Assembly: GCF_013315695.1 (NCBI RefSeq)
Contig: NZ_CP054353.1
From: Escherichia coli
Lineage (GTDB): Bacteria > Pseudomonadota > Gammaproteobacteria > Enterobacterales > Enterobacteriaceae
Direction: 5' to 3' (one strand)
Length of the DNA stretch: 64,000 nucleotides
Part shown: positions 1 through 64,000 of the stretch, in pieces
How positions within the stretch are numbered: position 1 is the stretch's first letter
Layout: each line of letters starts with the position of its first letter
Program-made: the position numbers and the translations under genes
Notes under the pieces: model-generated
The model's database searches: none
What the model saw: only the letters and a program-made list of their open reading frames with translations
Told to the model about the DNA's origin: nothing

Positions 1-1011
1 AATGGTGTTGATGAATTTGGTTTTTCATATGCCAAAATGCGAACAAAAGATAATATGACAGGACAATCATCTGCACTTAGTCTGCATACATGCAGTGCAT
101 CCCGGGGGATTGATGTTAGTGGCGATAATAAGTATTGCACTGTTTCATGCAGGGTTAAAGCTCCTGATGGTCTTCGTTGTCGTTTGCGTTTTGAAAAATA
201 CGATGGGTCGGTTTATACATTTTTAGGAGATGCTTATTTAACTTTCGGAACTCTGATAATAGAAAAAACTGGCGGAGCAGCCAATAGAATAGCAGCTACT
301 GCAACTAAAGATCCGGTTACAGGGTGGATTTTCTATGAGGCAACTATAGAAGCTGTTGAAGGTGAAACCTTAATTGGCGCAATGATTCAGTATGCGCCGA
401 AAAAAGGTGGTATAACTGAAGCGGGAGATTATATTTACCTTGCAACACCACAATTTGAAAACGGCGGATGTGCTTCATCTTTTGTTATTACGACAACTGC
501 ACCCGCAACCCGCTCCAGTGATATGGTGACGATCCCAACTGAAAATAATATCTATAATAGACCGCTTACGTGTCTTGTCGAGGTTAATAGAAATTGGGGC
601 GATATTCCTCCTAATGTAGCACCGCGTATTTTTGATTTTTCTGGTGTGCCACCTATTGAGTCAATTACATACGCTTTTAACACAACTGAGAAATATTACG
701 GTCAGCTTTATATGCAAACTTATAAAGCGTCGACAAGTACTTACGTTTCTAGTGTGTTTGCTGGTCGAGCTGATGTTCGAAAATTCATTGGTGGTTTTAA
801 TATTTATTCTGATGGTACTAAACGAGTAGTTTCTAACGGTGAGGCTACTAAAACTATGAAAACGGAGTGGACGGGCGTAAAAACACGGACCTTTATTCGA
901 ATTGGAGGTCAAGCCACATCGGGAACTCGTCATCTATTCGGCCATTTGAGAAATCTTCGTCTCTGGCATAAAGAATTAACTGATGCGCAAATGGGGGAGA
1001 GTATTAAATGA
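1..1011 (+). CDS. Phage tail-fibre / receptor-binding protein, C-terminal part with LamG-like (concanavalin-like) domain; 5' end beyond window
   Basis: The reading frame is open from position 1 (first ATG at 37). C-terminus ...GGQATSGTRHLFGHLRNLRLWHKELTDAQM resembles LamG-fold ends of phage fibre proteins. Stop overlaps the next ORF start (ATGA). Confidence 0.45.
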   Translation, partial: NGVDEFGFSYAKMRTKDNMTGQSSALSLHTCSASRGIDVSGDNKYCTVSCRVKAPDGLRCRLRFEKYDGSVYTFLGDAYLTFGTLIIEKTGGAANRIAATATKDPVTGWIFYEATIEAVEGETLIGAMIQYAPKKGGITEAGDYIYLATPQFENGGCASSFVITTTAPATRSSDMVTIPTENNIYNRPLTCLVEVNRNWGDIPPNVAPRIFDFSGVPPIESITYAFNTTEKYYGQLYMQTYKASTSTYVSSVFAGRADVRKFIGGFNIYSDGTKRVVSNGEATKTMKTEWTGVKTRTFIRIGGQATSGTRHLFGHLRNLRLWHKELTDAQMGESIK

Positions 1012-1289
1012 AAGATTTAACACTCAAATTTGCAGACAGGGCCGACTTTTCGGCCTTTATGGAGAGCATTGGCTATTATGATGACGAGTCGATGCAGGAT
1101 GATATTCTTATTGACGTGATAGGTAATGTGTACAAAGAAACCGGAGAACTTACTGAAGATGGCGAGCCGGTATGTGTTAAGGAGGACGGATATTTTGTAA
1201 ATGTGCGCATCATTAATGATTCGCAAATATCGTCATTATTCGATGAATACGTGGTTGCTGTTGAGCATCAACTCCGTAGCTGGATGTGA
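1008..1289 (+). CDS. Hypothetical small prophage protein (93 aa), translationally coupled to the upstream fibre gene
   Basis: ORF with a 4-nt overlap with the preceding stop, in the same operon-like array. No recognisable motif. Confidence 0.35.
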   Translation: MKDLTLKFADRADFSAFMESIGYYDDESMQDDILIDVIGNVYKETGELTEDGEPVCVKEDGYFVNVRIINDSQISSLFDEYVVAVEHQLRSWM

Positions 1290-1298
1290 GGAAGAAAA

Positions 1299-2003
1299 AT
1301 GGCTACATCGACAGTAATTCCTGATGACATCAAAACGCTAAAGGGAGATGTCAGTAAGGCAAAGGAAGATATTTCCTCAATTAACGTAAAAGTATCAACG
1401 CTTCAGACTGATATGGACAGTGCAAAGCAGGATATCAGTACCAGATACACAAAAACAGAAGTGGATAATAAGCTGAAAAACAAAGTGGAAGTGAACGATC
1501 TGGAAAGTGGTCGTTATGGCGGAGATTTTTACCCGCTGACTGGCCGTGAAGCGTTTTATTTATGGGGATTGGGCACAACTACAGCGGCGGCAAATCTTTA
1601 TCTTAATCCTGACCCTGCAATTTCGTCTGTGCTGCGGTCAACATCGTCTATCCGCTATAAACATTCAGTAGAGACGATAGATTCAGAGCACGCCGATCTC
1701 ATTTTCAGGATGCGCCCTGTGTGGTACAGGTCGCAATGCGAAAATGACAGGCGTGACTGGGGATTCTATGGATTGATTGCCGAGGAAGTAGGAGAAATTG
1801 CCCCTCAGTTTGTTCACTGGCGACCAGCCAACGAAGATGATGCACCGGAAACCATTTCCAGCAATGGCCTTGTTGCCGAAGGTGTAATGTACGAACGTCT
1901 GGTTGTTCCACTGATTCACCATATCCAGAAACTGACTGAAAGAGTTGATGAACTTGAGTCAGAATTGAAGTTGTTATCAACTTCCCAAAGCGATATCGGA
2001 TAA
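1299..2003 (+). CDS. Short tail-fibre-like protein with C-terminal peptidase-S74-type intramolecular chaperone domain
   Basis: N-terminal coiled-coil-like segment. C-terminal region has an S..R.K motif (SSIRYK) followed by LIFRMRPVWY...GFYGLIAEEVGEIAPQFV...YERLVVPLIHHIQKL, the typical signature of self-cleaving chaperone domains of phage fibres/endosialidases. Confidence 0.55.
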   Translation: MATSTVIPDDIKTLKGDVSKAKEDISSINVKVSTLQTDMDSAKQDISTRYTKTEVDNKLKNKVEVNDLESGRYGGDFYPLTGREAFYLWGLGTTTAAANLYLNPDPAISSVLRSTSSIRYKHSVETIDSEHADLIFRMRPVWYRSQCENDRRDWGFYGLIAEEVGEIAPQFVHWRPANEDDAPETISSNGLVAEGVMYERLVVPLIHHIQKLTERVDELESELKLLSTSQSDIG

Positions 2004-2013
2004 AGGAGGAGTA

Positions 2014-2307
2014 ATGGATATAACACCTTTTCTTCATGCGCTTTGTGCTGTGGCTGCGCAGGTAATGATTGGTCTTTTTGCCGGAAACTGGGTTTACGGG
2101 GCGATAGCCGGTTGTACGTTCTTCATTGCGCGTGAACACACCCAGGCAGAATATCGCTGGATTGAAATGTTCGGGCATGGCAAGTGGATTAACATGCCGT
2201 GGTGGGGCGGTTTTGATCCGCGTGTTTGGGATGTGGCAAGCCTGATAGATTTTGCTGTGCCGGTGGTGGCGTGTCTGCTGGTCTGGCTGTTGGTTAATCG
2301 TGGGTGA
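2014..2307 (+). CDS. Hypothetical small membrane protein (97 aa, about 3 predicted TM helices) of prophage origin
   Basis: Hydrophobic segments (LHALCAVAAQVMIGLFAGNWVYGAIAGCTFFIA; FAVPVVACLLVWLLV). Lies directly after the fibre genes. Confidence 0.35.
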   Translation: MDITPFLHALCAVAAQVMIGLFAGNWVYGAIAGCTFFIAREHTQAEYRWIEMFGHGKWINMPWWGGFDPRVWDVASLIDFAVPVVACLLVWLLVNRG

Positions 2308-2317
2308 AAAAAGGTGA

Positions 2318-2446
2318 GCTGTATATGCAACGGAGGAAGAAACCCCGTTGCTGGAAGCCTGGAAAAAGTATCGGGTGTTGCTGAACCGTGTTGATACATC
2401 AACTGCACCTGATATTGAGTGGCCTACGAACCCTGTCAGGGAGTAA
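2318..2446 (+). pseudogene. Tail fibre assembly protein (Tfa) C-terminal fragment
   Basis: Frame translation ...[38 protein letters not shown] matches the conserved Tfa C-terminus. No N-terminal part upstream, and an in-frame stop at 2315-2317. Confidence 0.55.
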
Positions 2447-2500
2447 TCATTGGGATTATGCCGCAGCACGTCTTAAGCAAGAACGTGCTGCGGTTGGATG

Positions 2501-3169
2501 CTATTTTTTCCCTGAAGCGGAAAACATTACTACAGTACCTTGAACCTTGGTTTTAACATTCTCGAAATGCTCTGAGAGTATATGTGTTAAGCCTTCTTCG
2601 GAATCTTTTGTGTTTGAAAAGATGCCTTTCTGATTGTAAATGCGCATCAGTTTTTGACCGAAGCTATTGTGCACAACTCCATCGCCAAGAATTGTGGCTC
2701 CGTATAGAGTTCCATCGTCAGTTAAGGCCTGCGCCGCATTGCGTATTACACAGCTTTTTGTAGATATATTTCCAGGCAGGCAGTGAAGAAGGTAAAACAT
2801 GGAAATGGAATCAAATTGACCATGTAACGCCGCGGGATAAGGTTCAAAAACATCATGGCTAATTTTATGTTTAATTTTTGATTCCCCAGCCCTTGTAGAT
2901 GCCGCGTTCAGGCTAGCTTCGTTCAAATCCATTAAAGATATCAGACTACTCTCAGGTACGTGAGTAAGGTAAAACCCAGTTCCAACACCAATATCCAGAT
3001 GGTTGTTACCTAAATGTTCCAGAAAGTGTGGAAGAAGGTGTTCCTTTGTAGGACATCCCCATGCAAGCCGATTTGATACTCCCAAAACCCACCAGTCATA
3101 AAGCTTTAGGGTAAGTGGTGTGTAAATTTTAGCCCCATCATCTGTGTTTTTTTTCATTAATTTCACCAT
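2501..3169 (-). CDS. ybcY: SAM-dependent methyltransferase (YbcY-like, prophage-borne)
   Basis: 222-aa ORF with class-I methyltransferase motif I (LDIGVGTGFY). Lies between two tfa fragments, as ybcY does in K-12 DLP12. The ORF is intact here. Confidence 0.6.
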   Translation of the reverse strand: MVKLMKKNTDDGAKIYTPLTLKLYDWWVLGVSNRLAWGCPTKEHLLPHFLEHLGNNHLDIGVGTGFYLTHVPESSLISLMDLNEASLNAASTRAGESKIKHKISHDVFEPYPAALHGQFDSISMFYLLHCLPGNISTKSCVIRNAAQALTDDGTLYGATILGDGVVHNSFGQKLMRIYNQKGIFSNTKDSEEGLTHILSEHFENVKTKVQGTVVMFSASGKK

Positions 3170-3225
3170 GTTATAGTTTTATTTGTGAATTAAATCAATT
3201 ATGGCGATGAATTACAAGGGGTTAA

Positions 3226-3524
3226 ATGCTGCCGCAGCATAGCGATATTGAAATAGCCTGGTATGCTTCGATACAGCAGGAGCCGAATGGCTGGAAGACC
3301 GTCACCACACAGTTCTACATCCAGGAATTCAGTGAGTATATTGCGCCACTGCAGGATGCTGGGAAATCGCAACGGAGGAAGAAAGATCGTTGCTGGAGGC
3401 ATGGAATAAATATCGGGTATTGTTGAATCATGTTGATACATCAGTAGCTCTGGGTATGAAGCTGTTTGTAACTCATGTTACAGTAACAGCCATTACTATC
3501 TCGAAGGTGCAAAATGTATATTGA
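3226..3524 (+). pseudogene. tfaX: Tail fibre assembly protein fragment, frameshifted (tfaX-like)
   Basis: ORF 3226-3426 contains Tfa-like ...[10 protein letters not shown]... and then shifts frame. The next frame reads [27 protein letters not shown]... and then diverges from the Tfa consensus. Confidence 0.5.
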
Positions 3525-3651
3525 TTTGATATTTTATAAATTTACTTCGAATCTGGCACGTCAACTTTTGATTAAAGTAATATCAGTTTTCGGCGAAAAA
3601 AGGACCGTGTACATGAGACGATTTCATACAAGAATAACAAAAATATGAATA

Positions 3652-3688
3652 TGCTCCCAATGCAATATATGTTTTGCATTGGGAGCAA
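3652..3688 (-). terminator. Hairpin terminator downstream of the hydrolase gene
   Basis: Perfect 14-bp inverted repeat TGCTCCCAATGCAA-N9-TTGCATTGGGAGCA with A/T-rich flanks, just 3' of the minus-strand CDS ending at 3711. Confidence 0.45.
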
Positions 3689-3710
3689 ATAGCGGAATAT
3701 TTTGAAATTA

Positions 3711-5192
3711 TTATATTTCTGCTTCAGAATTTCCTGGGCAGTATATATTTTCTATTTTTTGTGGAGTGATCAGGTGATGTACAACTGCTTTATCTACACA
3801 TAAATTAACTCCGGTGAGAGCTAATGTATGCCCATCACCATTTATTGTTAGTAACGGGCTGGAAAATTTCTCTGCCATCTTACGGGCATTAATCCAGGGC
3901 GTTGTTGGGTCGTATTTGTGTGCTACAAACAGTAAACCAGAGGGCAGAACAGTATTTTTCAGGCGAGTTTTGTTCAGGTCGCTATGTATTGGCCATAATT
4001 CACAAAAATCAGGTGAATCGGAACGTCCATTGTCAAAGTTAATAGCCGGGAAGGCATTCGCAAGAGCGTCTTTTCGGGATTTTCGCTCTTCTGGTGTTAA
4101 TTGCTCATCCCCCTGATCTACACAGAGGATTACCCCCGAAGCATCGCTTGACTCTTCTGAGGCTATCTGAGCACTGAGCGCAGTTTCAATTTCATTACTG
4201 ACAATCCCCTGAGAGAACTGGCGTATGGCAGTTGCAAGGGTTGGCCATGATGAACGCCATAGCAGAAGGTCTGTTGTTAATGATATGAGTTCATCTGAAG
4301 ATATATTTTCTCCCTTACTGTCTAATAAAGGTTTGTGATGTAATTTTGATAATAGCTCATGGAACTGAGTTATTGCCTTATCTCTGTCTGAAGAAAGCGG
4401 GCAACTTTTTGTACGCGCACACCAGGATGCAAAGCGATCAAACGTTTCCTGATAACTCTGTGCCTGTTTGAGTTGCCATGTGAAGTTGTCCTCCAGGTCA
4501 TCGATATCGACGACTCCATCAAGAACGATAGATCTTACGTTGTAGGGAAAACGTTCTGCATATAAGGCTGCAATTTGAGTTCCATACGAATACGCCACGG
4601 CTGTCAGTTGTTTATCCCCCAAGGCTTGCCTAATACGATCAATATCGTATACAGCCTCGTTAGAGCCGATATGGCGAATGACTTCGGCTCCGGTATTATG
4701 GATACAGGCATTAATTTTATTTAATACTTGTTGCTTTTCGGTTATGTTTTCCTGAGTCTCTGTATCTGATTGCCGGCAGTTTATTGTCGGAGTGGACTGT
4801 CCGACGCCTCGAGGATCAAATCCAATAATATCCCATGACTCACGAAGATTTGTGACTGGCCAGTCAAAGTTAATATAAGGATTTATGCCTGGTAACCCGG
4901 GACCACCACTTATTATCAGGATACTTCCTTTATGCTTGCTTTTTGCCGGCAATTTTGTCAACGCTAGTTTGACTTGTGATTTTTTTTCATAAGAAGCATC
5001 TCCGCCTGTGTCTGTATATTTTAATGGAACAGACAAATAACCACATAGTAAGTCAGGAGACGGTTTTTCCTCACCAAACCAGTGGTTGAATTGACTGGCC
5101 ATACAGGATTGCCACTGTATCTGCTGGGCAGATACGGTTACTGGTAGAAGTAACGTTAAAACAACTTTGAAATGAGTAATTATTTTTCGCAT
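3711..5192 (-). CDS. Secreted alpha/beta-fold hydrolase (peptidase S33 / TAP-like family)
   Basis: 493-aa ORF with N-terminal signal-peptide-like segment (MRKIITHFKVVLTLLLPVTVSAQQ), oxyanion-hole region GFDPRGVGQS and nucleophile elbow AYSYGTQ (GxSxG). Gene is AT-rich and occupies the position of appY in K-12. Confidence 0.7.
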   Translation of the reverse strand: MRKIITHFKVVLTLLLPVTVSAQQIQWQSCMASQFNHWFGEEKPSPDLLCGYLSVPLKYTDTGGDASYEKKSQVKLALTKLPAKSKHKGSILIISGGPGLPGINPYINFDWPVTNLRESWDIIGFDPRGVGQSTPTINCRQSDTETQENITEKQQVLNKINACIHNTGAEVIRHIGSNEAVYDIDRIRQALGDKQLTAVAYSYGTQIAALYAERFPYNVRSIVLDGVVDIDDLEDNFTWQLKQAQSYQETFDRFASWCARTKSCPLSSDRDKAITQFHELLSKLHHKPLLDSKGENISSDELISLTTDLLLWRSSWPTLATAIRQFSQGIVSNEIETALSAQIASEESSDASGVILCVDQGDEQLTPEERKSRKDALANAFPAINFDNGRSDSPDFCELWPIHSDLNKTRLKNTVLPSGLLFVAHKYDPTTPWINARKMAEKFSSPLLTINGDGHTLALTGVNLCVDKAVVHHLITPQKIENIYCPGNSEAEI

Positions 5193-5322
5193 TGTGTCTC
5201 TGAATATCGGAATAAAGATAAGATTTGAATATATTGAGGTCTTGTGTTGCGGTAAGAGATTACACGTTATGACATAGGTTAAATGCTTACAAAATTAGTG
5301 GATATTGTCTACTTGTAACTGT

Positions 5323-5360
5323 AAACAAATTCCCCGGGGTTATACAATACCACCGGGGAG
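5323..5360 (-). terminator. Rho-independent terminator of ompT
   Basis: Hairpin CCCCGG...CCGGGG followed on the minus strand by TTTGTTT, immediately 3' of the ompT stop. Confidence 0.45.
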
Positions 5361-5378
5361 AAAATCTGGTTAACTTCG

Positions 5379-6332
5379 TTAAAAGGTGTACTTAAGACCA
5401 GCAGTAGTGATGAAGTTATAGTTTTCTATGCCTGCACCATTTTTGCTGTAGTCTGAAGTGTTATCATTGTGATCATAAAGTGAAGTATTACCTTTTTTAT
5501 TCGTAACCCGATTCCATGCGCCTTCAACATAAACTTTTGCGTTAGGTGTTACGTAATAACCTGCATTGACTGCAACAGAATAGTAATTTTGGTCTTTGAC
5601 TTTACTGCGATAAGTGATTCTTTTTCCTGGGTCATAGTGCTCATCGTTATCAGATGCTTCCACCCAGCCGCTGTATTTAAATGTGCCACCTAGCTCAAAA
5701 TCTTCATAACGATAACTTCCAGTCAAGCCAATGTAGGGCATTTTAAAACGTTGTTTGTAGCCGATTGCTCTTTCTCCATTCGGGAAGGAGCCGATATCAT
5801 CTCTGAATCCCTCCTCAGAACTGTAGATATAGGAACCACCTCTGGCTGTAAAGCTATAACGGCTTTCCTGATATCCGGCCATGAGTCCCAGGCGGTAATT
5901 GGGTTCGTTGAGGAGCCAGCCTTTGATATTCAGATCAAATTCGTTGGCATAATTGAGTTGTGTATCAGGGTGCCTACTTTCATCTGTCCAGGTTCCGGGG
6001 TTACTGGAATCCATCCAGTCCTGATCGACCATATTGCCACCTCGGCTGCCGAGAGTAGTCCAGCCCGCAGCCCCAATAGATATCTGGGGCATCAAATCCC
6101 AATTAATTGCACCTTTAATAATTGCAGCGTTATTGAATTTCCAGTCGAGTTGACTGACTTTTCGGCCTCCTTCTTCAGCTAGATAAACGCGCTCTTTTGT
6201 TTTTCCGCTCAGAGTTCCAAGACTAATGTCCGCATTTATGTTGTCAGGAGTAAACGATATAGTCTCGGTAGAAGCAAAAGAGCTGATCGCAATAGGGGTT
6301 GTCAGGACTATTCCCAGAAGTTTCGCCCGCAT
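5379..6332 (-). CDS. ompT: Outer membrane protease OmpT (omptin)
   Basis: 317-aa ORF MRAKLLGIVLTTPIAISSFA...AGLKYTF, recognised as OmpT precursor. Confidence 0.95.
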   Translation of the reverse strand: MRAKLLGIVLTTPIAISSFASTETISFTPDNINADISLGTLSGKTKERVYLAEEGGRKVSQLDWKFNNAAIIKGAINWDLMPQISIGAAGWTTLGSRGGNMVDQDWMDSSNPGTWTDESRHPDTQLNYANEFDLNIKGWLLNEPNYRLGLMAGYQESRYSFTARGGSYIYSSEEGFRDDIGSFPNGERAIGYKQRFKMPYIGLTGSYRYEDFELGGTFKYSGWVEASDNDEHYDPGKRITYRSKVKDQNYYSVAVNAGYYVTPNAKVYVEGAWNRVTNKKGNTSLYDHNDNTSDYSKNGAGIENYNFITTAGLKYTF

Positions 6333-6754
6333 AAAAGTTCTCCATTCAATCGTTTTAATGATTGAATATGTATTTTTTATATCTAACTTAATGAGTCAAT
6401 TACATATTGCTCCACTGTTTATATTTTGTTTAGTATTGAATGATTATCACAATGCGCTATCTGTTTTTGGTTTAATTATCTGTTATTGTTTTATGTTGCG
6501 GTTTTACTGTGTGGTTTTTTATGCTTTTGTGGTGTTTTTATCTATTTAAGCGCCATGCCTTTAGAGGCATATAAGCGAAAATAGCATGAGGTTTATCCTC
6601 AATTGCTATGTTTTTTGGTACAAAAAAGAGGGACAAAACTGAGACACATAAGGCCTCACAATGGCTTGCAAGGCTTTACATGTTTTGAGGTAGTGGGACG
6701 TGTGAGCGCAGAGATGGCGCGGTAAGTTGTTGACTTAAAATGTCGTTCTAGGAA

Positions 6755-6799
6755 CTTCTAAGTCGTGGGCCGCAGGTTCGAATCCTGCAGGGCGCGCCA
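6755..6799 (+). other. attR: 45-nt copy of the 3' end of tRNA-Arg(UCU) argU (anticodon loop through CCA), not a full tRNA
   Basis: CTTCTAAGTCGTGGGCCGCAGGTTCGAATCCTGCAGGGCGCGCCA: T-arm GCAGG/TTCGAAT/CCTGC, acceptor 3' strand and CCA present, but no matching 5' half upstream. Confidence 0.7.
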
Positions 6800-6844
6800 T
6801 TTCTTCTTCATTTATCCCCGTCTTATCCGTTTCCGCTTTGCCCT

Positions 6845-7606
6845 TCACCACATCACTTTTTGTCGCTGTTTGGCGAGATAATTCAACGGTGTCAGGCCGT
6901 AAAACGCCTTAAAAACAGAGATAAAGTACGACGTGCTGCTATAGCCACATAATTGCGCTACCTGAGTGATATTTTTGTTATCCATCAATAACATCTGTAC
7001 GGCGTAACGCATACGACACTCTGTGACAATCTGGCTATAGCTGGTATTTTCGTTTTTTAATTTCTTTTTGAGCAGGCTGGGGCTTAAACATAGCGAACTG
7101 GCGACAATTCGCAGATTCCAGTAATGCTGAATATCGCTTTGAATAATGCGGCAGACGCTGTCGCGGACGCTGCTGCGTAAGATATACATCAGTAGGGCAA
7201 TAAACCGCGATTGCTCAAGAAAGTTAGACAATACGGTAAAAAGCAATGCGCGCGTCAACTCCGCTTCGCAGGGTTTGCTGGGTTGCTGCTTGCTGTGGTT
7301 GGCGGCTAGCCGGAACACTTCCGGTGTACGGCTATGACAAGCGATAACCGGGGTTGCCAGCCGCGACCAGGGCTTTATACAGGTTAAGTTCTTATTTAAA
7401 AACAACAGATAATCGTTGATGATGTTACGGTTGATGTGGGTGATTAATACGTGATTTAACGTTGAGAGTTCAATGACGTTATTGTTGCACGCGAAGGCGG
7501 CCAGGTAGTTTTTCGGAAGGGTAAACGTAGCATGGTTATTGACGCTTACCTCTACCTCTTTTTCGGTCAGGATCACCACGCAAGGTTCACTGCTGCTCAA
7601 TTGCAT
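6845..7606 (-). CDS. envY: AraC-family transcriptional regulator EnvY
   Basis: 253-aa ORF with C-terminal AraC HTH region (...ITQVAQLCGYSSTSYFISVFKAFYGLTPLNY...). Confidence 0.85.
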   Translation of the reverse strand: MQLSSSEPCVVILTEKEVEVSVNNHATFTLPKNYLAAFACNNNVIELSTLNHVLITHINRNIINDYLLFLNKNLTCIKPWSRLATPVIACHSRTPEVFRLAANHSKQQPSKPCEAELTRALLFTVLSNFLEQSRFIALLMYILRSSVRDSVCRIIQSDIQHYWNLRIVASSLCLSPSLLKKKLKNENTSYSQIVTECRMRYAVQMLLMDNKNITQVAQLCGYSSTSYFISVFKAFYGLTPLNYLAKQRQKVMW

Positions 7607-7788
7607 TTCGCACTCCTCAGATATCAGAAACTCCGCTCAAAGGATCTATGCTTCCTGCATGAGTGATCGGCCCGTTCGCCGATAACGATCTTCTTTCTTT
7701 AGCACGCTTTTTAGCAATTAATCTTGATGGAATTCTGACGAGAGCGAAAGAGGTAAGCCAGGTCGTACCCGACTTACCTGGAGGAGAT

Positions 7789-8679
7789 TTAATACTCGAG
7801 AATGCCGTGCGCGACGGGCAAATAGCGCAGAGAGAAATAGAGCGTGTCTTTACCGCAAGAGGAACGTTTCGCTAACAGCGAGGCAATTTCTGCGTCCGGT
7901 TTCGGTTTCGCTGTAAAGGTTTTGCCTTTGCCGGCGACAAACAGTTCATAAACAATGCCGCTTGCTGGGGCGGAGCTTTGGCAATCGGCGCTGGCCTGTA
8001 GATAACGTTCACGCTGTTCAGCGGTCAGTTTATCCACGCCGCTGCCATCCTGTACCCAGACATTAACGCCGGTTGCTTTAACGTGTTCCAGCAGTTGGCG
8101 ATAGCCATCGGGCGACATGTTTCCGGCGAAAAAACTACTGATATAAACCGGTTTTGCTGAAACATCGCTAATCAACCGCTGCGCGTTGTTTAACCATGTT
8201 AGCAAAGGCTGACGGGCGGCTTCGCTGCGCCAGTTCAGGTCGTCAATTTCCGCGCTGATGTACCAGCCATCCGGCGTTACGCCAGGTACGGCGCTCCATA
8301 ATCTGGCTTGCTGGAGATCGGCAGCCAGCAGGCGGTTAAGATAGCTTTCCAGCGCTGCAGACGACTGTTTCTGGTGCATAAAAAATTCCGGATCGGCATT
8401 CAGCCCGACAATCAGCTTCAGGCCAGCCTGTTGCGCAGCTGCGGCACGCTTAAACAATAACGCGCGCTGTTCTGGCTGGGTGAATGCATCGCCGTAACGA
8501 GTCCATTGCAAAACCAGGGTATCGAAGCCTTGCAAACGTAACTGACTCATCAGCCCCTGCCACTGGGTATCGGTAACCTGACTATCACGGTTTTGTGGTT
8601 GCCAGATAATACCTTTCATCGCAAAGGAAAAAGGGCTGACCAAAAGCAGTGTCAGCAATACGAAAATGAACTTACGCAT
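7789..8679 (-). CDS. ybcH: YbcH (DUF4434 periplasmic protein; third gene of the nfrBA-ybcH operon)
   Basis: 296-aa ORF with signal peptide, directly abutting the nfrA stop. Confidence 0.8.
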   Translation of the reverse strand: MRKFIFVLLTLLLVSPFSFAMKGIIWQPQNRDSQVTDTQWQGLMSQLRLQGFDTLVLQWTRYGDAFTQPEQRALLFKRAAAAQQAGLKLIVGLNADPEFFMHQKQSSAALESYLNRLLAADLQQARLWSAVPGVTPDGWYISAEIDDLNWRSEAARQPLLTWLNNAQRLISDVSAKPVYISSFFAGNMSPDGYRQLLEHVKATGVNVWVQDGSGVDKLTAEQRERYLQASADCQSSAPASGIVYELFVAGKGKTFTAKPKPDAEIASLLAKRSSCGKDTLYFSLRYLPVAHGILEY

Positions 8680-11652
8680 TTACCAGTGCACTCCAATGGT
8701 GAGAAACGCGTTGTTGCGCTCTCCGTTACGTTGATTAATCGCCTTAAAGGTATGTTGATACTCGACGCCGAGACTGACTTTGTGCGGCCAGGCGTCGTAG
8801 TGCGTCTCGCCGGTCCAGATATTCCAGCGGACCCCGACTCCGCCAAGCTGCGCGCCCTGAGTGCCTTTATCACGATAGCCGTTGTCCTGAACGTGAGCGT
8901 AAGGCTCAATAGTCTGTCCGTTAGCCACCTTCTGATGCCAGCTGACGCGATAATCTGCCGTCCACGCCTGAATATCCTGGCGGACATATTGCGCCGCATC
9001 GAGGTACAGGTTTTGGGCAAACCAGCCTGAACCGTTCGGGTGCCATTCGTCGCTGTATTTGCCGCCATTAAAGAATGAGGCGCTGGCGCGCAGCATGGTA
9101 TCGGATGCGCCATTTTGGCCGTTCAGCGGCAACTGCTGTTCGACGGCGAGGAAAAAGATCTGATCGCGCAGCGGCTTCCAGCGCAGACCGGTGCCGGACA
9201 TCGGATTTTTCACCGGCATCATCACCCCGTTTTCACCGGTATCGGCAAATACACGGCTGTAAACCGAGAGCAGGTCGCCTTCCAGCAGCATATTGCGTCC
9301 GATGCGGTACTCGGCTTCCAGTTGCCCGTAGCTACGATAGCTTTTCCCTGGCGCTGCGCCGCCGACATTATTGTTAGCGGTACTCATTGCGCCGGAACGC
9401 AAGCCGATAGAAGAATCGAAACTGAACGTCCAGCGGCGACCGACCTCCTCATGCAGACGGCGGAAATTGAAGCGTTGCTGATTTTGCTCTGGGGTCAGTG
9501 GGGTTATCAGCGCCTGATTATCAATGTCATCAATCACCAGCCGGGCGTAGTGCTGCGTCGCAGGCATGTCATCCAGACGCTGGTTCACGTAGGCCAGTTG
9601 TCGGATAAGTGCCGGATCGTCCGGTAGCCCTTTATGCGCCTGTTCGAGCATTTTCCGCGACTGTGCGATATCACCGCTATCCCACAAGGCGTAACCGAGC
9701 GCTGCCTGGGTGTTGCTATTATTCGGTTCCAGTTCCAGCGCGGCGCGCAAATCACTCACCGCCGCCGGGACATTATGACGTTGGCGATAAATTGTCGCCC
9801 GCGCAACGTAAGCGTTGGCAGAAGGCGCAATATTGATTGAGCGCGTGAGATCGTTCAGTGCGAGTTCCGGCTGACCAGGAATGTAACGTTGCGCATGCAG
9901 CCACCTGTAGAGGGCATTGTTTCCCAGCCCACGTTGTTCTGCCTGCTGAAGCCAGCGATCGCGAGCCGCACCATTTCCTGCCGCCTGGGCGGTATTGGCA
10001 GCAGCAAGCAGATCCTCATTGCTCATGTCGTGAAGACTGATTTTCTGCCAGGCCGCCAGTGCGGTGGCGTAGTCCTCAACCTGATACGCCTGATAGGCTA
10101 CCGCACGATGTTGCCAGGCGTTCGGTTGTCGTTGTTCGGCCTGAAGCCATGCATACAACGCCACACCGGGTAGCGTGTCCCGATAACACTTTGCCAGACG
10201 GTTCCAGGCGGCGGCATCGTAGGAAGGCGACATATCGCCCAGCAAGCGAACTATTGCCGGGCAATTATCTGCAATACCCGGCAACTGACTTTGCCACTGA
10301 CGTTGCTCCGCCAGCGGTAAGGGTTTCGATAAAATCGCCACCTTCGCCGGCGTTGCCAGGTAAGGATGACTTTCCAGCAGAGACGCCAGTTGCGCCATTA
10401 ACGTCTGGCTGACACGCGCATCGCCCTGGAAAGGATAGCGTTGCAGCAATAAATCGGCAGCTTCGCGTGACTGCTCGTTCTGCATCAGTTGCCAGGTCAG
10501 TTGATCCAGGCGGGTAAGATTTGCCGGTTCTTGCTGATACAGCAATCGTGCCAGACGCAGAGCTTCAGCCTTGTTATGGGTCGCTACGCTAACGGTATAA
10601 CGCTCCTCAAGCATTTCATTGGCGGGGAGGGTGGCGAGCAGTTTTTGCGCTGCGTCGTACTGACCTTCTTTTAACAGCACCGGTAGCGTCGCGCCAACAA
10701 CATACTGGCGGTTATCGGCAAACTGTACCGTATAATTCGCCAACGCCTGAACGGGGTTGACGCTGTATTTAGATAACAGATAGAGCCAACTTTTCTCTTG
10801 TGCGTCCGTGGTAAACAGCGGCTTATTTTCAATGAGATAACGCTGGAGGCGTGCTTTTTCGCCACGATAAGCCAGCGCGGTCGCGTAAGTAATATATGAC
10901 TGCGGATCGGTGAAGATCCCCTGTGATTGCAGCGCCAGGATCCGATCGTCCAGCTGCCCGGCAAGAAGCACATCAAACCACTGGCGGCGTTCTGCCGCGC
11001 TTAATGTGTTCTGCTGGCGTGCTTCATTGTATAGCGTATCTGCCTGGGACCATTGTTTCAGGTAGATTGCGCGTTGCAGCAGATCGGTTCGCAGCGTTTT
11101 TCCTTCCGGCGATGCAGCAAACGTCGCATCGTTTAGTTGCGCTCTGGCGACAGGTAATTGTGCCAGCCGCAGGGCATTCTGCCCGACTTCACTGCGACAA
11201 CGCAGGGTCGGCGCAGCATCGCACGCTTTTTGCTGGGCAAGCAGTTCTTCAACAGTCGTAACGCTTTTCACTTCAACTGGAATAGCCGCCAGACTGCGCT
11301 CAAGCCGGTCATCTCCTGGGTGACGTTTCAGTTGATCCTCAAGCAACAGCCGCGCCCGGTCATCATGACCAAAATGGCGATAGGCTTCCGCAAGGTATAA
11401 AGTTAGTGGAATATTATCCGGCACCTGTTGGTGTATATATTCAAATTCGCGGATGGCGGTTGCTTCGTCGTTATTTTTCTGTGCCTTCAGCGCCTTGTCG
11501 AGACGGGGATAAATAACGAAATGGCGATAATCGCTCAGCCCCAGCTCTTCTGCGCTGGTGCCGATATTGTCTGCGAGTGCGCTGGTACTCAATAAAGACG
11601 TCAGCAGTAAACCAGACCATCCGATGACGCGATTAAGGTTATTCTCCTTCAT
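8680..11652 (-). CDS. nfrA: NfrA, outer-membrane TPR protein required for phage N4 adsorption
   Basis: ORF track begins at a TTG. The recognisable N-terminus MKENNLNRVIGWSGLLL... starts at the ATG at 11652 and gives 990 aa. The C-terminal region is beta-barrel-like. Confidence 0.9.
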   Translation of the reverse strand: MKENNLNRVIGWSGLLLTSLLSTSALADNIGTSAEELGLSDYRHFVIYPRLDKALKAQKNNDEATAIREFEYIHQQVPDNIPLTLYLAEAYRHFGHDDRARLLLEDQLKRHPGDDRLERSLAAIPVEVKSVTTVEELLAQQKACDAAPTLRCRSEVGQNALRLAQLPVARAQLNDATFAASPEGKTLRTDLLQRAIYLKQWSQADTLYNEARQQNTLSAAERRQWFDVLLAGQLDDRILALQSQGIFTDPQSYITYATALAYRGEKARLQRYLIENKPLFTTDAQEKSWLYLLSKYSVNPVQALANYTVQFADNRQYVVGATLPVLLKEGQYDAAQKLLATLPANEMLEERYTVSVATHNKAEALRLARLLYQQEPANLTRLDQLTWQLMQNEQSREAADLLLQRYPFQGDARVSQTLMAQLASLLESHPYLATPAKVAILSKPLPLAEQRQWQSQLPGIADNCPAIVRLLGDMSPSYDAAAWNRLAKCYRDTLPGVALYAWLQAEQRQPNAWQHRAVAYQAYQVEDYATALAAWQKISLHDMSNEDLLAAANTAQAAGNGAARDRWLQQAEQRGLGNNALYRWLHAQRYIPGQPELALNDLTRSINIAPSANAYVARATIYRQRHNVPAAVSDLRAALELEPNNSNTQAALGYALWDSGDIAQSRKMLEQAHKGLPDDPALIRQLAYVNQRLDDMPATQHYARLVIDDIDNQALITPLTPEQNQQRFNFRRLHEEVGRRWTFSFDSSIGLRSGAMSTANNNVGGAAPGKSYRSYGQLEAEYRIGRNMLLEGDLLSVYSRVFADTGENGVMMPVKNPMSGTGLRWKPLRDQIFFLAVEQQLPLNGQNGASDTMLRASASFFNGGKYSDEWHPNGSGWFAQNLYLDAAQYVRQDIQAWTADYRVSWHQKVANGQTIEPYAHVQDNGYRDKGTQGAQLGGVGVRWNIWTGETHYDAWPHKVSLGVEYQHTFKAINQRNGERNNAFLTIGVHW

Positions 11653-13651
11653 TTTCGGACTCCAGTTGCGCAACCTGTTCTGTGTTTAAACCTGCTTTGA
11701 GTAATAGTGATTGCATCGAAACTTGTAATTCGCGTTGAATTGTCAGGACGCGATCCAACGTTTCCTGGCTGATAACGCCTTCGGTGACCAAAAACTTGCC
11801 GAGCGGCAGAGAACTGCGTTCATGGCGCAATAACAACACGTTAATTGCTGAACGATTAATATGACCGAGCGTGGTCAGTATTTCGGCGAACAGGAACTGA
11901 TGCGGCACATATTGCCGCCAGATTTCACCGGCCTGCTGTTCCGTGAGCCACTGATGCTGAACTGCATTGTACAACATTGCCCGCGGATCGTGACCGCGTC
12001 GGCGTGCATACCAGTGGCGTAATCCGGTGACAATTTGTCCCCGCAGAACAATGACGTAACGCACTTTGCGTCCGACTTTACGCGTCAGGGCCGCCAGCGA
12101 AACCGGGTCAATACCATCTTCACTGCCGACAATTAACTCATCATTGTCCAGACGCAGCGGCAGTACCGCATAATGCAGCGCCACGGAGGCCGGCATTTCG
12201 GCAATCAGCGAGGAAGGGATCTGCCAGGCATCGATGGATTCCCACGCCACTCGACGCGGATCGCCGTGTTGAAGTACCTGTTTTAACGCGCGCCAGTTGG
12301 CCATGAAGTTAATCAGGTTACCCCAGAAAAGACGCAGGACAGATAGCAGCCCCTGCGTCAGACCGTAGTAGCCAGTGACAAAAATCACCCGCTGCACGAT
12401 GCGGTTAACCATCAAACCAAAGTTTAGCCACAGCAGGGTCATTAACCATGCGCTGCCGCTGAAAATAGAAAGGAAATGCCAGGCATCGGGCCACAAACTT
12501 TCATACGCCAGTAACAGCAAAAGCTGGATCATCACCAGCATCGCGAGGAAGCTGACAAAGTTACTGATTGCCCCTTTGCGGTCGCGCCAGAGAAAGTAGT
12601 TCAGCGTCAGGCTGGAGGTCCATTTGTGGGTTTTAAAGCCCTGGAAAACAATGCCGATGATCCAGCGAGATTTTTGTCGAACCGCAGTCGAAAAGGTATC
12701 GGGGAAATATTCGCGCACGCAGATCATGTTTGACGTCCGTGCGTGCTGTAAAAATTTACGCTGCTCGCGTTCTTTGGCTTCGTCCACCACCGGAAAACGG
12801 ACAAAAATTTCCGTCATACCTTTTTCTTTCAGGCGGAAGCCAATATCGTAATCTTCAGTCAGACTCTGCACGTCGAAAGCAATACCGTCACCGTCAGCTA
12901 ACAGAGCGGTCACGGCGCGGCGGCTGAAACAGGTGCCGACGCCTGCGCTGGGCACTTGTCCGGCGAGGGCTTCACGCACCGGAACATCCTTGCCATGCAG
13001 TTCTGAAAACTCATCAATGTAAGTCATGCTGGTGAAGTGCGTCCATTCGCGTTCGAACGGATACACTGGGATCTGAATCAGATCTTTACGCTCGACCAGA
13101 TAGTTGAACAGACGCAATTCCATCGGTGAAATCACATCTTCGGCGTCATGCAGAATAAAACCAGCAAAAGCGAAATTGGCGCTACGTTCAAATTGGGTGA
13201 TGGCGTCCAGCACGTTGTTCAGACAGTCGGCTTTGCTGGTGGGGCCAGGACGCGCGCAGACTACCTTATGCACGTTCGGGAAGCGAGCGCACACTTCGTC
13301 AACATCACGCTGAGTATCGGGGTCGTTGGGGTAGGTGCCAACAAAGATATGATAGTTTTCGTAGTCGAGCGTGGTCGCCGCCAGCTCGGCCATATTGCCG
13401 ATGACGCCCGTTTCATTCCACGCCGGAACCATAATCGCTAACGGTTTTTCATCTGGTTTATACAGTTCGCGGTAACTCATTCGCGGGTAGCGGCGATAAA
13501 CACTCAACTTGCGTTTAATGCGGCGTACCCAGTAGACGACATCAATAAAAAAATCGTCCAGCCCGCTGATGAACATGATGACCGCTAACGTTATCGCGAT
13601 TACTTTTAAGCCGTAGAGCCAGGTAGCAAAAACATCAAGAAGCCAGTCCAC
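11639..13651 (-). CDS. nfrB: NfrB, inner-membrane family-2 glycosyltransferase with C-terminal MshEN-like c-di-GMP-binding region
   Basis: 670-aa ORF from a GTG start, with an in-frame stop 3 codons upstream. GT2 region (..AWNETGVIGNMAEL..DAED..) and C-terminal LPLGKFLVTEGVISQETLDRVLTIQ motif. Overlaps the nfrA start by 14 nt. Confidence 0.85.
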   Translation of the reverse strand: MDWLLDVFATWLYGLKVIAITLAVIMFISGLDDFFIDVVYWVRRIKRKLSVYRRYPRMSYRELYKPDEKPLAIMVPAWNETGVIGNMAELAATTLDYENYHIFVGTYPNDPDTQRDVDEVCARFPNVHKVVCARPGPTSKADCLNNVLDAITQFERSANFAFAGFILHDAEDVISPMELRLFNYLVERKDLIQIPVYPFEREWTHFTSMTYIDEFSELHGKDVPVREALAGQVPSAGVGTCFSRRAVTALLADGDGIAFDVQSLTEDYDIGFRLKEKGMTEIFVRFPVVDEAKEREQRKFLQHARTSNMICVREYFPDTFSTAVRQKSRWIIGIVFQGFKTHKWTSSLTLNYFLWRDRKGAISNFVSFLAMLVMIQLLLLLAYESLWPDAWHFLSIFSGSAWLMTLLWLNFGLMVNRIVQRVIFVTGYYGLTQGLLSVLRLFWGNLINFMANWRALKQVLQHGDPRRVAWESIDAWQIPSSLIAEMPASVALHYAVLPLRLDNDELIVGSEDGIDPVSLAALTRKVGRKVRYVIVLRGQIVTGLRHWYARRRGHDPRAMLYNAVQHQWLTEQQAGEIWRQYVPHQFLFAEILTTLGHINRSAINVLLLRHERSSLPLGKFLVTEGVISQETLDRVLTIQRELQVSMQSLLLKAGLNTEQVAQLESENEGE

Positions 13652-13800
13652 ACAAAAACCTTACATTAACGCTGGTTATGTTTAGGGTGGCGTATATTAA
13701 AGTTTTTTATGAATTGTGACAGCTTTTTATCATTAATAGGTATGACTATTGCGGCACGTTATTTTTACACTGGTTATAAAAGTTGCCGTTTGCTGAAGGA

Positions 13801-15243
13801 TTAAGCGGGTAATGTGATAACAAACCTTGTCCCCCGCGCATCCGACGTTACCGCAACCGTGCCTTTATGTGCGACAACAATCGATTTCACTATCGCCAGG
13901 CCAATGCCGCTACCTTCGCCTTTTCGCTGGCGGGAAGGATCAACGCGGTAGAAACGGTCAAACAATCGCGGTAAGTGTTCGGGCGCAATGGGCGTACCGG
14001 GGTTTTCGACGGAAACTTGCACCTGGTGATCGACCGTCTGGCAGCGCACAACAATTGCCTCTCCGGGTGGCGTATAACGCAGGGCGTTCGAAAGCAGGTT
14101 GCTTAACGCCCGACGCAACATCAGCGGATCGCCCGCAACCTGACACTCGTCACCAACAAACCGCAACTCCACGCCGCGATCTTCCGCTAACGCCTCGAAA
14201 AAATCGAACACTTTGCCGACTTCATCCGCCAGGTTGAGCATTTTCTTTTCGGGGATTAACTGGTTGTTATCGGCCTGGGCGAGAAACAACATATCGCTGA
14301 CCATTTTCGCCATTCGCGTCAGCTCTTCGAGATTAGAGTAGAGCACATCTTCCAGCTCCTTCTGGCTGCGCGACTGGCTGAGGGCGATTTCCGTTTGCGT
14401 TATGAGATTCGTAATTGGTGTACGAATTTCGTGGGCGATATCCGCTGAGAAATTGGACTGGCGGGTAAAGACATCCTCAATACGCTCGATCATATGGTTG
14501 AACGACAGCACCAGTTGTTCGAGTTCAATGGGCACGGTCTGTGGATCGAGGCGAACGTCGAGATCTTTCGAGGTGATATTCTGGATTTGACGGCTGACGC
14601 TGCGGATCGGCGCGTGACCTTTATGTACCGCCAACAGCACGATAAAGACGATCAGGATGCTGATTACCGATGCGGTCATTACAAGTTTATTCATCAAATC
14701 ATTTATGTAATGAAGATGAAAATCGATCGAAAGCGCAATGTAGAGCGTATAAATCGGTTTGCCGTCCACCAGTGGGCCAACCGGCAAGCTAATCATCCGC
14801 CAGTTGCTGTGTTCCATATGTCCGTGACCGTGGCCTGGCATCATCATTGTCGGGCCGGAAAGGAGATACACCTCGCCGCCCCGAGCGTCTTTATCGGGTA
14901 TGGCATCACGTGCAAACTCGCGGATATCGGGCGCGTCGGGGGAGTGATACACCGTTTTACCCAGGCTATCTGCCAGGGAGATCAACACATTGGAATAACC
15001 ACTGACAATATCTTCCAGCGTCATTAAGCGTCGGGCTTGCGTTTCGTCAGGGTGATTAAGTACCCGTTCAAGGGTGGCGCTAATCTCTTTTAAATCATTA
15101 ATATCCTGCTCGGCAAAATGCACTTTTACCGAGTGGATCATGATCCAGGCAAAGGCGAAAAACGCCGCGATGGTGGCCAGGCTAATAAAAAAGGTCAGGC
15201 GGGTTGCCAGCGAAAACGGGCGCTGAAACGGCTTACTGACCAT
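13801..15243 (-). CDS. cusS: Copper/silver sensor histidine kinase CusS
   Basis: N-terminus [16 protein letters not shown]..., HAMP and HisKA ([10 protein letters not shown]) then HATPase region. 480 aa from the internal ATG. Confidence 0.9.
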
Positions 15244-15916
15244 CCGGCACCTCAAGCATGTAACCCACGCCGCGCACGGTCTGAATCAGCTTCGGCTCAA
15301 AGTCGTTGTCGATTTTGCCGCGCAGCCGCTTCACCGCCACATCAATGGCGTTGGTATCGCTGTCGAAATTCATGTCCCACACCTGCGAGGCGATAAGCGA
15401 GCGGGGCAGCACTTCACCCTGATGGCGGAGGAAAAACTCCAGCAAAGTAAATTCTTTACTGGTCAACGTGATGCGCGTGCCGCTACGGGTGACTTTGCGG
15501 CTGACGAGATCGACCATCAAATCGGCAACCTGAAACTGACTTTCGATAATTACCGCCGCCCCGCGCCGCAGTAGAGTGCGCACCCGCGCCAGCAGTTCAG
15601 CAAAAGCGAACGGCTTCACCAGATAGTCATCCGCCCCCAACTCCAGCCCCTTGACGCGATGTTCAATGGTGCCAAGCGCGGTAAGCAACAGAATTGGCAT
15701 CCCTTTATTGGCGGAACGCAACATGCGCACGATATCCCAGCCGTTCACGTCCGGCAGCATAATATCGAGGATTATCAGATCATAATCACCGGTCATCGCC
15801 AGATGGTAGCCATTCAGCCCGTTGTCGGCCAAATCGACCACAAAACCGGCTTCGGTTAACCCTTTGGTCAAGTATTCTCCGGTTTTCTTTTCATCTTCGA
15901 CAATCAACAGTTTCAT
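15233..15916 (-). CDS. cusR: Response regulator CusR (OmpR family)
   Basis: 227 aa, [16 protein letters not shown]..., receiver plus winged-helix domain. Overlaps the cusS start. Confidence 0.95.
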
Positions 15917-15982
15917 ATTTCCTCCGCATGTTGCCCGGGCAATTCTAGAGTAGCGGGATCAGATGGCAATCGCTTATTGGCA

Positions 15983-16004
15983 AAATGACAATTTTGTCAT
16001 TTTC
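15983..16004. promoter_or_regulatory. CusR box in the cusR-cusC divergent promoter
   Basis: Perfect palindrome AAAATGACAATTTTGTCATTTT in the intergenic region. Confidence 0.65.
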
Positions 16005-16072
16005 CTGTCACCGGAAAATCAGAGCCTGGCGAGTAAAGTTGGCGGCATAAAATCACCAGAAATTATGAGCCT

Positions 16073-17455
16073 ATGTCTCCTTGTAAACTTCTGCCATTTT
16101 GTGTGGCCCTTGCGCTAACCGGTTGTTCACTGGCACCGGATTATCAGCGTCCGGCAATGCCCGTGCCGCAGCAGTTCTCACTCAGCCAGAACGGCCTGGT
16201 TAACGCAGCAGATAACTACCAGAACGCGGGCTGGCGCACCTTTTTTGTTGATAATCAGGTGAAGACGCTGATTAGCGAGGCGTTGGTGAATAACCGGGAT
16301 TTGCGCATGGCGGCGCTGAAAGTGCAGGAAGCGCGGGCGCAATATCGTCTGACCGATGCCGACCGCTACCCACAGCTCAATGGCGAGGGCAGCGGCAGCT
16401 GGAGCGGCAATCTTAAAGGCGATTCAGCCACGACGCGGGAGTTCTCGACTGGCCTTAACGCCAGCTTTGATCTCGATTTTTTCGGGCGCTTAAAGAACAT
16501 GAGCGAAGCCGAGCGCCAAAATTATTTAGCTACTGAGGAAGCTCAGCGCGCGGTGCATATTCTGCTGGTTTCTAATGTCGCGCAAAGCTATTTCAATCAG
16601 CAACTGGCGTATGCGCAATTGCAAATAGCCGAAGAAACGTTGCGTAATTATCAGCAGTCATATGCGTTTGTCGAAAAACAACTGTTGACCGGTAGCAGTA
16701 ATGTTCTGGCGCTGGAACAGGCTCGCGGGGTGATAGAAAGTACCCGCAGCGACATCGCTAAACGTCAGGGGGAACTGGCGCAGGCAAATAATGCATTGCA
16801 ACTGTTATTGGGAAGCTACGGCAAGCTGCCGCAAGCGCAGACAGTAAACAGCGACAGCCTGCGAAGCGTTAAATTACCGGCGGGCTTGTCGTCGCAAATC
16901 TTATTGCAGCGCCCGGATATTATGGAAGCTGAACACGGGTTAATGGCGGCTAATGCCAATATTGGCGCTGCACGCGCGGCATTTTTCCCGTCTATCAGCC
17001 TGACCAGCGGAATATCGACCGCCAGTAGCGATCTGTCGTCATTATTTAACGCCAGCAGCGGGATGTGGAATTTTATACCCAAAATTGAGATCCCCATTTT
17101 TAATGTCGGACGCAACCATGCCAATCTGGATATCGCCGAAATTCGCCAGCAGCAGTCGGTGGTGAATTATGAACAGAAAATCCAGAATGCCTTTAAAGAA
17201 GTGGCAGATGCGCTGGCATTACGTCAAAGCCTGAACGATCAAATCAGCGCCCAGCAGCGTTATCTGGCATCGCTGAAAATTACTTTGCAACGGGCGCGGG
17301 CATTATATCAGCACGGCGCAGTAAGTTATCTGGAAGTGCTGGATGCCGAGCGTTCTTTATTTGCAACCCGACAAACTTTACTCGACCTGAATTATGCCCG
17401 TCAGGTTAACGAAATTTCTTTATATGCCGCCTTAGGCGGCGGTTGGCACCAGTAA
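16073..17455 (+). CDS. cusC: Outer-membrane efflux channel CusC (lipoprotein)
   Basis: MSPCKLLPFCVALALTGCSL lipobox, OMF family. Confidence 0.9.
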   Translation: MSPCKLLPFCVALALTGCSLAPDYQRPAMPVPQQFSLSQNGLVNAADNYQNAGWRTFFVDNQVKTLISEALVNNRDLRMAALKVQEARAQYRLTDADRYPQLNGEGSGSWSGNLKGDSATTREFSTGLNASFDLDFFGRLKNMSEAERQNYLATEEAQRAVHILLVSNVAQSYFNQQLAYAQLQIAEETLRNYQQSYAFVEKQLLTGSSNVLALEQARGVIESTRSDIAKRQGELAQANNALQLLLGSYGKLPQAQTVNSDSLRSVKLPAGLSSQILLQRPDIMEAEHGLMAANANIGAARAAFFPSISLTSGISTASSDLSSLFNASSGMWNFIPKIEIPIFNVGRNHANLDIAEIRQQQSVVNYEQKIQNAFKEVADALALRQSLNDQISAQQRYLASLKITLQRARALYQHGAVSYLEVLDAERSLFATRQTLLDLNYARQVNEISLYAALGGGWHQ

Positions 17456-17478
17456 CTTTTAACTCCAGGAGAGAATAT

Positions 17479-17811
17479 ATGAGAAAAGCACTGCAAGTCG
17501 CAATGTTCAGTCTGTTTACCGTTATTGGCTTTAATGCCCAGGCTAACGAACATCATCATGAAACCATGAGCGAAGCACAACCACAGGTTATTAGCGCCAC
17601 TGGCGTGGTAAAAAGTATTGATCTGGAAAGCAAAAAAATCACCATACATCACGATCCGATTGCTGCCGTGAACTGGCCGGAGATGACCATGCGCTTTACC
17701 ATCACCCCGCAGACGAAAATGAGCGAAATTAAAACCGGCGACAAAGTGGCGTTTAATTTTGTCCAGCAGGGCAACCTTTCTTTATTACAGGATATTAACG
17801 TCAGCCAGTAA
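17479..17811 (+). CDS. cusF: Periplasmic copper chaperone CusF
   Basis: 110 aa from the internal ATG (MRKALQVAMFSLFTVIGFNAQA signal peptide). The ORF track over-extends the 5' end. Confidence 0.9.
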   Translation: MRKALQVAMFSLFTVIGFNAQANEHHHETMSEAQPQVISATGVVKSIDLESKKITIHHDPIAAVNWPEMTMRFTITPQTKMSEIKTGDKVAFNFVQQGNLSLLQDINVSQ

Positions 17812-17826
17812 CCCAGGTTTAATGAG

Positions 17827-19050
17827 ATGAAAAAAATCGCGCTTATTATCGGCAGCATGATCGTGGGCGGTATTATTTCTGCGGTAGGTTTTACCTGGTT
17901 TGCAAAGGCTGAACCGCCCGCAGAAAAAACGCCGACCGCAGAACGTAAAATCTTATTCTGGTACGACCCGATGTATCCCAATACGCGGTTCGATAAACCA
18001 GGTAAATCGCCGTTTATGGATATGGATCTGGTGCCGAAATATGCCGATGAAGAGAGTTCTGCGTCTGGTGTACGCATTGACCCGACCCAGACGCAGAATC
18101 TGGGGGTGAAAACGGCGACCGTCACGCGCGGGCCGCTGACTTTTGCCCAGAGTTTCCCGGCGAATGTCAGTTACAACGAGTATCAGTATGCCATTGTGCA
18201 GGCTCGCGCTGCCGGGTTTATCGATAAGGTGTATCCGCTTACCGTGGGCGATAAAGTACAAAAGGGCACACCGCTTCTCGACCTGACCATTCCCGACTGG
18301 GTGGAAGCGCAGAGTGAGTATTTACTGCTGCGCGAAACCGGCGGTACGGCGACCCAGACTGAAGGCATTCTTGAGCGGCTGAGACTGGCGGGAATGCCGG
18401 AGGCGGATATTCGCCGCCTGATCGCCACGCAAAAAATACAGACTCGCTTTACGCTCAAAGCGCCCATTGATGGCGTGATCACCGCGTTTGATCTGCGCGC
18501 GGGAATGAATATCGCCAAAGATAACGTGGTCGCGAAAATTCAGGGTATGGACCCGGTGTGGGTCACTGCTGCGATCCCGGAGTCCATCGCCTGGCTGGTG
18601 AAAGATGCCTCGCAGTTTACCCTCACCGTTCCGGCGCGACCGGATAAAACACTCACCATTCGCAAATGGACCCTGCTACCCGGCGTGGATGCCGCGACCC
18701 GCACGCTGCAACTGCGTCTGGAAGTCGACAACGCCGACGAGGCGCTAAAACCGGGCATGAACGCCTGGTTGCAACTCAATACCGCCAGCGAACCGATGCT
18801 GCTCATTCCGTCACAGGCGCTGATTGATACCGGCAACGAACAGCGGGTGATTACCGTTGATGCTGACGGGCGCTTTGTACCGAAACGCGTTGCCGTTTTC
18901 CAGGCATCGCAAGGCGTCACCGCGTTACGCTCTGGTCTGGCGGAAGGTGAAAAGGTGGTTTCCAGCGGCCTGTTCCTGATTGATTCTGAAGCCAATATTT
19001 CTGGCGCACTGGAGCGGATGCGCTCTGAAAGTGCTACCCATGCGCATTGA
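17827..19050 (+). CDS. cusB: Membrane fusion protein CusB
   Basis: 407 aa, MKKIALIIGSMIVGGIISAV... Confidence 0.9.
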   Translation: MKKIALIIGSMIVGGIISAVGFTWFAKAEPPAEKTPTAERKILFWYDPMYPNTRFDKPGKSPFMDMDLVPKYADEESSASGVRIDPTQTQNLGVKTATVTRGPLTFAQSFPANVSYNEYQYAIVQARAAGFIDKVYPLTVGDKVQKGTPLLDLTIPDWVEAQSEYLLLRETGGTATQTEGILERLRLAGMPEADIRRLIATQKIQTRFTLKAPIDGVITAFDLRAGMNIAKDNVVAKIQGMDPVWVTAAIPESIAWLVKDASQFTLTVPARPDKTLTIRKWTLLPGVDAATRTLQLRLEVDNADEALKPGMNAWLQLNTASEPMLLIPSQALIDTGNEQRVITVDADGRFVPKRVAVFQASQGVTALRSGLAEGEKVVSSGLFLIDSEANISGALERMRSESATHAH

Positions 19051-19061
19051 GGGAATAGCCA

Positions 19062-22000
19062 ATGATTGAATGGATTATTCGTCGCTCGGTGGCGAACCGT
19101 TTTCTGGTGCTGATGGGCGCGTTGTTTCTGAGTATCTGGGGCACCTGGACCATCATTAACACGCCAGTGGATGCACTGCCGGATCTCTCTGATGTACAGG
19201 TGATTATTAAAACCAGCTATCCCGGTCAGGCACCGCAAATCGTTGAAAATCAGGTGACTTATCCGCTAACCACCACCATGTTGTCGGTGCCTGGCGCGAA
19301 GACTGTGCGCGGTTTCTCGCAGTTTGGCGACTCTTATGTGTATGTCATTTTCGAAGATGGCACCGATCCGTACTGGGCGCGCTCGCGGGTGCTGGAGTAC
19401 CTCAACCAGGTACAGGGTAAGCTGCCTGCGGGAGTCAGCGCCGAGCTGGGGCCAGATGCCACGGGTGTTGGCTGGATCTATGAATATGCACTGGTGGATC
19501 GCAGCGGTAAGCACGATCTGGCCGATTTACGCTCATTGCAGGACTGGTTTCTCAAATATGAGCTAAAAACCATCCCTGACGTTGCGGAAGTGGCGTCGGT
19601 GGGCGGTGTGGTGAAAGAGTATCAGGTGGTTATCGATCCTCAGCGCCTGGCGCAGTATGGCATCAGTCTCGCCGAAGTAAAAAGCGCGCTGGATGCTTCA
19701 AACCAGGAAGCGGGCGGTTCGTCGATCGAACTGGCGGAAGCGGAATATATGGTGCGCGCCAGCGGCTATCTGCAAACGCTCGACGACTTTAATCACATCG
19801 TTTTAAAAGCCAGTGAAAATGGCGTGCCCGTTTATCTGCGTGATGTTGCGAAGGTCCAGGTTGGCCCGGAGATGCGCCGGGGCATTGCCGAACTGAACGG
19901 CGAAGGCGAAGTGGCGGGCGGGGTGGTGATCCTGCGTTCCGGCAAAAACGCCCGTGAAGTGATCGCTGCCGTGAAGGACAAACTGGAAACGCTGAAAAGC
20001 AGTCTGCCGGAAGGCGTGGAGATAGTTACAACATACGATCGCAGCCAGCTCATTGACCGCGCCATTGACAACCTCAGTGGCAAGTTGCTGGAAGAGTTTA
20101 TTGTGGTGGCGGTAGTCTGTGCGCTGTTTCTCTGGCATGTGCGCTCGGCGCTGGTGGCGATTATTTCGTTGCCGCTGGGGTTGTGTATTGCTTTTATTGT
20201 CATGCACTTTCAGGGACTGAACGCCAATATTATGTCGTTGGGTGGCATTGCGATTGCCGTCGGGGCGATGGTCGATGCCGCTATCGTCATGATCGAGAAT
20301 GCGCATAAACGGCTGGAAGAGTGGCAGCACCAGCATCCTGACGCCACGCTGGATAATAAAACGCGCTGGCAGGTGATCACCGATGCATCTGTTGAAGTGG
20401 GGCCGGCGCTGTTTATCAGTCTGCTGATTATCACGCTGTCGTTTATCCCGATCTTCACCCTGGAAGGGCAGGAAGGTCGTCTGTTTGGCCCGCTGGCGTT
20501 CACCAAAACCTATGCGATGGCGGGCGCGGCGCTACTGGCGATCGTAGTGATCCCGATCCTGATGGGCTACTGGATCCGTGGCAAAATTCCGCCGGAAAGC
20601 AGTAACCCGCTCAATCGCTTTTTGATTCGTGTTTATCATCCGCTGTTGCTGAAAGTACTGCACTGGCCGAAAACCACGCTGTTGGTGGCAGCGCTTTCGG
20701 TGCTGACGGTTCTCTGGCCGCTCAATAAAGTTGGCGGGGAATTTTTACCGCAGATCAATGAAGGGGACTTGTTGTATATGCCATCGACGCTGCCGGGGAT
20801 TTCCGCAGCAGAGGCGGCGAGCATGCTGCAAAAAACCGACAAGCTAATTATGAGCGTACCGGAAGTGGCGCAGGTATTTGGCAAAACCGGGAAAGCGGAA
20901 ACCGCCACCGATTCTGCTCCGCTGGAGATGGTAGAAACGACTATTAAGCTTAAGCCGCAGGATCAGTGGCGGCCTGGCATGACGATGGACAAAATCATTG
21001 AGGAACTGGATAACACCGTGCGTCTGCCGGGGCTGGCGAATCTGTGGGTGCCGCCAATTCGTAACCGTATCGATATGCTCTCAACCGGCATTAAAAGCCC
21101 TATCGGCATTAAAGTTTCCGGCACTGTGCTGGCGGATATCGACACGATGGCGGAGCAAATTGAAGAAGTGGCGCGAACGGTGCCAGGCGTGGCTTCTGCG
21201 CTTGCTGAGCGTCTGGAAGGTGGGCGCTATATCAACGTTGAGATTAACCGTGAAAAAGCCGCGCGTTACGGTATGACGGTGGCGGATGTGCAGTTGTTTG
21301 TGACTTCTGCGGTGGGCGGGGCGATGGTTGGCGAAACGGTGGAAGGGATTGCTCGTTATCCAATTAATCTGCGTTATCCGCAAAGCTGGCGCGATAGCCC
21401 GCAGGCACTGCGCCAGTTGCCGATCCTCACGCCGATGAAGCAGCAAATCACCCTGGCAGACGTGGCCGACGTTAAAGTCTCTACCGGACCGTCGATGCTG
21501 AAAACCGAGAATGCGCGCCCGACGAGCTGGATTTATATCGATGCCCGCGATCGTGACATGGTGTCGGTGGTTCACGATCTGCAAAAAGCGATAGCTGAAA
21601 AAGTGCAGTTAAAACCGGGCACCAGCGTGGCATTCTCCGGGCAGTTCGAGCTACTGGAGCGCGCCAACCATAAGCTGAAACTGATGGTGCCGATGACGCT
21701 GATGATCATCTTCGTGCTGTTGTATCTGGCGTTCCGTCGGGTGGGCGAAGCGTTGCTGATTATCAGCAGCGTACCGTTTGCGCTGGTGGGCGGCATCTGG
21801 TTGCTGTGGTGGATGGGCTTTCATCTTTCCGTGGCGACGGGCACCGGTTTTATTGCCCTTGCCGGGGTTGCCGCCGAATTTGGCGTGGTGATGCTGATGT
21901 ATTTACGTCACGCCATAGAGGCCGAGCCGTCGTTGAATAATCCGCAAACATTCAGCGAGCAGAAGCTGGATGAGGCGTTGTATCACGGCGCGGTCCTGCG

Positions 22001-22205
22001 CGTGCGCCCGAAAGCGATGACGGTGGCGGTGATTATCGCTGGTCTGCTGCCGATTCTGTGGGGAACGGGAGCAGGTTCAGAGGTGATGAGCCGGATTGCC
22101 GCGCCGATGATTGGCGGCATGATCACCGCGCCTTTGCTATCGCTGTTTATTATCCCGGCGGCGTATAAGCTGATGTGGCTGCACCGACATCGGGTACGGA
22201 AATAA
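19062..22205 (+). CDS. cusA: RND heavy-metal efflux pump CusA
   Basis: 1047-aa RND transporter, [23 protein letters not shown]... Confidence 0.95.
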
Positions 22206-22306
22206 AAGCAGGATACCCGGTTTAACCGTGTGGATTGTGTCTTGCGACGATGGGCACTAAATGTTAAAAGGTGCCCCTCAACAAAAAAGACACACAGGGG
22301 AAAGGC

Positions 22307-23683
22307 GTGAAAAACGCGTCAACCGTATCGGAAGATACTGCGTCGAATCAAGAGCCGACGCTTCATCGCGGATTACATAACCGTCATATTCAACTGATTG
22401 CGCTGGGTGGCGCAATTGGTACTGGTCTGTTTCTTGGCATTGGCCCGGCGATTCAGATGGCGGGTCCGGCTGTATTGCTGGGCTACGGCGTCGCCGGGAT
22501 CATCGCTTTCCTGATTATGCGCCAGCTTGGCGAAATGGTGGTTGAGGAGCCGGTATCCGGTTCATTTGCCCACTTTGCCTATAAATACTGGGGACCGTTT
22601 GCGGGCTTCCTCTCTGGCTGGAACTACTGGGTAATGTTCGTGCTGGTGGGAATGGCAGAGCTGACCGCTGCGGGCATCTATATGCAGTACTGGTTCCCGG
22701 ATGTTCCAACGTGGATTTGGGCTGCCGCCTTCTTTATTATCATCAACGCCGTTAACCTGGTGAACGTGCGCTTATATGGCGAAACCGAGTTCTGGTTTGC
22801 GCTGATTAAAGTGCTGGCGATCATCGGTATGATCGGCTTTGGCCTGTGGCTGCTGTTTTCTGGGCACGGCGGCGAGAAAGCCAGTATCGATAACCTCTGG
22901 CGCTATGGCGGTTTCTTTGCCACCGGCTGGAATGGGCTGATTTTGTCGCTGGCGGTGATTATGTTCTCCTTCGGCGGGCTGGAGCTGATTGGGATTACTG
23001 CCGCTGAAGCGCGCGCTCCGGAAAAAAGCATCCCGAAAGCAGTGAATCAGGTGGTGTATCGCATCCTGCTGTTTTATATCGGTTCACTGGTGGTTTTACT
23101 GGCACTCTATCCGTGGGTGGAAGTGAAATCCAACAGTAGCCCGTTTGTGATGATTTTCCATAATCTCGACAGCAACGTGGTAGCTTCTGCGCTGAACTTC
23201 GTCATTCTGGTAGCATCATTATCGGTGTATAACAGCGGGGTTTACTCTAACAGCCGCATGCTGTTTGGCCTTTCTGTGCAGGGTAATGCGCCGAAGTTTT
23301 TGACTCGCGTCAGCCGTCGCGGTGTGCCGATTAACTCGCTGATGCTTTCCGGAGCGATCACTTCGCTGGTGGTGTTAATCAACTATCTGCTGCCGCAAAA
23401 AGCGTTTGGTCTGCTGATGGCGCTGGTGGTAGCAACGCTGCTGTTGAACTGGATTATGATCTGCCTGGCGCATCTTCGTTTTCGTGCTGCGATGCGACGT
23501 CAGGGACGTGAAACACAGTTTAAGGCGCTGCTTTATCCGTTCGGCAACTATCTCTGCATTGCCTTCCTCGGCATGATTTTGCTGCTGATGTGCACGATGG
23601 ATGATATGCGCTTGTCAGCGATTCTGCTGCCGGTGTGGATTGTATTCCTGTTTGTAGCATTTAAAACGCTGCGTCGGAAATAA
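22307..23683 (+). CDS. pheP: Phenylalanine-specific permease PheP
   Basis: APC-family permease. Recognisable N-terminus MKNASTVSEDTASNQEP begins at the GTG at 22307 (458 aa); the ORF track starts 12 codons upstream. Confidence 0.9.
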   Translation: MKNASTVSEDTASNQEPTLHRGLHNRHIQLIALGGAIGTGLFLGIGPAIQMAGPAVLLGYGVAGIIAFLIMRQLGEMVVEEPVSGSFAHFAYKYWGPFAGFLSGWNYWVMFVLVGMAELTAAGIYMQYWFPDVPTWIWAAAFFIIINAVNLVNVRLYGETEFWFALIKVLAIIGMIGFGLWLLFSGHGGEKASIDNLWRYGGFFATGWNGLILSLAVIMFSFGGLELIGITAAEARAPEKSIPKAVNQVVYRILLFYIGSLVVLLALYPWVEVKSNSSPFVMIFHNLDSNVVASALNFVILVASLSVYNSGVYSNSRMLFGLSVQGNAPKFLTRVSRRGVPINSLMLSGAITSLVVLINYLLPQKAFGLLMALVVATLLLNWIMICLAHLRFRAAMRRQGRETQFKALLYPFGNYLCIAFLGMILLLMCTMDDMRLSAILLPVWIVFLFVAFKTLRRK

Positions 23684-23714
23684 GGCATTCACGCTACATC
23701 CGACAAAACGATGT

Positions 23715-23748
23715 CCGCTCTCATCCATTCGATGAGAGCGGTTTTTTT
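23715..23748 (+). terminator. Rho-independent terminator after pheP (bidirectional with ybdG)
   Basis: CCGCTCTCATC-cattc-GATGAGAGCGG followed by TTTTTTT. Confidence 0.65.
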
Positions 23749-23750
23749 AA

Positions 23751-25046
<1,296 letters not shown>

Positions 25047-25105
25047 TTATGCAAATCAGGAGAATCTGAGGGGAAATAGCCGGGCAGATGCCCGGCAAGA
25101 GAGAA

Positions 25106-25759
25106 TTACACTTCGGTTAAGGTGATGTTTTGCGGCAGACGAGATTTCGGCAGCGTAGCGTTAAAATCTTCAACGCTGTGATGTCCCACCGGAACAACCA
25201 CCAGACTGGTGTAGCCTTTCTCTTTCAGACCAAATTCTGCATCGAGGATTGCGGCGTCAAAACCTTCGATGGGTACCGCGTCCAGACCCAGCGCTGCAAC
25301 GCCGAGCAGGAAGTTACCGACGTTGAGATAAACCTGTTTTGCCATCCACTCTGCATCATCATGCAAATCTTTACGGTGCATATCGGCGAAGAACTTGCGA
25401 CCTTTATCGTTCGCGGCTTTCGCTTCCGGCGTGGCAAAGCGGCCATCGGCATCTTCCTGGTCAACAACCAGCTTCAGCCAGGCATCGTCCATCGCGGTTT
25501 TTGCACAGAACACCACAACGTGCGAGGCATCGAGCATTTTACGCTCGTTGAACACGTAATTACCGGCAGCGGATTTGGCAACACGCGCTTTACCTTCTTC
25601 CGTGCTGGCAACAATAAAATGCCACGGCTGGGAGTTGGTGCTGGATGGGCTGTATTGCAGTAGCGTTTTGATCTGCTCGGCCTGTTCCGGGGTAAGTTTT
25701 TTGCTGGCATCAAATGCCTTAGTGGAATGACGCTTTAAGGCGACAGAAATGATATCCAT
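25106..25759 (-). CDS. nfsB: Oxygen-insensitive NAD(P)H nitroreductase NfsB
   Basis: 217 aa from [23 protein letters not shown]... Confidence 0.95.
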
Positions 25760-25852
25760 AAAGACTCCATGTGAAAGTAATTTTGCGTGCCAGCAGATTA
25801 CAAGGTTCAACGAGAAATGGTAAGCGAGAAAAATGCGCTATAGATTTCCGCT

Positions 25853-26221
25853 TTAGCCTGGACGCACTCTTTTTTGATCGCGTTTAGCCAGACCATCAAC
25901 CACCAGATTCCACGAATCGTTGATCAGATCGCTAAGTAACGCTTCGGAGATTTCCTCGCCGGGATACACTGAAATCCAGTGCTTTTTATTCATGTGATAT
26001 CCTGGCTTGATGCTTGGGTATATTTGCTGATTTAGCAGGGATTTTTGTGGATCGGACTTCAGATTGATAAAGGGGACGCCGCGCAGCTCCGACGACAGCA
26101 TAAAAATCTTGCCGCCAATTTTAAAAACATCGAACTCCGGGCCAAAAGGCCAGCAAAGCTCGACAAAGGGTAACTCAAGAGCCAGGCGTTTCGCCGTTTC
26201 GTGCAGTGATTGCTTATCCAT
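25853..26221 (-). CDS. ybdF: YbdF (DUF419/MmcQ-YjbR-like protein)
   Basis: 122 aa from the internal ATG ([21 protein letters not shown]...). Confidence 0.8.
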
Positions 26222-26285
26222 AAACGTTCCTTTAGGCGAAGGAGAATAAGCAAAGTATGCTGCGAAGTTCGGCGATAATCGACGT

Positions 26286-26534
26286 TTAATCCGCCAGCGA
26301 GAACCAGCGTCGCCAGATAAAGCGTAGAACAAAATACTCAATAGCGCCCAGCACTAAAAACCACAGACAAAACAATAAAGTGTAAAGCTGGCTAAGATCC
26401 ATCAGATGGAACGTGGTCACCAGTTTTTGTGCCAGCGTCAGCCCCAATGCGGGGGCGGGAAGCAGCAGGCAAGAGAGGAAAGCCATCAGCAAAATGCCTG
26501 CTGCGGTGGTCAAGGTTTCTAAAGGGTGTTTCAT
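26286..26534 (-). CDS. ybdJ: YbdJ small inner-membrane protein
   Basis: 82-aa hydrophobic [24 protein letters not shown]... Confidence 0.8.
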
Positions 26535-26599
26535 AACATTGTTAAATGTAAGTTAAAACACCATTGTCAGGGATATTCTTCTGTAAGGCAATTCCCGGC

Positions 26600-27727
<1,128 letters not shown>

Positions 27728-27968
27728 TTATGTTGGCGTTTTCTATTCAGTATAGAAGTGGGAGCGACTGGGCGAGATGCGGAAGTTCTGGAATATTTCT
27801 TTTTTTTGGATGGTGACTGAAGCAAATTGGCTACATTTTGCAATGTGACCAGTTGCGTCATAGCTGGCTGGTGGCGAAGAATTTTGACGATTGCGGCATG
27901 CAGAAAAAAACGGGTTCAGCTTCAGTTGATCAAATGGGGAGTGAGAAGTCCGAAACAGGATTTACTGT

Positions 27969-27976
27969 ATAAATAA
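27969..27976. repeat. Target-site duplication (left copy) ATAAATAA
   Basis: 8-bp direct repeat immediately outside the left terminal inverted repeat; identical copy at 29862-29869. Confidence 0.65.
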
Positions 27977-28004
27977 GGGTCTTCCCCGATCATGGTGGGA
28001 AGAC

Positions 28005-29225
28005 TCAGTACGCCATATTCAGTTTCCCATAGTGGAACATAACTCCCAGTTTAAAGCGTTCCCGGTTTCGGTATCCCCTGGCCTTTATCCTCAGCAGTCT
28101 GATCTTGCTGTTCAGCGCCTCCGCATTTCCATTCGAGACGCGATGACGCATTGCATTCAGTATTCCGTATAACCGTTTTTTAATGGTTTTCGCTGCGTTT
28201 TTCATCATCGGCACATCACATTCAGACGCCAGCGATATCCACTGCAACCAGTCATTCCTGCGTTCTGTGCTCCAGGGGCGATCCCAGATATTTTTTGCCA
28301 GCTCTTTCAGTGTCCAGCACTGGCTTGTCTGTTGCATCTGTTCCCGCAACCACATCAGCTTTTCCTGCCGGGACTCAGTCATCCATTTGTCGCTGTACTG
28401 CCACAGGAAGCGGGTACCTTTGGCCTGACGACGACTTTCAACAGGGAGGTGCGGATGTTCATTCTGGCGGGTTTTATCAACCACTTCGCCCAGTTGCTTC
28501 GCCACATGGAAGCGATCGAAGGCGATTTTCTCGACCGCATTGGGTAAATGGATACGCGCTGCTCTTATATAGCCCGCATTCATGTCCATCGACAGTGTTT
28601 TGATGGCCAACAACTGACTGTCAGTAAGCGAACGGAGATAGCTGGCAAGACTCTCTGTGCCACGATCATCGGTTAATGCCAGTGCCCGCCCGTCGCGATC
28701 AGATACCACGGTTATATACCTATGCCCTTTTTTAAAGGCGACTTCGTCTACATTCATATGACGCACTGATAAAGGCTTTTTAATCCGCGACAGGCCTCGC
28801 TTAACCGCGCGGGTCATGATGCCGTCAACGGCATTCCAGCTAAGTTTAAGTTGTTTTCTGACCGCATCAACGGTGCTGATTTTAAGCCATGAGAGCACGA
28901 ACGATTCGAACAGCAGAGTGTACCGACTGCCGGAACCTGCCCACGGTACAGGCAGAGTCTGGCAGCCATGCTCCGGGCACATAACGCGGGGAACATCGGC
29001 TTCTACTAATGTCATGAACTGGCAGGTATCAAGGTGGCGCCATTTACGATGTCGGTGATCGTGAACAGAACAGGATTTCCTGCAGGTCGGACAGGTTAAC
29101 TGAGTATTTTCAGCAATTCCGACTGTAACAGTAACGGAACCTGCATTTTCATCGAGGGTAAGGGATTTAACCTGCCATGGTGCAGTCAGGTTAAGGATAT
29201 GGGCATAGAGGGATTTTTCGTCCAT
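28005..29225 (-). CDS. ISL3-family transposase
   Basis: 406 aa. N-terminal Cys/His-rich zinc-finger-like region (CPTCRKSCSVHDHRHRKWRHLD...CPEHGC) followed by a DDE-type core, typical of IS204/IS1001/IS1096/IS1165 transposases. Confidence 0.85.
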   Translation of the reverse strand: MDEKSLYAHILNLTAPWQVKSLTLDENAGSVTVTVGIAENTQLTCPTCRKSCSVHDHRHRKWRHLDTCQFMTLVEADVPRVMCPEHGCQTLPVPWAGSGSRYTLLFESFVLSWLKISTVDAVRKQLKLSWNAVDGIMTRAVKRGLSRIKKPLSVRHMNVDEVAFKKGHRYITVVSDRDGRALALTDDRGTESLASYLRSLTDSQLLAIKTLSMDMNAGYIRAARIHLPNAVEKIAFDRFHVAKQLGEVVDKTRQNEHPHLPVESRRQAKGTRFLWQYSDKWMTESRQEKLMWLREQMQQTSQCWTLKELAKNIWDRPWSTERRNDWLQWISLASECDVPMMKNAAKTIKKRLYGILNAMRHRVSNGNAEALNSKIRLLRIKARGYRNRERFKLGVMFHYGKLNMAY

Positions 29226-29243
29226 ATAATTTCATTCTGAAGC

Positions 29244-29762
29244 TTACTTTAAACTGATATTATTATTTTTTGCCCACTTTCTTAATCTTCCATTAGCGTT
29301 GGCGTAAGGCGAAGATGTGTTAAATGAGATCATTCTCCCCATCGTCCATTTTGTGTACCATGGTCTTCCATACAAAATATCATCGGTACGATCATTAATA
29401 AGGTTCACAATCTCATTTTTTACAGTCTGAAGTTCAGCTACTAACAACTCATAACTTAACTCACTGTAATCTGAGTAAAATTTTTGAGCAAGAAGGCCAA
29501 GCTGATTCCATTTATAGCCAGTTTCCGGAAAATCGACAGGCAGACCTTTAGCATCAGAAGCGATCCACTTTACAACAAGAGCATTCCATCCAAGCAGATA
29601 CGAAACGAGATCACGAACACTCATCTCCGTTCCTTTGGCGTGTCCGTCCATTGATTTATCTGAAGTAATTTCTGGTGGGATTGTGTTGAGGTAACTAATT
29701 AATTTACTAAAATTTTTATCAATAGCTAAAAGCAGTTCAGCTTTTGTTTGCGGCACACTCAT
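29244..29762 (-). CDS. ClbS-like / DUF1706 family protein (passenger gene inside the IS)
   Basis: 172-aa ORF with features recalled for the colibactin self-resistance protein ClbS family (GHAKGT, VSYLLGW, YGRPWYTKWTMGRMISFNTSSPY...NISLK C-terminus). Located between the transposase 5' end and the right IR. Confidence 0.6.
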   Translation of the reverse strand: MSVPQTKAELLLAIDKNFSKLISYLNTIPPEITSDKSMDGHAKGTEMSVRDLVSYLLGWNALVVKWIASDAKGLPVDFPETGYKWNQLGLLAQKFYSDYSELSYELLVAELQTVKNEIVNLINDRTDDILYGRPWYTKWTMGRMISFNTSSPYANANGRLRKWAKNNNISLK

Positions 29763-29861
29763 AAGAATTCCCTCTCATGTAAAAAGAGACACCATAAAGG
29801 TACTGTGTGGTGTTTGAAAATCACTCAATTATGTACCACCCACCACAACAGGGGAAGACCC

Positions 29862-29869
29862 ATAAATAA
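29862..29869. repeat. Target-site duplication (right copy) ATAAATAA
   Basis: Identical to 27969-27976, immediately outside the right IR. Confidence 0.65.
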
Positions 29870-29884
29870 ACAGTTATTTTGTTG

Positions 29885-29950
29885 AGGAAGGGTAAGATAA
29901 CTGCGGGTGCCTGAAGCTTTCCGGTTTCAGGTTTACTTTGAGGTCTGGAA
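29885..29950 (-). ncRNA. sokE: Putative sokE antisense RNA of the hokE type I toxin-antitoxin locus (position approximate)
   Basis: Inferred from hok/sok locus architecture (antisense to the mok start/hok leader). Boundaries not determined from sequence. Confidence 0.25.
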
Positions 29951-30204
29951 AGATGAAGCCCCAGGAGATATTTCTATCAACCCTGGGGCTGCCACTCCAA
30001 ACCCGAACAATTTGGATGGTAGTCCCTTCTTCGCATGGAGGCAATATAAACATGCTGACGAAATATGCCCTTGTGGCAGTCATAGTGCTGTGTTTAACGG
30101 TGCTGGGATTTACGCTTCTGGTCGGAGACTCGCTGTGTGAGTTTACGGTGAAGGAACGTAATATTGAGTTTAAGGCTGTTCTCGCTTACGAACCGAAGAA
30201 GTAG
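29938..30204 (+). CDS. mokE: mokE, overlapping reading frame that mediates hokE translation
   Basis: 88-codon frame that runs through and ends with hokE, as in hok/mok loci. True start uncertain. Confidence 0.4.
30052..30204 (+). CDS. hokE: HokE type I toxin (Hok/Gef family)
   Basis: 50 aa, [50 protein letters not shown]. Followed by hairpin TGCGGGGAGTAATCCCCGCA (30207-30227). Confidence 0.85.
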
Positions 30205-30325
30205 CCGCTGTGCGGGGAGTAATCCCCGCATATCCGGTTGTCAGGTCAGGATGGTAAGGCACCTGCTTTACACTTTCGCCCGCGGTCAGCAATGGCTGCG
30301 GGCGAATCGTACCAGATGTTGTCAA

Positions 30326-30946
30326 TTAATCGTGTTGGCACAGCGTTATGACTATTTTTTCTTTTATCTGCCAGTGCACAGCAAACTGCTCATCCTCTAG
30401 TCGAATGATGATCTGCTGTTTATTCCAGCTAATTATCTGATAATCCAGAAAACCTTGAGCGGCCTGTATCTTGCTTGCCTTAAATGCGCTCTCTTTGGCG
30501 GAAAATGCCAGTGTCAGCGCCAGAGAAAAGGTTAAACCGCATTCTGCGAGTCGCTCGTGTTCTGCTGGTGTAATAATGTTGTCTGTCAATTCTCTAGCGG
30601 TTTGTACAGAGAAAATCTCTTCGATATCAATGCCAATCGGTTGACGAGATACCACGGCTAATGCCGTAGTCCCATAGTGACTAATGCTGCCGTATACCCC
30701 CGCAGGCCACACAGGTTGGCGTAGCTCGCCGATTGCGGGCACACATTTATAGCCATATTCCCGCAGCGCATAAACTGCAGCGATCCGTCCGGCTAAATGC
30801 TCTGTTTTACGTTTACGTCCAGCGTGTTGCAGTTGCGCGTAGTGCGGCAGCCAGAGTAAATCCTGCTCGCGAAAACTCGCAGGATCGAACTCAACAAAAT
30901 GCAGCGTATGTCCGGTAAAGGGGAGGGCGGTATGCGTAGTTTTCAT
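30326..30946 (-). CDS. entD: Enterobactin synthase phosphopantetheinyl transferase EntD
   Basis: 206 aa, MKTTHTALPFTGHTLHFVEFDPASF... Confidence 0.9.
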   Translation of the reverse strand: MKTTHTALPFTGHTLHFVEFDPASFREQDLLWLPHYAQLQHAGRKRKTEHLAGRIAAVYALREYGYKCVPAIGELRQPVWPAGVYGSISHYGTTALAVVSRQPIGIDIEEIFSVQTARELTDNIITPAEHERLAECGLTFSLALTLAFSAKESAFKASKIQAAQGFLDYQIISWNKQQIIIRLEDEQFAVHWQIKEKIVITLCQHD

Positions 30947-30995
30947 GTCAACTATATTATTCCTCCCCCAAATATCGGGGGAGGAAGCGTTAGCA

Positions 30996-33236
30996 TCAGA
31001 AGTGAGTGTTTACGCTCATATACCACGTACGTCCCGGCTCGTTATAGGTATACGCCCCGGCACCGGCGATATAGTTGGCTCCTGCCAGATCGCCCGTGGT
31101 CTGGGCATTACCCGCACGCCACAAACGTTTGTCGAACAGGTTGTCCACGCCGCCGGTCAGACTGACATTCTTCGTCACATCCCAGGTCGCGCTCAGACCC
31201 ACAATGCTGTAAGGACTGATTTCTTTGGTTTCCGGGCCAACCGCTGGCTGACCTTTATAGTTGTACTTCTTCGGCTGCTGCTTGCCGTACCAGGTGAAGG
31301 TCGTTTGCATCGACAAATCTTCCCGTGCCTGCCAGCTCAGCGTTGAGTTCAACGTATACTCCGGGATGATCGACAAACGGTCGCCCGTGGTTTTGTTTTC
31401 ACTCTTCAGCATATAAGTGATGTTATTGGTCCACATCACCGTTTCGCTAACCGGTACGTTTAACGATCCTTCCAGACCTTCAACCACCGCTTTCGGTACG
31501 TTATCCCACTGATAGAGATCGGTGCCGACTGCGTTTTGCCCTACAGCCACATAGCCCGCTTCAATCTTATTGCGATAATCGTTGCGGAACCAGGTGACGC
31601 CCGCCAGCCAGCCGTCGCGTTTGAACTCCAGACCAATCTCTTTGTTGATGCTGGTTTCTGCTTTCAGGTCATCATTACCTTGCAGATAGCAGCCGCCCGC
31701 GCTGGCATAGCAGCCCTGACCTTTACTGTAGAGAATGTAGTTTGGGTTAGTCTGGTACAGACTCGGCGCTTTATAAGCACGGGCAATGCCCATTTTCAGC
31801 GTGAAGTCATCGCCTAAACCTTGCGATATGTTTAGAGCCGGACTCCAGTTATTGCCAACAATGCTGTGATGATCGAAACGCAGCCCCGGCGTTACGATGG
31901 TGCTGTCAGTCAGCTCCATATTGTTTTCGGCAAATAGCGAGAAAATTTCTGCTTTTGAATACGGGCTACGGTCGGTGGCACTCACACCATCAATAGCACC
32001 GCCGGTATTCGTCCCAGTGAGCGCCTGGGTGTTGGAACTTAAATCCTTCATCCGCTGCTGATTCCACTCCGTACCCAGCGTCAGCGTCTGGTTAACGAGG
32101 AAATCAATCGGCAGGTTAACTTCGCTGTGCAGCATCACGTCATCGAGATCGATATCGACGAAATCCTGTGTCGCTTTTTCGTTAAATTTCCCTTCGGTAC
32201 CGCCCGCCAGACCTTCCGGAATACGCGAGTTACGGGTGTGTTCGTACTGCACCCAGTTGCTGGTGGTCACGCCGTTATCCCAGCCGCCGTTCCATGTCAG
32301 CGAGTAGTTCTGGCGATACAGACGGTTGGTTTCATCGCCATATTTCGAGCGGGTATAGGAGTCAGAGTTGGTGTTCTGGGTGTCGCCCGCATACAGGTTA
32401 CCCTGGCGGCTGTAGCCCGCTTCCAGTTCGAGTGATTGCAGAGGCGCGAAGTCCCAGCGCACTACGCCATTAATATCTTTGTTAATTACCCCTTCGCGCC
32501 CGGCTGGTAACGTCGTGGCATACGTTCCGGCACGCGCGGACTGATGGCCCTGGTTGATATCCCACGCGTCAGCCTGGGTTTTGTCGAGGTTGCCATACAA
32601 GCGGAAGCTGAATTCGTCGCCCAGCGGACCGGTCAGGCTGAAGTTGGTGCGTTTGGTGGCACCTTCCTCTTTATGTTCTGGCGCATTGAAATAAGCATCC
32701 CAGGAGCCGTGCCACTCACCGCTGCCTTTTTTGGTAATGATGTTAACCACGCCGCCCGCCGCGCCGTTGCCATAACGCGCAGCTGCCGGACCACGCAGAA
32801 CTTCAATACGTTCAATCATTTCAGGTGGCACCCAGGAGGTATCACCACGGGTATCGCGCTCGCCACGCCAGCCCTGACGCACTGAGTTACGGCTGCTTAC
32901 CGGCTTGCCGTCAATCAAAATCAGTGTGTTTTCCGGACCCATGCCGCGGATATCAATCTGGCGGTTATTCCCACGCTGACCACTGGTGGAGTTACCGGTC
33001 AGGTTAACGCCTGGCATGGTACGGATGATCTCCGACACATCGCGGGCAACGGGGTTTTTGCGGATTTCATCTGCGGTGATGGTCGAAACGCCAGGCGCCT
33101 GTAAGTTCTGCTCAGCGGCGGTAACGACAATGGTATCGTCATGTGAAACAGGAGTATCGGTTGGCTCTTGTGCCTGTGCTACCCCATAAATCCCCAGATT
33201 GACCAACAAGGCCAGGGAATGAATCTTCTTGTTCAT
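30996..33236 (-). CDS. fepA: Ferric enterobactin outer-membrane receptor FepA (TonB-dependent)
   Basis: 746 aa from MNKKIHSLALLVNLGIYGVAQA. TonB box DTIVVTA, C-terminal ...YMSVNTHF. Confidence 0.95.
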   Translation of the reverse strand: MNKKIHSLALLVNLGIYGVAQAQEPTDTPVSHDDTIVVTAAEQNLQAPGVSTITADEIRKNPVARDVSEIIRTMPGVNLTGNSTSGQRGNNRQIDIRGMGPENTLILIDGKPVSSRNSVRQGWRGERDTRGDTSWVPPEMIERIEVLRGPAAARYGNGAAGGVVNIITKKGSGEWHGSWDAYFNAPEHKEEGATKRTNFSLTGPLGDEFSFRLYGNLDKTQADAWDINQGHQSARAGTYATTLPAGREGVINKDINGVVRWDFAPLQSLELEAGYSRQGNLYAGDTQNTNSDSYTRSKYGDETNRLYRQNYSLTWNGGWDNGVTTSNWVQYEHTRNSRIPEGLAGGTEGKFNEKATQDFVDIDLDDVMLHSEVNLPIDFLVNQTLTLGTEWNQQRMKDLSSNTQALTGTNTGGAIDGVSATDRSPYSKAEIFSLFAENNMELTDSTIVTPGLRFDHHSIVGNNWSPALNISQGLGDDFTLKMGIARAYKAPSLYQTNPNYILYSKGQGCYASAGGCYLQGNDDLKAETSINKEIGLEFKRDGWLAGVTWFRNDYRNKIEAGYVAVGQNAVGTDLYQWDNVPKAVVEGLEGSLNVPVSETVMWTNNITYMLKSENKTTGDRLSIIPEYTLNSTLSWQAREDLSMQTTFTWYGKQQPKKYNYKGQPAVGPETKEISPYSIVGLSATWDVTKNVSLTGGVDNLFDKRLWRAGNAQTTGDLAGANYIAGAGAYTYNEPGRTWYMSVNTHF

Positions 33237-33395
33237 TGTTTTATTCCTGCATTTTTGCCACGAATTGCAACTGTCGGGCATGGTCGTCATCAATACGACG
33301 CACCCCGCTACCGCGAAAACCTTTGATCCTGAAAGACACGCAGTGCAGTTGGTTAATTAATGTCCGCGCTTCCCACGGCGCGCCATTACGCTATT

Positions 33396-33450
33396 GCAAA
33401 TGCAAATAGTTATCAATAATATTATCAATATATTTCTGCAATCAATAAAA
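33396..33450. promoter_or_regulatory. Fur-box cluster in the fepA-fes bidirectional promoter
   Basis: GCAAATGCAAATAGTTATCAATAATATTATCAATAT... resembles overlapping GATAATGATAATCATTATC-type Fur sites. Confidence 0.6.
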
Positions 33451-33478
33451 AATTGCACAGTAAACATGGGGTTATGGT

Positions 33479-34681
33479 GTGACGGCGTTAAAAGTAGGAA
33501 GTGAGAGCTGGTGGCAGTCGAAACATGGCCCGGAATGGCAGCGTCTGAATGACGAAATGTTTGAGGTCACTTTCTGGTGGCGTGATCCCCAAGGTTCTGA
33601 AGAATACTCGACGATAAAGCGCGTATGGGTCTACATCACTGGTGTGACCGATCACCATCAGAACACCCAGCCCCGGTCGATGCAGCGAATTGCAGGAACC
33701 GATGTTTGGCAGTGGACGACACAACTCAATGCCAACTGGCGCGGCAGCTACTGCTTTATTCCTACCGAACGCGATGACATTTTTTCTGCACCATCCCCCG
33801 ATCGCCTCGAATTACGCGAAGGCTGGCGAAAACTATTACCCCAGGCGATAGCCGATCCGCTGAATCCACAAAGCTGGAAAGGCGGGCGAGGGCACGCTGT
33901 TTCTGCACTCGAAATGCCGCAAGCGCCTCTGCAACCGGGATGGGATTGTCCGCAAGCGCCAGAAACGCCTGCCAAAGAAATTATCTGGAAAAGTGAGCGG
34001 TTGAAAAATTCACGCCGTGTATGGATTTTTACCACCGGCGATGCAACAGCAGAAGAACGCCCGCTGGCAGTTTTGCTTGATGGCGAATTTTGGGCGCAGA
34101 GTATGCCCGTCTGGCCTGCGCTAACTTCGCTGACCCATCGTCGGCAACTTCCTCCCGCCGTGTATGTGTTGATCGATGCTATCGACACCACGCACCGCGC
34201 CCACGAACTGCCGTGTAATGCGGATTTCTGGCTGGCAGTACAGCAAGAGTTATTACCCCTGGTGAAAGCTATTGCCTCTTTTAGCGATCGCGCCGATCGC
34301 ACCGTGGTCGCCGGGCAGAGTTTTGGTGGGCTTTCTGCGCTGTATGCCGGACTAAACTGGCCTGAACGCTTTGGCTGTGTATTAAGCCAGTCAGGATCGT
34401 ACTGGTGGCCGCATCGGGGCGGGCAGCAAGAAGGTGTTTTACTTGAGCAACTTAAAGCTGGTGAAGTTAGCGCCGAAGGTCTGCGCATTGTGCTGGAAGC
34501 GGGTATTCGCGAGCCGATGATCATGCGGGCCAATCAGGCGCTGTATGCGCAATTACACCTCATAAAAGAATCCATTTTCTGGCGTCAGGTTGACGGCGGA
34601 CATGATGCGCTTTGTTGGCGCGGTGGCTTGATGCAGGGGCTAATCGACCTCTGGCAACCACTTTTCCATGACAGGAGTTGA
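33479..34681 (+). CDS. fes: Enterochelin esterase Fes
   Basis: 400-aa ORF from a GTG start (MTALKVGSESWWQSKHGPEW...), esterase motif GQSFGG. Confidence 0.9.
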   Translation: MTALKVGSESWWQSKHGPEWQRLNDEMFEVTFWWRDPQGSEEYSTIKRVWVYITGVTDHHQNTQPRSMQRIAGTDVWQWTTQLNANWRGSYCFIPTERDDIFSAPSPDRLELREGWRKLLPQAIADPLNPQSWKGGRGHAVSALEMPQAPLQPGWDCPQAPETPAKEIIWKSERLKNSRRVWIFTTGDATAEERPLAVLLDGEFWAQSMPVWPALTSLTHRRQLPPAVYVLIDAIDTTHRAHELPCNADFWLAVQQELLPLVKAIASFSDRADRTVVAGQSFGGLSALYAGLNWPERFGCVLSQSGSYWWPHRGGQQEGVLLEQLKAGEVSAEGLRIVLEAGIREPMIMRANQALYAQLHLIKESIFWRQVDGGHDALCWRGGLMQGLIDLWQPLFHDRS

Positions 34682-34683
34682 AT

Positions 34684-34902
34684 ATGGCATTCAGTAATCC
34701 CTTCGATGATCCGCAGGGAGCGTTTTACATTTTGCGCAATGCGCAGGGGCAATTCAGTCTGTGGCCGCAACAATGCGCCTTACCGGCAGGCTGGGACGTT
34801 GTGTGTCAGCCGCAGTCACAGGCGTCCTGCCAGCAGTGGCTGGAAGCCCACTGGCGTACTCTGACACCGACGAATTTCACCCAGTTGCAGGAGGTGCAAT
34901 GA
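34684..34902 (+). CDS. ybdZ: MbtH-like protein YbdZ
   Basis: 72 aa, MAFSNPFDDPQGAFYILRNAQGQFSLWP... Stop overlaps the entF start. Confidence 0.9.
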   Translation: MAFSNPFDDPQGAFYILRNAQGQFSLWPQQCALPAGWDVVCQPQSQASCQQWLEAHWRTLTPTNFTQLQEVQ

Positions 34903-37900
34903 GCCAGCATTTACCTTTGGTCGCCGCACAGCCCGGCATCTGGATGGCAGAAAAACTGTCAGATTTACCCTCCGCCTGGAGCGTGGCGCATTACGTTGAG
35001 TTAACCGGAGAGGTTGATGCGCCATTACTGGCCCGCGCGGTGGTTGCCGGATTAGCGCAAGCAGATACGCTGCGGATGCGTTTTACGGAAGATAACGGCG
35101 AAGTCTGGCAGTGGGTCGATGATGCGCTGACGTTCGAACTGCCAGAAATTATCGACCTGCGAACCAACATTGATCCGCACGGTACTGCGCGGGCATTAAT
35201 GCAGGCGGATTTGCAACAAGATCTGCGCGTCGATAGCGGTAAACCACTGGTCTTTCATCAGTTGATACAGGTGGCGGATAACCGCTGGTACTGGTATCAG
35301 CGTTATCACCATTTGCTGGTCGATGGCTTCAGTTTCCCGGCCATTACCCGCCAGATCGCCAATATTTACTGCGCATGGCTGCGTGGCGAACCAACGCCTG
35401 CTTCGCCGTTTACGCCTTTCGCTGATGTAGTGGAAGAGTACCAGCAATACCGCGAAAGCGAAGCCTGGCAGCGTGATGCGGCATTCTGGGCGGAACAGCG
35501 TCGTCAATTGCCGCCGCCCGCGTCACTTTCTCCGGCACCTTTACCGGGGCGCAGCGCCTCGGCAGATATTCTGCGCCTGAAACTGGAATTTACCGACGGG
35601 GAATTCCGCCAGTTGGCTACGCAACTTTCAGGTGTGCAGCGTACCGATTTAGCCCTTGCGTTGGCAGCCTTGTGGCTGGGGCGATTGTGCAACCGCATGG
35701 ACTACGCTGCCGGATTTATCTTTATGCGTCGACTGGGCTCGGCGGCGCTGACGGCTACCGGACCCGTGCTCAACGTTTTGCCGTTGGGTATTCACATTGC
35801 GGCGCAAGAAACGCTGCCGCAACTGGCAACCCGACTGGCAGCACAACTGAAAAAAATGCGCCGCCATCAACGCTACGACGCCGAACAAATTGTCCGTGAC
35901 AGTGGGCGAGCGGCAGGAGAGGAACCGCTGTTCGGTCCGGTACTCAATATCAAGGTATTTGATTACCAACTGGATATTCCTGGTGTTCAGGCGCAAACCC
36001 ATACCCTGGCAACCGGTCCGGTTAATGACCTTGAACTGGCCCTGTTCCCGGATGAACACGGTGATTTGAGTATTGAGATCCTCGCCAATAAACAGCGTTA
36101 CGATGAGCCAACGTTAATTCAACACGCTGAACGCCTGAAAATGCTGATTGCGCAGTTCGCCGCGGATCCGTCGCTGTTGTGCGGCGATGTCGATATTATG
36201 CTGCCAGGCGAGTATGCGCAGCTGGCGCAGATCAACGCCACTCAGGTTGAGATTCCAGAAACCACGCTGAGCGCGCTGGTGGCAGAAAAAGCGGCAAAAA
36301 CACCGGATGCTCCGGCGCTGGCAGATGCGCGCTACCAGTTCAGCTATCGGGAAATGCGCGAGCAGGTAGTGGCGCTGGCAAATCTCCTGCGTGAGCGTGG
36401 CGTTAAACCGGGCGACAGCGTAGCGGTGGCGCTACCGCGCTCGGTCTTTTTGACTCTGGCGCTACATGCAATTGTTGAGGCTGGTGCGGCCTGGTTACCG
36501 CTGGATACCGGCTATCCGGACGATCGCCTGAAAATGATGCTGGAAGATGCGCGTCCGTCGCTGTTAATCACCACTGACGATCAACTGCCGCGCTTTGCCG
36601 ATGTTCCAGATTTAACCCGCCTTTGCTATAACGCCCCGCTTACACCGCAGGGCAGTGCGCCGCTGCAGCTTTCACAACCGCACCACACGGCTTATATCAT
36701 CTTCACCTCCGGTTCCACCGGCAGACCAAAAGGGGTAATGGTCGGGCAGACGGCTATCGTTAATCGCCTGCTTTGGATGCAAAACCATTACCCGCTTACA
36801 GGCGAAGATGTCGTTGCCCAAAAAACGCCGTGCAGTTTTGATGTCTCGGTGTGGGAGTTTTTCTGGCCGTTTATTGCCGGGGCTAAACTGGTGATGGCTG
36901 AACCGGAAGCGCACCGCGACCCGCTCGCTATGCAGCAATTCTTTGCCGAATATGGTGTAACGACCACGCACTTTGTGCCGTCGATGCTGGCGGCATTTGT
37001 TGCATCGCTGACGCCGCAAACCGCTCGCCAGAGTTGCGCGACGTTGAAACAGGTTTTCTGTAGTGGTGAAGCCTTACCGGCTGATTTATGCCGCGAATGG
37101 CAACAGTTAACCGGCGCGCCGTTGCATAATCTATATGGCCCGACGGAAGCGGCGGTAGATGTCAGTTGGTATCCGGCTTTTGGCGAGGAACTGGCAGAGG
37201 TGCGCGGCAGCAGTGTGCCGATTGGTTATCCGGTGTGGAATACGGGCCTGCGCATTCTCGATGCGATGATGCATCCGGTGCCGCCGGGTGTGGCGGGAGA
37301 TCTCTATCTCACCGGTATTCAACTGGCGCAGGGGTATCTTGGACGACCCGATCTGACCGCCAGCTGCTTTATTGCCGATCCTTTTGCCCCAGGTGAACGG
37401 ATGTACCGTACCGGCGATGTGGCCCGCTGGCTGGATAACGGCGCAGTGGAGTACCTCGGGCGCAGTGACGATCAGCTAAAAATTCGCGGGCAGCGTATCG
37501 AACTGGGCGAAATTGATCGCGTGATGCAGGCGCTGCCGGATGTCGAACAAGCCGTTACCCACGCCTGTGTGATTAACCAGGCGGCAGCCACTGGTGGTGA
37601 TGCGCGTCAGTTGGTGGGCTATCTGGTGTCGCAATCAGGTCTGCCGTTGGATACCAGCGCATTACAGGCGCAGCTTCGTGAAACATTGCCACCACATATG
37701 GTACCGGTGGTTCTGCTGCAACTTCCACAGTTACCACTTAGCGCCAACGGCAAGCTGGATCGCAAAGCCTTACCGTTGCCTGAACTGAAGGCACAAGCGC
37801 CTGGGCGTGCGCCGAAAGCGGGCAGTGAAACGATTATCGCCGCGGCATTCTCGTCGTTGCTGGGTTGTGACGTGCAGGATGCCGATGCTGATTTCTTTGC

Positions 37901-38780
37901 GCTTGGCGGTCATTCGCTACTGGCAATGAAACTGGCTGCGCAGTTAAGTCGGCAGTTTGCCCGCCAGGTGACGCCGGGGCAAGTGATGGTCGCGTCAACT
38001 GTCGCCAAACTGGCAACGATTATTGATGGTGAAGAAGACAGCTCCCGGCGCATGGGATTCGAAACCATTCTGCCGTTGCGTGAAGGTAATGGCCCGACGC
38101 TGTTTTGTTTCCATCCGGCCTCCGGTTTTGCCTGGCAGTTCAGCGTGCTCTCGCGTTATCTCGATCCACAATGGTCGATTATCGGCATTCAGTCGCCGCG
38201 CCCCAATGGCCCCATGCAGACCGCGGCAAATCTGGATGAAGTCTGCGAAGCGCATCTGGCAACGTTACTTGAGCATCAACCGCACGGCCCTTATTACCTG
38301 CTGGGTTATTCGCTGGGCGGTACGCTGGCGCAGGGTATTGCGGCGCGGCTGCGTGCCCGTGGCGAACAGGTGGCATTTCTTGGCTTGCTGGATACCTGGC
38401 CGCCAGAAACGCAAAACTGGCAGGAAAAAGAGGCTAATGGCCTGGACCCGGAAGTGCTGGCGGAGATTAACCGCGAGCGCGAGGCCTTCCTGGCGGCACA
38501 GCAGGGAAGTACTTCAACGGAGTTGTTTACCACCATTGAAGGCAACTACGCTGATGCTGTGCGCCTGCTGACGACTGCTCATAGCGTACCGTTTGAAGGT
38601 AAAGCGACGCTGTTTGTTGCTGAACGCACGCTTCAGGAAGGTATGAATCCCGAACGCGCCTGGTCGCCGTGGATTACGGAGCTGGATATCTATCGTCAGG
38701 ATTGTGCGCATGTGGATATTATCTCTCCAGGGGCGTTTGAAAAAATTGGGCCGATTATTCGCGCTACGCTAAACAGGTAA
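34899..38780 (+). CDS. entF: Enterobactin NRPS EntF (C-A-PCP-TE, serine-activating)
   Basis: 1293 aa from MSQHLPLVAAQPGIWMAEKL. Adenylation core motifs (YIIFTSGSTGRPKGV; YRTGDVARW), PCP FFALGGHSLLAMKL, TE GYSLGG. The ORF track over-extends the 5' end through ybdZ. Confidence 0.95.
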   Translation: MSQHLPLVAAQPGIWMAEKLSDLPSAWSVAHYVELTGEVDAPLLARAVVAGLAQADTLRMRFTEDNGEVWQWVDDALTFELPEIIDLRTNIDPHGTARALMQADLQQDLRVDSGKPLVFHQLIQVADNRWYWYQRYHHLLVDGFSFPAITRQIANIYCAWLRGEPTPASPFTPFADVVEEYQQYRESEAWQRDAAFWAEQRRQLPPPASLSPAPLPGRSASADILRLKLEFTDGEFRQLATQLSGVQRTDLALALAALWLGRLCNRMDYAAGFIFMRRLGSAALTATGPVLNVLPLGIHIAAQETLPQLATRLAAQLKKMRRHQRYDAEQIVRDSGRAAGEEPLFGPVLNIKVFDYQLDIPGVQAQTHTLATGPVNDLELALFPDEHGDLSIEILANKQRYDEPTLIQHAERLKMLIAQFAADPSLLCGDVDIMLPGEYAQLAQINATQVEIPETTLSALVAEKAAKTPDAPALADARYQFSYREMREQVVALANLLRERGVKPGDSVAVALPRSVFLTLALHAIVEAGAAWLPLDTGYPDDRLKMMLEDARPSLLITTDDQLPRFADVPDLTRLCYNAPLTPQGSAPLQLSQPHHTAYIIFTSGSTGRPKGVMVGQTAIVNRLLWMQNHYPLTGEDVVAQKTPCSFDVSVWEFFWPFIAGAKLVMAEPEAHRDPLAMQQFFAEYGVTTTHFVPSMLAAFVASLTPQTARQSCATLKQVFCSGEALPADLCREWQQLTGAPLHNLYGPTEAAVDVSWYPAFGEELAEVRGSSVPIGYPVWNTGLRILDAMMHPVPPGVAGDLYLTGIQLAQGYLGRPDLTASCFIADPFAPGERMYRTGDVARWLDNGAVEYLGRSDDQLKIRGQRIELGEIDRVMQALPDVEQAVTHACVINQAAATGGDARQLVGYLVSQSGLPLDTSALQAQLRETLPPHMVPVVLLQLPQLPLSANGKLDRKALPLPELKAQAPGRAPKAGSETIIAAAFSSLLGCDVQDADADFFALGGHSLLAMKLAAQLSRQFARQVTPGQVMVASTVAKLATIIDGEEDSSRRMGFETILPLREGNGPTLFCFHPASGFAWQFSVLSRYLDPQWSIIGIQSPRPNGPMQTAANLDEVCEAHLATLLEHQPHGPYYLLGYSLGGTLAQGIAARLRARGEQVAFLGLLDTWPPETQNWQEKEANGLDPEVLAEINREREAFLAAQQGSTSTELFTTIEGNYADAVRLLTTAHSVPFEGKATLFVAERTLQEGMNPERAWSPWITELDIYRQDCAHVDIISPGAFEKIGPIIRATLNR

Positions 38781-38805
38781 ATTAATATTATCTATAAACC
38801 CATAA

Positions 38806-38838
38806 TTACAGGAAATAATTATGGGTTTATCATTTATT
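38806..38838 (+). terminator. Terminator hairpin after entF
   Basis: AAACCCATAATTA-caggaaa-TAATTATGGGTTT followed by an A/T-rich tract. Confidence 0.5.
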
Positions 38839-38995
38839 TAATTTATAAGTTTGGTGGATATTTCTCTTAAATAGAGTGAATGTTGCATTCAGTGGAAGGA
38901 ATTTACAAACTTCAGCTTCGGATAATTCTCACCAACTGGTAAAGTGAGCGCCGTGGAGATTTCCCCCTATTGGACTCATTTTCAGGTTATACCCC

Positions 38996-40129
38996 ATGTC
39001 ATCACTGAATATTAAACAGGGAAGTGACGCTCATTTTCCCGAGTATCCTCTGGCGTCGCCCAGTAATAATGAAATTGATTTACTTAATCTAATTGAAGTT
39101 TTATGGCGGGCCAAAAAAACGGTCATGGCGGTCGTTTTTGCGTTTGCCTGCGCAGGTTTACTGATCTCTTTCATCCTACCGCAAAAATGGACCTGCGCGG
39201 CGGTTGTCACGCCTCCAGAACCTGTTCAGTGGCAGGCGCTTGAGAAAACATTCACTAAGCTTCGTGTGCTGGATCTGGATATCAAAATTGATCGTACAGA
39301 AGCATTTAACCTGTTTATCAAGAAGTTTCAGTCGGTTAGCTTGCTGGAAGAGTACCTGCGTTCATCACCTTATGTGATGGACCAATTAAAAGAGGCGAAA
39401 ATCGATGAACTGGATTTGCATCGCGCAATTGTCGCATTGAGCGAAAAAATGAAAGCGGTTGATGACAATGCCAGTAAGAAAAAAGATGAACCGTCACTGT
39501 ATACCTCCTGGACGCTAAGTTTTACCGCGCCAACCAGTGAAGAGGCGCAGACCGTTTTGAGCGGGTATATCGATTATATCTCTGCGTTGGTGGTGAAAGA
39601 GTCGATAGAAAACGTCCGTAATAAACTGGAGATCAAAACCCAGTTTGAAAAAGAAAAACTGGCTCAGGATCGCATTAAAACGAAAAATCAACTTGATGCA
39701 AACATTCAGCGCCTCAATTATTCACTCGACATTGCCAACGCGGCAGGAATTAAAAAGCCCGTTTACAGTAATGGTCAGGCCGTTAAAGATGACCCCGATT
39801 TCTCTATTTCTCTCGGCGCAGACGGTATTGAACGCAAACTGGAAATTGAAAAAGCGGTTACTGACGTTGCGGAACTGAACGGTGAATTACGTAATCGTCA
39901 GTATCTTGTTGAGCAGCTAACAAAAGCAAATATCAACGATGTGAATTTTACGCCGTTTAAATATCAGTTAAGCCCGTCATTGCCAGTGAAAAAAGACGGT
40001 CCGGGTAAGGCGATTATTGTGATCCTTTCTGCGATGATCGGCGGGATGGTGGCTTGTGGTGGCGTGCTGTTGCGCTATGCGATGGCATCCAGAAAACAGG
40101 ATGCCGTGATGGAAGAGCACTTAGTTTAA
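38996..40129 (+). CDS. fepE: FepE polysaccharide co-polymerase (Wzz-like O-antigen chain-length regulator)
   Basis: 377 aa, MSSLNIKQGSDAHFPEYPLASPSNNEIDLLNL... Confidence 0.9.
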   Translation: MSSLNIKQGSDAHFPEYPLASPSNNEIDLLNLIEVLWRAKKTVMAVVFAFACAGLLISFILPQKWTCAAVVTPPEPVQWQALEKTFTKLRVLDLDIKIDRTEAFNLFIKKFQSVSLLEEYLRSSPYVMDQLKEAKIDELDLHRAIVALSEKMKAVDDNASKKKDEPSLYTSWTLSFTAPTSEEAQTVLSGYIDYISALVVKESIENVRNKLEIKTQFEKEKLAQDRIKTKNQLDANIQRLNYSLDIANAAGIKKPVYSNGQAVKDDPDFSISLGADGIERKLEIEKAVTDVAELNGELRNRQYLVEQLTKANINDVNFTPFKYQLSPSLPVKKDGPGKAIIVILSAMIGGMVACGGVLLRYAMASRKQDAVMEEHLV

Positions 40130-40941
40130 ATCTTGGCAGTTGAAGGTGCCGTTCGTCCGAGCGGCACCACGAGCGGCGTTCCGGCAACCGGATCGTCAAT
40201 AATCATGCAGCGCAGACCATAAATGCGCTCAATCAGTTCAGCAGTGACAATCTCCTTCGGCGCTCCCTGAGCAACAATTTTCCCTTCCCGCAATGCAATC
40301 AAATGGCTGGCGTAACGACAGGCCTGATTAAGATCGTGCAGCACCGCCGCCAGGGTATAGCCTTTCTCGCGGTTCAGTTCGCTTAACAGTTCCAGTAGAT
40401 CAATCTGATGACTGATATCCAGCCAGGTCGTGGGTTCGTCGAGCAGCATAATTGCCGTTTCCTGGGCCAGCACCATTGCTATCCACGCTCGCTGGCGTTG
40501 TCCGCCAGAAAGGGTATCCACGCTTTGATCTGCCAGATGAGTGATTCCCGTGGCCTGCATCGCTTTTGTGACTGCCTCTTCATCTTCTTTCCGCCAGCGG
40601 GTAAACAGCGGTTGATGCGGGTAACGTCCACGCGCCACCAGCTCCTGCACGGTGATATCGCCCGGCGTGGTAGCATTTTGCGCCAACAGACCAATCCGGC
40701 GTGCAACCTCTTTACTGGCGTAATGTTGAATGTGCTCACCATCCAGCCAGACATGCCCGTGAGCAGGCGTCATCAGGCGGCTTAAAGTACGCAGTAAAGT
40801 GGATTTACCGCAGCCATTTGGCCCGATAATTGCCGTGAAGTGACCATCAGGTATTTCTACAGTCAGATTCTCCGCAACGGTATATTTGCCATATCCGAGG
40901 GTTAACTGTTCGCCGCGCAAACGGGCTACTGATTCGGTCAT
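40126..40941 (-). CDS. fepC: Ferric enterobactin ABC transporter ATPase FepC
   Basis: 271 aa from MTESVARLRGEQLTLGYGKY, Walker A GPNGCGKST, signature LSGGQRQR. Confidence 0.95.
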   Translation of the reverse strand: MTESVARLRGEQLTLGYGKYTVAENLTVEIPDGHFTAIIGPNGCGKSTLLRTLSRLMTPAHGHVWLDGEHIQHYASKEVARRIGLLAQNATTPGDITVQELVARGRYPHQPLFTRWRKEDEEAVTKAMQATGITHLADQSVDTLSGGQRQRAWIAMVLAQETAIMLLDEPTTWLDISHQIDLLELLSELNREKGYTLAAVLHDLNQACRYASHLIALREGKIVAQGAPKEIVTAELIERIYGLRCMIIDDPVAGTPLVVPLGRTAPSTAKI

Positions 40942-41930
40942 TTTTTGCGAGACTCCTGAATTAACAAGACGATAAGGTAAATACCGCCGAGGCTGACGGT
41001 AACGACGCCAACCGGAAGTTGATACGGCATAAACAGTTGTTGGGCGCAGAGATCGGCCGCCAGCAGTAACAACGCCCCGCACAGCGCCGCCTGGGTCAGC
41101 CCCCAGCGAGCGGTGCCGCTAATGCGTCGGGCAATGTGCGGCGCGACTAAAGCAATAAAGGAAATCGGCCCGGCAAGCGCTGTTGCCGCAGCGGTAAGCA
41201 CCACTGCAACCAGCATCATTAACAGACGCGAACGTTCGACGCTGACGCCCAGCGCACACGCGGTATCATCGCCCATTTCCAGCAAGCGCATCCGGCGTAC
41301 CAGTAAGGCGGCGGCAATTAGCATCAATATAATGATGGGTGCGGAAGGCGAGGTTTTTGCCCACGTCAGGCCGTTGAGCGATCCGGCATTCCATAAACCC
41401 GCTGTTAGCGCCGTTTCTAAAGACGCTTTCAGCAACAGCCAGGTATTAAAGGCCACCAGCATGGCGCGAACGCCGATACCAATAATAATCAACCGAAAGG
41501 TGTCGATGCCGTTACGCCAGGCGAGCAGCCAGACCAGCAGCGAAGTGACAATGCCGCCCACCATTGCTGCCAGCGCGATAGCCGTCAGATCCTGACCAAA
41601 CAGCACCATCGCCACCAGCACGCCGCTCCACGCCCCGGTGTTAAAGCCCATTACGTCAGGGCTACCGAGCGGGTTACGCATCAGCGACTGAAAAATCGCG
41701 CCGCTGACGCCCAGAGCCGCGCCAATTAACAGCGCCATCAGCACGCGTGGTAAACGCCATTCAGTGACCACCATCGTCATACTGCGCGGCGCATCGCCCA
41801 TCAGCGCGGCGAATACCTGCGAGGTTTCCAGCGTGACGGTACCGCTGCGTAATCCCCAGATACCTGCAACCACACAGGCGGTAATTAGCAGCAAACAGGT
41901 GATGATTAATCGGCGAGAGACGTAAATCAT
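40938..41930 (-). CDS. fepG: Ferric enterobactin ABC transporter permease FepG
   Basis: 330 aa, FecCD-family permease. Overlaps the fepC start and fepD stop. Confidence 0.95.
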   Translation of the reverse strand: MIYVSRRLIITCLLLITACVVAGIWGLRSGTVTLETSQVFAALMGDAPRSMTMVVTEWRLPRVLMALLIGAALGVSGAIFQSLMRNPLGSPDVMGFNTGAWSGVLVAMVLFGQDLTAIALAAMVGGIVTSLLVWLLAWRNGIDTFRLIIIGIGVRAMLVAFNTWLLLKASLETALTAGLWNAGSLNGLTWAKTSPSAPIIILMLIAAALLVRRMRLLEMGDDTACALGVSVERSRLLMMLVAVVLTAAATALAGPISFIALVAPHIARRISGTARWGLTQAALCGALLLLAADLCAQQLFMPYQLPVGVVTVSLGGIYLIVLLIQESRKK

Positions 41931-42931
41931 GCGCCACCTCGCGTTTTACGTCGCACGAGGAAGATCAGCACCGGTGCGCCAATAAAGGCACTGACTACAG
42001 AAACGCGTAACTCGCCGGGCACAATCACCCGCCCGATGATATCGGCAAACAGCAGCAGGGCAGGGGTGGCAAGTAGCGTGACGGGCAGCGACCAGCGATG
42101 ATCGGCACCTACCAGCCAGCGCGCCATATGCGGCATCATCAGGCCAATAAAGGCAATCGGGCCAACTACCGCCGTCGCACTACCACAAAGCACGGTAATC
42201 GCCAGCAGACCAATCAACTGTGTGCGCGCCACGCGGCTGCCCAGCGCCGTCGCGGTGTCACTGCCGAGGCTTAAACTGTTCAGCGCGCGGCTCAGTAATA
42301 GCGCGGTTGCTCCGGCGATCAGCACCGGGATCAGCACAACTTTTAAGGTATATAGATTGCGAATATCCAGCGAACCGGCTTGCCAGAAACGCAGTTGATC
42401 GTAGACGTCAGGATTAAGCAGGGCGATGCCGCTGGTCAGCCCTTCCAGCACCGCCGCCAGCGCCACGCCCGCCAGGGTTAAACGCACCGGACTTAACTGC
42501 CCGCCGCCCTGGCTGCCGGTAAAGGCAACAATCAACGAGGCCACCAGCGCCCCGGCGAAGGCCATCGCCAGTTGTTCCTGCGCGGATGAGTATCCAAACA
42601 GCGCCGCACCCAGCACAATGGCAAAGCTGGCTCCGGCGTTTACGCCAAGCAAGCCGGGGTCGGCAAGTGGGTTTCGGGTGAGGGTTTGCATCAACGCCCC
42701 GGCAAGGCCAAGCGCACCGCCGGCCAGTAAACCGGCAAGGGTGCGCGGCAGTCGTGCGTCGAGCACGATGGTGCAGTCGGCGCTCTGGCAGGTGCCGGAG
42801 AGGGCCTCCAGCACTACGGAAGCGGGGAGTGATTTTGCTCCAATGAGCAGGCTTAATGCCGTCGCGATAATCAGTAATAACAGCAATCCGGGCACGGCAA
42901 TGGCGCGTGTCACGGCAACAGAACCAGACAT
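41927..42931 (-). CDS. fepD: Ferric enterobactin ABC transporter permease FepD
   Basis: 334 aa from MSGSVAVTRAIAVPGLLLLL... Confidence 0.95.
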   Translation of the reverse strand: MSGSVAVTRAIAVPGLLLLLIIATALSLLIGAKSLPASVVLEALSGTCQSADCTIVLDARLPRTLAGLLAGGALGLAGALMQTLTRNPLADPGLLGVNAGASFAIVLGAALFGYSSAQEQLAMAFAGALVASLIVAFTGSQGGGQLSPVRLTLAGVALAAVLEGLTSGIALLNPDVYDQLRFWQAGSLDIRNLYTLKVVLIPVLIAGATALLLSRALNSLSLGSDTATALGSRVARTQLIGLLAITVLCGSATAVVGPIAFIGLMMPHMARWLVGADHRWSLPVTLLATPALLLFADIIGRVIVPGELRVSVVSAFIGAPVLIFLVRRKTRGGA

Positions 42932-42943
42932 ACGAACTTCCAT

Positions 42944-42968
42944 GATAATGAAATTAATTATCGTTATC
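42944..42968. promoter_or_regulatory. Fur box in the fepD-entS divergent promoter
   Basis: GATAATGAAATTAATTATCGTTATC between the divergent starts. Confidence 0.6.
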
Positions 42969-43041
42969 GATCTTATTTGGATATGTTAGCATGTGCAGCC
43001 TAAGAATAGGTATTTAAAATATTTGATGGCAAGGCATTGTA

Positions 43042-44292
43042 ATGAATAAACAATCCTGGCTGCTTAACCTCAGCCTGTTGAAAACGCACCCGGCGTTTCG
43101 CGCAGTATTCCTCGCTCGTTTTATCTCAATTGTTTCTCTGGGTTTGCTCGGCGTCGCGGTGCCGGTGCAGATCCAGATGATGACGCATTCTACCTGGCAG
43201 GTGGGGCTTTCGGTGACGCTGACCGGCGGCGCGATGTTTGTTGGCCTGATGGTCGGCGGTATGCTGGCGGATCGCTATGAGCGTAAAAAAGTGATTTTGC
43301 TGGCGCGCGGCACCTGTGGCATTGGCTTCATTGGACTGTGCCTGAACGCGCTGCTGCCGGAGCCGTCATTGCTGGCAATCTATTTACTTGGTTTATGGGA
43401 TGGTTTTTTCGCATCACTTGGCGTTACGGCGCTACTGGCGGCGACACCTGCACTGGTAGGGCGTGAAAACCTAATGCAGGCCGGGGCGATCACCATGTTG
43501 ACTGTGCGTCTGGGATCGGTGATTTCGCCCATGATTGGCGGTTTACTGCTGGCGACCGGAGGCGTAGCTTGGAACTACGGGCTGGCGGCGGCGGGCACGT
43601 TTATTACCTTGCTACCGTTGTTAAGCCTTCCGGCGTTGCCACCACCGCCGCAGCCGCGTGAGCATCCGTTGAAATCATTACTGGCAGGATTTCGTTTTCT
43701 ACTCGCCAGCCCGCTGGTGGGAGGGATTGCGTTGCTGGGTGGTTTATTGACGATGGCGAGCGCGGTGCGGGTCCTGTATCCGGCGCTGGCTGACAACTGG
43801 CAGATGTCGGCGGCACAGATTGGTTTTCTCTATGCGGCGATTCCGCTCGGCGCGGCTATTGGCGCGTTAACCAGCGGGAAGCTGGCACATAGTGCGCGAC
43901 CAGGGTTATTGATGCTGCTCTCCACGCTGGGATCGTTCCTTGCCATTGGTCTGTTTGGCCTGATGCCGATGTGGATTTTAGGCGTGGTTTGCCTGGCGCT
44001 GTTCGGTTGGTTGAGCGCGGTTAGTTCGTTGCTGCAATATACAATGCTGCAAACGCAAACCCCGGAAGCGATGTTAGGGCGGATTAACGGTTTGTGGACG
44101 GCGCAAAACGTGACGGGCGATGCCATAGGCGCAGCGCTGCTGGGCGGTTTGGGCGCGATGATGACACCGGTTGCTTCCGCAAGCGCGAGCGGTTTTGGTT
44201 TGTTGATTATCGGCGTGTTGTTATTGCTGGTGCTGGTGGAGTTGCGACGTTTTCGCCAGACGCCGCCGCAGATGACAGCGTCCGACAGTTAA
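43042..44292 (+). CDS. entS: Enterobactin exporter EntS (MFS)
   Basis: 416 aa, [31 protein letters not shown]... Confidence 0.9.
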
Positions 44293-44295
44293 TGC

Positions 44296-45252
44296 TTAAA
44301 ACAGCGCCTTAAGTCGTTCCAGCACTTGCATGGCGCTGTAGTAATCCAGGCGGAACGTCTCGGTTCCCAGCGCATAAACCTGCTTGTTTTGTACTGCAGG
44401 CAGGTGCGCGAGCAGTGGATTGGCATAAATCGCATCGGCATCTTTCTGATCACCAGCGAACAGGAATAGTGAATCGCCATTTAACCCTGCAGCCAGATTT
44501 TCTCCACCAAGCTGAATGATGTCATGGCGTTTGCCTTGGCTTTGGCTGGCGTTTAACCCTGCGGGCAATTTCGCCAACGTAAAGCCGAGTTGTTCCAGCA
44601 TCTGCCCTTGTGCTGATTCCGGCGTCCAGAGATTGGCACTGTGTGCAGCGGCGGTATAGACAATGGCAGTGACCGGCTGCGGCGGTAATTTGATTTGCTC
44701 TTTCGCCGCCGCCAGTTGCTTATCAAACTGTGCAATCCGCTCTGCCGCTTGTTTCTCATGCCCGGTAATTTCGCCAAGCTGCGTTAACAGCGACTGCCAG
44801 CTTTTGTCGTCGTAATTGATGATTAATGTTGGGGCGATGGTAGAAAGCTGATCGTACAGCGCCAGCGCCGAATCCCCGCCGGTTGCGCTAATTAAAATCA
44901 GATCCGGCATTTGCGCGGCAACGGCTTCGGCGCTCGGTTCGCCGATATAGATCCGTTGCAGTTTGCGTTCTTTCGCCACCTTGCTCCACTGGCGTAAAAA
45001 GCCCTGGTCATCCGCGACGCGGTTATTTGGCGTGGTCGCGCCGCTGGCGATCACCGGAGCATCAATCGCCAGCAGTGAGCCGGTCAGGGTGACGCTGGTG
45101 GAAACTATACGCTGCGGCTGGCTTTCCAGGGTATGAGTGCCCCGGCTGTCAGTAATCTGACGCGGCCAGTCGGCGGCCTGAACTGCGACTATTCCTGAAA
45201 GCAAAAGTCCTGTTAATAGAAGGGCGTTGCGGTAGAGCGGGGCGAGTCTCAC
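44296..45252 (-). CDS. fepB: Periplasmic ferric enterobactin-binding protein FepB
   Basis: 318 aa, [35 protein letters not shown]... Confidence 0.95.
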
Positions 45253-45392
45253 AAATTAGCTTCCTGTTATTAATAGAGTTAATGCTTCTCATTTTCATTG
45301 TAACCACAAACAGATGCAACCCCGAGTTGCAGATTGCGTTACCTCAAGAGTTGACATAGTGCGCGTTTGCTTTTAGGTTAGCGACCGAAAAT

Positions 45393-45415
45393 ATAAATGA
45401 TAATCATTATTAAAG
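45393..45415. promoter_or_regulatory. Fur box in the fepB-entC bidirectional promoter
   Basis: ATAAATGATAATCATTATTAAAG contains a near-consensus AATGATAATCATTAT. Confidence 0.7.
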
Positions 45416-45440
45416 CCTTTATCATTTTGTGGAGGATGAT

Positions 45441-46616
45441 ATGGATACGTCACTGGCTGAGGAAGTACAGCAGACCATGGCAACACTTGCGCCCAATCGC
45501 TTTTTCTTTATGTCGCCGTACCGCAGTTTTACGACGTCAGGATGTTTCGCCCGCTTCGATGAACCGGCTGTGAACGGGGATTCGCCCGACAGTCCCTTCC
45601 AGCAAAAACTCGCCGCGTTGTTTGCCGATGCCAAAGCGCAGGGCATCAAAAATCCGGTGATGGTCGGGGCGATTCCCTTCGATCCACGTCAGCCTTCGTC
45701 GCTGTATATTCCCGAATCCTGGCAGTCGTTCTCCCGTCAGGAAAAACAAGCTTCCGCACGCCGTTTCACCCGCAGCCAGTCGCTGAACGTGGTGGAACGT
45801 CAGGCAATTCCGGAACAAGCCACGTTTGAACAGATGGTTGCCCGCGCCGCCGCACTTACCGCCACGCCGCAGGTCGACAAAGTGGTGTTGTCACGGTTGA
45901 TTGATATCACCACTGACGCCGCCATTGATAGTGGCGTATTGCTGGAACGGTTGATTGCACAAAACCCGGTTAGTTACAACTTCCATGTCCCGCTGGCTGA
46001 TGGTGGCGTTCTGCTGGGGGCCAGCCCGGAGCTGCTGCTACGTAAAGACGGCGAGCGTTTTAGCTCCATTCCGTTAGCCGGTTCCGCGCGTCGTCAGCCG
46101 GATGAAGTGCTCGATCGCGAAGCGGGTAATCGTCTGTTGGCCTCAGAAAAAGATCGTCATGAACATGAGTTGGTGACTCAGGCGATGAAAGAGGTACTGC
46201 GAGAACGCAGCAGTGAGTTAAACGTTCCTTCCTCTCCACAATTGATTACCACGCCGACGCTGTGGCATCTCGCAACTCCCTTTGAAGGTAAAGCGAATTC
46301 GCAAGAAAACGCACTGACTCTGGCCTGTCTGCTGCATCCGACCCCCGCGCTGAGCGGTTTCCCGCATCAGGCCGCGACCCAGGTTATTGCTGAACTGGAG
46401 CAGTTCGACCGCGAACTGTTTGGCGGCATTGTGGGTTGGTGTGACAGCGAAGGTAACGGCGAATGGGTTGTGACCATCCGCTGCGCGAAGCTGCGGGAAA
46501 ATCAGGTGCGTCTGTTTGCCGGAGCGGGGATTGTGCCTGCGTCGTCACCGTTGGGTGAGTGGCGCGAAACGGGCGTCAAACTTTCTACCATGTTGAACGT
46601 TTTTGGATTGCATTAA
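45441..46616 (+). CDS. entC: Isochorismate synthase EntC
   Basis: 391 aa from MDTSLAEEVQQTMATLAPNRFFFMSPYRSF. Confidence 0.95.
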   Translation: MDTSLAEEVQQTMATLAPNRFFFMSPYRSFTTSGCFARFDEPAVNGDSPDSPFQQKLAALFADAKAQGIKNPVMVGAIPFDPRQPSSLYIPESWQSFSRQEKQASARRFTRSQSLNVVERQAIPEQATFEQMVARAAALTATPQVDKVVLSRLIDITTDAAIDSGVLLERLIAQNPVSYNFHVPLADGGVLLGASPELLLRKDGERFSSIPLAGSARRQPDEVLDREAGNRLLASEKDRHEHELVTQAMKEVLRERSSELNVPSSPQLITTPTLWHLATPFEGKANSQENALTLACLLHPTPALSGFPHQAATQVIAELEQFDRELFGGIVGWCDSEGNGEWVVTIRCAKLRENQVRLFAGAGIVPASSPLGEWRETGVKLSTMLNVFGLH

Positions 46617-46625
46617 GGAGTGAGG

Positions 46626-48236
46626 ATGAGCATTCCATTCACCCGCTGGCCGGAAGAGTTTGCCTGTCGCTATCGGGAAAAAGGCTACTGGCAGGATTTG
46701 CCGCTGACCGACATTCTGACGCGACATGCTGCGAGTGACAGCATCGCGGTTATCGACGGCGAGCGGCAGTTGAGTTACCGGGAGCTGAATCAGGCGGCGG
46801 ATAACCTCGCGTGTAGTTTGCGCCGTCAGGGCATTAAACCTGGTGAAACCGCGCTGGTACAGCTGGGTAACGTCGCTGAATTGTATATTACCTTTTTCGC
46901 GCTGCTGAAACTGGGCGTTGCGCCGGTGCTGGCGCTGTTCAGCCATCAGCGTAGTGAACTGAACGCCTACGCCAGCCAGATTGAACCGGCGTTACTGATT
47001 GCCGATCGCCAACATGCGCTGTTTAGCGGGGATGATTTCCTCAACACATTTGTTGCAGAGCATTCTTCCATTCGCGTGGTGCAGCTGCTCAACGACAGCG
47101 GTGAGCATAACTTGCAGGATGCGATTAACCATCCGGCAGAGGGTTTTACTGCCACGCCATCACCTGCTGATGAAGTGGCCTATTTCCAGCTTTCCGGCGG
47201 CACCACCGGCACACCGAAACTGATCCCGCGCACTCATAACGACTACTACTACAGCGTGCGTCGTAGCGTCGAGATTTGTCAGTTCACACAACAGACACGC
47301 TACCTGTGCGCGATCCCGGCGGCTCATAACTACGCCATGAGTTCACCGGGATCGTTGGGGGTATTTCTCGCTGGCGGCACTGTCGTTCTGGCGGCCGACC
47401 CCAGCGCCACGCTTTGCTTCCCATTGATTGAAAAACATCAGGTGAACGTCACCGCGCTGGTGCCGCCAGCAGTCAGCCTGTGGTTGCAGGCACTGGCTGA
47501 AGGCGAAAGCCGGGCGCAGCTTGCCTCGCTGAAACTGTTACAGGTTGGCGGCGCCCGTCTTTCTGCCACCCTTGCGGCGCGTATTCCCGCTGAGATTGGC
47601 TGTCAGTTGCAGCAGGTGTTTGGCATGGCGGAAGGGCTGGTGAACTACACCCGTCTTGATGATAGTGCGGAGAAAATTATCCATACCCAGGGTTACCCAA
47701 TGTGCCCGGACGATGAAGTATGGGTTGCCGATGCCGAAGGAAATCCACTGCCGCAAGGGGAAGTTGGACGCCTGATGACGCGCGGGCCGTACACCTTCCG
47801 TGGCTATTACAAAAGCCCGCAGCACAATGCCAGCGCCTTTGATGCCAACGGTTTTTACTGTTCCGGCGATCTGATCTCTATTGATCCAGAGGGTTACATC
47901 ACCGTGCAGGGGCGCGAGAAAGATCAGATCAACCGTGGCGGCGAGAAGATCGCTGCCGAAGAGATCGAAAACCTGCTGCTGCGCCATCCGGCGGTGATCT
48001 ACGCCGCACTGGTGAGCATGGAAGATGAGCTGATGGGCGAAAAAAGCTGTGCTTATCTGGTGGTAAAAGAGCCGCTGCGCGCGGTGCAGGTGCGTCGTTT
48101 CCTGCGTGAACAGGGTATTGCCGAATTTAAATTACCGGATCGCGTGGAGTGTGTGGATTCACTTCCGCTGACGGCGGTCGGGAAAGTCGATAAAAAACAA
48201 TTACGTCAGTGGCTGGCGTCACGCACATCAGCCTGA
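46626..48236 (+). CDS. entE: 2,3-dihydroxybenzoate-AMP ligase EntE
   Basis: 536 aa from [13 protein letters not shown]. Adenylation motifs ([16 protein letters not shown]; YCSGDLISI). Confidence 0.95.
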
Positions 48237-48249
48237 AGGAGAGAACACG

Positions 48250-49106
48250 ATGGCTATTCCAAAATTACAGGCTTACGCACTGCCGGAGTCTCACGATATT
48301 CCGCACAATAAAGTCGACTGGGCCTTTGAACCGCAACGTGCCGCGTTGTTAATCCATGATATGCAGGACTATTTTGTCAGCTTCTGGGGTGAGAACTGCC
48401 CGATGATGGAGCAGGTGATCGCGAATATTGCGGCACTACGCGACTACTGCAAACAGCACAATATCCCGGTTTATTACACCGCCCAGCCGAAAGAGCAGAG
48501 CGATGAAGATCGGGCGCTGTTGAATGATATGTGGGGGCCTGGCCTGACCCGTTCGCCGGAACAGCAAAAGGTGGTGGATCGCCTGACGCCAGATGCCGAC
48601 GACACGGTGCTGGTGAAGTGGCGCTACAGCGCGTTTCATCGTTCCCCGCTGGAGCAAATGCTCAAAGAGAGTGGACGTAACCAGCTGATTATTACCGGGG
48701 TATATGCCCACATTGGCTGTATGACCACCGCAACGGACGCATTTATGCGCGATATTAAACCGTTTATGGTGGCGGATGCGCTGGCCGATTTCAGCCGTGA
48801 CGAGCATTTGATGTCGCTGAAATATGTGGCCGGACGTTCTGGTCGGGTGGTGATGACCGAAGAATTGCTGCCAGCACCTATCCCCGCCAGCAAAGCGGCG
48901 CTGCGTGAGGTGATCCTGCCGTTGCTGGACGAGTCCGATGAACCGTTCGATGACGACAACCTGATCGACTACGGTCTGGATTCGGTGCGCATGATGGCGC
49001 TGGCGGCGCGCTGGCGCAAAGTGCATGGCGATATCGACTTTGTCATGCTGGCGAAAAACCCGACCATCGACGCCTGGTGGAAGCTACTCTCCCGCGAGGT
49101 GAAATA

Positions 49107-49107
<1 letters not shown>
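48250..49107 (+). CDS. entB: Isochorismatase / aryl carrier protein EntB
   Basis: 285 aa, MAIPKLQAYALPESHDIP..., C-terminal ArCP LIDYGLDSVRMMAL. Confidence 0.95.
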
Positions 49108-50269
<1,162 letters not shown>

Positions 50270-50449
50270 ACCCGACAGAATAAAATGAGATTGCAGGAAA
50301 ATTCGGTTAACGGAGTGATCGAGTTAACGTTGTTAAGTTAAATATTGGTTTTAACTCTGATTTACATGGTTGCTGTGTTGTTAAATTGTACAAAGATGTT
50401 ATAGAAACAAAATGTAACATCTCTATGGACACGCACACGGATAACAACT

Positions 50450-52555
50450 ATGAACAAATCAGGGAAATACCTCGTCTGGACAGTGCTCTCTGTAATGGGA
50501 GCATTTGCTCTGGGATATATTGCTTTAAATCGTGGGGAACAGATCAACGCGCTGTGGATTGTGGTGGCGTCGGTCTGTATCTATCTGATCGCTTACCGTT
50601 TTTATGGGCTGTATATCGCCAAAAATGTGCTGGCGGTTGACCCGACGCGTATGACGCCCGCGGTGCGCCATAACGACGGGCTGGACTATGTGCCGACGGA
50701 CAAAAAAGTGCTGTTCGGTCACCATTTTGCGGCCATTGCCGGAGCAGGTCCGTTGGTTGGGCCGGTACTGGCGGCGCAAATGGGCTACCTGCCGGGGATG
50801 ATCTGGCTGCTTGCCGGGGTGGTTCTCGCCGGTGCGGTGCAGGATTTCATGGTGCTGTTTGTTTCTACGCGCCGTGACGGTCGCTCGCTGGGTGAGCTGG
50901 TCAAAGAAGAGATGGGGCCAACCGCCGGGGTGATAGCGCTGGTGGCCTGCTTTATGATCATGGTCATTATCCTTGCCGTGCTGGCGATGATCGTGGTGAA
51001 AGCCCTGACTCATAGCCCGTGGGGAACGTATACCGTTGCGTTCACCATTCCGCTGGCTCTGTTTATGGGGATCTACCTGCGCTATTTGCGTCCGGGCCGC
51101 ATTGGGGAAGTGTCGGTGATTGGCCTGGTATTCCTGATTTTCGCCATTATCTCTGGCGGCTGGGTGGCAGAAAGCCCGACCTGGGCACCGTACTTTGACT
51201 TTACCGGCGTGCAGCTGACCTGGATGCTGGTGGGTTACGGTTTTGTGGCGGCGGTGCTGCCGGTGTGGTTGCTGCTGGCCCCGCGCGACTACCTCTCAAC
51301 TTTCCTGAAAATCGGGACTATCGTCGGTCTGGCGGTAGGCATTCTGATTATGCGCCCGACGCTGACCATGCCCGCGCTAACTAAATTTGTCGATGGCACT
51401 GGCCCGGTATGGACCGGTAACCTGTTCCCGTTCCTGTTTATCACCATCGCCTGTGGCGCGGTGTCTGGCTTCCATGCGCTGATCTCTTCCGGCACCACGC
51501 CGAAGATGCTGGCGAACGAAGGGCAGGCGTGTTTTATCGGCTACGGCGGGATGTTAATGGAATCCTTCGTGGCGATTATGGCGCTGGTTTCCGCCTGTAT
51601 CATCGATCCAGGTGTGTACTTCGCTATGAACAGCCCGATGGCAGTGCTGGCTCCGGCAGGGACGGCGGATGTAGTCGCTTCTGCGGCGCAGGTGGTGAGT
51701 AGCTGGGGCTTTGCGATTACCCCGGATACGCTAAATCAGATTGCCAGCGAAGTGGGGGAACAGTCGATCATTTCCCGTGCGGGCGGTGCGCCGACCCTGG
51801 CGGTGGGGATGGCCTACATTCTGCACGGTGCTCTGGGCGGCATGATGGATGTGGCGTTCTGGTATCACTTCGCCATTCTGTTTGAAGCACTGTTTATTCT
51901 GACGGCGGTGGATGCAGGTACGCGTGCTGCGCGCTTTATGTTGCAGGATCTGCTGGGCGTGGTGTCTCCGGGCCTGAAACGGACCGATTCACTGCCTGCT
52001 AACCTGCTGGCAACGGCGCTGTGCGTGCTGGCTTGGGGTTACTTTCTGCATCAGGGCGTGGTCGATCCGCTGGGCGGTATTAACACTCTGTGGCCACTGT
52101 TTGGTATTGCCAACCAGATGCTGGCAGGGATGGCGCTGATGCTTTGTGCTGTGGTGCTGTTCAAAATGAAACGTCAACGTTACGCCTGGGTGGCGCTGGT
52201 ACCAACGGCCTGGCTGCTGATTTGTACCCTGACCGCAGGCTGGCAGAAAGCGTTTAGCCCGGATGCGAAAGTCGGCTTCTTGGCCATTGCTAATAAGTTC
52301 CAGGCAATGATCGACAGCGGCAATATTCCGTCGCAGTATACTGAGTCACAACTGGCGCAACTGGTGTTCAACAACCGTCTTGATGCCGGGTTAACCATCT
52401 TCTTTATGGTGGTCGTGGTGGTTCTGGCGCTGTTCTCGATTAAGACGGCACTGGCGGCATTGAAAGAGCCGAAGCCAACGGCGAAAGAAACGCCGTATGA
52501 GCCAATGCCGGAAAATGTCGAGGAGATCGTGGCGCAGGCAAAAGGCGCGCACTAA
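50450..52555 (+). CDS. cstA: Carbon starvation protein A CstA (peptide/pyruvate transporter family)
   Basis: 701-aa polytopic membrane protein, MNKSGKYLVWTVLSVMGAFALGYIALNRGEQ... Confidence 0.9.
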   Translation: MNKSGKYLVWTVLSVMGAFALGYIALNRGEQINALWIVVASVCIYLIAYRFYGLYIAKNVLAVDPTRMTPAVRHNDGLDYVPTDKKVLFGHHFAAIAGAGPLVGPVLAAQMGYLPGMIWLLAGVVLAGAVQDFMVLFVSTRRDGRSLGELVKEEMGPTAGVIALVACFMIMVIILAVLAMIVVKALTHSPWGTYTVAFTIPLALFMGIYLRYLRPGRIGEVSVIGLVFLIFAIISGGWVAESPTWAPYFDFTGVQLTWMLVGYGFVAAVLPVWLLLAPRDYLSTFLKIGTIVGLAVGILIMRPTLTMPALTKFVDGTGPVWTGNLFPFLFITIACGAVSGFHALISSGTTPKMLANEGQACFIGYGGMLMESFVAIMALVSACIIDPGVYFAMNSPMAVLAPAGTADVVASAAQVVSSWGFAITPDTLNQIASEVGEQSIISRAGGAPTLAVGMAYILHGALGGMMDVAFWYHFAILFEALFILTAVDAGTRAARFMLQDLLGVVSPGLKRTDSLPANLLATALCVLAWGYFLHQGVVDPLGGINTLWPLFGIANQMLAGMALMLCAVVLFKMKRQRYAWVALVPTAWLLICTLTAGWQKAFSPDAKVGFLAIANKFQAMIDSGNIPSQYTESQLAQLVFNNRLDAGLTIFFMVVVVVLALFSIKTALAALKEPKPTAKETPYEPMPENVEEIVAQAKGAH

Positions 52556-52667
52556 AGTCAGAGTGAGGGGGAATGTGCTGAGCGTTCCCCTTACTCTCAG
52601 CCCGAGCATGTTGATAGCAATTAAGCCCTCTTAATTCAGGAGGGCATTTGTATTACCGGAGGTTTAG

Positions 52668-52865
52668 ATGTTTGATTCACTGGCAAAAGCCGGAAAATAT
52701 TTAGGTCAGGCGGCGAAACTGATGATTGGTATGCCTGATTACGACAACTATGTCGAACATATGCGGGTTAACCATCCCGATCAAACGCCGATGACCTACG
52801 AGGAGTTTTTCCGTGAGCGGCAGGACGCGCGCTACGGTGGAAAAGGCGGCGCGCGCTGCTGCTAA
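52668..52865 (+). CDS. ybdD: YbdD (DUF466 small protein, CstA partner)
   Basis: 65 aa, [65 protein letters not shown]. Confidence 0.8.
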
Positions 52866-52874
52866 ATTTGTACG

Positions 52875-53963
52875 TCAGGCTTTAAACGATTCCACTTTTT
52901 CGAACGCTGCACGCAACGTATCCGGTGTCAGCGTGACCGGCAGGTAATGAATGGATTCCACCGGACGTAAGGTGTGGGCAATCACTTTGTCGATCTCCGC
53001 CTGATTATTGATATCCACTTCCAGCTCCGCCAGCGTAGTCGGCAGATGAAAACGCTGATACGCCCCGGTTAATTGCGCCAGCACATCATCCTGACCCAGC
53101 AAGGCGCTTTGCACCAGAATTCCGTAGGCGACTTTGGTGCCGTGGAGAAACTTCTCGGTTTGCGGCAGCACGGTCAGACCGTTATGCACGGCATGGGCCG
53201 CCGCCACACGCGTAAAACGATCGCCCAGACCACCGACCATTCCACCTCCGGCGATAATCGCATCCACCACATCGCAAAATGATTGCGTTAACTGGTGATT
53301 TTGCTGATCGCTCAGCGCCTGTTCGCTACTGTTTAACAAGACGTCGCGAATAGCCTGCGCATTATTGATCCCTAGCCGCACGGTTAGCGGCAACGTTTCT
53401 GGTTGCGGGGCCAGCACCACCGCTTCATACCATTTCGCCAGCGTGTCACCGATCCCCGCCAGCAGATATTGTTGCGGCGCGTTGAGGATAATCTCCGGTT
53501 CCACCAGCACCATAAAATTGGCGTCGTCGAAAATCTCATAATGCAGCGCTTGTCCGGCATCGTTGTACCAGACAGAGAGCGGTGTCCAGGCTGCGCAGGT
53601 AGCGGCGATCGTCGGAACGGCAACAAACGGCAGACCGAGACGGCGGGCGAGGGCTTTCGCGGTGTCGAGCAGTGCGCCGCCGCCGACGCCAATCACCACG
53701 CTGCGATCGTCACCGGACTCAGCCGCCAGTTGTTGTACATCGCTTTCGCTGCAATGACCACGAAACAAAATATGCTTTACCCCTGGCAGTTCAAACGCAG
53801 GCGGCAGTTTGGTTTGTGCCGCAGCAATGGCGCGTTCGCCGTAGATCCACACTGCGCGAGAAAGTTGTTCATCAGTGAAAAAATCGTGCAGGTGATTGAA
53901 ACTTCCGGGATGTGAAAAGTAGTTAGCCGGGCCGACGACCACGCGGATAGGATTGTGAGGCAT
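52875..53963 (-). CDS. ybdH: Iron-containing alcohol-dehydrogenase-family oxidoreductase YbdH (hydroxycarboxylate dehydrogenase)
   Basis: 362 aa, MPHNPIRVVVGPANYFSHPGS..., GGGALLDTAKA motif. Confidence 0.85.
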   Translation of the reverse strand: MPHNPIRVVVGPANYFSHPGSFNHLHDFFTDEQLSRAVWIYGERAIAAAQTKLPPAFELPGVKHILFRGHCSESDVQQLAAESGDDRSVVIGVGGGALLDTAKALARRLGLPFVAVPTIAATCAAWTPLSVWYNDAGQALHYEIFDDANFMVLVEPEIILNAPQQYLLAGIGDTLAKWYEAVVLAPQPETLPLTVRLGINNAQAIRDVLLNSSEQALSDQQNHQLTQSFCDVVDAIIAGGGMVGGLGDRFTRVAAAHAVHNGLTVLPQTEKFLHGTKVAYGILVQSALLGQDDVLAQLTGAYQRFHLPTTLAELEVDINNQAEIDKVIAHTLRPVESIHYLPVTLTPDTLRAAFEKVESFKA

Positions 53964-54071
53964 GTTGTGTTGTCCTTATTGTTTTATTTAGACATCTAAA
54001 CGTCTTGATTGCCAAATACTAGCATCGTGTTATAGTGCCTTCAACACGCAACTTCGTCAGGTACAATAAAA

Positions 54072-55232
54072 ATGACAAATAACCCTCTGATTCCACAAAG
54101 CAAACTTCCACAACTTGGCACCACTATTTTCACCCAGATGAGCGCGCTGGCGCAGCAACACCAGGCGATTAACCTTTCGCAAGGCTTTCCTGATTTTGAT
54201 GGTCCGCGCTATTTACAAGAGCGGCTGGCGTACCACGTTGCCCAGGGGGCAAACCAATACGCGCCTATGACTGGCGTGCAGGCCTTGCGCGAGGCGATTG
54301 CTCAGAAAACGGAACGTCTGTATGGCTATCAACCGGATGCCGATAGTGATATCACCGTAACGGCAGGGGCGACGGAAGCGTTATATGCAGCGATTACCGC
54401 ATTGGTGCGCAATGGTGATGAAGTGATCTGCTTTGATCCCAGCTATGACAGTTACGCCCCCGCCATCGCGCTTTCTGGGGGAATAGTGAAGCGTATGGCA
54501 CTGCAACCACCGCATTTTCGCGTGGACTGGCAGGAATTTGCCGCATTGTTAAGCGAGCGCACCCGACTGGTGATCCTCAACACCCCGCATAACCCCAGTG
54601 CAACTGTCTGGCAGCAGGCTGATTTCTCCGCTCTGTGGCAGGCGATTGCCGGGCACGAGATTTTTGTCATTAGCGATGAAGTCTACGAGCACATCAATTT
54701 TTCACAACAGGGCCATGCCAGCGTGCTGGCGCATCCGCAATTGTGTGAGCGAGCGGTGGCGGTGTCATCGTTTGGCAAGACCTATCATATGACCGGCTGG
54801 AAAGTGGGGTATTGCGTTGCACCTGCGCCCATCAGCGCCGAGATCCGCAAAGTGCATCAGTATCTGACCTTTTCGGTGAATACCCCGGCACAGTTGGCGC
54901 TTGCCGATATGCTACGTGCAGAACCTGAGCATTATCTTGCGTTACCGGACTTTTATCGCCAGAAGCGCGATATTCTGGTGAATGCCTTAAATGAAAGTCG
55001 GCTGGAGATTTTACCGTGCGAAGGTACATACTTTTTGCTGGTGGATTACAGCGCCGTATCTACGATGGATGATGTTGAGTTTTGCCAGTGGCTGACGCGG
55101 GAGCACGGCGTAGCGGCGATTCCGCTGTCGGTGTTTTGCGCCGATCCCTTCCCACATAAACTGATTCGTCTCTGTTTTGCCAAAAAGGAATCGACGTTGC
55201 TGGCAGCAGCAGAACGCCTGCGCCAGCTGTAG
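54072..55232 (+). CDS. ybdL: PLP-dependent methionine aminotransferase YbdL
   Basis: 386 aa, MTNNPLIPQSKLPQLGTTIFTQMSALAQQH..., PLP lysine motif SFGKTYHMTGWKVG. Confidence 0.9.
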   Translation: MTNNPLIPQSKLPQLGTTIFTQMSALAQQHQAINLSQGFPDFDGPRYLQERLAYHVAQGANQYAPMTGVQALREAIAQKTERLYGYQPDADSDITVTAGATEALYAAITALVRNGDEVICFDPSYDSYAPAIALSGGIVKRMALQPPHFRVDWQEFAALLSERTRLVILNTPHNPSATVWQQADFSALWQAIAGHEIFVISDEVYEHINFSQQGHASVLAHPQLCERAVAVSSFGKTYHMTGWKVGYCVAPAPISAEIRKVHQYLTFSVNTPAQLALADMLRAEPEHYLALPDFYRQKRDILVNALNESRLEILPCEGTYFLLVDYSAVSTMDDVEFCQWLTREHGVAAIPLSVFCADPFPHKLIRLCFAKKESTLLAAAERLRQL

Positions 55233-55862
55233 TTATTTAACCGTCCAGGCGCGGGAAAATTGACGGTCGGCAAACAACTCTTGCAGGCCGTTAATTTGCT
55301 TCAGGCGCAACACTTCGTCGCTGTCCATTCCCAGCTCTTTGCCAATTTTATTATCGTCCCATCCCAACTGGCTGAGTTCACGGACGATTTCTGACATGGC
55401 AGTGATTTGGTGACGTCCACGAGCGCGATTATGACGAATAGTCGCGGCGATGCGTTGATTACGCGTACCTTCCAGACAGGTCACCGGCAAATAACCTTTT
55501 AAGCGTAATTTTAACGATGATGAGCCTTTACCAATTTCATGGCGGTGAAAACCATCCACGATTTCCAGGGCATTTTTATCCGTATGCGTGACCACAATGG
55601 GTTGGGTAAAACCATCTATTTCAATGGATTTTTTCAGCAGTTTTTTTTCGGGTGGTGCCACGTTGTTTGGGTTGTAATCATTAGGCATAAGTTGGCTGTT
55701 TTTAACCCACAGAACGCAATCCACTGGCTCTTCACGAAAGGGGCTAACCTGATGGATCGCCATGCGGATTTCATTAATCGCTTTGATGCGATCATCTTCC
55801 GGCAAGCTGGCGAGAAATTGGGTTAAATCCTGCGTTAATCGTTGTTGCATAGTATCCCCCAT
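55233..55862 (-). CDS. ybdM: YbdM, ParB/sulfiredoxin-like nuclease-domain protein (IbrB-like)
   Basis: 209 aa, contains a ParB/Srx-type DGxHR motif (IVDGFHRHEIGK). Start overlaps the ybdN 3' end by 28 nt. Confidence 0.8.
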   Translation of the reverse strand: MGDTMQQRLTQDLTQFLASLPEDDRIKAINEIRMAIHQVSPFREEPVDCVLWVKNSQLMPNDYNPNNVAPPEKKLLKKSIEIDGFTQPIVVTHTDKNALEIVDGFHRHEIGKGSSSLKLRLKGYLPVTCLEGTRNQRIAATIRHNRARGRHQITAMSEIVRELSQLGWDDNKIGKELGMDSDEVLRLKQINGLQELFADRQFSRAWTVK

Positions 55863-57055
55863 TCCTGACGTTTTCCTTTTATCCGTTCGTTATAACGCTG
55901 ATAGTTCTTCGCTTTCGTAGGACTAAATGATAATGCCCGGCACCAGTAATCGTTATTGAGTAAAACTTTGCATATTCGCCGCCAGGAGGGGATATCTTTC
56001 GCGCCAATGTCCCCTTGCTGGGTTTGTGGAACTTCGATGCCTTTTTTCTGATACCAGTGCAAATAAATGGCGATTTTATTGCGGTAATGCTCAGCTGTTT
56101 TTTCCGGCATGCTATTGAGCAGCAATAATGCATATTCTTGCCAGTCTAAATGTTCTGGCTTGAGGATTTTCCGATGACCATAAAAATGATTATCATGTCC
56201 GGCGTAAATGCCGCCACTTTTTACCCCGCTGACTCGTGCGCACATAGCAGCCCAGCGATCCGGTTCGATAACGTGATAGAGCCATAATCCTTGCCGTTGC
56301 TCCGGGCCAAAAGGTTCGCAAATTCGCATATGACGCAGAGGAACGCCTGCCTGATACATTATATTATACAGTGGGTTACAGAGCTGTTGATGGTTAGCAT
56401 ACCAGGTCCAGATATCAGCCACTTTCCAGTCGTAGATGGGGTAAATGTACCAACTATGACCGCCTGGTGCGGCGGTGGTCCAGGGCTTATCATCGGCAAA
56501 ACGTTGTTTATTTAAACTGGCGATGGCGACAAAACGGTTGTAGGACTCATCTGCACGGATGCCGATCATCATCGCCGCCGGACGTTTTTGTGAAAACCAT
56601 TCAGCAAACTCACGCACAAATTGTTCGAAGGTCATGCCAGGCTGGTAAAAGGAGAAAAAGTCAGGATCGGTTATCGCATCTTGCGGAGGCTGACGCACCC
56701 ATTCGACATCAGGTTCCCAGCACTGCCATTCGGGTTGGTATTGAGAAAGGGAATTTTGCGTCGTAAGCGGGAGCGCAACCCAGTAAAACTCTTCGATGAC
56801 ATCGGCGTAAAACTCACGTAATGACTGAACATAGTTAATAGTGCATGAGAACTGCGCTTCCCAGTCGATAAACAAAACGCAGATTTTTTTGCCCATTTGT
56901 CGGACAATTTCGGCGGTCAGATGCAGCATTAATCCGGAATCTTTACCACCCGAAAAAGAAACGCAGACACGGGGTAGGGTATTAAGTGTCCAGGTAATAC
57001 GTTCTTTTGCAGCTTCCAGAATATTCAGTGGAAGCGGGATTTTATAAATAGACAT
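55835..57055 (-). CDS. ybdN: YbdN, PAPS-reductase-like PP-loop ATPase with DUF3440 (IbrA-like)
   Basis: 406 aa, PP-loop SGGKDS motif near the N-terminus (VSFSGGKDSGLMLHL). Confidence 0.8.
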   Translation of the reverse strand: MSIYKIPLPLNILEAAKERITWTLNTLPRVCVSFSGGKDSGLMLHLTAEIVRQMGKKICVLFIDWEAQFSCTINYVQSLREFYADVIEEFYWVALPLTTQNSLSQYQPEWQCWEPDVEWVRQPPQDAITDPDFFSFYQPGMTFEQFVREFAEWFSQKRPAAMMIGIRADESYNRFVAIASLNKQRFADDKPWTTAAPGGHSWYIYPIYDWKVADIWTWYANHQQLCNPLYNIMYQAGVPLRHMRICEPFGPEQRQGLWLYHVIEPDRWAAMCARVSGVKSGGIYAGHDNHFYGHRKILKPEHLDWQEYALLLLNSMPEKTAEHYRNKIAIYLHWYQKKGIEVPQTQQGDIGAKDIPSWRRICKVLLNNDYWCRALSFSPTKAKNYQRYNERIKGKRQEWGILCNND

Positions 57056-57201
57056 CTAAAAACGCTCTCTGAACGTTACGGGGTGACTCGTGAGATGAAT
57101 CCGCTAATTATAGGATAAACGAAGCAAGATAGAGCACATTATTTTATATTCACATAATGAATTAATTGATGCGTAATATATTATTTGTCAGTGGTAATGA
57201 A

Positions 57202-58104
57202 TCAGAAGCTATCATTTAAACGATCTATGAATCGGGAGAAGACAAGGTTGTTCAACGAAGCCTTGTTATAGGAAATATAAAGTTTAACCGCAGGAAGAGG
57301 TTGTTCCAGTTTTATTTCTTTTAACTTCAAAAAGTCACGATGTAAATTGTACAGTTCGGTGGGCACAATGCCTAATAAGTCAGTAACAGAAATACTATTA
57401 ATTATAGTCATCAAAGAAGAACTGCGAAATGAAACTTTACGGTTCATAAAGCGTTCATCTATGTCCATTTGAATTTCGTCAATCCCTGCTGATTTAGATA
57501 TCAACAGGGTGAATTCTTCGGCGATAATTTGTTCATAGTTACTGGTATCAGTAATACGAGGATGTTTGTTGCTACATATAAGGGAATTGCGAATAGTGTG
57601 TAACGGCATGCAGATGACAGAGCGACTAATTACTGGTTGTAGTGTAATTGCCAGGTCAGTTTTGCGTTGAACCAACAGTTCTTCGGCATTTTCAGCTGAA
57701 AGCAGTATGTCATGGCATTCTATATCGATTGAAGTATCTTGTCTAAGACAGCGGATTAGCATGTTGTTATTAGTACAAGAAATAAGCTGAGGACCGTAGA
57801 TAATAAAATTTTTCTTTAGTTCAGACTTATTAACGATATTGATCGTTTGTTCAAGGCCTCTGAGATTTTTCTCAAGATGGTGATGCAGGTTTAACCCTGT
57901 TGTAGTCGGCGCGATACCTTTCCCTGAGCGAATGAATAACGGGTCATTAAATTGCGCACGTAAACGTTGTAACGACTGACTAACAGCAGAGGGCGTTATA
58001 TATAATGATTCTGCCGCTTTACTAATGCTGAGATGTTGATAAATACATTCAAATATAACCAGTAAATTGAGGTCAAATTTTTTTAGATCATAAAGATTAG
58101 CCAT
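57202..58104 (-). CDS. ybdO: LysR-family transcriptional regulator YbdO
   Basis: 300 aa from the internal ATG (MANLYDLKKFDLNLLVIFECIYQHLSISKAAESLYITPSAVSQSLQRL, HTH). AT-rich gene. Confidence 0.8.
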   Translation of the reverse strand: MANLYDLKKFDLNLLVIFECIYQHLSISKAAESLYITPSAVSQSLQRLRAQFNDPLFIRSGKGIAPTTTGLNLHHHLEKNLRGLEQTINIVNKSELKKNFIIYGPQLISCTNNNMLIRCLRQDTSIDIECHDILLSAENAEELLVQRKTDLAITLQPVISRSVICMPLHTIRNSLICSNKHPRITDTSNYEQIIAEEFTLLISKSAGIDEIQMDIDERFMNRKVSFRSSSLMTIINSISVTDLLGIVPTELYNLHRDFLKLKEIKLEQPLPAVKLYISYNKASLNNLVFSRFIDRLNDSF

Positions 58105-58308
58105 AACATACTCCGTTGTATTGTCTCTTCCATAAATCATTCACTTGATCAATAATGTTGTTGTATTTATATGTGTTATGTTTTTCTGCTTAACTTTGGA
58201 TTAAGATTTTCTAAAATAGCATAGCTGTCAGGTGGGTTACGAGCAATTCATGCTTTTTTAGGATGGTTGAAAAGCAGGGATATATTTCAACCATCCATGA
58301 ATTATCTT

Positions 58309-59055
58309 TTATTTATTCCCCATAATGATATTAAGCGTTTTCTGATCGGGCAACCCCACGGCCTGTTGCAGTGTATTTTCCTTACTCATGTAATAGATAG
58401 CTGGCGTGACATTTGCCCCCAGATCGTCCATCAGTTTCTCGTTATCGCTTAACACTTTCATTTGCTCTGTACTTACGTTTGCAGGCACGTTTAGCTTAAG
58501 CTTGCCACCAGAGGCTTCATATTCTTGCCAGGTTTTTGCGGGATCTTTGGAGGCAAGAATTGCCGCTGCTGTCGCCGGGCTTTCTGGCTTGATAACGCCA
58601 ACCAACAATGTTCTTAATTGCACTTTGCCAGAATCTACCCACGGGCGAGCCTGCTGCCAGAACTGTTTACAATATGGGCAGAACGGATCGGCGAAGACGT
58701 AGACAATGACCGGCGCGTCTTTTTTACCGTCGAGGAGCCAGTGGGATTGTTCCATCCGTTGCCACATTTCACGTCCGGCGGGTGCGTAAATTTCTTTTTC
58801 GATAAGCGTGTTACTCAGGTTTTCACCTTTTTCGTTGTACATGTAACCAGAGATAGCGTGCTTACCATCTGGAGTCAGGTAGATGGTGACGCCCATATCC
58901 TGATACTTACCGAGATAACCTTTCATTCCTCCAGGGGCATCGAACGTTTTGATGATTGTAATACCCTGTTTTTCAATCGCTTTTACTGGGGCAGGAAGTT
59001 CCTCTGCGAAGGCGGTTGCAGGAAGCAGGGCCAGTAAAAGTATCTTTTTTAACAT
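58309..59055 (-). CDS. dsbG: Periplasmic disulfide isomerase/chaperone DsbG
   Basis: 248 aa from [21 protein letters not shown] active site. Confidence 0.9.
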
Positions 59056-59115
59056 TAATTTGTCCTTTTCAGTCAGTGCAAAAGTCGAGTAAAAGGCATA
59101 ACCTATCACTGTCAT

Positions 59116-59426
59116 AGGTAAGAGCTTAGATCAGGTGATTGCCCTTTGTTTATGAGGGTGTTGTAATCCATGTCGTTGTTGCATTTGTAAAGGCAACACC
59201 TCAGCCTGCAGGCAGGCGCTGAAGATACCAAAGGGTAGTTCAGATTACACGGTCACCTGGAAAGGGGGCCATTTTACTTTTTATCGCCGCTGGCGGTGCA
59301 AAGTTCACAAAGTTGTCTTACGAAGGTTGTAAGGTAAAACTTATCGATTTGATAATGGAAACGCATTAGCCGAATCGGCAAAAATTGGTTACCTTACATC
59401 TCATCGAAAACACGGAGGAAGTATAG
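59116..59426. promoter_or_regulatory. dsbG-ahpC divergent promoter region (known OxyR-controlled in E. coli; binding site not mapped here)
   Basis: Intergenic region between divergent dsbG and ahpC. OxyR control is from established knowledge; the exact site was not resolved by eye. Confidence 0.4.
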
Positions 59427-59990
59427 ATGTCCTTGATTAACACCAAAATTAAACCTTTTAAAAACCAGGCATTCAAAAACGGCGAATTCATCGAAATCAC
59501 CGAAAAAGATACCGAAGGCCGCTGGAGCGTCTTCTTCTTCTACCCGGCTGACTTTACTTTCGTATGCCCGACCGAACTGGGTGACGTTGCTGACCACTAC
59601 GAAGAACTGCAGAAACTGGGCGTAGACGTATATGCAGTATCTACCGATACTCATTTCACCCACAAAGCATGGCACAGCAGCTCTGAAACCATCGCTAAAA
59701 TCAAATATGCGATGATCGGCGACCCGACTGGCGCCCTGACCCGTAACTTCGACAACATGCGTGAAGATGAAGGTCTGGCTGACCGTGCGACCTTCGTTGT
59801 TGACCCGCAGGGTATCATCCAGGCAATCGAAGTTACCGCTGAAGGCATTGGCCGTGACGCGTCTGACCTGCTGCGTAAAATCAAAGCAGCACAGTACGTA
59901 GCTTCTCACCCAGGTGAAGTTTGCCCGGCTAAATGGAAAGAAGGTGAAGCAACTCTGGCTCCGTCTCTGGACCTGGTTGGTAAAATCTAA
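59427..59990 (+). CDS. ahpC: Alkyl hydroperoxide reductase peroxiredoxin subunit AhpC
   Basis: 187 aa, [51 protein letters not shown]... Confidence 0.97.
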
Positions 59991-60010
59991 GTTCCGCAAT
60001 CGCGTAATTA

Positions 60011-60038
60011 ATCGGGTGCTGCGGCACCCGATTTTCTT
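60011..60038 (+). terminator. Hairpin with U-tract between ahpC and ahpF (partial terminator/attenuator)
   Basis: ATCGGGTGCTGCGGCACCCGAT followed by TTTTCTT. Confidence 0.5.
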
Positions 60039-60118
60039 CCCCGCACCATGATGCAAGCTGCATCCAGGTAGCCGCAGAGGCCGCTTGCATGATGATGTTT
60101 AAAGCCCAGGAGATAAAC

Positions 60119-61684
60119 ATGCTCGACACAAATATGAAAACTCAACTCAAGGCTTACCTTGAGAAATTGACCAAGCCTGTTGAGTTAATTGCCACGCTGG
60201 ATGACAGCGCTAAATCGGCAGAAATCAAGGAACTGTTGGCTGAAATCGCAGAACTGTCAGACAAAGTCACCTTTAAAGAAGATAACAGCTTGCCGGTGCG
60301 TAAGCCGTCTTTCCTGATCACTAACCCAGGTTCCAACCAGGGGCCACGTTTTGCAGGATCCCCGCTGGGCCACGAGTTCACCTCGCTGGTACTGGCGTTG
60401 CTGTGGACCGGTGGTCATCCGTCGAAAGAAGCGCAGTCACTGCTGGAGCAGATTCGCCATATTGACGGTGATTTTGAATTCGAAACCTATTACTCGCTCT
60501 CTTGCCACAACTGCCCGGACGTGGTGCAGGCGCTGAACCTGATGAGCGTACTGAACCCGCGCATCAAGCACACTGCAATTGACGGCGGCACCTTCCAGAA
60601 CGAAATCACCGATCGCAACGTGATGGGCGTTCCGGCAGTGTTCGTAAACGGGAAAGAGTTTGGTCAGGGCCGCATGACGTTGACTGAAATCGTTGCCAAA
60701 ATTGATACTGGTGCGGAAAAACGTGCGGCAGAAGAGCTGAACAAGCGTGATGCTTATGACGTATTAATCGTTGGTTCCGGCCCGGCGGGTGCAGCGGCAG
60801 CAATTTACTCCGCACGTAAAGGCATCCGTACCGGTCTGATGGGCGAACGTTTTGGTGGTCAGATCCTCGATACCGTTGATATCGAAAACTACATTTCTGT
60901 ACCGAAGACCGAAGGCCAGAAACTGGCAGGTGCGCTGAAAGTTCATGTTGATGAATACGACGTTGATGTGATCGACAGTCAGAGCGCGAGCAAACTGATC
61001 CCGGCAGCGGTTGAAGGCGGCCTGCATCAGATTGAAACAGCTTCTGGCGCGGTACTGAAAGCACGCAGCATTATCGTGGCGACCGGTGCAAAATGGCGCA
61101 ACATGAACGTTCCTGGCGAAGATCAGTATCGCACCAAAGGCGTGACCTACTGCCCGCACTGCGACGGCCCGCTGTTTAAAGGCAAACGCGTAGCGGTTAT
61201 CGGCGGCGGTAACTCCGGCGTGGAAGCGGCAATTGACCTGGCGGGTATCGTTGAGCACGTAACGCTGCTGGAATTTGCGCCAGAAATGAAAGCCGACCAG
61301 GTTCTGCAGGACAAACTGCGCAGCCTGAAAAACGTCGACATTATTCTGAATGCGCAAACCACGGAAGTGAAAGGCGACGGTAGCAAAGTCGTAGGTCTGG
61401 AATATCGCGATCGTGTCAGCGGCGATATTCACAACATCGAACTGGCCGGTATTTTCGTCCAGATTGGTCTGCTGCCGAACACCAACTGGCTGGAAGGCGC
61501 AGTCGAACGTAACCGCATGGGTGAGATTATCATTGATGCGAAATGTGAAACCAACGTCAAAGGCGTGTTCGCAGCGGGTGACTGTACGACGGTTCCTTAC
61601 AAGCAGATCATCATCGCCACTGGCGAAGGTGCCAAAGCCTCTCTGAGTGCTTTTGACTACCTGATTCGCACCAAAACTGCATAA
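60119..61684 (+). CDS. ahpF: Alkyl hydroperoxide reductase flavoprotein subunit AhpF
   Basis: 521 aa from [17 protein letters not shown]. CxxC motifs (CHNCPD; CPHCDGP), FAD/NAD-binding GSGPAG and GGGNSG. Confidence 0.95.
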
Positions 61685-61713
61685 GAAGAAGTAAGATTCA
61701 CCTGCAATTGCTT

Positions 61714-61746
61714 AGCCGCCGGGGTCAAACCTGGCGGCTTTTTTAT
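61714..61746 (+). terminator. Rho-independent terminator after ahpF
   Basis: AGCCGCCGGGGTCAAACCTGGCGGCT followed by TTTTTTATT. Confidence 0.65.
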
Positions 61747-61804
61747 TGCATTAAAAAGCCCTGCAGGGATGGCTCCGGGCAGGGCGGGATACTTATTCTG
61801 GCAA

Positions 61805-62233
61805 TTAACGCACAACCAGCACCGGCAAATTGGCGTGGCGGATCACGCTCGAGGCGTTAGAACCCAACAGATGAGTTGAAATCGATGGGTTACGCGAACC
61901 AATCACTACTACATCTGCATCAAGTTCTTTCGCTAACTCGTTAACTTCATCCCGCACACTACCAAAACGGACATGTTGCTTAATGCGGGAAGGATCGATG
62001 GTGAAGTGGCTGACCATCGTTTGCAGACGTTCTTCTGCTTCATGTTGCAGATGCTCTTCAAAACGACGTACATCAGCGGCAAAACGGTGCAGGCTCAGGC
62101 TGGCTGACCCCGGTAGTACGTGAAGTAGATGAATAACTCCGTCATCCTGGGCGAGGAATTCAGCGTGGCGAACCGCTTTGTCGCTCAATTCCATTTCGAA
62201 AACATCCACTGGCATGATGATTGTTTTGTACAT
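61805..62233 (-). CDS. uspG: Universal stress protein UspG
   Basis: 142 aa from [21 protein letters not shown]... Confidence 0.9.
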
Positions 62234-62356
62234 AAGCATTCTCTCCTTGTTTTTGCATGTATACATAACAGCACATTATTGGTTATGAATCTATGATTTG
62301 CGAGGCTGATTTGATCTGAATTTGCTATTGAGCTGGAAAATAAATAAAACCAGGCG

Positions 62357-62446
62357 CTACCAGCGTTGTTCAAGGTATAGCACTGCAGCAACAATAATTG
62401 CGGCTATGAATATATAAAATGCAGTGATACCGAGAGCTTCGCTCAT
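62357..62446 (-). CDS. Candidate 29-aa small hydrophobic protein (hypothetical)
   Basis: ATG-initiated ORF encoding MSEALGITAFYIFIAAIIVAAVLYLEQRW (single predicted TM helix), upstream of and co-oriented with uspG. No strong Shine-Dalgarno. Unverified. Confidence 0.25.
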   Translation of the reverse strand: MSEALGITAFYIFIAAIIVAAVLYLEQRW

Positions 62447-62588
62447 ATGAGGTTCCGCAGATGAATAACCAGTTCAGATTAGAATGCTGCGCTTAAGAGC
62501 AAAATGATAAATCTGGTTGATATTTGAGCGGAAAGAGGATGCGAGTGCATCCTCTGGGCAAAGCGAGTTATCGCTTGTGCAGATGGGA

Positions 62589-62999
62589 TTAAAGCAGGTA
62601 ATCGCCAGCAGCTTCTGGCTGGTATTCGAGTTCCAGCACTTCAAGGTGGGTTGCAACGCCGCCTGGAAGTTCCCAGTGAATGGAATCGCCAACGCGCAGC
62701 CCCAGCAGTGCGGCACCTACCGGAGCCATAACGGAAAGCTGAGTATTGCTGTCGGTCATTTTTGCCGGATACACCAGCGTGCGCACACGCACTTCGCCAT
62801 CGCTAAGATTGCGGAATTTAACCCGGCTGTTCATTGTCACCACGTCGTGTGGCATCTCTTCTGGCGAACACATTTGGGCGCGATCCAACTCTGCGTTTAA
62901 CGCGTCGGCGATTGGCAAACCAGCATAGGCGGGTTGCTCCAGCAGAATATCGATGCGTTCGGCATCCAGGTCGTTAATGATGATAGTTGGTCTGGACAT
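62589..62999 (-). CDS. rnk: Regulator of nucleoside diphosphate kinase Rnk (GreA/GreB-like)
   Basis: 136 aa, [43 protein letters not shown]... Confidence 0.9.
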
Positions 63000-63044
63000 T
63001 TTTACTCCATGTCGTCGGTACTGCGAGTGTCGCAGATAAACATA

Positions 63045-63082
63045 CCCAAAAGAAAACCCTCACCGTCAGGCGGCGAGGGTTT
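63045..63082 (-). terminator. Terminator hairpin downstream of rna
   Basis: AAAACCCTCACCG-tcagg-CGGCGAGGGTTT, with a U-rich run following on the minus strand. Confidence 0.45.
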
Positions 63083-63228
63083 AACGCACATGATGATACT
63101 GACTGTTGCTCACTCTTTGAAGTGATTTGCGTCACATTCAGGGAATTCCTCAATGTAGCGCATTATGTATAAATCTTAATCGTCATGGTTTATGGAAGAC
63201 GAATTAGCGTGTTTTGTAAATCAGAGGA

Positions 63229-64000
63229 TTAATAACCTGCTTTATCAATCACAAAGGTTTTGCCACAGTTGCCTGGGTGTGGTTGTGGCAAGAATGAGTT
63301 GGCAGAAAGCGGAGCGTTGATGGCGTCAGCTTTGATCGAGATCTGAATTTCAGTCAAATACGCAGGGTTACCCTGGCACGTTAGCTTAACTGCTTTCACG
63401 TTCTCTTTTCCCCAGCTTTTGGCAAAGGCGGCATCAAAGTCACGGCGGCTCACTGTTTTACCGTAGTTATCCGCAAGGAATTTTCCGGCTTCGCTCTCTT
63501 TAATTTCTTGATTCAGGCGTACCATCGTGCCGAAGTATGCGTCTGGATCAAAACCAAAGCAGGCACCGTGTTTGGCATATTCGTAGCGTTCCAGGCAGGA
63601 ACGTCCGCCAGCTCCTGGCATGACTTCACTTAGTTTAGCTGCCGTTTCCAGCGATAACCCGGTTTCCGGAGATGAACACATTCGGCTGGCGCGCGCTTCT
63701 GATAGATTCGGGATTGGGCGAGTAGCGCAACCGAAGCGCATCCAGCGGCGTTCATCAACACCACGGGCAGCAACCGATTTAGGCAATCCTGGCCACAGAC
63801 CATGTACGGTCAGAAAATCAGCTTTGTTGGTCGTTTCGGTTTGCAGGCGACATTCATCTCGTTCGTTACGATTTCGATCGTGTTGACTCTGGCAAAATCC
63901 GGTTTGCCAGGAGAGGGCCAGGACATAGCGATCAAAATCGCCATACTGTTTTGCCTGCAACGCCACGGCGTTGGCAGAAGAGAAGGGAAGCAGAGAAACC
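63229..64000 (-). CDS. rna: Periplasmic RNase I (RNase T2 family); N-terminal end beyond window
   Basis: C-terminal 257 codons recognised (...LALSWQTGFCQSQHD..., ...HGLWPG...). The frame is open to the window edge. Confidence 0.9.
   Translation of the reverse strand, partial: VSLLPFSSANAVALQAKQYGDFDRYVLALSWQTGFCQSQHDRNRNERDECRLQTETTNKADFLTVHGLWPGLPKSVAARGVDERRWMRFGCATRPIPNLSEARASRMCSSPETGLSLETAAKLSEVMPGAGGRSCLERYEYAKHGACFGFDPDAYFGTMVRLNQEIKESEAGKFLADNYGKTVSRRDFDAAFAKSWGKENVKAVKLTCQGNPAYLTEIQISIKADAINAPLSANSFLPQPHPGNCGKTFVIDKAGY

Follow-up and report, generated by a model that had tools for sequence, protein, structure and literature searches.

A ClbS-family gene carried by ISEc53 within the hokE LexA box of a pks-negative Escherichia coli lineage

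Stand-alone homologues of ClbS, a protein of the pks island, have been described in pks-negative bacteria, and all of the ClbS-like proteins tested by Silpe et al. (2022, Nature), down to 27% identity, protected against colibactin. Their panel was drawn from E. albertii, Metakosakonia/Kluyvera, S. alvi, 'E. coli 69', D. dadantii and others, and included a 172-aa E. coli protein (QDM73539) with 52.41% (87/166) identity to ClbS and a Dickeya dadantii protein with 51.2% (85/166) identity. No ISL3 carriage was described in that work, in which transposases are mentioned only around truncated clbQ-clbS remnants. Two ClbS-like families were subsequently reported in 1991 bloodstream isolates by Maklin et al. 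2025 (bioRxiv 10.1101/2025.11.17.686825). There, a clbS-like gene, which differs from clbS at about 225 of 522 nucleotide sites, adjoins a single ISL3 transposase on plasmids and chromosomes; the unit was named the "clbS-like transposon", was tied to ST131, ST69 and ST95, and was also noted in pks+ isolates. Separately, ISEc53 is a known disrupter of fimB in ST131 and in Nissle 1917.

The DNA analysed here is a single 64,000-bp stretch, referred to as the window, in which an earlier note had proposed that a ClbS-like gene is carried as cargo by an insertion sequence. By sequence comparison, the gene is a genuine ClbS-family member located inside ISEc53, and the "clbS-like transposon" of Maklin et al. 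2025 is this same element, with only the insertion site differing. The novelty implied by the earlier note therefore does not hold: ISEc53 is catalogued under that ISfinder name, PGAP already assigns the protein a ClbS/DfsB name, its structure has been solved, and the unit is described by Maklin et al. 2025. The finding is thus correct but already known, as the element, its annotation, the protein structure and the population genetics were all public before.

The passenger gene, its carrier and its host

The features of the locus are as follows, with coordinates given within the window.

27963-27968, plus strand: left half of the hokE LexA box (TACTGT), split by the insertion
27969-27976, no strand: target-site duplication ATAAATAA, left copy
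27977-29861, minus strand (the gene strand): ISEc53, ISL3 family, 1885 bp; the site is empty in E. coli AF14 (L002), and the length is the same in six copies at different loci
27977-27999, plus strand: right inverted repeat (IRR), on the transposase side, GGGTCTTCCCCGATCATGGTGGG; 19/23 positions match the left inverted repeat
28005-29225, minus strand: ISL3 transposase, 406 aa, WP_000343765.1, starting 18 bp past the stop codon of the clbS-like gene
29226-29836, minus strand: passenger segment of 611 bp, absent from ISKox3, comprising the gene, a leader of ~74 bp and an 18-bp spacer
29244-29762, minus strand: clbS-like passenger gene, 172 aa, WP_000115885.1; DUF1706, identical to PDB 5COF
29839-29861, minus strand: left inverted repeat (IRL), on the cargo side, GGGTCTTCCCCTGTTGTGGTGGG in gene orientation
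29862-29869, no strand: target-site duplication ATAAATAA, right copy
29870-29875, plus strand: right half of the hokE LexA box (ACAGTT), split by the insertion
30052-30204, plus strand: hokE, an SOS-regulated type I toxin gene, divergent from the IS genes (annotation of the identical region of E. coli MSB1_4I)

The passenger ORF begins with ATG and encodes a ClbS/DfsB-family product of 172 aa. Both the ORF within the IS and the motifs quoted for it in the earlier note (GHAKGT, YLLGW, YGRPWYTKWTMGRMISFNTSSPY and a C-terminal NISLK) are present as claimed, and the resemblance to DUF1706/ClbS that it proposed was borne out by profile and pairwise comparisons. Residues 1-165 match positions 1-166 of the 166-position PF08020 model (Pfam DUF1706; E 3.3e-54, 183.7 bits), and BLASTP alignment to ClbS gave 89/166 identical (54%) and 120/166 similar positions with one gap. 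NCBIfam models gave no match to the passenger protein, which PGAP places in the ClbS/DfsB family under WP_000115885.1. In the PDB, chain 5COF_A, deposited as an "uncharacterized protein", is identical to it at 172/172 positions. The protein presumably adopts the four-helix-bundle fold that its RefSeq name asserts, and the crystal structure 5COF is of the identical sequence. The next PDB match after 5COF in a phmmer search was ClbS (6ANR, E 1.1e-55), followed by a weaker group at ~1e-20 to 1e-18 that includes yeast IRC4 (E 2e-20), the Paenibacillus sibling bacteriocin 5CIV (E 8.3e-19) and a Tn1549-like conjugative-transposon ORF. The closest relative is therefore ClbS rather than the DfsB-type sibling bacteriocin (1.1e-55 versus 8.3e-19 for 5CIV).

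Conservation of Tyr55, a residue singled out in the earlier note, was also found: the tyrosine of LVSYLLGW in the passenger aligns with Tyr55 of ClbS in LVSYLIGW. In ClbS, Y55 is an active-site residue, and a Y55F mutant gives no protection (bioRxiv 10.1101/431098, citing Tripathi et al. 2017). The passenger and the ClbS of the pks island (6ANR; WP_000290498) thus belong to the same Pfam family, are of near-equal length, can be aligned end to end and share Tyr55. In contrast, their C-terminal tails differ (KWAKNNNISLK in the passenger, KLQKCLAE in ClbS), and the passenger lies outside any clb cluster, with no clbQ neighbour and in a host lineage without pks; its neighbours are the ISL3 transposase, hokE and ybdK.

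The passenger likewise resembles the orphans of Silpe et al. 2022, which are stand-alone ClbS homologues in pks-negative bacteria and confer protection against colibactin on expression. The tested 172-aa E. coli protein fits P0015, a homologue 90% identical to the passenger, as matched by length and identity counts only, and the tested D. dadantii protein fits P0078, which is 78% identical to the passenger, as matched by identity count; both fall in the passenger's subgroup. The exact passenger sequence is not in that panel, and the E. albertii protein represents a different, 168-aa lineage.

The inverted repeats of the carrier are 23 bp long and match at 19/23 positions, and its transposase scores 328 bits against NCBIfam NF033550 (cut-off 180) and contains the Pfam domains Zn_ribbon_ISL3, HTH_Tnp_ISL3 and DDE_Tnp_ISL3 (PF14690, PF13542 and PF01610; E 1.7e-58 for PF01610). 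The 1885-bp sequence is 100% identical to ISEc53-annotated copies in many genomes. When ISEc53 was compared with an ISKox3 copy by blastn, positions 29226-29836 alone failed to align. The position of the cargo needs one small correction: the gene does lie within the IS, as had been stated, but in gene direction it occupies the interval from IRL to the transposase start.

In E. coli AF14, the flanks of which are 99.9% identical, the site carries a single ATAAATAA and no element (empty site sequence: TACTGTATAAATAAACAGTT). Since ATAAATAA is duplicated here and single in AF14, the insertion reflects a clean transposition event. The ISEc53 copy between ybdK and hokE is common to only three complete genomes, namely MSB1_4I, OZ547117.1 and MS 21-1. 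In E. coli CPE35 (L003) and other E. coli strains, exactly this ybdK/hokE position is occupied by ISKox3, oriented as ISEc53 is here and likewise flanked by duplicated ATAAATAA. Copies of IS150 and IS421 (IS186-like) also crowd this intergenic region, which is therefore an IS hot spot.

Upstream of the passenger gene, a sigma-70 consensus scan of the gene strand from IRL to the ATG detected no promoter, and inspection of this 99-bp leader by eye found just weak promoter candidates. Within the leader (29763-29838, minus strand), a 6-bp inverted repeat, ACACCA-N13-TGGTGT, lies just 5' of the ribosome-binding site. Edwardsiella copies share the intact repeat with the window, and Providencia and C. 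farmeri have imperfect forms of it; the leader around it is kept in all four. The repeat may act as an operator or as an RNA element.

The window is nearly identical to part of the genome of E. coli MSB1_4I (NZ_LR898874.1:3710759-3774758), with 5 mismatches over 64,000 positions. There, the order of the region is prophage end, ompT, cus, ybdK, ISEc53, hokE, ent/fep cluster and ahpCF. As the earlier note had supposed in describing a stand-alone homologue with no pks island nearby, no clb or pks genes were found within the 64-kb window. Similarly, no pks island is present at asnW in MSB1_4I, where the order is mtfA, asnT, HPI, shiA, amn, yeeN, asnW, yeeO and asnU, and yeeN-asnW-yeeO is uninterrupted. 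The empty asnW site in this near-identical genome indicates that the orphan immunity gene resides in a pks-negative lineage. Two further features of MSB1_4I were observed. Its annotation lists irp1 and irp2 of the HPI as pseudogenes. Additionally, relative to the K-12 order, the ent/hokE region runs opposite to flg-fab-ptsG and yedX-mtfA-cobU (2.10-2.15, 3.10-3.20 and 3.71-3.77 Mb; L011-L015), and this reversed direction implies a large chromosomal inversion.

Spread, selection and proposed role of the cargo

Of 5426 complete E. coli genomes, 674 contain the 611-bp cargo segment; these account for 937 places, 677 of them chromosomal and 260 on plasmids. Its identity is at least 99% in 722 of 732 records. 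Within E. coli, the segment is carried by chromosomes and by F plasmids. When any single place spanning 80% or more of ISEc53 is counted as near-full-length, the element occurs on 203 PLSDB plasmids; pUTI89, pSE15 and an Enterobacter cloacae IncF plasmid are among them. Six copies at different loci (the window, fimB of Nissle 1917, two prophages, pUTI89 and the E. cloacae plasmid) are each 1885 bp long and each flanked by their own 8-bp duplication. The occurrence of the identical unit in unrelated contexts, on chromosomes as well as conjugative plasmids, upholds the proposal that the gene transposes with the IS.

The passenger gene is under purifying selection, with dN/dS of 0.10-0.34 relative to homologues of 85-94% nucleotide identity. 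Moreover, IRL and an intact clbS-like gene are kept beside a truncated or decayed transposase in Edwardsiella, in Providencia and in an ICE-like island of E. coli, which looks like domestication of the cargo. These decayed copies are located in Edwardsiella tarda (L004), in Providencia (L008-L010) and in an E. coli island with AcaB, topoisomerase and ParE-like genes (L135-L136), and their transposase is truncated after ~26-95 nt or otherwise degraded. In Citrobacter farmeri (L005-L007), a clbS-like gene lies in the chromosome between a DUF4310-4312/SFCGS operon and a LysR regulator, and homology to the passenger segment extends from ~60 bp upstream to ~20 bp downstream of the gene. No inverted repeat or transposase was found beside the C. 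farmeri gene, and its chromosomal context is stable. This context may be the source of the cargo, or may be a fully eroded remnant.

By homology, the ClbS/DfsB-family product would be a cytoplasmic cyclopropane hydrolase, predicted to open the electrophilic cyclopropane warhead of colibactin and so to pre-empt DNA alkylation. A non-producing cell and its prophages would thereby be shielded from pks+ neighbours, to the presumed ecological benefit of the carrier. The gene is probably co-transcribed with the transposase gene, and because it lies inside the inverted repeats, on the same strand as the transposase gene and between it and the left inverted repeat, it would be copied at every transposition. 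That this exact protein protects would be expected by analogy with its relatives in Silpe et al. 2022. Overall, the passenger is read as an orphan ClbS-type hydrolase gene carried by an IS, at a probability of roughly 0.8, where we infer the activity and expression of the exact protein.

Other roles for the gene have to be weighed against this reading. The passenger could be a DUF1706 protein with a different job, such as acting on another electrophilic genotoxin, shielding DNA or serving as a DfsB-like bacteriocin precursor, in which case the link to colibactin would be mere resemblance. The breadth of the family speaks for this, since it takes in yeast IRC4, the Paenibacillus sibling bacteriocin and the Tn1549-like conjugative-transposon ORF, and the natural substrate could thus differ; so does the presence of homologues in Proteus, Providencia, Edwardsiella, Dickeya, Rahnella and Yersinia, for which exposure to colibactin is not obvious. 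A DNA-binding role for ClbS, which reportedly was described by Tripathi and Bruner in 2021, would count in the same direction. Additionally, the element is common in pks+ strains, and because many of these carriers (for example, Nissle 1917) already own ClbS, protection from neighbours cannot be the only reason for its persistence. However, ClbS is by far the closest characterised relative of the passenger (E 1e-55, versus 1e-20 or weaker for the others), Tyr55 is conserved, and inspection of the sequence found no signal peptide or processing features of a secreted bacteriocin. The uniform protection across the panel of Silpe et al. 2022, down to 27% identity and with 172-aa subgroup members included, also argues against a different job, which is accordingly considered unlikely.

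Service to the IS itself, as an accessory factor for transposition, target choice or regulation with no benefit to the host, is less probable still. The gene and the transposase gene, 18 bp apart, look like a two-gene operon in which the passenger comes first, and the association of the passenger with IRL is old, with variants at 86-94% nucleotide identity in several genera. Nevertheless, ISKox3 and a third, cargo-less clade keep the same ends, the 8-bp duplication and the preference for LexA boxes, and therefore the passenger is not needed for transposition or targeting. The persistence of an intact passenger under purifying selection while the transposase decays is the pattern of a host-beneficial gene, and argues for a host benefit rather than an accessory function. 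Finally, a chance reading frame or a functionless, decaying relic was also considered, and is refuted by the full-length profile match, the identity to the crystallised protein 5COF, the conservation of at least 99% across hundreds of genomes and a dN/dS well below 1.

The preferred reading is therefore that of an orphan ClbS-type gene, and the outcome for the locus is that a pks-negative gut E. coli lineage carries what its sequence indicates to be a mobile orphan colibactin-immunity gene. Such a gene is relevant to prophage induction and to how strains compete with pks+ neighbours. The item worth pursuing is the targeting of SOS operators by the carrier IS, which, if new, would matter more than the cargo finding.

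Insertion into LexA boxes

At hokE, the uninterrupted sequence TACTGT-ATAAATAA-ACAGTT forms a LexA box, and a Lex box has been reported in the hokE promoter (PMC2826370). CTGT precedes the duplication, and ACAG or ACAA follows it, at five of the six ISEc53 sites and for the ISKox3 copy at hokE. Scans with the IRR end provided 112 further loci (2 in genome contigs, 29 viral and 81 metagenomic). CTGT lies directly before the 8-bp duplication in 62 of 78 unique left flanks, and ACAG directly after it in 31 of the 33 elements with both ends, giving the target consensus aaTACTGT-ATATATAT-ACAGTAt; in background sequence, CTGT-N8-ACAG occurs 0.016 times per kb. When 22 reconstructed targets were compared with the 20-nt LexA consensus, a mean of 16.5 positions matched, relative to 5.2 for nearby DNA, and none of ~8000 background 20-mers reached 15 matches. 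The genes flanking the insertions include those for UmuD, DinD, SbmC, DinI-like and HumD proteins, with hokE in the window, and plasmid insertions adjoin a DinI-like/umuD pair and a DinQ-like toxin gene.

This preference is shared by three clades, namely ISEc53, ISKox3 and a third ISL3 clade of 1316 bp (L124, L042, L061, L068, L107 and L119). The third clade has no cargo, the same ends and the same targets, and its transposase region is ~88% identical to that of ISEc53 and ~85% to that of ISKox3. There are exceptions: the fimB site is not a LexA box, and ISKox3 is also found in capsule genes under selection. Insertions of ISKox3 run in either direction, and left and right ends share the same half-boxes. 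At the five ISEc53 loci in LexA boxes (the window/L001 and L017-L020, the fimB copy L016 being excluded), the gene nearest to the IRL end has its start near the junction and points away from the IS, but this set is too small for a claim of bias.

The centre of the hokE LexA operator is thus a typical target of this IS clade. Whether ISEc53, ISKox3 and the third clade together form an apparently undescribed ISL3 group that inserts into the central 8 bp of LexA operators (CTGT-N8-ACAG) is placed at even odds. No report linking ISL3, ISKox3, ISEc53 or any IS to LexA or SOS boxes was found in the literature outside subscription journals.

Unequal duplications were found in 11 of the 33 elements, with half LexA boxes from different genes at the two ends. 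Loci with non-matching 8-bp flanks include L071, L081, L066, L042, L061, L068, L107, L114, L119 and L124; for instance, L071 has a umuD half-box on the left and a dinD half-box on the right. Such mismatched half-boxes indicate recombination between copies and suggest chromosomal rearrangement through exchange between those located at different SOS genes.

Placement of the cargo under LexA/SOS control was considered and rejected, because no LexA box is present inside ISEc53 or re-created at its junctions (the best candidate has 7/8 core matches). Similarly, the 64-kb window contains no intact CTGT-N8-ACAG, and the sole LexA box of the region is the split one at hokE. Speculatively, LexA occupancy could gate access to the target, so that SOS-triggering damage, including that by colibactin, would open these sites to a resistance gene.

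If the targeting is true, the clbS-like gene would be delivered specifically into SOS promoters, splitting the operators of hokE, dinI-umuD, dinD, sbmC and dinQ-like genes. Each hop would then rewire the DNA-damage regulon, including the genes of error-prone polymerase V and SOS toxins, and identical repeats able to recombine together would be scattered at SOS genes. It would also explain the frequent location of the "clbS-like transposon" beside dinI/umuD-type genes on plasmids and in prophages. If new, it would mean that SOS operators are homing sites for an IS clade frequent in ST131 and on NDM, F and IncX3 plasmids.

In comparison with known elements, ISKox3 (ISL3, 1316 bp) is like ISEc53 in its transposase region (~85% nucleotide identity), its identical IRR end, its 8-bp duplication and its LexA-box target. 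It differs in having no passenger, with a leader of ~65 bp where ISEc53 has its 611-bp clbS-like segment. Strong selectivity for a defined palindromic motif of the host, as opposed to just a loosely AT-rich site, is itself familiar from IS1397 and ISKpn1, which insert in REP/ERIC palindromes, and from the hot spots of IS30. Unlike the motifs of these elements, the motif of the ISEc53 group is a transcription-factor operator, the LexA box.

Follow-up and report, generated by a model that had tools for sequence, protein, structure and literature searches.

An ISEc53 insertion in the LexA operator of Escherichia coli hokE and the SOS-box specificity of a clade of ISL3 elements

We report that an insertion sequence of the ISL3 family, ISEc53, has entered the LexA operator upstream of the type I toxin gene hokE in the window, a 64,000-nucleotide stretch of Escherichia coli DNA (contig NZ_CP054353.1), and that close relatives of this element show the same specificity for SOS boxes at many other sites. 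The operator is destroyed, with its two half-sites now lying on opposite sides of the element, and the hokE/sokE cassette downstream of it is intact. Hence, we consider it highly likely that ISEc53 lies in the operator by target specificity, with the loss of SOS/LexA control, and not that of the promoter, as the likeliest effect.

The element (27977-29861, minus strand; 1885 bp) has imperfect inverted repeats at its two ends (27977-27999 and 29839-29861) and bears the name given to it by PGAP in 100%-identical genomes. Its transposase (28005-29225, minus strand; 406 aa) combines the Zn_ribbon_ISL3, HTH_Tnp_ISL3 and DDE_Tnp_ISL3 domains, with Pfam scores of 199, 46 and 41 bits for the DDE, zinc ribbon and HTH models, respectively, and is 90% identical to the transposase of ISKox3. 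A passenger gene (29244-29762, minus strand), situated between the start of the transposase gene and the inverted repeat on the right, codes for a 172-aa four-helix-bundle protein of the ClbS/DfsB family (DUF1706); the genes of the element are directed away from hokE. Exact 8-bp copies of the target-site duplication, ATAAATAA, flank the element at 27969-27976 and 29862-29869, and the distance from its right end to the hokE ATG is 191 nt, as an earlier note on this DNA had estimated (about 190 nt, with the right end at 29861). The empty site, with a single ATAAATAA and a single CTGTATAAATAAACAG, occurs in K-12 and in ~4,890 further complete genomes of E. coli; since ATAAATAA stands there once and uninterrupted, the insertion is real and precise. 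One empty-site genome, NZ_OZ546925.1, is 100% identical to the reconstructed site.

The duplicated octamer had been taken to resemble a -10 hexamer; it proves instead to be the spacer (8 bp) within the LexA operator of hokE, TACTGT-ATAAATAA-ACAGTT, a motif of the form CTGT-N8-ACAG. The left half-site, CTGT (27965-27968, within tTACTGT before the left duplication copy), is contiguous with ACAG in the empty sites, and the right half-site, ACAG (29870-29873), overlaps the -35 region of the putative hokE promoter. A position-weight matrix for LexA, derived from 16 published boxes that themselves score 14-28 bits, gives 26.9 bits for the reconstructed site TACTGTATAAATAAACAGTT and 22.3 bits for the K-12 box. 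The left and right junctions fall to 1.7 and 0.4 bits, which rules out a box rebuilt by the ends of the element, and nothing box-like of at least 4 bits is present inside ISEc53 that could serve as a box of its own. The reconstructed box is the only motif of the CTGT-N8-ACAG type in the K-12 ybdK-entD locus (L001, 4.1 kb). hokE is known as a classical LexA-box gene with a heterology index of 4.9 (PMC11228462, PMC6590174, PMC2826370), and its 16-nt box core CTGTATAAATAAACAG is that of the tisB operator from LexA binding studies (PMC3159453). However, LexA-dependent induction of hokE was not seen in K-12 by RNA-seq (0.47-fold; PMC11228462), so the strength of the operator at hokE in vivo is uncertain. 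In K-12, where this RNA-seq was done, IS186 moreover truncates the 3' end of hokE.

The wider sampling of the element and its relatives provides evidence for target specificity. ISEc53, ISCfr12 and ISKox3 form a tight ISL3 clade with transposases at least 90% identical, and nearly all sampled copies of the three reside in CTGT-N8-ACAG, with N8 as the duplication. For ISEc53, loci were fetched by IS-internal sequence only and near-identical flanks were collapsed to 28 left and 13 right clusters: CTGT is found at -12 to -9 in 20 of the former (P about 2e-42) and ACAG at +9 to +12 in 11 of the latter (P = 3e-25). The target sites of the clade include the published operators of umuDC, sbmC, dinD and tisB, together with plasmid umuD/dinI-like operons, and the genes that lie 28-36 nt from the junctions code for UmuD, SbmC and DinI-like proteins. 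Likewise, each of the 11 distinct sites of ISKox3 is a box; two of them deviate at one base of the right half-site, and the published tisB and dinD operators are among the 11; ISCfr12 and further plasmid copies are similarly lodged in boxes. Where the duplication could be verified, 21 of 22 sites score at least 15.8 bits, as against 7.3 bits for the 99.99th percentile of random sequence. A few ISEc53 copies lie outside boxes, those of our loci L009 (GCTTATCG) and L046/L047 and that at the fimB site of ST131, which is only a half-box, GTGT-ATATATAT-CCAT. A scan for the ISEc53 end with one genome per species returned a single match, in a metagenome-assembled genome, and so added nothing to the target statistics.

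At hokE itself, the insertion is present in only five of 5,426 genomes, and three of these five are 100% identical over the region. This, together with the many metagenome matches that represent one plasmid site (ATATACAT, n=21), is what might be expected if a single ancestral hokE insertion had spread by descent or recombination, with CTGT and ACAG belonging to the element or arising from sampling bias and no target preference involved. However, N8 differs between copies and is repeated on the other side of the element; CTGT and ACAG, being external to the duplication, thus belong to the target DNA. Moreover, the empty sites are the published operators of hokE, tisB, sbmC, umuDC and dinD, and sampling bias is countered by the 28 left and 13 right clusters that survive collapse of loci retrieved without reference to their flanks. 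The same insertion point also recurs in at least three hokE contexts, namely a single copy and the first and second copies of a tandem pair, with differing flanks in the tandem arrays, and sbmC has been struck in both orientations (L014 versus L069). Hence, a single ancestral event appears to us extremely improbable, and we attribute the recurrence of ISEc53 at hokE to its target specificity.

Taking these observations together, we lean, by a small measure, towards a stronger proposal: ISEc53, ISCfr12 and ISKox3 constitute a clade for which the LexA operator is an essentially obligate integration site, such that each transposition takes one SOS gene out of the reach of LexA; the availability of targets may further depend on LexA occupancy, coupling the landing site to the DNA-damage state of the cell. 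SOS-box targeting by ISEc53, ISKox3 or other ISL3 elements has no description in the searchable literature, a scope that leaves subscription journals and ISfinder outside. As for its basis, the half-sites are probably read by the transposase itself. A LexA-like DNA-binding domain was sought in it: it has no Pfam LexA domain, and a weak BLASTP match (27% over 62 aa, E = 0.008 in a single comparison) falls inside the DDE domain and is a lead only.

As the earlier note had it, the 50-aa Hok/Gef-family hokE ORF (30052-30204, plus strand) is intact; its ATG is at 30052, not 30053, its product matches Pfam HOK_GEF with 34 bits (cut-off 22) and differs from K-12 HokE by one residue (A8V), and PGAP names it hokE in identical genomes. 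The post-stop hairpin reported there, GCGGGGAGTAATCCCCGC, is likewise intact at 30212-30229. As to the overlapping mok frame that the note described as intact, the ORFs of the locus do not bear it out as stated: we found no out-of-frame, ATG-initiated ORF overlapping hokE; the sole out-of-frame ORF (29907-30140) has GTG as its start codon, at the 5' end of the mRNA, the upstream ATGs at 29953 and 30016 are both in frame with hokE, the ATG of R1 mok lacks a counterpart in the alignment of hokE to R1 hok, and mokE is annotated neither in RefSeq K-12 nor by PGAP. The antisense RNA sokE (29949-30008, minus strand), with coordinates transferred from the K-12 RefSeq annotation, is identical in sequence to K-12 sokE and folds into a 5' tail and a hairpin. 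Its candidate promoter on the same strand has TTGCCT (30039-30044) as -35 and TACCAT (30016-30021) as -10, separated by 17 bp, a combination listed for this spacer in an RpoD SELEX study (PMC3946193).

The hokE promoter was positioned by homology with R1 hok and by RNA structure. Position by position, GGGTAAGATAACTGC followed by GGGTGCC matches the -10 and start of R1, GGGCTATGATGTGCCC followed by GGCGC; this places a putative -10, TAAGAT (29893-29898, plus strand), against TATGAT of R1-type hok, with a predicted start near 29905. Both this -10 and the box core are invariant across six hokE copies. The predicted full-length mRNA (29903-30312, plus strand) comprises the leader, the hokE ORF, the post-stop hairpin, a 5' element GCGGGUGCCU (29903-29912, plus strand), a 3' fold-back element AGGCACCUGC (30257-30266, plus strand) and a terminal hairpin (30275-30306, plus strand). 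Rfam RF01794 matches the leader at 29905-30060 over its full length (model positions 1-157; 83.5 bits, gathering score 59), and in the minimum free energy fold (-176.4 kcal/mol, z = -7.5) 29903-29912 is paired with 30257-30266. To judge from the sequence, the leader, the putative -10, sokE and the 3' elements are thus untouched by ISEc53, which stops ~42-44 nt short of the predicted 5' end of the mRNA. The earlier note had set the element in the promoter or 5' leader of hokE: the transcriptional control region has indeed been struck, but the leader is uninterrupted. The note had named a native promoter wholly downstream of 29869 as contrary to its reading; for the core promoter as placed by homology, all of it downstream of 29862, this is probably close to the case, though the operator is destroyed.

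A consensus scan of 29700-30340 yielded no sigma-70 promoter at threshold and placed neither that of hokE nor that of sokE; for the TAAGAT promoter, neither the scan nor direct reading of the sequence brought up a good -35. The supplements of Kim et al. 2012, consulted for a mapped start site, do not mention hokE or sokE. The poor -35 gives some room for another placement, in which the real -10 is TATAAAT inside the LexA box, where LexA would occlude it. The element would then have split the promoter and silenced hokE: the left junction would keep a promoter pointing into the element and the right junction only cATAAAT without a -35. TATAAA(T) matches the -10 consensus in five of six positions, and every hokE copy has a conserved block, AGAAGTCCGAAA, that starts ~22 nt upstream of the box. 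Nevertheless, the R1 -10 and start align at TAAGAT, the Rfam model starts at 29905 and the 5' element pairs with the fold-back exactly from 29903, whereas the hexamers 17 bp upstream of TATAAA (GAAGTC/AGTCCG) are unlike any -35. We therefore view a split promoter as unlikely and retain TAAGAT as the candidate -10.

The earlier note had suggested that the insertion may have deprived hokE of its native promoter or formed a hybrid one reading out of the element, in convergent disruption of a type I toxin; taken further, this would be another case of selection-driven inactivation of a chromosomal Hok toxin. ISEc53 does lie in the control region, with its right end 191 nt from hokE, and recurs at this position in several backgrounds; further, K-12 has IS186 at its hokE, and a hokE copy of one ST131 strain is preceded by both ISEc53 and IS150. 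Yet the core promoter suggested by R1 homology and the whole leader are downstream of the insertion, the consensus scan detected no outward sigma-70 promoter at the end of the element, and its genes face away from hokE. With regard to selection, the same clade is found in the same register at umuDC, sbmC, dinD, tisB and plasmid SOS operons, and a hokE insertion in 5 of 5,426 genomes argues against its being strong. We accordingly hold this account to be quite unlikely. The note was correct that IS186 is absent between hokE and entD (30326-30946, minus strand), the downstream neighbor, and that the locus bears a different element from that of K-12. The absence of IS186 is not unusual in itself: the K-12-type hokE::IS186 junction is present in 1,741 of 5,426 complete E. 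coli genomes (32%), and the majority (68%) are without it. The K-12 copy of IS186 interrupts the post-stop hairpin, a GC-rich GGGG-N6-CCCC target, at 18 nt beyond hokE and is flanked by an 11-bp duplication, GGAGTAATCCC. Thus, the target preferences of two insertion sequences explain the two insertions better than convergent disruption of a toxin, as ISEc53 and its relatives enter the SOS boxes of many genes that do not code for toxins.

Briefly, the mechanism that we hold to be highly likely is as follows. The ISEc53 clade integrates specifically into LexA operators (SOS boxes, TACTGT-N8-ACAGTA), with staggered cuts exactly at either edge of the AT-rich 8-bp spacer, such that the spacer is duplicated and CTGT and ACAG come to lie on opposite sides of the element. 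At hokE, this has split a strong SOS box, predicted to lie ~32-47 nt upstream of the mRNA start and to overlap the -35 region, and has left unchanged all that lies downstream of -43: the candidate -35 and -10, the leader, sokE and its promoter, the hokE ORF, the fold-back element and the terminator. Transcription of hokE would no longer be repressible by LexA or inducible by DNA damage; it would probably be constitutive from a weak core promoter, with SokE and mRNA folding still restraining the toxin post-transcriptionally. The GC-rich end that replaces the DNA upstream of -43 could, however, lower promoter activity instead of raising it.

Against this backdrop, hokE in the window should not be counted among the dead chromosomal hok copies; its toxin/antitoxin cassette is whole, and what has been cut is probably its link to the SOS response. 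MS 21-1, with the element, and NZ_OZ546925.1, with its 100% identical empty site, offer a natural near-isogenic pair for the LexA control of hokE. At hok loci more generally, apparent convergent inactivation by insertion sequences can be a by-product of their target preference and not of selection. If the proposal for the clade holds, homing to SOS boxes would constitute a novel form of target choice, directed at the operator of a global stress repressor, and would: (i) explain recurrent 'hot-spot' insertions by umuDC, sbmC, tisB and dinD; (ii) free hokE, umuDC, sbmC, dinD, tisB or a plasmid mutagenesis operon from LexA with each insertion; (iii) provide a natural route by which genes for error-prone polymerase, gyrase inhibitor and persistence come to be expressed constitutively in clinical Enterobacteriaceae, NDM plasmids included. 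ISKox3 resides on globally spread IncX3 blaNDM-5 plasmids.

In terms of known systems, the locus shares with the hok/sok loci (R1 parB; K-12 hokA-E) the Hok/Gef ORF, the RF01794 leader, the 5'/3' fold-back, an antisense Sok with its own promoter and the post-ORF hairpin. It departs from them in that hokE has a LexA operator over the -35 region, here split by the element, and in that no R1-like out-of-frame ATG mok ORF is evident; K-12 hokE, unlike that of the window, is truncated at its 3' end by IS186. With the SOS type I toxins (tisB/istR-1, dinQ/agrB, symE/symR), hokE has in common toxin transcription under a LexA box, the tisB core CTGTATAAATAAACAG being identical; in the window, unlike in those systems, the box is destroyed, although in other strains ISKox3 has split the tisB operator in the same register. 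Several insertion sequences are likewise sequence-specific: IS1397 and ISKpn1 enter REP/BIME palindromes, IS10/Tn10 a symmetric hot-spot consensus and IS186 GGGG-N6-CCCC. They resemble ISEc53 in using a symmetric motif in a fixed register with a staggered cut and intergenic palindromic targets, and IS186 at K-12 hokE exemplifies the same principle at the same locus. In contrast to theirs, the motif of the ISEc53 clade is the operator of a global repressor, and the recognized bases flank the duplication and lie outside it. Close counterparts are ISKox3, from IncX3 blaNDM-5 plasmids, and ISCfr12, which have transposases 90-94% identical and agree with ISEc53 in their termini, in the length of the duplication (8 bp) and in the CTGT-N8-ACAG target, whereas ISEc53 is 569 bp longer than they are and carries the ClbS/DfsB (DUF1706) passenger gene.

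The E. coli ybdK-hokE-entD-fepA locus in the window (ybdK, 26600-27718; entD, 30326-30946; fepA, from 30996; all on the minus strand) is interrupted by ISEc53, an ISL3-family element of 1885 bp (27977-29861) whose terminal inverted repeats are imperfect (GGGTCTTCCCC...) and which lies between two identical copies of an 8-bp direct repeat, ATAAATAA (27969-27976 and 29862-29869). Its genes lie on the minus strand, oriented away from hokE, and encode a 406-aa ISL3 transposase (Zn_ribbon_ISL3, HTH_Tnp_ISL3 and DDE_Tnp_ISL3) and a 172-aa DUF1706 protein of the ClbS/DfsB family (29244-29762), a passenger without counterpart in the sister element ISKox3. ClbS is a colibactin self-protection protein; such DNA-damage-related cargo on an element aimed at DNA-damage operators is a thematic coincidence. 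Downstream, hokE (30052-30204) encodes an intact 50-aa toxin matching Pfam HOK_GEF and separated by one residue from K-12 HokE, and the post-stop hairpin GCGGGGAGTAATCCCCGC (30212-30229) is likewise intact. The factual observation of the earlier note is thereby confirmed, save for an overlapping mok frame, which we found neither among the ORFs of the window nor by alignment with R1-type hok.

Removal of ISEc53 together with one repeat copy yields a 718-bp empty site, which is uninterrupted in 4,887 of 5,426 complete E. coli genomes (coverage >=80%) and matched at 100% identity in one. In NZ_OZ546925.1 the hokE site is empty and 100% identical to the rebuilt one, while ISEc53 is present elsewhere in the genome, making it a natural near-isogenic control for the hokE insertion. 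The corresponding K-12 sequence is caCTGTATAAATAAACAGct, and across the K-12 ybdK-entD locus (4.1 kb) the LexA SOS-box motif CTGT-N8-ACAG occurs once, at this very site. A classical member of the LexA regulon, hokE has a LexA box with a heterology index of 4.9 (PMC11228462; PMC6590174; PMC2826370; PMC11951105), and the 16-nt core of its box is that of the tisB/istR-2 operator of LexA binding studies (PMC3159453; PMC3009722 Table 4). With a position-weight matrix built from the 16 boxes of PMC3009722 Table 4, the rebuilt site of the window lineage, TACTGTATAAATAAACAGTT, scores 26.9 bits, as against 28.2 for the tisB operator and 22.3 for the K-12 hokE box, whereas the left and right ISEc53 junctions score 1.7 and 0.4 bits; nothing box-like was found inside the element by the same matrix. 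Since the empty site scores as a box and the junctions do not, the duplicated ATAAATAA is the spacer of the hokE LexA operator, whose CTGT and ACAG half-sites are now 1.9 kb apart. It is accordingly not a -10-like hexamer. Apart from this site, the highest-scoring LexA-like sequence of the 64-kb window is GGCTGTGTATTAAGCCAGTC (34373-34392, 13.2 bits), downstream of fepA.

What this means for hokE depends on where its transcript starts. The Rfam hok leader model RF01794 matches the sense strand at full length over 29905-30060 (83.5 bits; gathering score, 59), and the fold of 29903-30312 is 7.5 standard deviations more stable than shuffled sequences. In the predicted fold the 5'-terminal ten nucleotides, GCGGGUGCCU, are paired with AGGCACCUGC (30257-30266), directly before the terminal hairpin, an architecture shared with the closed 5'/3' fold-back of full-length hok mRNAs. 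A position-by-position alignment places R1-type plasmid hok (GGGCTATGATGTGCCC/GGCGCTTGAGGC) against hokE (AGGGTAAGATAACTGC/GGGTGCCTGAAGC), and the R1 transcript starts at GGCGC, in accord with the start of the Rfam model. Because these three lines of evidence agree, the predicted -10 of hokE is TAAGAT (29893-29898), with a start near 29905. The box core, GGGTAAGATAAC and the leader start are invariant across six hokE copies, tandem duplicates included. The -35 of this promoter is poor, which might favor TATAAAT within the box as the -10 instead; however, the Rfam match, the fold-back pairing and the R1 alignment all converge on a start near 29905, rendering that alternative improbable.

From the start near 29905 it follows that the ISEc53 end (29861) lies about 43 nt upstream, and the operator would occupy roughly -47 to -32, overlapping the -35 region. 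As all candidate -35 hexamers lie at 29867 or further downstream, the -35 is retained. The insertion likewise spares sokE, placed at 29949-30008 on the minus strand by transfer of the K-12 annotation, and the sokE promoter, TTGCCT-17-TACCAT. Thus, the proposal that the element struck the promoter or 5' leader holds insofar as a control region was hit; what the insertion destroys, however, is the LexA operator, while leader and core promoter are spared. A hybrid promoter reading out of the element finds no backing: its genes face away from hokE, and a promoter scan of its end detected no outward consensus promoter. By splitting the operator, ISEc53 would abolish LexA repression and SOS inducibility of hokE, leaving post-transcriptional controls intact; the likely regulatory outcome is hence a hokE that keeps its promoter but is blind to LexA.

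The K-12 locus presents a different insertion, IS186B (L001, the K-12 ybdK-entD locus, 2508-3852), which starts 18 nt past the hokE stop, where it interrupts the post-stop hairpin GCGGGGAGTAATCCCCGC at its loop and 3' arm and has duplicated 11 bp, GGAGTAATCCC. The 3' fold-back element and the terminator are thereby displaced by 1.3 kb. As previously noted, IS186 is absent from the window, where this hairpin is uninterrupted; given that 1,741 of 5,426 genomes (32%) have the K-12-type junction, its absence is the common state. The hairpin is of the GGGG-N6-CCCC form, a known preferred target type of IS186, making this a second example, at hokE, of an IS placed by its own target preference. Next to mokC, a comparable IS186 (IS421) junction occurs.

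While 656 of the 5,426 complete genomes carry ISEc53, only 5 have it in the hokE box. Comparing these five and L006, an assembly found through the transposase protein, we recognized no fewer than three different arrangements, which share both the insertion nucleotide and the orientation of the element: ybdK-IS-hokE-entD (the window or MS 21-1 type, and L006 with divergent flanks); ybdK-IS-IS150-hokE-hokE in ST131 strain 2017_APHA, with an intact box at the second copy; and ybdK-hokE-IS-hokE-entD in ATCC 43896, with an intact box at the first. The hokE box has therefore been struck more than once. Such repeated hits are a prediction of a sequence-specific element and need no selection against the toxin; hence, convergent disruption of a toxin gives way to IS target specificity as the cause. 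The tandem hokE pairs of some E. coli, each copy with its own LexA box (ATCC 43896, L003 2213-2365 and 4609-4761; 2017_APHA, L002 5281-5433 and 5783-5935), have repeat units whose homology starts some 22 nt ahead of the box (AGAAGTCCGAAA). The IS150 of L002 (3814-5183) separates ISEc53 from the first hokE copy and is situated in the hokE leader/sokE region, so that this copy has two different ISs upstream.

Further ISEc53 copies were gathered from IS-internal information alone, namely the exact transposase protein and a 28-nt IS end, the latter yielding 55 loci in metagenome contigs; near-identical flanks were collapsed into clusters before counting. Almost all copies lie between taCTGT plus N8 and a repeat of that N8 plus ACAGta. 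CTGT falls exactly at -12 to -9 in 20 of 28 left-flank clusters (binomial P = 2e-42), and ACAG at +9 to +12 in 11 of 13 right-flank clusters (P = 3e-25), the consensus ATACTGTATATATAT...ATATATATACAGTAT being that of the LexA box. As both motifs lie outside the variable, duplicated N8, they belong to the target DNA and not to the element. Published operators occupied include umuDC and sbmC (TACTGTATATAAAAACAGTA), the latter in both orientations (L014, L069), and prophage and plasmid boxes are occupied as well; genes 28-36 nt from the junctions encode UmuD, SbmC and DinI-like proteins. The exceptions are L009, unlike any box, the odd site L046/L047, and the well-known fimB insertion of ST131 (L005/L007/L011/L035/L055), a half-box with an (AT)4 spacer, GTGT-ATATATAT-CCAT, whose left junction is short of 2 bp of the AT repeat in several assemblies. 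This half-box leans towards direct target read-out by the transposase over recruitment by bound LexA. Transposase residues 280-334 (28226-28390) weakly resemble the N-terminal DNA-binding domain of E. coli LexA in a single BLASTP comparison (27% over 62 aa, E = 0.008); the similarity is probably due to chance, yet offers a lead to the mode of half-site reading.

The sister elements behave alike. ISKox3 differs from ISEc53 in its 1316-bp length and lack of a passenger gene, with a 90% identical transposase, and each of its 11 distinct sites is a box with a perfect duplication, two of them having a single right half-site mismatch. Among them are the tisB operator in E. coli ST167 (TTTACTGT/ATAAATAA/ACAGTAAT) and that of dinD, the sbmC and umuDC sites of several species and, on IncX3 blaNDM-5 plasmids, the box preceding a dinI/umuD-like operon. 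Boxes likewise hold ISCfr12 (94% identical) and additional plasmid copies from Klebsiella and Salmonella. At 21 of 22 distinct duplication-verified sites the matrix score is at least 15.8 bits, the random 99.99th percentile being 7.3 bits; three more such sites are CTGT-N8-ACAG or one mismatch away. On the K. pneumoniae plasmid CP151661.1 (L089), an ISKox3-like copy (1734-3048) adjoining umuD has a different half-box on either side (CTGT ATATATAA and TTATTTAT ACAG) and no matching duplication, which suggests recombination between two IS copies in two SOS boxes.

Taken together, the interpretation in the earlier note is partly supported; we hold the structural account of the hokE insertion with high confidence, and the overall account is only somewhat less secure. 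The LexA box of hokE and IS186 at K-12 hokE are already known, and ISEc53 at hokE is by itself a minor strain-level fact. Specific integration of ISEc53, ISKox3 and ISCfr12 into LexA operators appears undescribed: we found no description of it, nor any paper combining ISKox3 with LexA, in the full-text literature searched, ISfinder and subscription journals lying outside this search, and a prior description is possible. In kind it belongs with the known ISs that have sequence-specific palindromic targets, as a variant; what sets these three elements apart is that every insertion costs a global stress regulon one of its operators.

Follow-up and report, generated by a model that had tools for sequence, protein, structure and literature searches.

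We analyzed the spacer between cstA and ybdD in a 64-kb stretch of Escherichia coli DNA (hereafter the window), to which E. coli MS 21-1 shows 100% identity. Between the cstA stop and the ybdD start lie 112 nt, which hold two hairpins along with sequence related to the BoxC repeat family, as laid out below.

50450-52555, + strand: cstA, an open reading frame named from the annotation of identical E. coli records.
52553-52555, + strand: cstA stop codon TAA; the base of hairpin 1 begins 4 nt beyond it.
52560-52571, + strand: 5' arm of hairpin 1, AGAGTGAGGGGG, from the fold; it matches the G-rich end of a truncated BoxC copy (compare ...GGGGTGAGGG).
52572-52586, + strand: upper stem and loop of hairpin 1, corresponding by alignment to a shortened spacer of inverted BoxC pairs.
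52587-52597, + strand: 3' arm of hairpin 1, CCCCTTACTCT, identified by alignments as the BoxC G-rich end (C-rich strand shown).
52598-52610, + strand: BoxC far end, CAGCCCGAGCATG (compare CTGACCGAGCGCG), from alignment to K-12-type spacers.
52625-52645, + strand: hairpin 2, GCCCTCTTAATTCAGGAGGGC (GCCCTCTT-AATTC-AGGAGGGC), followed by ATTTGTATTA, from a terminator scan.
52658-52662, + strand: ybdD Shine-Dalgarno sequence GGAGG, read from the sequence, 5 nt before the ATG.
52668-52670, + strand: ybdD start codon ATG, read from the sequence.
52668-52865, + strand: ybdD, an open reading frame.

Hairpin 1 spans positions 52560-52597 on the + strand and folds at -23.2 kcal/mol into a structure of 16 bp with one bulged G (G52571) and a 5-nt loop. 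Shuffled sequences averaged -12.8 kcal/mol (z -3.75), with 1 of 200 shuffles as stable as the native sequence, and the entire cstA-ybdD spacer folded with a z of -2.78. The original prediction had described a stable 10-bp stem closed by a 16-nt loop. Its two 10-bp arms, GAGTGAGGGG (52561-52570) and CCCCTTACTC (52587-52596) with one G-U pair, were found as placed, and the stability of the stem was borne out by RNA folding of the spacer. While this lower stem stands, the supposed 16-nt loop does not: it pairs internally (AAUGU with GCGUU, including two G-U pairs), and an extra A-T pair (52560/52597) lengthens the stem at its base.

As a GC-rich, stable stem right after a stop codon, hairpin 1 could be read as an intrinsic (Rho-independent) terminator of cstA, but the bases after the stem (CAGCCCGAGCATG, starting CAGCCCGAGC) include no T-run or U-tract, in agreement with what had been predicted, and a terminator scan of the spacer flagged hairpin 2 as its only site. 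Further, no promoter-like site separates the stem from ybdD downstream, and ybdD is required for the function of CstA, with which it cooperates in pyruvate uptake (Hwang et al. 2018). We rejected the assignment to Rho-independent terminators for want of a U-tract, as the original prediction had anticipated, and consider termination of cstA at this stem highly improbable. Because the spacer lacks a promoter-like site (no sigma-70-like promoter was found within 52300-53000 when both strands were scanned) and the two proteins act together, cstA and ybdD are probably co-transcribed, with hairpin 1 included in the transcript. Direct translational coupling of the two genes, one of the roles initially proposed, is unlikely given the 112 nt between stop and start and the presence of a GGAGG belonging to ybdD itself. 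A search of the literature for transcript 3' ends or small RNAs at cstA-ybdD returned nothing relevant, the mentions of cstA being unrelated. On its other side, ybdD (+ strand) converges with hcxA/ybdH (- strand), the two stop codons lying 9 nt apart (52865-52875) with no terminator-like site between them, so that each transcript would either run antisense into the other gene or end farther on.

The origin of hairpin 1 can be traced through comparison with other E. coli spacers. Here a longer element is found in about three quarters of E. coli genomes, among them K-12, and in the alignment of these K-12-type spacers the same 5' arm (AGAGTGAGGGGGG) is followed by a longer loop than in the window and by a 3' arm (CCCCCTCAC) that runs on into CCCTCACCCTAACCCTCTCCCC-GAT-GGGGCGAGGGG. 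The opposite strand of this K-12-type element is the BoxC/PIT/TMECO type A sequence listed in Table 1 of Holder et al. 2015, and the K-12 copy between cstA and ybdD has been catalogued as an HPG1 element (Kaplan et al. 2016). To set the limits of the BoxC unit, we aligned this K-12 copy with five other K-12 BoxC copies, which yielded a repeat unit of ~56 bp, GCGCtCGGTCGGTCCCCTCGCCCC-loop-GGGGAGAGGGTTAGGGTGAGGGG. Both unit ends are present in the window (CCCCTTACTCT and CAGCCCGAGCATG), bracketing a core deletion of ~28 nt: the 3' arm of hairpin 1 is the counterpart of CCCCCTCACCCT in the BoxC copy that is intact in K-12-type E. coli, while the far end lies directly 3' of the deletion, which, relative to K-12-type spacers, removes the CCCTCTCCCC..GGGGCGAGGGG core.

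The rest of hairpin 1 finds its match in BoxC pairs. Its reverse complement aligns with the center of three K-12 inverted BoxC pairs (fepB-entC, ygfF-gcvP, and alx-sstT), where copy A ends in its G-rich stretch, the pair spacer follows, and inverted copy B begins. Specifically, the reverse complement of the loop region (AACGCTCAGCAC--ATT) aligns with AACAGCCAGCACTGGTGCGAACATT of all three pairs, and strain MRSN346647 carries a pair spacer of intermediate form, AACCCTCGGCACTATGCCAACATT. The reverse complement of the 5' arm aligns in turn with the start of the inverted partner copy (ACCCTCACC vs CCCCCTCACT), which in the window breaks off 4 nt away from the cstA stop; a match of ~12 nt, together with this position, suggests that the left copy is a BoxC end. 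The window also contains the fepB-entC spacer (45253-45428), from which the ~190-bp block that holds the inverted BoxC pair in K-12 is absent.

Thus, hairpin 1 belongs with BoxC by position and by the sequence homology of the unit ends, but not by a dispersed, multi-copy state: it occupies one place per genome, whereas the K-12-type element occupies a median of 16. Since it is single-copy, and since the 5' arm occurs once in the whole window, we rejected hairpin 1 as a dispersed repeat in its own right. An intact BoxC in the window was likewise rejected, as there was no core match in 64 kb: the core motif CCCTC(T/G)CCC-loop-GGGAGAGGG-(TTA or CCG)-GGGTGAGGG was not found in the window, nor did GGGAGAGGGTTAGGGTGAGGG match anywhere in it with up to 3 mismatches. 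The loss of the core also bears on whether hairpin 1 acts as DNA, through one of the structures suggested for BoxC/PIT/HPG elements (triplex, G-quadruplex, or cruciform). Its BoxC parentage and the triplex and G-quadruplex formation of BoxC in vitro speak for such a role, yet the triplex/G-quadruplex core is gone, a single G-run is left, and even intact elements have no established in vivo function, which makes action at the DNA level very improbable. Finally, short intergenic hairpins are common, with 2163 in the non-coding regions of K-12 (Holder et al. 2015), and hairpin 1 might on that account be a chance inverted repeat with no history. We regard this as extremely improbable in view of its stability relative to shuffles, its conservation across Escherichia species, and the homology of its arms and loop to the centers of BoxC pairs.

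We next consider how hairpin 1 is distributed. Within E. coli the spacer is highly polymorphic: it matched that of the window in 1326 of 5419 genomes, the others matching at the gene ends only, and hairpin 1 itself was present, as a single copy, in ~1322 of 5426 genomes. Nissle 1917 and ST131 genomes, which we take to be phylogroup B2, are also among its carriers. For a wider survey, species-representative genomes were scanned with YbdD, giving 80 loci, in 77 of which both the cstA 3' end and ybdD could be located; these 77 species loci, four E. coli loci, and the window made up a set of 82 spacers. Within this survey, hairpin 1 was carried by E. albertii, E. whittamii, two further Escherichia species-level genomes, and E. 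coli, and by no other genus. The original prediction had envisaged a control element of the conserved cstA-ybdD pair that should recur across Enterobacteriaceae, and this expectation failed, as the stem is missing from the orthologous spacers of ~70 non-Escherichia species. The same survey returned near-identical enterobacterial ybdD loci in records labelled Streptomyces sp. DH24 (a 465-nt contig), a "Bacillota bacterium" MAG, and a "Proteobacteria bacterium" MAG; for Streptomyces and Bacillota, contamination or mis-binning is the probable reason, while "Proteobacteria" is just a coarse label.

Within Escherichia, all 12 variants fold at -20 to -33 kcal/mol with a stem 1-7 nt past the stop, despite indels and substitutions, including indels of 9-19 nt that alter the length of the loop. 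Such persistence could reflect selection for structure, and we looked for covariation, which had been put forward as a check on the prediction, in the lower stem of seven distinct Escherichia variants. Because MAFFT placed the 3' arms out of register, we counted covariation after reducing each sequence to its two arms with an AAAA linker between them. In the lower stem, both sides of a pair had changed once (A-U to U-G, in E. albertii), alongside several changes that were uncompensated; covariation among the seven variants was not significant, the same score being reached by 140 of 500 shuffles. The stem is thus kept by sequence identity, its conservation is explained by the shared ancestry of a palindromic repeat, and lower-stem covariation provided no positive evidence of selection on the structure. 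Hairpin 1 was also not accepted as an Rfam-type conserved structured RNA, as it had neither covariation support nor an Rfam match (zero matches at E-values up to 10 in a scan of 50200-53100).

These patterns bear on the main competing explanation, in which hairpin 1 is a selected intercistronic element, serving to stabilize the message, to have it processed, or, close to the stop codon, to brake translation and so set the CstA:YbdD ratio. The retention of a hairpin in every Escherichia variant despite loop indels would fit such a role, as would the joint function of CstA and YbdD, the start of the stem 4 nt past the stop, inside the <16-nt range in which REP hairpins are reported to lower translation (Liang et al. 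2015, as summarized in PMC12306157), and the presence of some strong hairpin in 79 of the 82 Enterobacteriaceae spacers. Nonetheless, covariation is lacking, hairpin 1 is missing outside Escherichia, three species manage with spacers of 14-20 nt that hold no hairpin at all, an ancestral hairpin (hairpin 2) is already present in the window, and PIT/BoxC elements are reported to have shown neither promoter nor terminator activity (Holder et al. 2015, citing Maher and colleagues). Overall, we consider a selected role for hairpin 1 unlikely.

Hairpin 2, which the original prediction had missed, is the element of the spacer that is shared across genera. It ends 22 nt before the ybdD start, and folding it together with the flanking bases gives -14.3 kcal/mol (z -2.5). 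Spacers ranged from 14 to 195 nt across the set of 82, mostly 47-63 nt, and most non-Escherichia genera had a single GC-rich spacer hairpin; automated extraction scored at least 70 of the 82 spacers at a folding free energy at or below -12, although a few branched spacers were mis-scored in this step and the folds themselves are the primary evidence. The single spacer hairpin of Citrobacter and Salmonella (AAGCCCTCTCC...GGAGAGGGCGTTTG) is homologous to hairpin 2, which is the only part of the spacer with homology to these genera, and the consensus fold of the hairpin 2 homologues showed a stem conserved in sequence with little covariation. By sequence comparison, hairpin 2 is the ancestral, terminator-like hairpin of the spacer, and it is a candidate attenuator or stabilizer of the cstA-ybdD pair. 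A counterpart exists in the paralogous transporter/DUF466 pair of K-12, btsT-yjiX, whose 49-nt spacer holds a terminator-like hairpin (AGCCCCGC-UUCG-GCGGGGCU, then UUGUUCUU; -20.4 kcal/mol, z -3.2), and an intercistronic hairpin may therefore be a general feature of such pairs.

Other lineages have filled the spacer differently. Enterobacter-like genera carry REP-like spacer hairpins, and very large BoxC-type double palindromes (-60 to -90 kcal/mol) were seen in spacers of Enterobacter, Lelliottia, Leclercia, Phytobacter, and Pluralibacter, as well as in the unclassified Enterobacteriaceae genome RIT714. Invasion of this slot has occurred independently in several genera. The other Escherichia sampled have lost the 3' arm of hairpin 2 and, E. 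coli AGR6137 excepted, carry a REP just upstream of the decayed hairpin. B2-type E. coli (52617-52667 in the window) has an intact hairpin 2 and no REP, while outgroup Escherichia have a REP and a decayed hairpin 2, which suggests an old polymorphism or recombination.

Taken together, we think it likely that hairpin 1 is the collapsed center of an inverted BoxC pair behind cstA in Escherichia, a neutral remnant with at most passive effects. In this scenario, the 5' arm would be the last ~12 nt of one BoxC copy, truncated beside the cstA stop, the loop would be the shortened pair spacer, and the 3' arm would be the facing G-rich end of a second copy, which in the B2-type strain would have lost ~28 nt of core while retaining its far end. 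The hairpin would then exist through two inverted repeat ends that happen to face each other, and not through selection for structure. BoxC loci are far more strain-variable than control sites, and the core-deleting decay of BoxC has been termed the "palindrome effect" (Holder et al. 2015). The order of events can be read in two ways: slippage across the core's own hairpin may have deleted it time and again, or the absence of the core may be the old state, from which conversion by other BoxC copies rebuilt the K-12-type copy. The outgroup Escherichia species lack the BoxC core and share with B2 E. coli a nearly identical core-less junction (CTCT|CAGC), hence the core-less form may be old.

Such a remnant could still affect the message that contains it. 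Transcribed with cstA-ybdD, hairpin 1 would form a stem of -23 kcal/mol that begins 4 nt after the stop codon. REP hairpins, e.g., malE-malF, are known to block 3' exonucleases, and by analogy hairpin 1 may hold up 3'-to-5' exonucleases and spare cstA message that has ended or been cut downstream. It may also be a mild obstacle for the terminating ribosome, as reported for REP hairpins; to occupy the stop codon, a ribosome would have to melt the bottom 3-4 bp of the stem. According to the summary of Liang et al. 2015 in PMC12306157, ribosomes were reported to stall, and translation to fall, where REP hairpins lie <16 nt from a stop codon, and hairpin 1, a stable stem of -23.2 kcal/mol that starts 4 nt after the TAA, falls within the limits stated there. 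A broader proposal would have the cstA-ybdD and btsT-yjiX spacers selected to hold some strong hairpin, with lineages filling the slot with unrelated palindromes (an ancestral terminator-like stem, a REP, or BoxC pairs and their remnants) and hairpin 1 co-opted in this way in Escherichia. If so, hairpin 1 would tune CstA output or the CstA:YbdD ratio through slowed termination and an exonuclease block; we hold this to be quite unlikely.

The best-supported reading of hairpin 1 remains that of a leftover repeat whose effects on RNA, if any, are passive. Judged by its sequence, it is nothing out of the ordinary: it derives from a known repeat family, and its locus had already been catalogued in K-12. 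As such, it would provide a clean example of unstable BoxC palindromes decaying into regulatory-looking hairpins, and a caution for scans based on sequence only, in which repeat remnants can mimic regulatory stem-loops. For control of the CstA/YbdD pyruvate transporter, hairpin 2, with its btsT-yjiX counterpart, is a better candidate than hairpin 1.

Among known systems, hairpin 1 is closest to BoxC/PIT/TMECO/HPG1 elements (Bachellier; Hoyne and Maher; Holder 2015; Kaplan 2016). It lies at the same locus as the K-12 copy, its arms correspond to the G-rich ends and its loop to the pair spacer, the far end is kept, and, like those elements, it is intergenic at a locus that varies among strains. 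It differs in lacking the 34-37-nt triplex/G4 core, and hence is no intact member, in being single-copy, and in having a left copy reduced to ~12 nt. A further comparison is with REP/BIME hairpins, as stabilizers of mRNA 3' ends and as down-regulators of translation near stop codons (Liang, Rudd and Deutscher 2015). Like them, hairpin 1 is extragenic, palindromic, and stable, lies no more than 15 nt from a stop codon, and is part of a probable operon transcript, and in other Escherichia strains a true REP lies ~20-120 nt downstream in the same spacer. However, hairpin 1 itself has no REP consensus (GCCGGATG...CATCCGGC), and REPs occur in this spacer only in other strains or species, so that we rejected it as a REP/BIME; effects on stability, stalling, or tmRNA would extend to it only by analogy. 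With Rho-independent terminators and intercistronic attenuators, hairpin 1 shares a GC-rich stem after a gene end but differs in having no U-tract, and this class fits instead hairpin 2 and the spacer hairpin of K-12 btsT-yjiX.

What the first reader, a model, noticed from the sequence alone, without database searches (positions are those of the whole stretch)
55233..58104. ybdO-ybdN-ybdM: LysR regulator with an overlapping PAPS-reductase-like/ParB-like gene pair (IbrA/IbrB-like) of unresolved function
ybdN (PP-loop SGGKDS ATPase, PAPS-reductase family with DUF3440) and ybdM (ParB/sulfiredoxin-fold protein with a DGxHR motif) overlap by 28 nt and are preceded by the AT-rich LysR gene ybdO. Homologous pairs (IbrA/IbrB) were reported to activate prophage eib genes. 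PP-loop enzymes of this family (DndC-like, BREX-associated PAPS reductases) and ParB-like nucleases recur in DNA-modification and phage-defence systems. The pair could be a nucleic-acid modification or sensing module rather than a sulfate-assimilation enzyme. No biochemical function is established.
Basis: inference. Interest (0 to 1): 0.55.

Follow-up and report, generated by a model that had tools for sequence, protein, structure and literature searches.

The report
Phage-type ParB plus PP-loop gene pair
ybdN-ybdM is the silenced E. coli copy of a two-gene module (an ATP-using PP-loop enzyme plus a ParB-like DNA-binding protein) that is always inherited as a pair and is common in phage replication regions and on plasmids. 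It very probably acts on DNA rather than in sulfur metabolism, but its chemistry is still unknown.

Summary
ybdM (55233-55862) and ybdN (55835-57055) overlap by 28 nt on the minus strand, downstream of the AT-rich LysR gene ybdO/citR (57202-58104).

YbdN is a PAPS-reductase-fold PP-loop protein (SGGKDS) with a basic helical DUF3440 domain. YbdM has a ParB/sulfiredoxin fold (DGFHR, TIRHNRARGxH) plus a C-terminal helix-turn-helix.

The pair is tightly linked. A YbdM-like gene lies next to the YbdN-like gene, on the same strand, in 79 of 80 species genomes (the exception is cut by a contig end). The same holds in 75 of 80 viral contigs and in all five full phage records I inspected.

In phages the pair sits among replication and recombination genes, often beside an SNF2 helicase. 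On enterobacterial IncF plasmids it sits beside virulence loci.

It is not CysH: no catalytic cysteine, and scores far below the family cut-offs. It is not DndC, BrxP or any PADLOC defence system.

Best reading (confidence 0.42): a mobile-element-derived, DNA-directed, ATP-dependent modification or anti-silencing module, kept off in E. coli by CitR and H-NS. The defence link is not supported. The pair is long annotated as IbrA/IbrB-like, so interest is moderate.

The parts
55835..57055 (-). ybdN: IbrA-family PP-loop ATP pyrophosphatase (PAPS-reductase fold) with a C-terminal DUF3440 domain, 406 aa
56936..56959 (-). PP-loop motif SFSGGKDS (YbdN residues 33-40)
   Evidence: translation. G37, K38 and S40 are invariant in 56 diverse homologues. 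An exact SGGKDS is present in 51/56.
55838..56347 (-). DUF3440 region of YbdN (residues 237-406): all-helical, basic (pI 9.4)
   Evidence: Pfam. (helices 259-399, high pLDDT); pI 9.38 against 5.0 for the N-terminal domain; family medians 9.37 against 6.68. No solved-structure match covers it.
55233..55862 (-). ybdM: IbrB-family ParB/sulfiredoxin-fold protein with a C-terminal helix-turn-helix, 209 aa
55835..55862 (-). 28-nt overlap of the ybdN 3' end with the ybdM 5' end (translational coupling)
   Evidence: The same -28 overlap occurs in 10 enterobacterial species, and short overlaps or gaps are the rule elsewhere.
55542..55556 (-). DGFHR motif of YbdM (residues 103-107), aligned with ParB box II GERR
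   Evidence: D103, G104 and R107 are invariant. The profile alignment to Noc/ParB places DGfHR over GERR, and NxYNPN over box I NRFQPR.
55410..55442 (-). TIRHNRARGRH signature of the IbrB family (YbdM residues 141-151)
   Evidence: R143, H144, N145, R146, A147, R148, G149 and H151 are invariant in 25 diverse homologues.
55272..55355 (-). C-terminal helix-turn-helix of YbdM (about residues 170-197, IGKELGMDSDEVLRLKQINGL)
   Evidence: helices 170-177 and 181-197. (HTH matches). Conserved GMDxDE..LRLKQ.
57202..58104 (-). ybdO = citR, a LysR-type repressor. It is AT-rich and hyper-divergent between E. coli allele classes.
   Evidence: NF047710 CitR scores 455 bits, cut-off 400. (GC 0.35-0.40). ChIP-exo peak upstream of citR, and the deletion raises ybdN by +5.5 log2. 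(divergence).
57056..57201 (-). ybdO-ybdN intergenic region (146 nt, AT-rich). A promoter for ybdNM may lie here, but none was found.
   Evidence: sequence. The promoter scan finds nothing above chance. The region is only about 76% identical between the E. coli allele classes.
58105..58308 (-). ybdO upstream region, where CitR binding was reported
   Evidence: sequence; paper PMC9068703 reports the ChIP-exo peak upstream of citR.

Best explanation
ybdN-ybdM is the chromosomal, vertically inherited enterobacterial copy of a mobile two-gene module, the IbrA/IbrB family. Its main habitat is the early replication/recombination region of phages and the accessory regions of plasmids.

Proposed mechanism:
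- YbdM is a ParB/sulfiredoxin-fold nucleotide-binding protein. It has a sulfiredoxin-like GxHR variant of ParB box II and a C-terminal helix-turn-helix. It binds DNA and targets or licenses its partner.
- YbdN is an ATP alpha-beta pyrophosphatase / adenylyltransferase of the CysD / FMN-adenylyltransferase / PAPS-reductase clade, carrying a basic helical DUF3440 domain. It activates, by adenylylation, a group on DNA or on a DNA-bound substrate.
- The result is a covalent mark that does not depend on cysteines of the enzyme.
- In about a fifth of the loci an SNF2 translocase, encoded immediately upstream, gives access to duplex DNA.

Proposed pay-off: the DNA is read differently. For a phage that means escape from restriction or control of its own gene expression. 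In enterobacteria it means activation of silenced, horizontally acquired genes (the reported Eib phenotype of IbrAB). In E. coli the module is normally kept off by CitR (YbdO) and H-NS.

Shown here: the folds, the motifs, near-universal gene linkage, the mobile-element habitat, the helicase association, purifying selection, and non-membership in CysH, DndC and BrxP.

Inferred: DNA as the substrate, adenylylation chemistry, complex formation, and the biological pay-off.
For: Linkage. A YbdM-like gene is adjacent and co-directional in 79/80 species genomes (74 with a gap of 50 nt or less, or an overlap) and in 75/80 viral contigs. It is also adjacent in all five full phage records inspected. These span Proteobacteria, Bacteroidota, Firmicutes, Verrucomicrobia, a Heimdallarchaeota MAG and a haloarchaeal plasmid.

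DNA orientation of the module:
- The closest non-family relatives of the YbdM domain are the N-terminal ParB domains of phage DNA methyltransferases (phrog_498, E 1e-10; PADLOC MTase_II).
- The YbdN C-terminal domain is basic (pI 9.4) and rich in invariant Trp and Tyr.
- An SNF2 helicase abuts the pair upstream in 18 genome loci, 17 viral loci and 2 cultured phages.
- Recurrent phage neighbours, almost all co-directional, are a RecE-like exonuclease, RecT, O/DnaD-like initiators, DnaB and NinG/Rap.

Active enzyme. The PP-loop is invariant, and D64, E66, R167, E170, S171 and R174 are conserved. dN/dS is 0.03-0.15.

Regulation and phenotype. CitR binds upstream of citR. In the ybdO deletion strain ybdN rises +5.5 log2 and ybdM +2.5 log2. 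The cit genes, the flagellar regulon and the whole CysB regulon also change, although no CitR ChIP peak lies at those genes. Phage records carry the curated note 'Co-activator of prophage gene expression IbrA/IbrB'.

Plasmid context. IbrAB-like copies on IncF plasmids lie next to fimbrial operons plus a PerC regulator, or next to rmpC/iro/iut loci.
Against: - No modified base or backbone has ever been tied to this family. I found no biochemical study.
- The DUF3440 domain has no recognisable DNA-binding homologue. The only hints are non-significant Pfam matches to integrase SAM-like domains (E 1.6 and 0.29).
- PP-loop enzymes of the same fold act on small molecules (CysD, FAD synthase) or on tRNA (TilS, TtuA).
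- The single published phenotype, activation of eib, is recalled from memory and from annotation notes. It could be explained by DNA binding alone.
- The CysB-regulon induction in the ybdO mutant hints at a sulfur connection that this model does not explain.
Confidence: 0.42

Rival explanations
1. A transcriptional co-activator or anti-silencer that leaves no DNA mark. YbdM/IbrB would act like the ParB-family regulators VirB or KorB: an NTP-dependent DNA-bound protein that displaces or blocks H-NS at AT-rich foreign genes. YbdN would supply or consume a nucleotide ligand, or modify YbdM or another protein.
For: - Annotation notes call the family 'Co-activator of prophage gene expression'.
- Plasmid copies lie beside fimbrial or virulence loci and, on two plasmids, a PerC regulator.
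- In the ybdO mutant ybdNM is strongly up, and the poorly expressed citCEF genes and other regulons change without CitR binding there.
- The locus itself is AT-rich, and the paper describes citR as H-NS regulated.
Against: - This does not explain why an intact PP-loop enzyme is co-inherited in essentially every case.
- It does not explain why virulent phages (S. thermophilus Moineauvirus) carry the pair, why it sits in replication/recombination modules, or why an SNF2 helicase joins it.
- YbdM lacks the ParB C-terminal dimerisation domain and the GERR CTP motif used by VirB and KorB clamps.
- PerC adjacency was seen on only 2 of the loci I hold.
Confidence: 0.22
2. An anti-phage defence or abortive-infection module. 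The ParB-like protein would sense foreign or damaged DNA, and the PP-loop enzyme would act as effector, by ATP/nucleotide depletion or toxic modification, as proposed for DndB-like and ParB-like NTPases.
For: - Weak similarity to DndC and BrxP.
- ParB-fold sensors occur in GmrSD, SspE and Dpd (papers read).
- A 2026 preprint lists untested candidate systems that pair a nucleoid protein with a PAPS reductase and a ParB-domain protein.
- Prophage and plasmid carriage is compatible with defence cargo.
- One archaeal locus lies next to a PDC-S37/Hhe-like gene.
Against: - No PADLOC family reaches a meaningful score.
- 9 of 10 sampled large neighbours are not strong defence candidates.
- The pair is a core gene of Enterobacteriaceae in fixed synteny, not in a variable island.
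- It is carried by virulent phages and placed inside their replication modules, transcribed with them.
- It is silenced in E. coli rather than constitutively expressed.
Confidence: 0.1
3. An RNA (tRNA) modification enzyme with a ParB-like accessory protein or regulator. YbdN would adenylate a base on tRNA, as TilS, TtuA or ThiI do. Changed decoding would alter expression of AT-rich foreign genes.
For: - The basic C-terminal domain could bind RNA.
- AT-rich foreign genes use rare codons, so a decoding change could give an 'activation' phenotype.
Against: - The closest fold relatives are the PAPS-reductase / CysD / FMN-adenylyltransferase clade, not the tRNA enzymes.
- The obligatory partner carries a DNA-type HTH of the ParB kind, and an SNF2 DNA translocase is a recurrent third gene.
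- No tRNA genes or RNA-binding domains (THUMP, PUA) were found in the pair.
Confidence: 0.1
4. A sulfur-metabolism enzyme: a viral/host 'cysH' auxiliary metabolic gene, PAPS/APS reductase or sulfotransferase. This is how the family is currently annotated and counted in viromics.
For: - The RefSeq name is 'phosphoadenosine phosphosulfate reductase'.
- The PHROG category is 'auxiliary metabolic gene'.
- The fold is that of CysH/APS reductase.
- The CysB regulon is induced when ybdNM is de-repressed.
- A viromics study groups the DUF3440 clade with cysH.
Against: - The CysH models score 35.6 and 25.1 bits against cut-offs of 254.2 and 165.1. CysD scores 25.4 against 195.
- 0/56 homologues have the ECGLH catalytic cysteine.
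- No cysteine is conserved at all, and the best cysteine column is Ala in E. coli.
- The protein keeps an ATP-type SGGKDS loop.
- It is always paired with a ParB-HTH protein and never recurrently with other cys genes.
Confidence: 0.05

Closest known systems
IbrA/IbrB of E. coli ECOR-9 (annotated 'co-activators of prophage gene expression')
   Same: Same two families and the same gene order and overlap. Escherichia phage PhiR5_2 IbrA is 56% identical to YbdN, and its IbrB gives E 2e-75 against YbdM. RefSeq names YbdM 'IbrB-like'.
   Different: YbdNM is a paralogue (about 56-59% identity), fixed in the chromosome under a LysR repressor. The eib-activation phenotype was reported for IbrAB, not YbdNM; I recall that paper from memory because it is not in the library. 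No mechanism is known for either pair.
DndB/DndC of the Dnd phosphorothioation system
   Same: A ParB-superfamily DGxHR protein is paired with a PAPS-reductase-fold SGGKDS ATP pyrophosphatase that acts on DNA. DndB is also a regulator (papers read).
   Different: The DndC model scores 22.8 bits against a cut-off of 290.4. YbdN has none of the cysteines said to characterise DndC. No recurrent DndA, DndD or DndE partner appears in 160 loci. The C-terminal domain (DUF3440) differs, and so do the accessory genes (SNF2 helicase, the X family).
DpdA/DpdB of the 7-deazaguanine DNA modification system
   Same: A ParB-like ATPase is needed for a DNA-modifying enzyme to act on duplex DNA, and SNF2-type helicases (DpdE) are part of the system (paper read; the helicase shows generic similarity).
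   Different: The catalytic partner there is a tRNA-guanine transglycosylase homologue, not a PP-loop enzyme. No preQ0 pathway genes recur near YbdNM-type pairs.
Phage and plasmid ParB-DNA methyltransferase fusions
   Same: The ParB domain of YbdM is most similar, outside its own family, to the N-terminal ParB domain of these methyltransferases (phrog_498 E 1e-10 to 4e-13; PADLOC MTase_II E 6.5e-4). Both occur in early regions of mobile elements.
   Different: The enzymatic partner here is a separate PP-loop protein, not a fused SAM methyltransferase.
CysD/CysN ATP sulfurylase and FMN adenylyltransferase (FAD synthase)
   Different: Their substrates are small molecules and they have no DUF3440 domain. 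YbdN fails the CysD models (25.4 bits against 195). The partner here is a DNA-binding ParB-fold protein.
VirB and KorB, ParB-family transcription regulators
   Same: ParB N-domain plus HTH, acting on transcription of horizontally acquired genes (background in the paper read).
   Different: YbdM has DGFHR instead of GERR, has no C-terminal dimerisation domain, and always has an enzyme partner.

Membership tests
IbrA/IbrB (YbdN/YbdM) family | IbrA architecture: PAPS_reduct (PF01507) followed by DUF3440 (PF11922) | tested here: met
   E 4e-14 and 5e-23; phrog_2302, full length, E 6.6e-76.
IbrA/IbrB (YbdN/YbdM) family | IbrB signature: ParB N-domain with NxYNPN, DGxHR and TIRHNRARGxH, plus a C-terminal HTH | tested here: met
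   (invariant columns); phrog_2159, E 1e-68. (fold).
IbrA/IbrB (YbdN/YbdM) family | The two genes are adjacent and co-directional | tested here: met
   28-nt overlap here. Adjacent in 79/80 genomes and 75/80 viral contigs.
IbrA/IbrB (YbdN/YbdM) family | Activates expression of prophage eib genes | not testable with these tools
   Only annotation notes are available. The original paper is not in the library.
Assimilatory PAPS/APS reductase (CysH) | Score above the curated family cut-off | tested here: not met
   TIGR02057 scores 35.6 against 254.2; TIGR00434 scores 25.1 against 165.1.
Assimilatory PAPS/APS reductase (CysH) | C-terminal catalytic cysteine (ECGLH motif) | tested here: not met
   0 of 56 homologues, YbdN included. 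No conserved cysteine.
DndC (DNA phosphorothioation) | Score above the curated cut-off of TIGR03183 | tested here: not met
   22.8 bits against 290.4. PADLOC DndC scores 22.8 and 19.5 bits.
DndC (DNA phosphorothioation) | Conserved cysteines for sulfur transfer (the cysteine dyad described for DndC in the paper read) | tested here: not met
   No cysteine column reaches 90%. The best column (84%) is Ala in E. coli YbdN, and the cysteine patterns are inconsistent across homologues.
DndC (DNA phosphorothioation) | Partner genes dndA (cysteine desulfurase), dndD and dndE in the neighbourhood | tested here: not met
   Clustering the neighbours of 86 + 80 loci finds only an SNF2 helicase and small unknown families as recurrent partners. 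This used BLAST clustering, not specific Dnd profiles.
BREX type 4 BrxP | Match to the BrxP model and presence of PglZ/BrxC neighbours | tested here: not met
   BrxP scores 20.3 bits over residues 29-102 only. No recurrent large neighbours.
Canonical ParB/Spo0J partition protein | Score above the TIGR00180 cut-off, and a box II GERRxR CTP-binding motif | tested here: not met
   15.8 bits against 58.45. DGFHR replaces GERR.
Canonical ParB/Spo0J partition protein | C-terminal dimerisation domain and an adjacent parA | tested here: not met
   The protein ends about 12 residues after the HTH. No ParA-like recurrent neighbour was found.
Known or candidate anti-phage defence systems (PADLOC-DB 2.0.0) | Significant match of either protein to a system component | tested here: not met
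   Best E-values are 9.5e-6 (DndC) and 6.5e-4 (ParB domain of MTase_II). Nothing matches YbdO.
CitR (YbdO) LysR-type repressor | Score above the NF047710 cut-off | tested here: met
   455 bits against 400. Function as given in PMC9068703.

The most novel reading that the evidence does not exclude
The IbrA/IbrB (YbdN/YbdM) module installs a previously undescribed, sulfur-independent covalent DNA modification through ATP-dependent adenylylation. It is targeted by a sulfiredoxin-like ParB protein and sometimes assisted by an SNF2 translocase.

Phages would deploy it from their early replication modules against restriction. Enterobacteria and their virulence plasmids would have co-opted it to switch on silenced foreign genes.

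A corollary: a sizeable share of the viral 'cysH' auxiliary metabolic genes counted in viromes would be this DNA-directed module rather than sulfur metabolism.
Probability: 0.25. Interest if true: 0.85.

Novelty: new variant of a known kind. Interest (0 to 1): 0.5.

Why it matters
ybdN and ybdM are among the remaining function-unknown genes of E. coli K-12, and they are core genes of Enterobacteriaceae. This analysis gives them a concrete, testable role.

- They form an obligate pair that is far more widespread in phages and plasmids than its annotation suggests.
- The pair resembles DndB/DndC and DpdB/DpdA in architecture, but it lacks the sulfur chemistry.
- If it marks DNA, it would add a new epigenetic or anti-restriction chemistry.
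- It could also explain how IbrAB-type genes turn on silenced prophage and virulence genes.
- Part of the regulon attributed to CitR might then be an effect of de-repressed YbdNM.

Practically, the RefSeq name 'phosphoadenosine phosphosulfate reductase' and the viromics label 'cysH AMG' are very likely wrong for this clade.

Tried and rejected
- **Literature.** Searches for ybdN/ybdM, IbrA/IbrB, DUF3440 and PAPS reductase + ParB found no functional or biochemical study. The Maindola 2014 ParB/Srx paper is not held.
- **PADLOC.** No membership for the three proteins. For 10 large neighbours there was one strong defence hit and one relaxase-like protein with weaker hits. There is no basis for a defence-island claim.
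- **Conserved cysteines or an Fe-S triad in YbdN.** None found. Sulfur-relay chemistry rejected.
- **CysH motif.** Absent.
- **Promoter/terminator scan of 55100-58400.** Counts equal those of shuffled sequence, so no promoter is claimed.
- **Domain fusions of YbdN homologues (alignment A2).** Only DUF3440 and PAPS_reduct, one ABC_tran and one marginal GNAT match. Not informative.
- **Accessory families.** The 140-aa X family, the Bacteroidota 140-aa family and the 380-510-aa family upstream of the helicase have no Pfam, NCBIfam, PADLOC or named PHROG match.
- **PerC as a general third partner.** It is present on only 2 plasmids among all the DNA I hold. Rejected as general.
- **Single-protein scan of viral contigs.** It found only one close relative. 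The alignment-based scan was needed.
- **The E. coli 89% identity class.** I first took it as divergence of the whole locus. It is confined to ybdO and its intergenic flanks.


Full report
**1. Observation**

The window holds three co-directional minus-strand genes. They lie between ybdL (54072-55232, plus strand) and dsbG (58309-59115, minus strand).
- ybdM: 55233-55862, 209 aa.
- ybdN: 55835-57055, 406 aa.
- ybdO: 57202-58104, 300 aa. The longest ORF runs to 58140.

ybdN and ybdM overlap by 28 nt. For ybdO, the start at 58104 has a Shine-Dalgarno sequence 7 nt upstream. It also coincides with the start of the NCBIfam CitR model match.

GC content is 0.35-0.40 over ybdO and 0.43-0.50 over ybdNM, against 0.52-0.59 in the flanks.

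YbdN carries SFSGGKDS at residues 33-40, with Pfam PAPS_reduct and DUF3440. YbdM carries VDGFHRH at 102-108 and Pfam ParB_N.

RefSeq annotates the same genes as ybdN, citR and ybdM ('IbrB-like domain-containing protein'). The locus is in 5420 of 5426 complete E. coli genomes.

**2. The proteins**

*YbdN.* The AlphaFold2 model is confident (pLDDT 92.4, pTM 0.90).
- Residues 236-406 (DUF3440) form an all-helical domain. No solved-structure match covers it.
- That domain is basic, with pI 9.4 against 5.0 for the catalytic domain. The family medians are 9.37 and 6.68.
- In 56 homologues of 27-84% identity, the invariant residues are G37, K38, S40, D64, E66, W113, W119, S171, D214 and Y230. The GxRxDES segment is nearly invariant.
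- No cysteine is conserved. The best column is 84% Cys but Ala in E. coli, and the cysteine patterns are inconsistent.
- The CysH catalytic ECGLH motif is absent from all 56.

*YbdM.* The model has pLDDT 84.7.
- It has an N-terminal helical hairpin, which is absent from the 170-aa short forms of the family.
- It has a C-terminal helix-turn-helix that resembles sigma region 4, LuxR, the KorB and P1 ParB DNA-binding domains and VirB.
- A profile alignment to Noc and ParB places the invariant NxYNPN over ParB box I, and DGFHR over box II GERR.
- The GxHR form of box II is that of sulfiredoxin, an ATP-using member of the fold (my own knowledge of the sulfiredoxin family), rather than the GERR form of the CTP clamps.
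- A further invariant signature, TIRHNRARGxH, and a GMDxDE..LRLKQ helix define the family.

*YbdO.* It is CitR (455 bits, cut-off 400).

**3. Linkage and distribution**

YbdN has 214 relatives at E ≤ 1e-30 among the 50%-identity cluster representatives.

An alignment-based scan of one genome per species returned 80 loci. They come from Enterobacteriaceae, Opitutales, Bacteroidota, Firmicutes, Alphaproteobacteria, Helicobacter, Desulfobacteraceae and a Heimdallarchaeota MAG.
- In 79 of the 80 a YbdM-like gene is adjacent on the same strand.
- In 74 of them the order is N then M, with a gap of 50 nt or less, or an overlap.
- The single exception is a contig that ends 40 nt after ybdN.

In 80 IMG/VR viral contigs, 75 have the partner within 1 kb on the same strand. 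Two of the five exceptions end at the contig edge.

The viral homologues are 40-54% identical to YbdN. Most non-enterobacterial cellular homologues are 30-40% identical.

tblastn finds the family in:
- 224 of 50,697 phage records, 44 of them near full length. These include virulent S. thermophilus phages and phages of Clostridium scindens, Microcystis, Pseudomonas and Chlorobiaceae (Flavobacterium phages give the most records, but I did not check how much of YbdN those matches cover). They also include Escherichia phage PhiR5_2, where the genes are annotated IbrA and IbrB.
- 784 of 72,556 plasmid records.

**4. Partners and context**

Four kinds of extra gene recur.

1. An SNF2-family helicase of about 415 aa lies directly upstream, often overlapping. 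It occurs in 18 genome loci, 17 viral loci and two cultured phages.
2. A family of about 140 aa, which I call X, has no match in Pfam, PHROGs, NCBIfam or PADLOC. It lies between ibrB and ibrA in 14 phage-type loci, or is fused to the C-terminus of IbrB in 20.
3. Another family of about 140 aa lies directly upstream of ibrA in 18 Bacteroidota loci. It is fused to an IbrA homologue in one protein.
4. The LysR gene occurs only in Enterobacteriaceae.

In viral contigs the other recurrent neighbours are almost all co-directional. They are a RecE-like exonuclease, RecT/Bet, O/DnaD-like initiators, DnaB and NinG/Rap, which together make up the early replication/recombination region.

On IncF plasmids of Klebsiella, E. 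coli and Salmonella, a paralogue of about 58% identity lies next to iroB/rmpC, next to iutA, or after chaperone-usher fimbrial operons. On two of these plasmids a PerC-family regulator follows it.

Within Enterobacteriaceae the ybdO-ybdN-ybdM-ybdL synteny is fixed. ybdN and ybdM evolve under purifying selection, with dN/dS 0.03-0.15.

**5. What is published**

The only experimental paper in the library is PMC9068703.
- It reports a CitR ChIP-exo peak upstream of citR.
- In a ybdO deletion, ybdN rises +5.5 log2 and ybdM +2.5 log2.
- In the same strain the entire CysB regulon rises (+1.7 to +3.2), citCEF rise (+3.3 to +4.4), the flagellar regulon rises and lrhA falls (-4.3).
- No CitR peak lies at any of those genes.

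My inference is that these secondary changes could be consequences of de-repressed YbdNM. Also, if the deletion carries a kan cassette, read-through into ybdNM could contribute to the 'de-repression'. Neither point was tested in the paper.

The eib-activation report for IbrAB is reflected only in annotation notes. I otherwise recall it from memory.

A viromics preprint groups the DUF3440 clade with viral cysH.

**6. Interpretation**

The data exclude a CysH/CysD-type metabolic role. They also exclude membership in DndC, BrxP, canonical ParB or any PADLOC system.

They show an obligate pair made of a DNA-binding ParB/Srx-fold protein and an intact ATP-type PP-loop enzyme with a basic extra domain. 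The pair is frequently joined by a DNA translocase, and phages carry it in their DNA replication modules.

The same architectural logic is known from three systems: DndB/DndC, DpdB/DpdA, and ParB-methyltransferase fusions. In each, a ParB-fold protein accompanies a DNA-modifying enzyme.

I therefore judge a DNA-directed, adenylylation-based modification module to be the most likely mechanism (0.42). The rivals are:
- a pure ParB-type anti-silencer or co-activator, 0.22
- a defence or abortive-infection effector, 0.10
- an RNA modification enzyme, 0.10
- a sulfur-metabolism enzyme, 0.05

The CysB-regulon response remains unexplained by the main model.

**7. Novelty and score**

The genes and their IbrAB kinship are long annotated, so the observation itself is not new.

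The following are new here:
- quantification of the linkage
- the phage replication-module habitat
- the helicase and X-family partners
- the absence of conserved cysteines
- the re-reading of the CitR regulon

The system is best placed as a new variant of the 'ParB-fold protein plus DNA-modifying enzyme' kind. Interest is 0.5: a real, testable open question on a conserved K-12 gene pair, but without biochemical proof and not a surprise to specialists.

Noticed in passing
window 56900-58300 (ybdO/citR and both flanking intergenic regions): Two E. coli allele classes differ by 15-30% in nucleotide sequence here. ybdN/ybdM are 93-99.7% identical and the flanks 92-99%. For YbdO, amino-acid identity is 88.7%, dS is 2.78 (saturated) and dN/dS is 0.024. 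dS is only 0.23 for ybdN and 0.08 for ybdM. In 3343 of 5420 genomes the whole 2.9-kb query region is only 80-90% identical, consistent with their carrying the other ybdO class.
   Followed up: partly
window 62267-62588 (between uspG and rnk): The window has uspG (61805-62266) directly followed by rnk (62589-62999) and rna (63229-63966). It lacks ybdR and yldA, which lie between uspG and rnk in E. coli strain A3024.
   Followed up: no
L007 (contig CAUHML010000335.1, labelled as an uncultured Bacteroides MAG): This 2.5-kb contig encodes a YbdN 98% identical to the E. coli protein, preceded by a LysR gene. It is very probably E. coli contamination of the bin.
   Followed up: no
phage-type loci, e.g. 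L128:7559-7981, L006:5567-5992, L005:5631-6029; fused forms e.g. L119:6874-8001, L026:5848-7035: A family of about 140 aa (alignment A4; conserved W..NSCEH.LTN..MNRIAWLGQA) has no Pfam, PHROG, NCBIfam or PADLOC match. It is either a separate gene between ibrB and ibrA or fused to the C-terminus of IbrB. That marks it as a third functional component in many phages.
   Followed up: partly
Bacteroidota loci, e.g. L039:1623-2048, L040:9569-9997, L070:9580-10005: A second unknown family of about 140 aa lies directly upstream of ibrA in 18 Bacteroidota loci. It is fused to the C-terminus of an IbrA homologue in P0174, and a relative lies between ibrA and ibrB in L035. It might be GNAT-like, but the only support is one unattributed 0.09 E-value Pfam match in the fusion set and my own reading of the sequence.
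   Followed up: partly
L088:10904-11149 and L171:8875-9129 (IncF plasmids of E. coli and Salmonella): A PerC-family transcriptional regulator gene directly follows the IbrAB-like pair. The pair itself follows a chaperone-usher fimbrial operon. The Salmonella plasmid also has a LysR gene next to it. This was not seen in the other loci I hold.
   Followed up: partly
literature: bioRxiv 10.1101/2021.01.05.425418: Viral 'cysH' is reported as the most abundant organosulfur auxiliary metabolic gene, and one clade carries DUF3440. That clade is the IbrA family, which lacks the CysH catalytic cysteine and always has a ParB-like partner. These counts probably overstate viral sulfate assimilation.
   Followed up: partly
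window 55232/55233: The stop codon of ybdL (plus strand) and the stop codon of ybdM (minus strand) abut with no spacer. The only terminator-like hairpin nearby (55110-55128, plus strand) lies inside ybdL.
   Followed up: no
PMC9068703, Table 1: In the ybdO deletion strain the complete CysB sulfate-assimilation regulon is induced together with ybdNM, although CitR does not bind there. This could be an indirect effect of YbdN activity on sulfur or adenine-nucleotide pools. It is unexplained.
   Followed up: no

Follow-up and report, generated by a model that had tools for sequence, protein, structure and literature searches.

Few proteins of Escherichia coli are more abundant than AhpC and AhpF, which together form the main scavenger of low-level peroxide in this species. 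Since the AhpC decamer works with an AhpF dimer, the cell needs far more AhpC, and the question that this locus raises is how one promoter region could yield unequal messages for two neighbouring genes. We analysed a stretch of 64,000 nucleotides from the E. coli contig NZ_CP054353.1 (hereafter the window), in which a spacer of 128 bp separates the two genes. A reading made from the sequence alone (the sequence-only reading) had noticed two structured elements in the spacer, and proposed partial termination at the first and, possibly, structure-dependent control of ahpF translation by the second. Both elements are indeed present and were located as two hairpins (Table 1). Our answer, which we hold with good confidence, is that the spacer works as an RNA module of two parts, which uncouples the ahpC mRNA from the ahpF mRNA. 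It would show how one promoter region can supply unequal messages, with a leaky terminator as the first step and a cut by RNase III as the second.

Table 1. Features of the ahpC-ahpF locus in window coordinates, with mean pairwise identities of the spacer elements
Feature	Position	Strand	Mean pairwise identity	Description	Source
ahpC	59427-59990	+		187 aa; stop codon TAA at 59988-59990	ORF list; annotation in 100%-identical E. coli genomes
ahpC-ahpF spacer	59991-60118			128 bp; ahpF ATG at 60119	
Hairpin 1, stem-loop at ahpC transcript end	60010-60033	+		arms 60010-60019 and 60024-60033; loop UGCG	
Hairpin 1 stems			81-98%		13-sequence alignment
Hairpin 1 loop			38%		13-sequence alignment
Interrupted U-tract after core stem	60031-60039	+		AUUUUCUUC; K-12 Term-seq 3′ ends at 60034 and 60036	
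Hairpin 2, RNase III processing hairpin	60043-60098	+		5′ arm 60043-60064; variable apex 60065-60076; 3′ arm 60077-60098	
Hairpin 2 lower 5′ arm			86%		13-sequence alignment
Hairpin 2 apex			55%		13-sequence alignment
Hairpin 2 lower 3′ arm			97%		13-sequence alignment
ahpF Shine-Dalgarno	60108-60112	+		AGGAG; start codon 6 nt downstream	read from sequence
ahpF	60119-61684	+		521 aa; MLDTNMK start	RefSeq annotation; N-terminus kept in 13 taxa
Operon-end terminator after ahpF	61714-61749	+		10-bp stem with 8 G-C pairs, then TTTTTTATT	terminator scan
Third codon positions, flanking ahpC and ahpF			69-73%		

Over the 401 bases around the spacer, the window matches many E. coli genomes at 100% identity, O157:H7 strains included. 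For comparison across taxa, 80 AhpC loci were taken from reference genomes and their ahpC-ahpF spacers were extracted, 22 of them from Enterobacterales; an alignment of 13 enterobacterial sequences covers both hairpins, and in it the GGA of the ahpF Shine-Dalgarno is invariant. The operon ends downstream of ahpF in a terminator with a fold of -22 kcal/mol (z = -4.4 against shuffles). On the other side of the operon, the gap between dsbG and ahpC holds a match to the Rfam family STnc70, an enterobacterial sRNA, at 59189-59282 on the plus strand (42.2 bits against a gathering score of 40, E = 2e-6). A K-12 Term-seq 3′ end at 638796 corresponds to 59278, the end of this match, 149 nt upstream of ahpC. 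The two observations suggest a short transcript or an attenuated leader upstream of ahpC.

Within E. coli the spacer occurs as three length alleles of 128 bp (the window), 170 bp and 244 bp (K-12), which account for very roughly 20%, 50% and 30% of an evenly spaced genome sample. The K-12 allele has an extra segment of 116 nt upstream of hairpin 1. This segment recurs as a dispersed repeat, at a median of 7 places per genome, and we take it to be ERIC, as it matches the ERIC1R and ERIC2 primer sequences at 20/22 and 21/22 positions. No copy of the ERIC-like segment was found in the 64 kb of the window. Because Citrobacter, Enterobacter and Superficieibacter share the same repeat at this site, the short alleles are probably deletions. 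The three alleles form a natural test of whether the upstream context alters the AhpC:AhpF ratio. From 60013 to the ahpF start, that is, over the core of hairpin 1 and the whole of hairpin 2, the window and K-12 MG1655 are identical, and two bases differ at the foot of hairpin 1. Every experimental result cited below comes from K-12, with the 116-nt ERIC repeat in its spacer. For E. coli, the literature search gave nothing directly useful on ahpC-only versus ahpCF transcripts or on an ERIC copy next to ahpC.

First, hairpin 1 shares features with intrinsic terminators. The sequence-only reading had placed a GC-rich hairpin with a short U-tract at 60011-60038, and this was confirmed with the stem-loop starting one base earlier and an interrupted U-tract behind it. 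The stem of 10 bp is GC-rich and 100% complementary. It consists of a conserved core, CGGGUGC-UGCG-GCACCCG (60013-60030), which is lengthened in the window by AAU/AUU pairs. None of 200 dinucleotide shuffles was as stable as its fold of -18.3 kcal/mol (z = -5.5), and the 7-bp G/C-rich core provides the stable stem-loop that an intrinsic terminator has. The U-tract is weak. The 3′ flank of the stem reads UUUUCUUCC, with TTTTCTTCC directly after the 3′ arm; counted from the core stem, the tract (AUUUUCUUC) has 6 U in 9 positions and a longest run of 4, and the A-U pairs of the full 10-bp stem consume part of it. The consensus terminator scan of the window left hairpin 1 unflagged. Another E. coli allele (locus L004), with an 8-bp stem, the same core and the tail TTTTCTTC, passes the same terminator rule.

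The core of hairpin 1 is present in 13/13 aligned sequences and in most of the 22 Enterobacterales spacers, including those of Pantoea, Providencia, Brenneria and Arsenophonus; in a few, such as those of Erwinia and Enterobacter sp. Ag1, the same site holds a terminator-like hairpin whose stem is a variant. Tracts of U6-U8 follow the hairpin in Pantoea, Brenneria and Arsenophonus, which have the same core, and in Erwinia, which has a variant stem, all without hairpin 2. The longest U-run after hairpin 1 averages 3.6 in spacers with hairpin 2 versus 5.6 in those without, with overlapping ranges and phylogenetically non-independent samples. By a simple rule, terminator-like hairpins were found in 40 of 67 ahpC-ahpF spacers across Proteobacteria. 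Those beyond Enterobacterales include spacers of Pseudomonas, Comamonadaceae, Snodgrassella, Marinobacter and others (loci L025-L082). Since such hairpins are common outside Enterobacterales, this operon may be built in general with a transcript end close to ahpC.

A transcript end at this place has been mapped in K-12. Curated Term-seq 3′ ends lie at 639668, 639670 and 639668 across three conditions (LB at OD 0.4, LB at OD 2.0, and M63 glucose), with scores of 7,690-17,950 (Adams et al., 2021; PMC7815308, Supplementary file 1). In the window they fall on U-tract positions 3-5 after hairpin 1, so that in vivo, behind a core of identical sequence, the RNA ends inside the U-tract. For MG1655 6394xx-6399xx the tables of the same study give neither a further curated 3′ end nor a Rho-termination region, and the adjacent rows contain no plus-strand curated 3′ end before 643497, which leaves the ahpF terminator without one (PMC7815308). 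Partial termination at hairpin 1 giving an ahpC-only RNA, as the sequence-only reading had proposed, is supported by this strong 3′ end seen in all three conditions and by the conservation of the hairpin throughout Enterobacterales. It also agrees with the U-runs, which tend to be longer where hairpin 2 is lacking and the ahpF ribosome-binding site lies ~20 nt downstream.

Hairpin 2 is a longer and less regular structure. It had been described as a second imperfect palindrome at about 60047-60110; its quoted arms, CATGATGCAAGC (60047-60058) and GCTTGCATGATG (60083-60094), were found as described, but the helix ends at 60098 rather than near 60110. Of 22 helix positions, 18 are paired and 4 are single mismatches, and an inverted-repeat search returned arms of 21 nt with 81% complementarity. 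This imperfect duplex thus has the length expected of an RNase III substrate, which is about two turns of the helix, or at least 20 positions. The fold of -23 kcal/mol is modest alone (z = -2.0; 6/200 shuffles equally stable), and folding of the whole spacer gave z = -2.65. An Rfam scan of 59000-62400 with E up to 10 returned no credible family in the spacer; rncO, the sole match there, was rejected as chance level (19.4 bits against a gathering score of 43, E = 0.39).

Cleavage at this hairpin by RNase III is documented in K-12. Gordon, Cameron and Pfleger (2017) compared RNA-seq coverage between the wild type and an rnc deletion, and their mBio paper ranks the ahpC-ahpF gap second among new RNase III sites, at MG1655 639695 (PMC5371410). 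At this position, 4 reads from the wild type stand against 3,598 from the rnc mutant, and both replicates gave a ratio of 900 (PMC5371410). The peak lies 58 nt upstream of the ahpF start at 639753, which is 60061 in the window, on the upper 5′ side of hairpin 2. Thus, in that data set, coverage is lost in an rnc-dependent manner at the apex of a hairpin whose sequence is identical in the window. RNase III cleavage in vitro was scored 'Y' for the ahpFC template, which was the whole K-12 spacer including the ERIC hairpin (PMC5371410); the assignment of the cut to hairpin 2 therefore depends on the in vivo peak coordinate. In the same source, the half-life of ahpC mRNA is given as ~14 min in the wild type and ~6 min in the rnc mutant, and that of ahpF as unchanged (PMC5371410). 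The authors propose there that the hairpin left at the ahpC 3′ end blocks exonucleases (PMC5371410). A later paper lists ahpC among the positively regulated targets of RNase III, by a mechanism that "has not been elucidated".

These data raise the question of how the ahpC 3′ end arises, since a Term-seq end alone does not separate termination from exonuclease trimming after an RNase III cut. All polymerases might read through a hairpin 1 that is no terminator, with RNase III cutting hairpin 2 and 3′ exonucleases trimming the product back to hairpin 1 as a barrier. The interrupted U-tract (UUUUCUUCC) and the silence of the consensus scan would fit this, as would the exonuclease-blocking hairpins proposed 3′ of ahpC by Gordon et al. 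(PMC5371410). So would the wild-type coverage of the hairpin 2 apex, nearly nil at 4 vs 3,598 reads, which indicates that read-through RNA is efficiently processed. Against it, orthologous hairpins without hairpin 2 bear canonical U6-U8 tracts just before the ahpF ribosome-binding site, the mapped 3′ end at U3-U5 is typical of intrinsic termination, and terminator-like hairpins between ahpC and ahpF are frequent in other Proteobacteria. We therefore consider an origin by processing alone rather unlikely. From the U6-U8 tracts without hairpin 2, the position of the end inside the U-tract and the 40 terminator-like spacers in Proteobacteria, we infer that the end arises partly by termination. 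The best-supported reading is that most transcripts stop at hairpin 1, or at the very least that the hairpin marks where the stable ahpC mRNA ends.

The distribution of hairpin 2 is much narrower than that of hairpin 1. It was found only in the 13 aligned sequences, from Escherichia, E. albertii, Citrobacter, Enterobacter, Leclercia, Superficieibacter and related MAGs. Because the distance from the terminator to the ahpF ATG is 84-92 nt in this group, and ~20-28 nt in most spacers without hairpin 2, the hairpin looks like a lineage-specific insertion of ~65 nt that separated the ahpF ribosome-binding site from a terminator of older date. That the clade which gained hairpin 2 also has shorter terminator U-runs hints at co-evolution of read-through and processing. 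A dispersed repeat of the ERIC, REP or BoxC type, or a mobile element, was considered as its identity and rejected, as hairpin 2 is single-copy in E. coli (5,421 of the 5,426 complete genomes have it, each at one place). It is absent from the other 5. In one E. coli DH5alpha sequence (locus L003, NZ_CP045741.1), a deletion equivalent to 60027-60133 takes away the 3′ arm of hairpin 1, hairpin 2, the Shine-Dalgarno and the first five codons of ahpF, which is annotated there from an internal ATG; either a true mutation that arose in the laboratory or a fault of the assembly could account for this.

Where it is present, the helix is maintained. Standard pairs fill 96.3% of the pair cells in the 13 enterobacterial sequences, versus 28-46% when the 3′ partners are slid. 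Compensatory change is seen at 2 pairs only; with most stem positions invariant, there is little covariation to be had. The contrast with the slid controls and the two compensatory pairs therefore indicate a maintained structure, with conservation rather than covariation as the main support. The apex varies in both length and sequence among taxa, the E. coli variants inspected have their substitutions confined to it, and the segment 3′ of the hairpin is poorly conserved (63% and 47% identity). Pairing of the 5′ arm of hairpin 1 with the apex of hairpin 2 was also considered and rejected: the apex is unconserved, and as the partner sits downstream of the terminator, an antiterminator role can be discarded.

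Strong conservation of both half-sites with little covariation would also be expected if the palindrome acted as DNA, either by binding a dimeric regulator as its operator or by serving ahpF as a promoter inside the operon. However, the spacing between the arms changes from 12 to ~20 nt among taxa, which is a misfit with a protein site of fixed geometry, and in K-12 it is the RNA of this region that RNase III cleaves (PMC5371410). Moreover, the consensus promoter scan found no sigma-70-like site in 59991-60118, and an internal ahpF promoter is therefore unsupported. We regard a role at the DNA level as highly improbable, and an RNA element that is cut by RNase III as the better description of hairpin 2. 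Inside ahpC, the same kind of search gave a weak sigma-70-like match at 59854-59881 on the plus strand (GTGACG-16-TAAAAT, 9/12), ~110 nt before the stop codon; the number of such matches in the region is near chance (5 found vs 3.0 expected).

The second proposal of the sequence-only reading, that the palindrome overlaps the ahpF ribosome-binding region and so could control ahpF translation, does not hold up well. The helix ends 10 nt before the Shine-Dalgarno, which lies outside it and is mostly unpaired, with an unpaired probability of 0.57-0.80 in partition-function folds of the full region, of the RNA after the terminator and of RNAs that start inside the 3′ arm. Unlike in an operator that sequesters the ribosome-binding site, neither the Shine-Dalgarno nor the start codon is paired in hairpin 2. 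Shuffles do as well as the small AUGUUUA/UAAACAU stem that covers the ribosome-binding site in the minimum-energy fold (z = -0.5), and the sequence of this stem is poorly conserved, so that a sequestering mini-hairpin at 60095-60121 was rejected as neither significant nor conserved. Occlusion or exposure of the ribosome-binding region by hairpin 2 could still be argued from the position of the 3′ arm, which ends inside the roughly -20 footprint of an initiating ribosome, and from its conservation (97% vs 86% for the 5′ arm, with no compensating changes), which might point to a separate role in the ahpF leader. This must be set against the open Shine-Dalgarno, the weak stem in the AUG region and the low conservation (63% and 47%) of the segment behind the hairpin. 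The role published for K-12 is RNase III processing that stabilises ahpC mRNA with ahpF stability unchanged (PMC5371410). Translational control by hairpin 2 is thus quite improbable, and processing remains the preferred role.

The 3′ arm deserves a separate comment. In the 5′ arm, substitutions disrupt pairs without any compensation, and the 3′ arm is nearly invariant, an asymmetry that goes beyond what pairing by itself demands. Since the 3′ arm stays on the processed ahpF mRNA as its 5′ leader, it may carry an added signal, and we put forward, tentatively and with only a small chance of being right, that GCUUGCAUGAUGAUGUUU (60083-60100) has a second, sequence-specific job in the processed ahpF mRNA. 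If so, AhpF output could be set by the AUG triplets or the AU-rich stretch of this arm, acting as a signal for ribosome standby or recruitment, or else as a target of RNase E or of an sRNA. The conserved AUGAUGAUG (60089-60097) might instead start an N-terminally extended AhpF or a regulatory upstream ORF. An ORF at 60089-61684 is in frame with ahpF and would encode 531 aa instead of 521 aa. Among the 13 taxa, however, the triplets occur in all three frames relative to ahpF, and the resulting peptides range from 4 aa to out-of-frame overlaps. The sole SD-like motif upstream, AGAGG at 60076-60080, is only partly conserved. An upstream start therefore merits very little credence, and the annotated start is kept. 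The window itself has three in-frame ATG codons upstream of ahpF in 60089-60118, a mechanical extension of 10 aa that is unconserved outside Escherichia.

We propose the following course of events for the module. Hairpin 1 with its interrupted U-tract would act as a leaky intrinsic terminator, at which many transcripts stop and become monocistronic ahpC mRNA with a protective 3′ hairpin. Polymerases that read through would make hairpin 2, an imperfect duplex of ~22 positions, of which RNase III would cut both strands. The upstream product is presumably trimmed by 3′ exonucleases to hairpin 1, to give the same stable ahpC mRNA, the longer half-life of which in the presence of RNase III is an observation in K-12. 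The downstream product would be an ahpF mRNA that starts in the 3′ arm, ~20-40 nt before the start codon, with an open ribosome-binding site. The net effect expected is far more ahpC message than ahpF message from one OxyR-controlled promoter region, and we infer a corresponding effect on the protein ratio.

How does this compare with known systems? Both hairpins are already explained by the published K-12 data, and the element is known there; as the spacer has been mapped in K-12, the finding adds little. What is new is modest, namely that hairpin 2 would be a clade-specific insertion behind an order-wide terminator, and that the spacer has three length alleles in E. coli. The closest counterpart is the K-12 RNase III site itself, where 639695 corresponds to 60061 in the upper stem of a hairpin 2 of identical sequence (PMC5371410). 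The difference is in the spacer, which is 244 bp with ERIC in K-12 and 128 bp without it in the window, so the published measurements belong to the K-12 allele. A second counterpart is the leaky terminator inside an operon, such as the internal terminator of sdhCDAB-sucABCD (Conway, 2014). Here too a GC-rich hairpin and a U-tract lie between co-transcribed genes, an abundant 3′ end falls in the U-tract, and the promoter scan detects no promoter for the downstream gene; the ahpC U-tract, by contrast, is interrupted, and its mapped end may partly come from trimmed processed RNA. By analogy, the same logic of ratio setting would also apply to the ahpC-ahpF spacers of other Proteobacteria. Finally, in the early mRNAs of phage T7, RNase III cleavage parts cistrons and raises the stability of the upstream message, on which it leaves a stabilising 3′ hairpin (reviewed in PMC9032294). 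The operon resembles them in the parting of cistrons and the gain in stability, but the structure that protects ahpC mRNA is probably a separate hairpin upstream, hairpin 1, and not a remnant of the cleaved helix.
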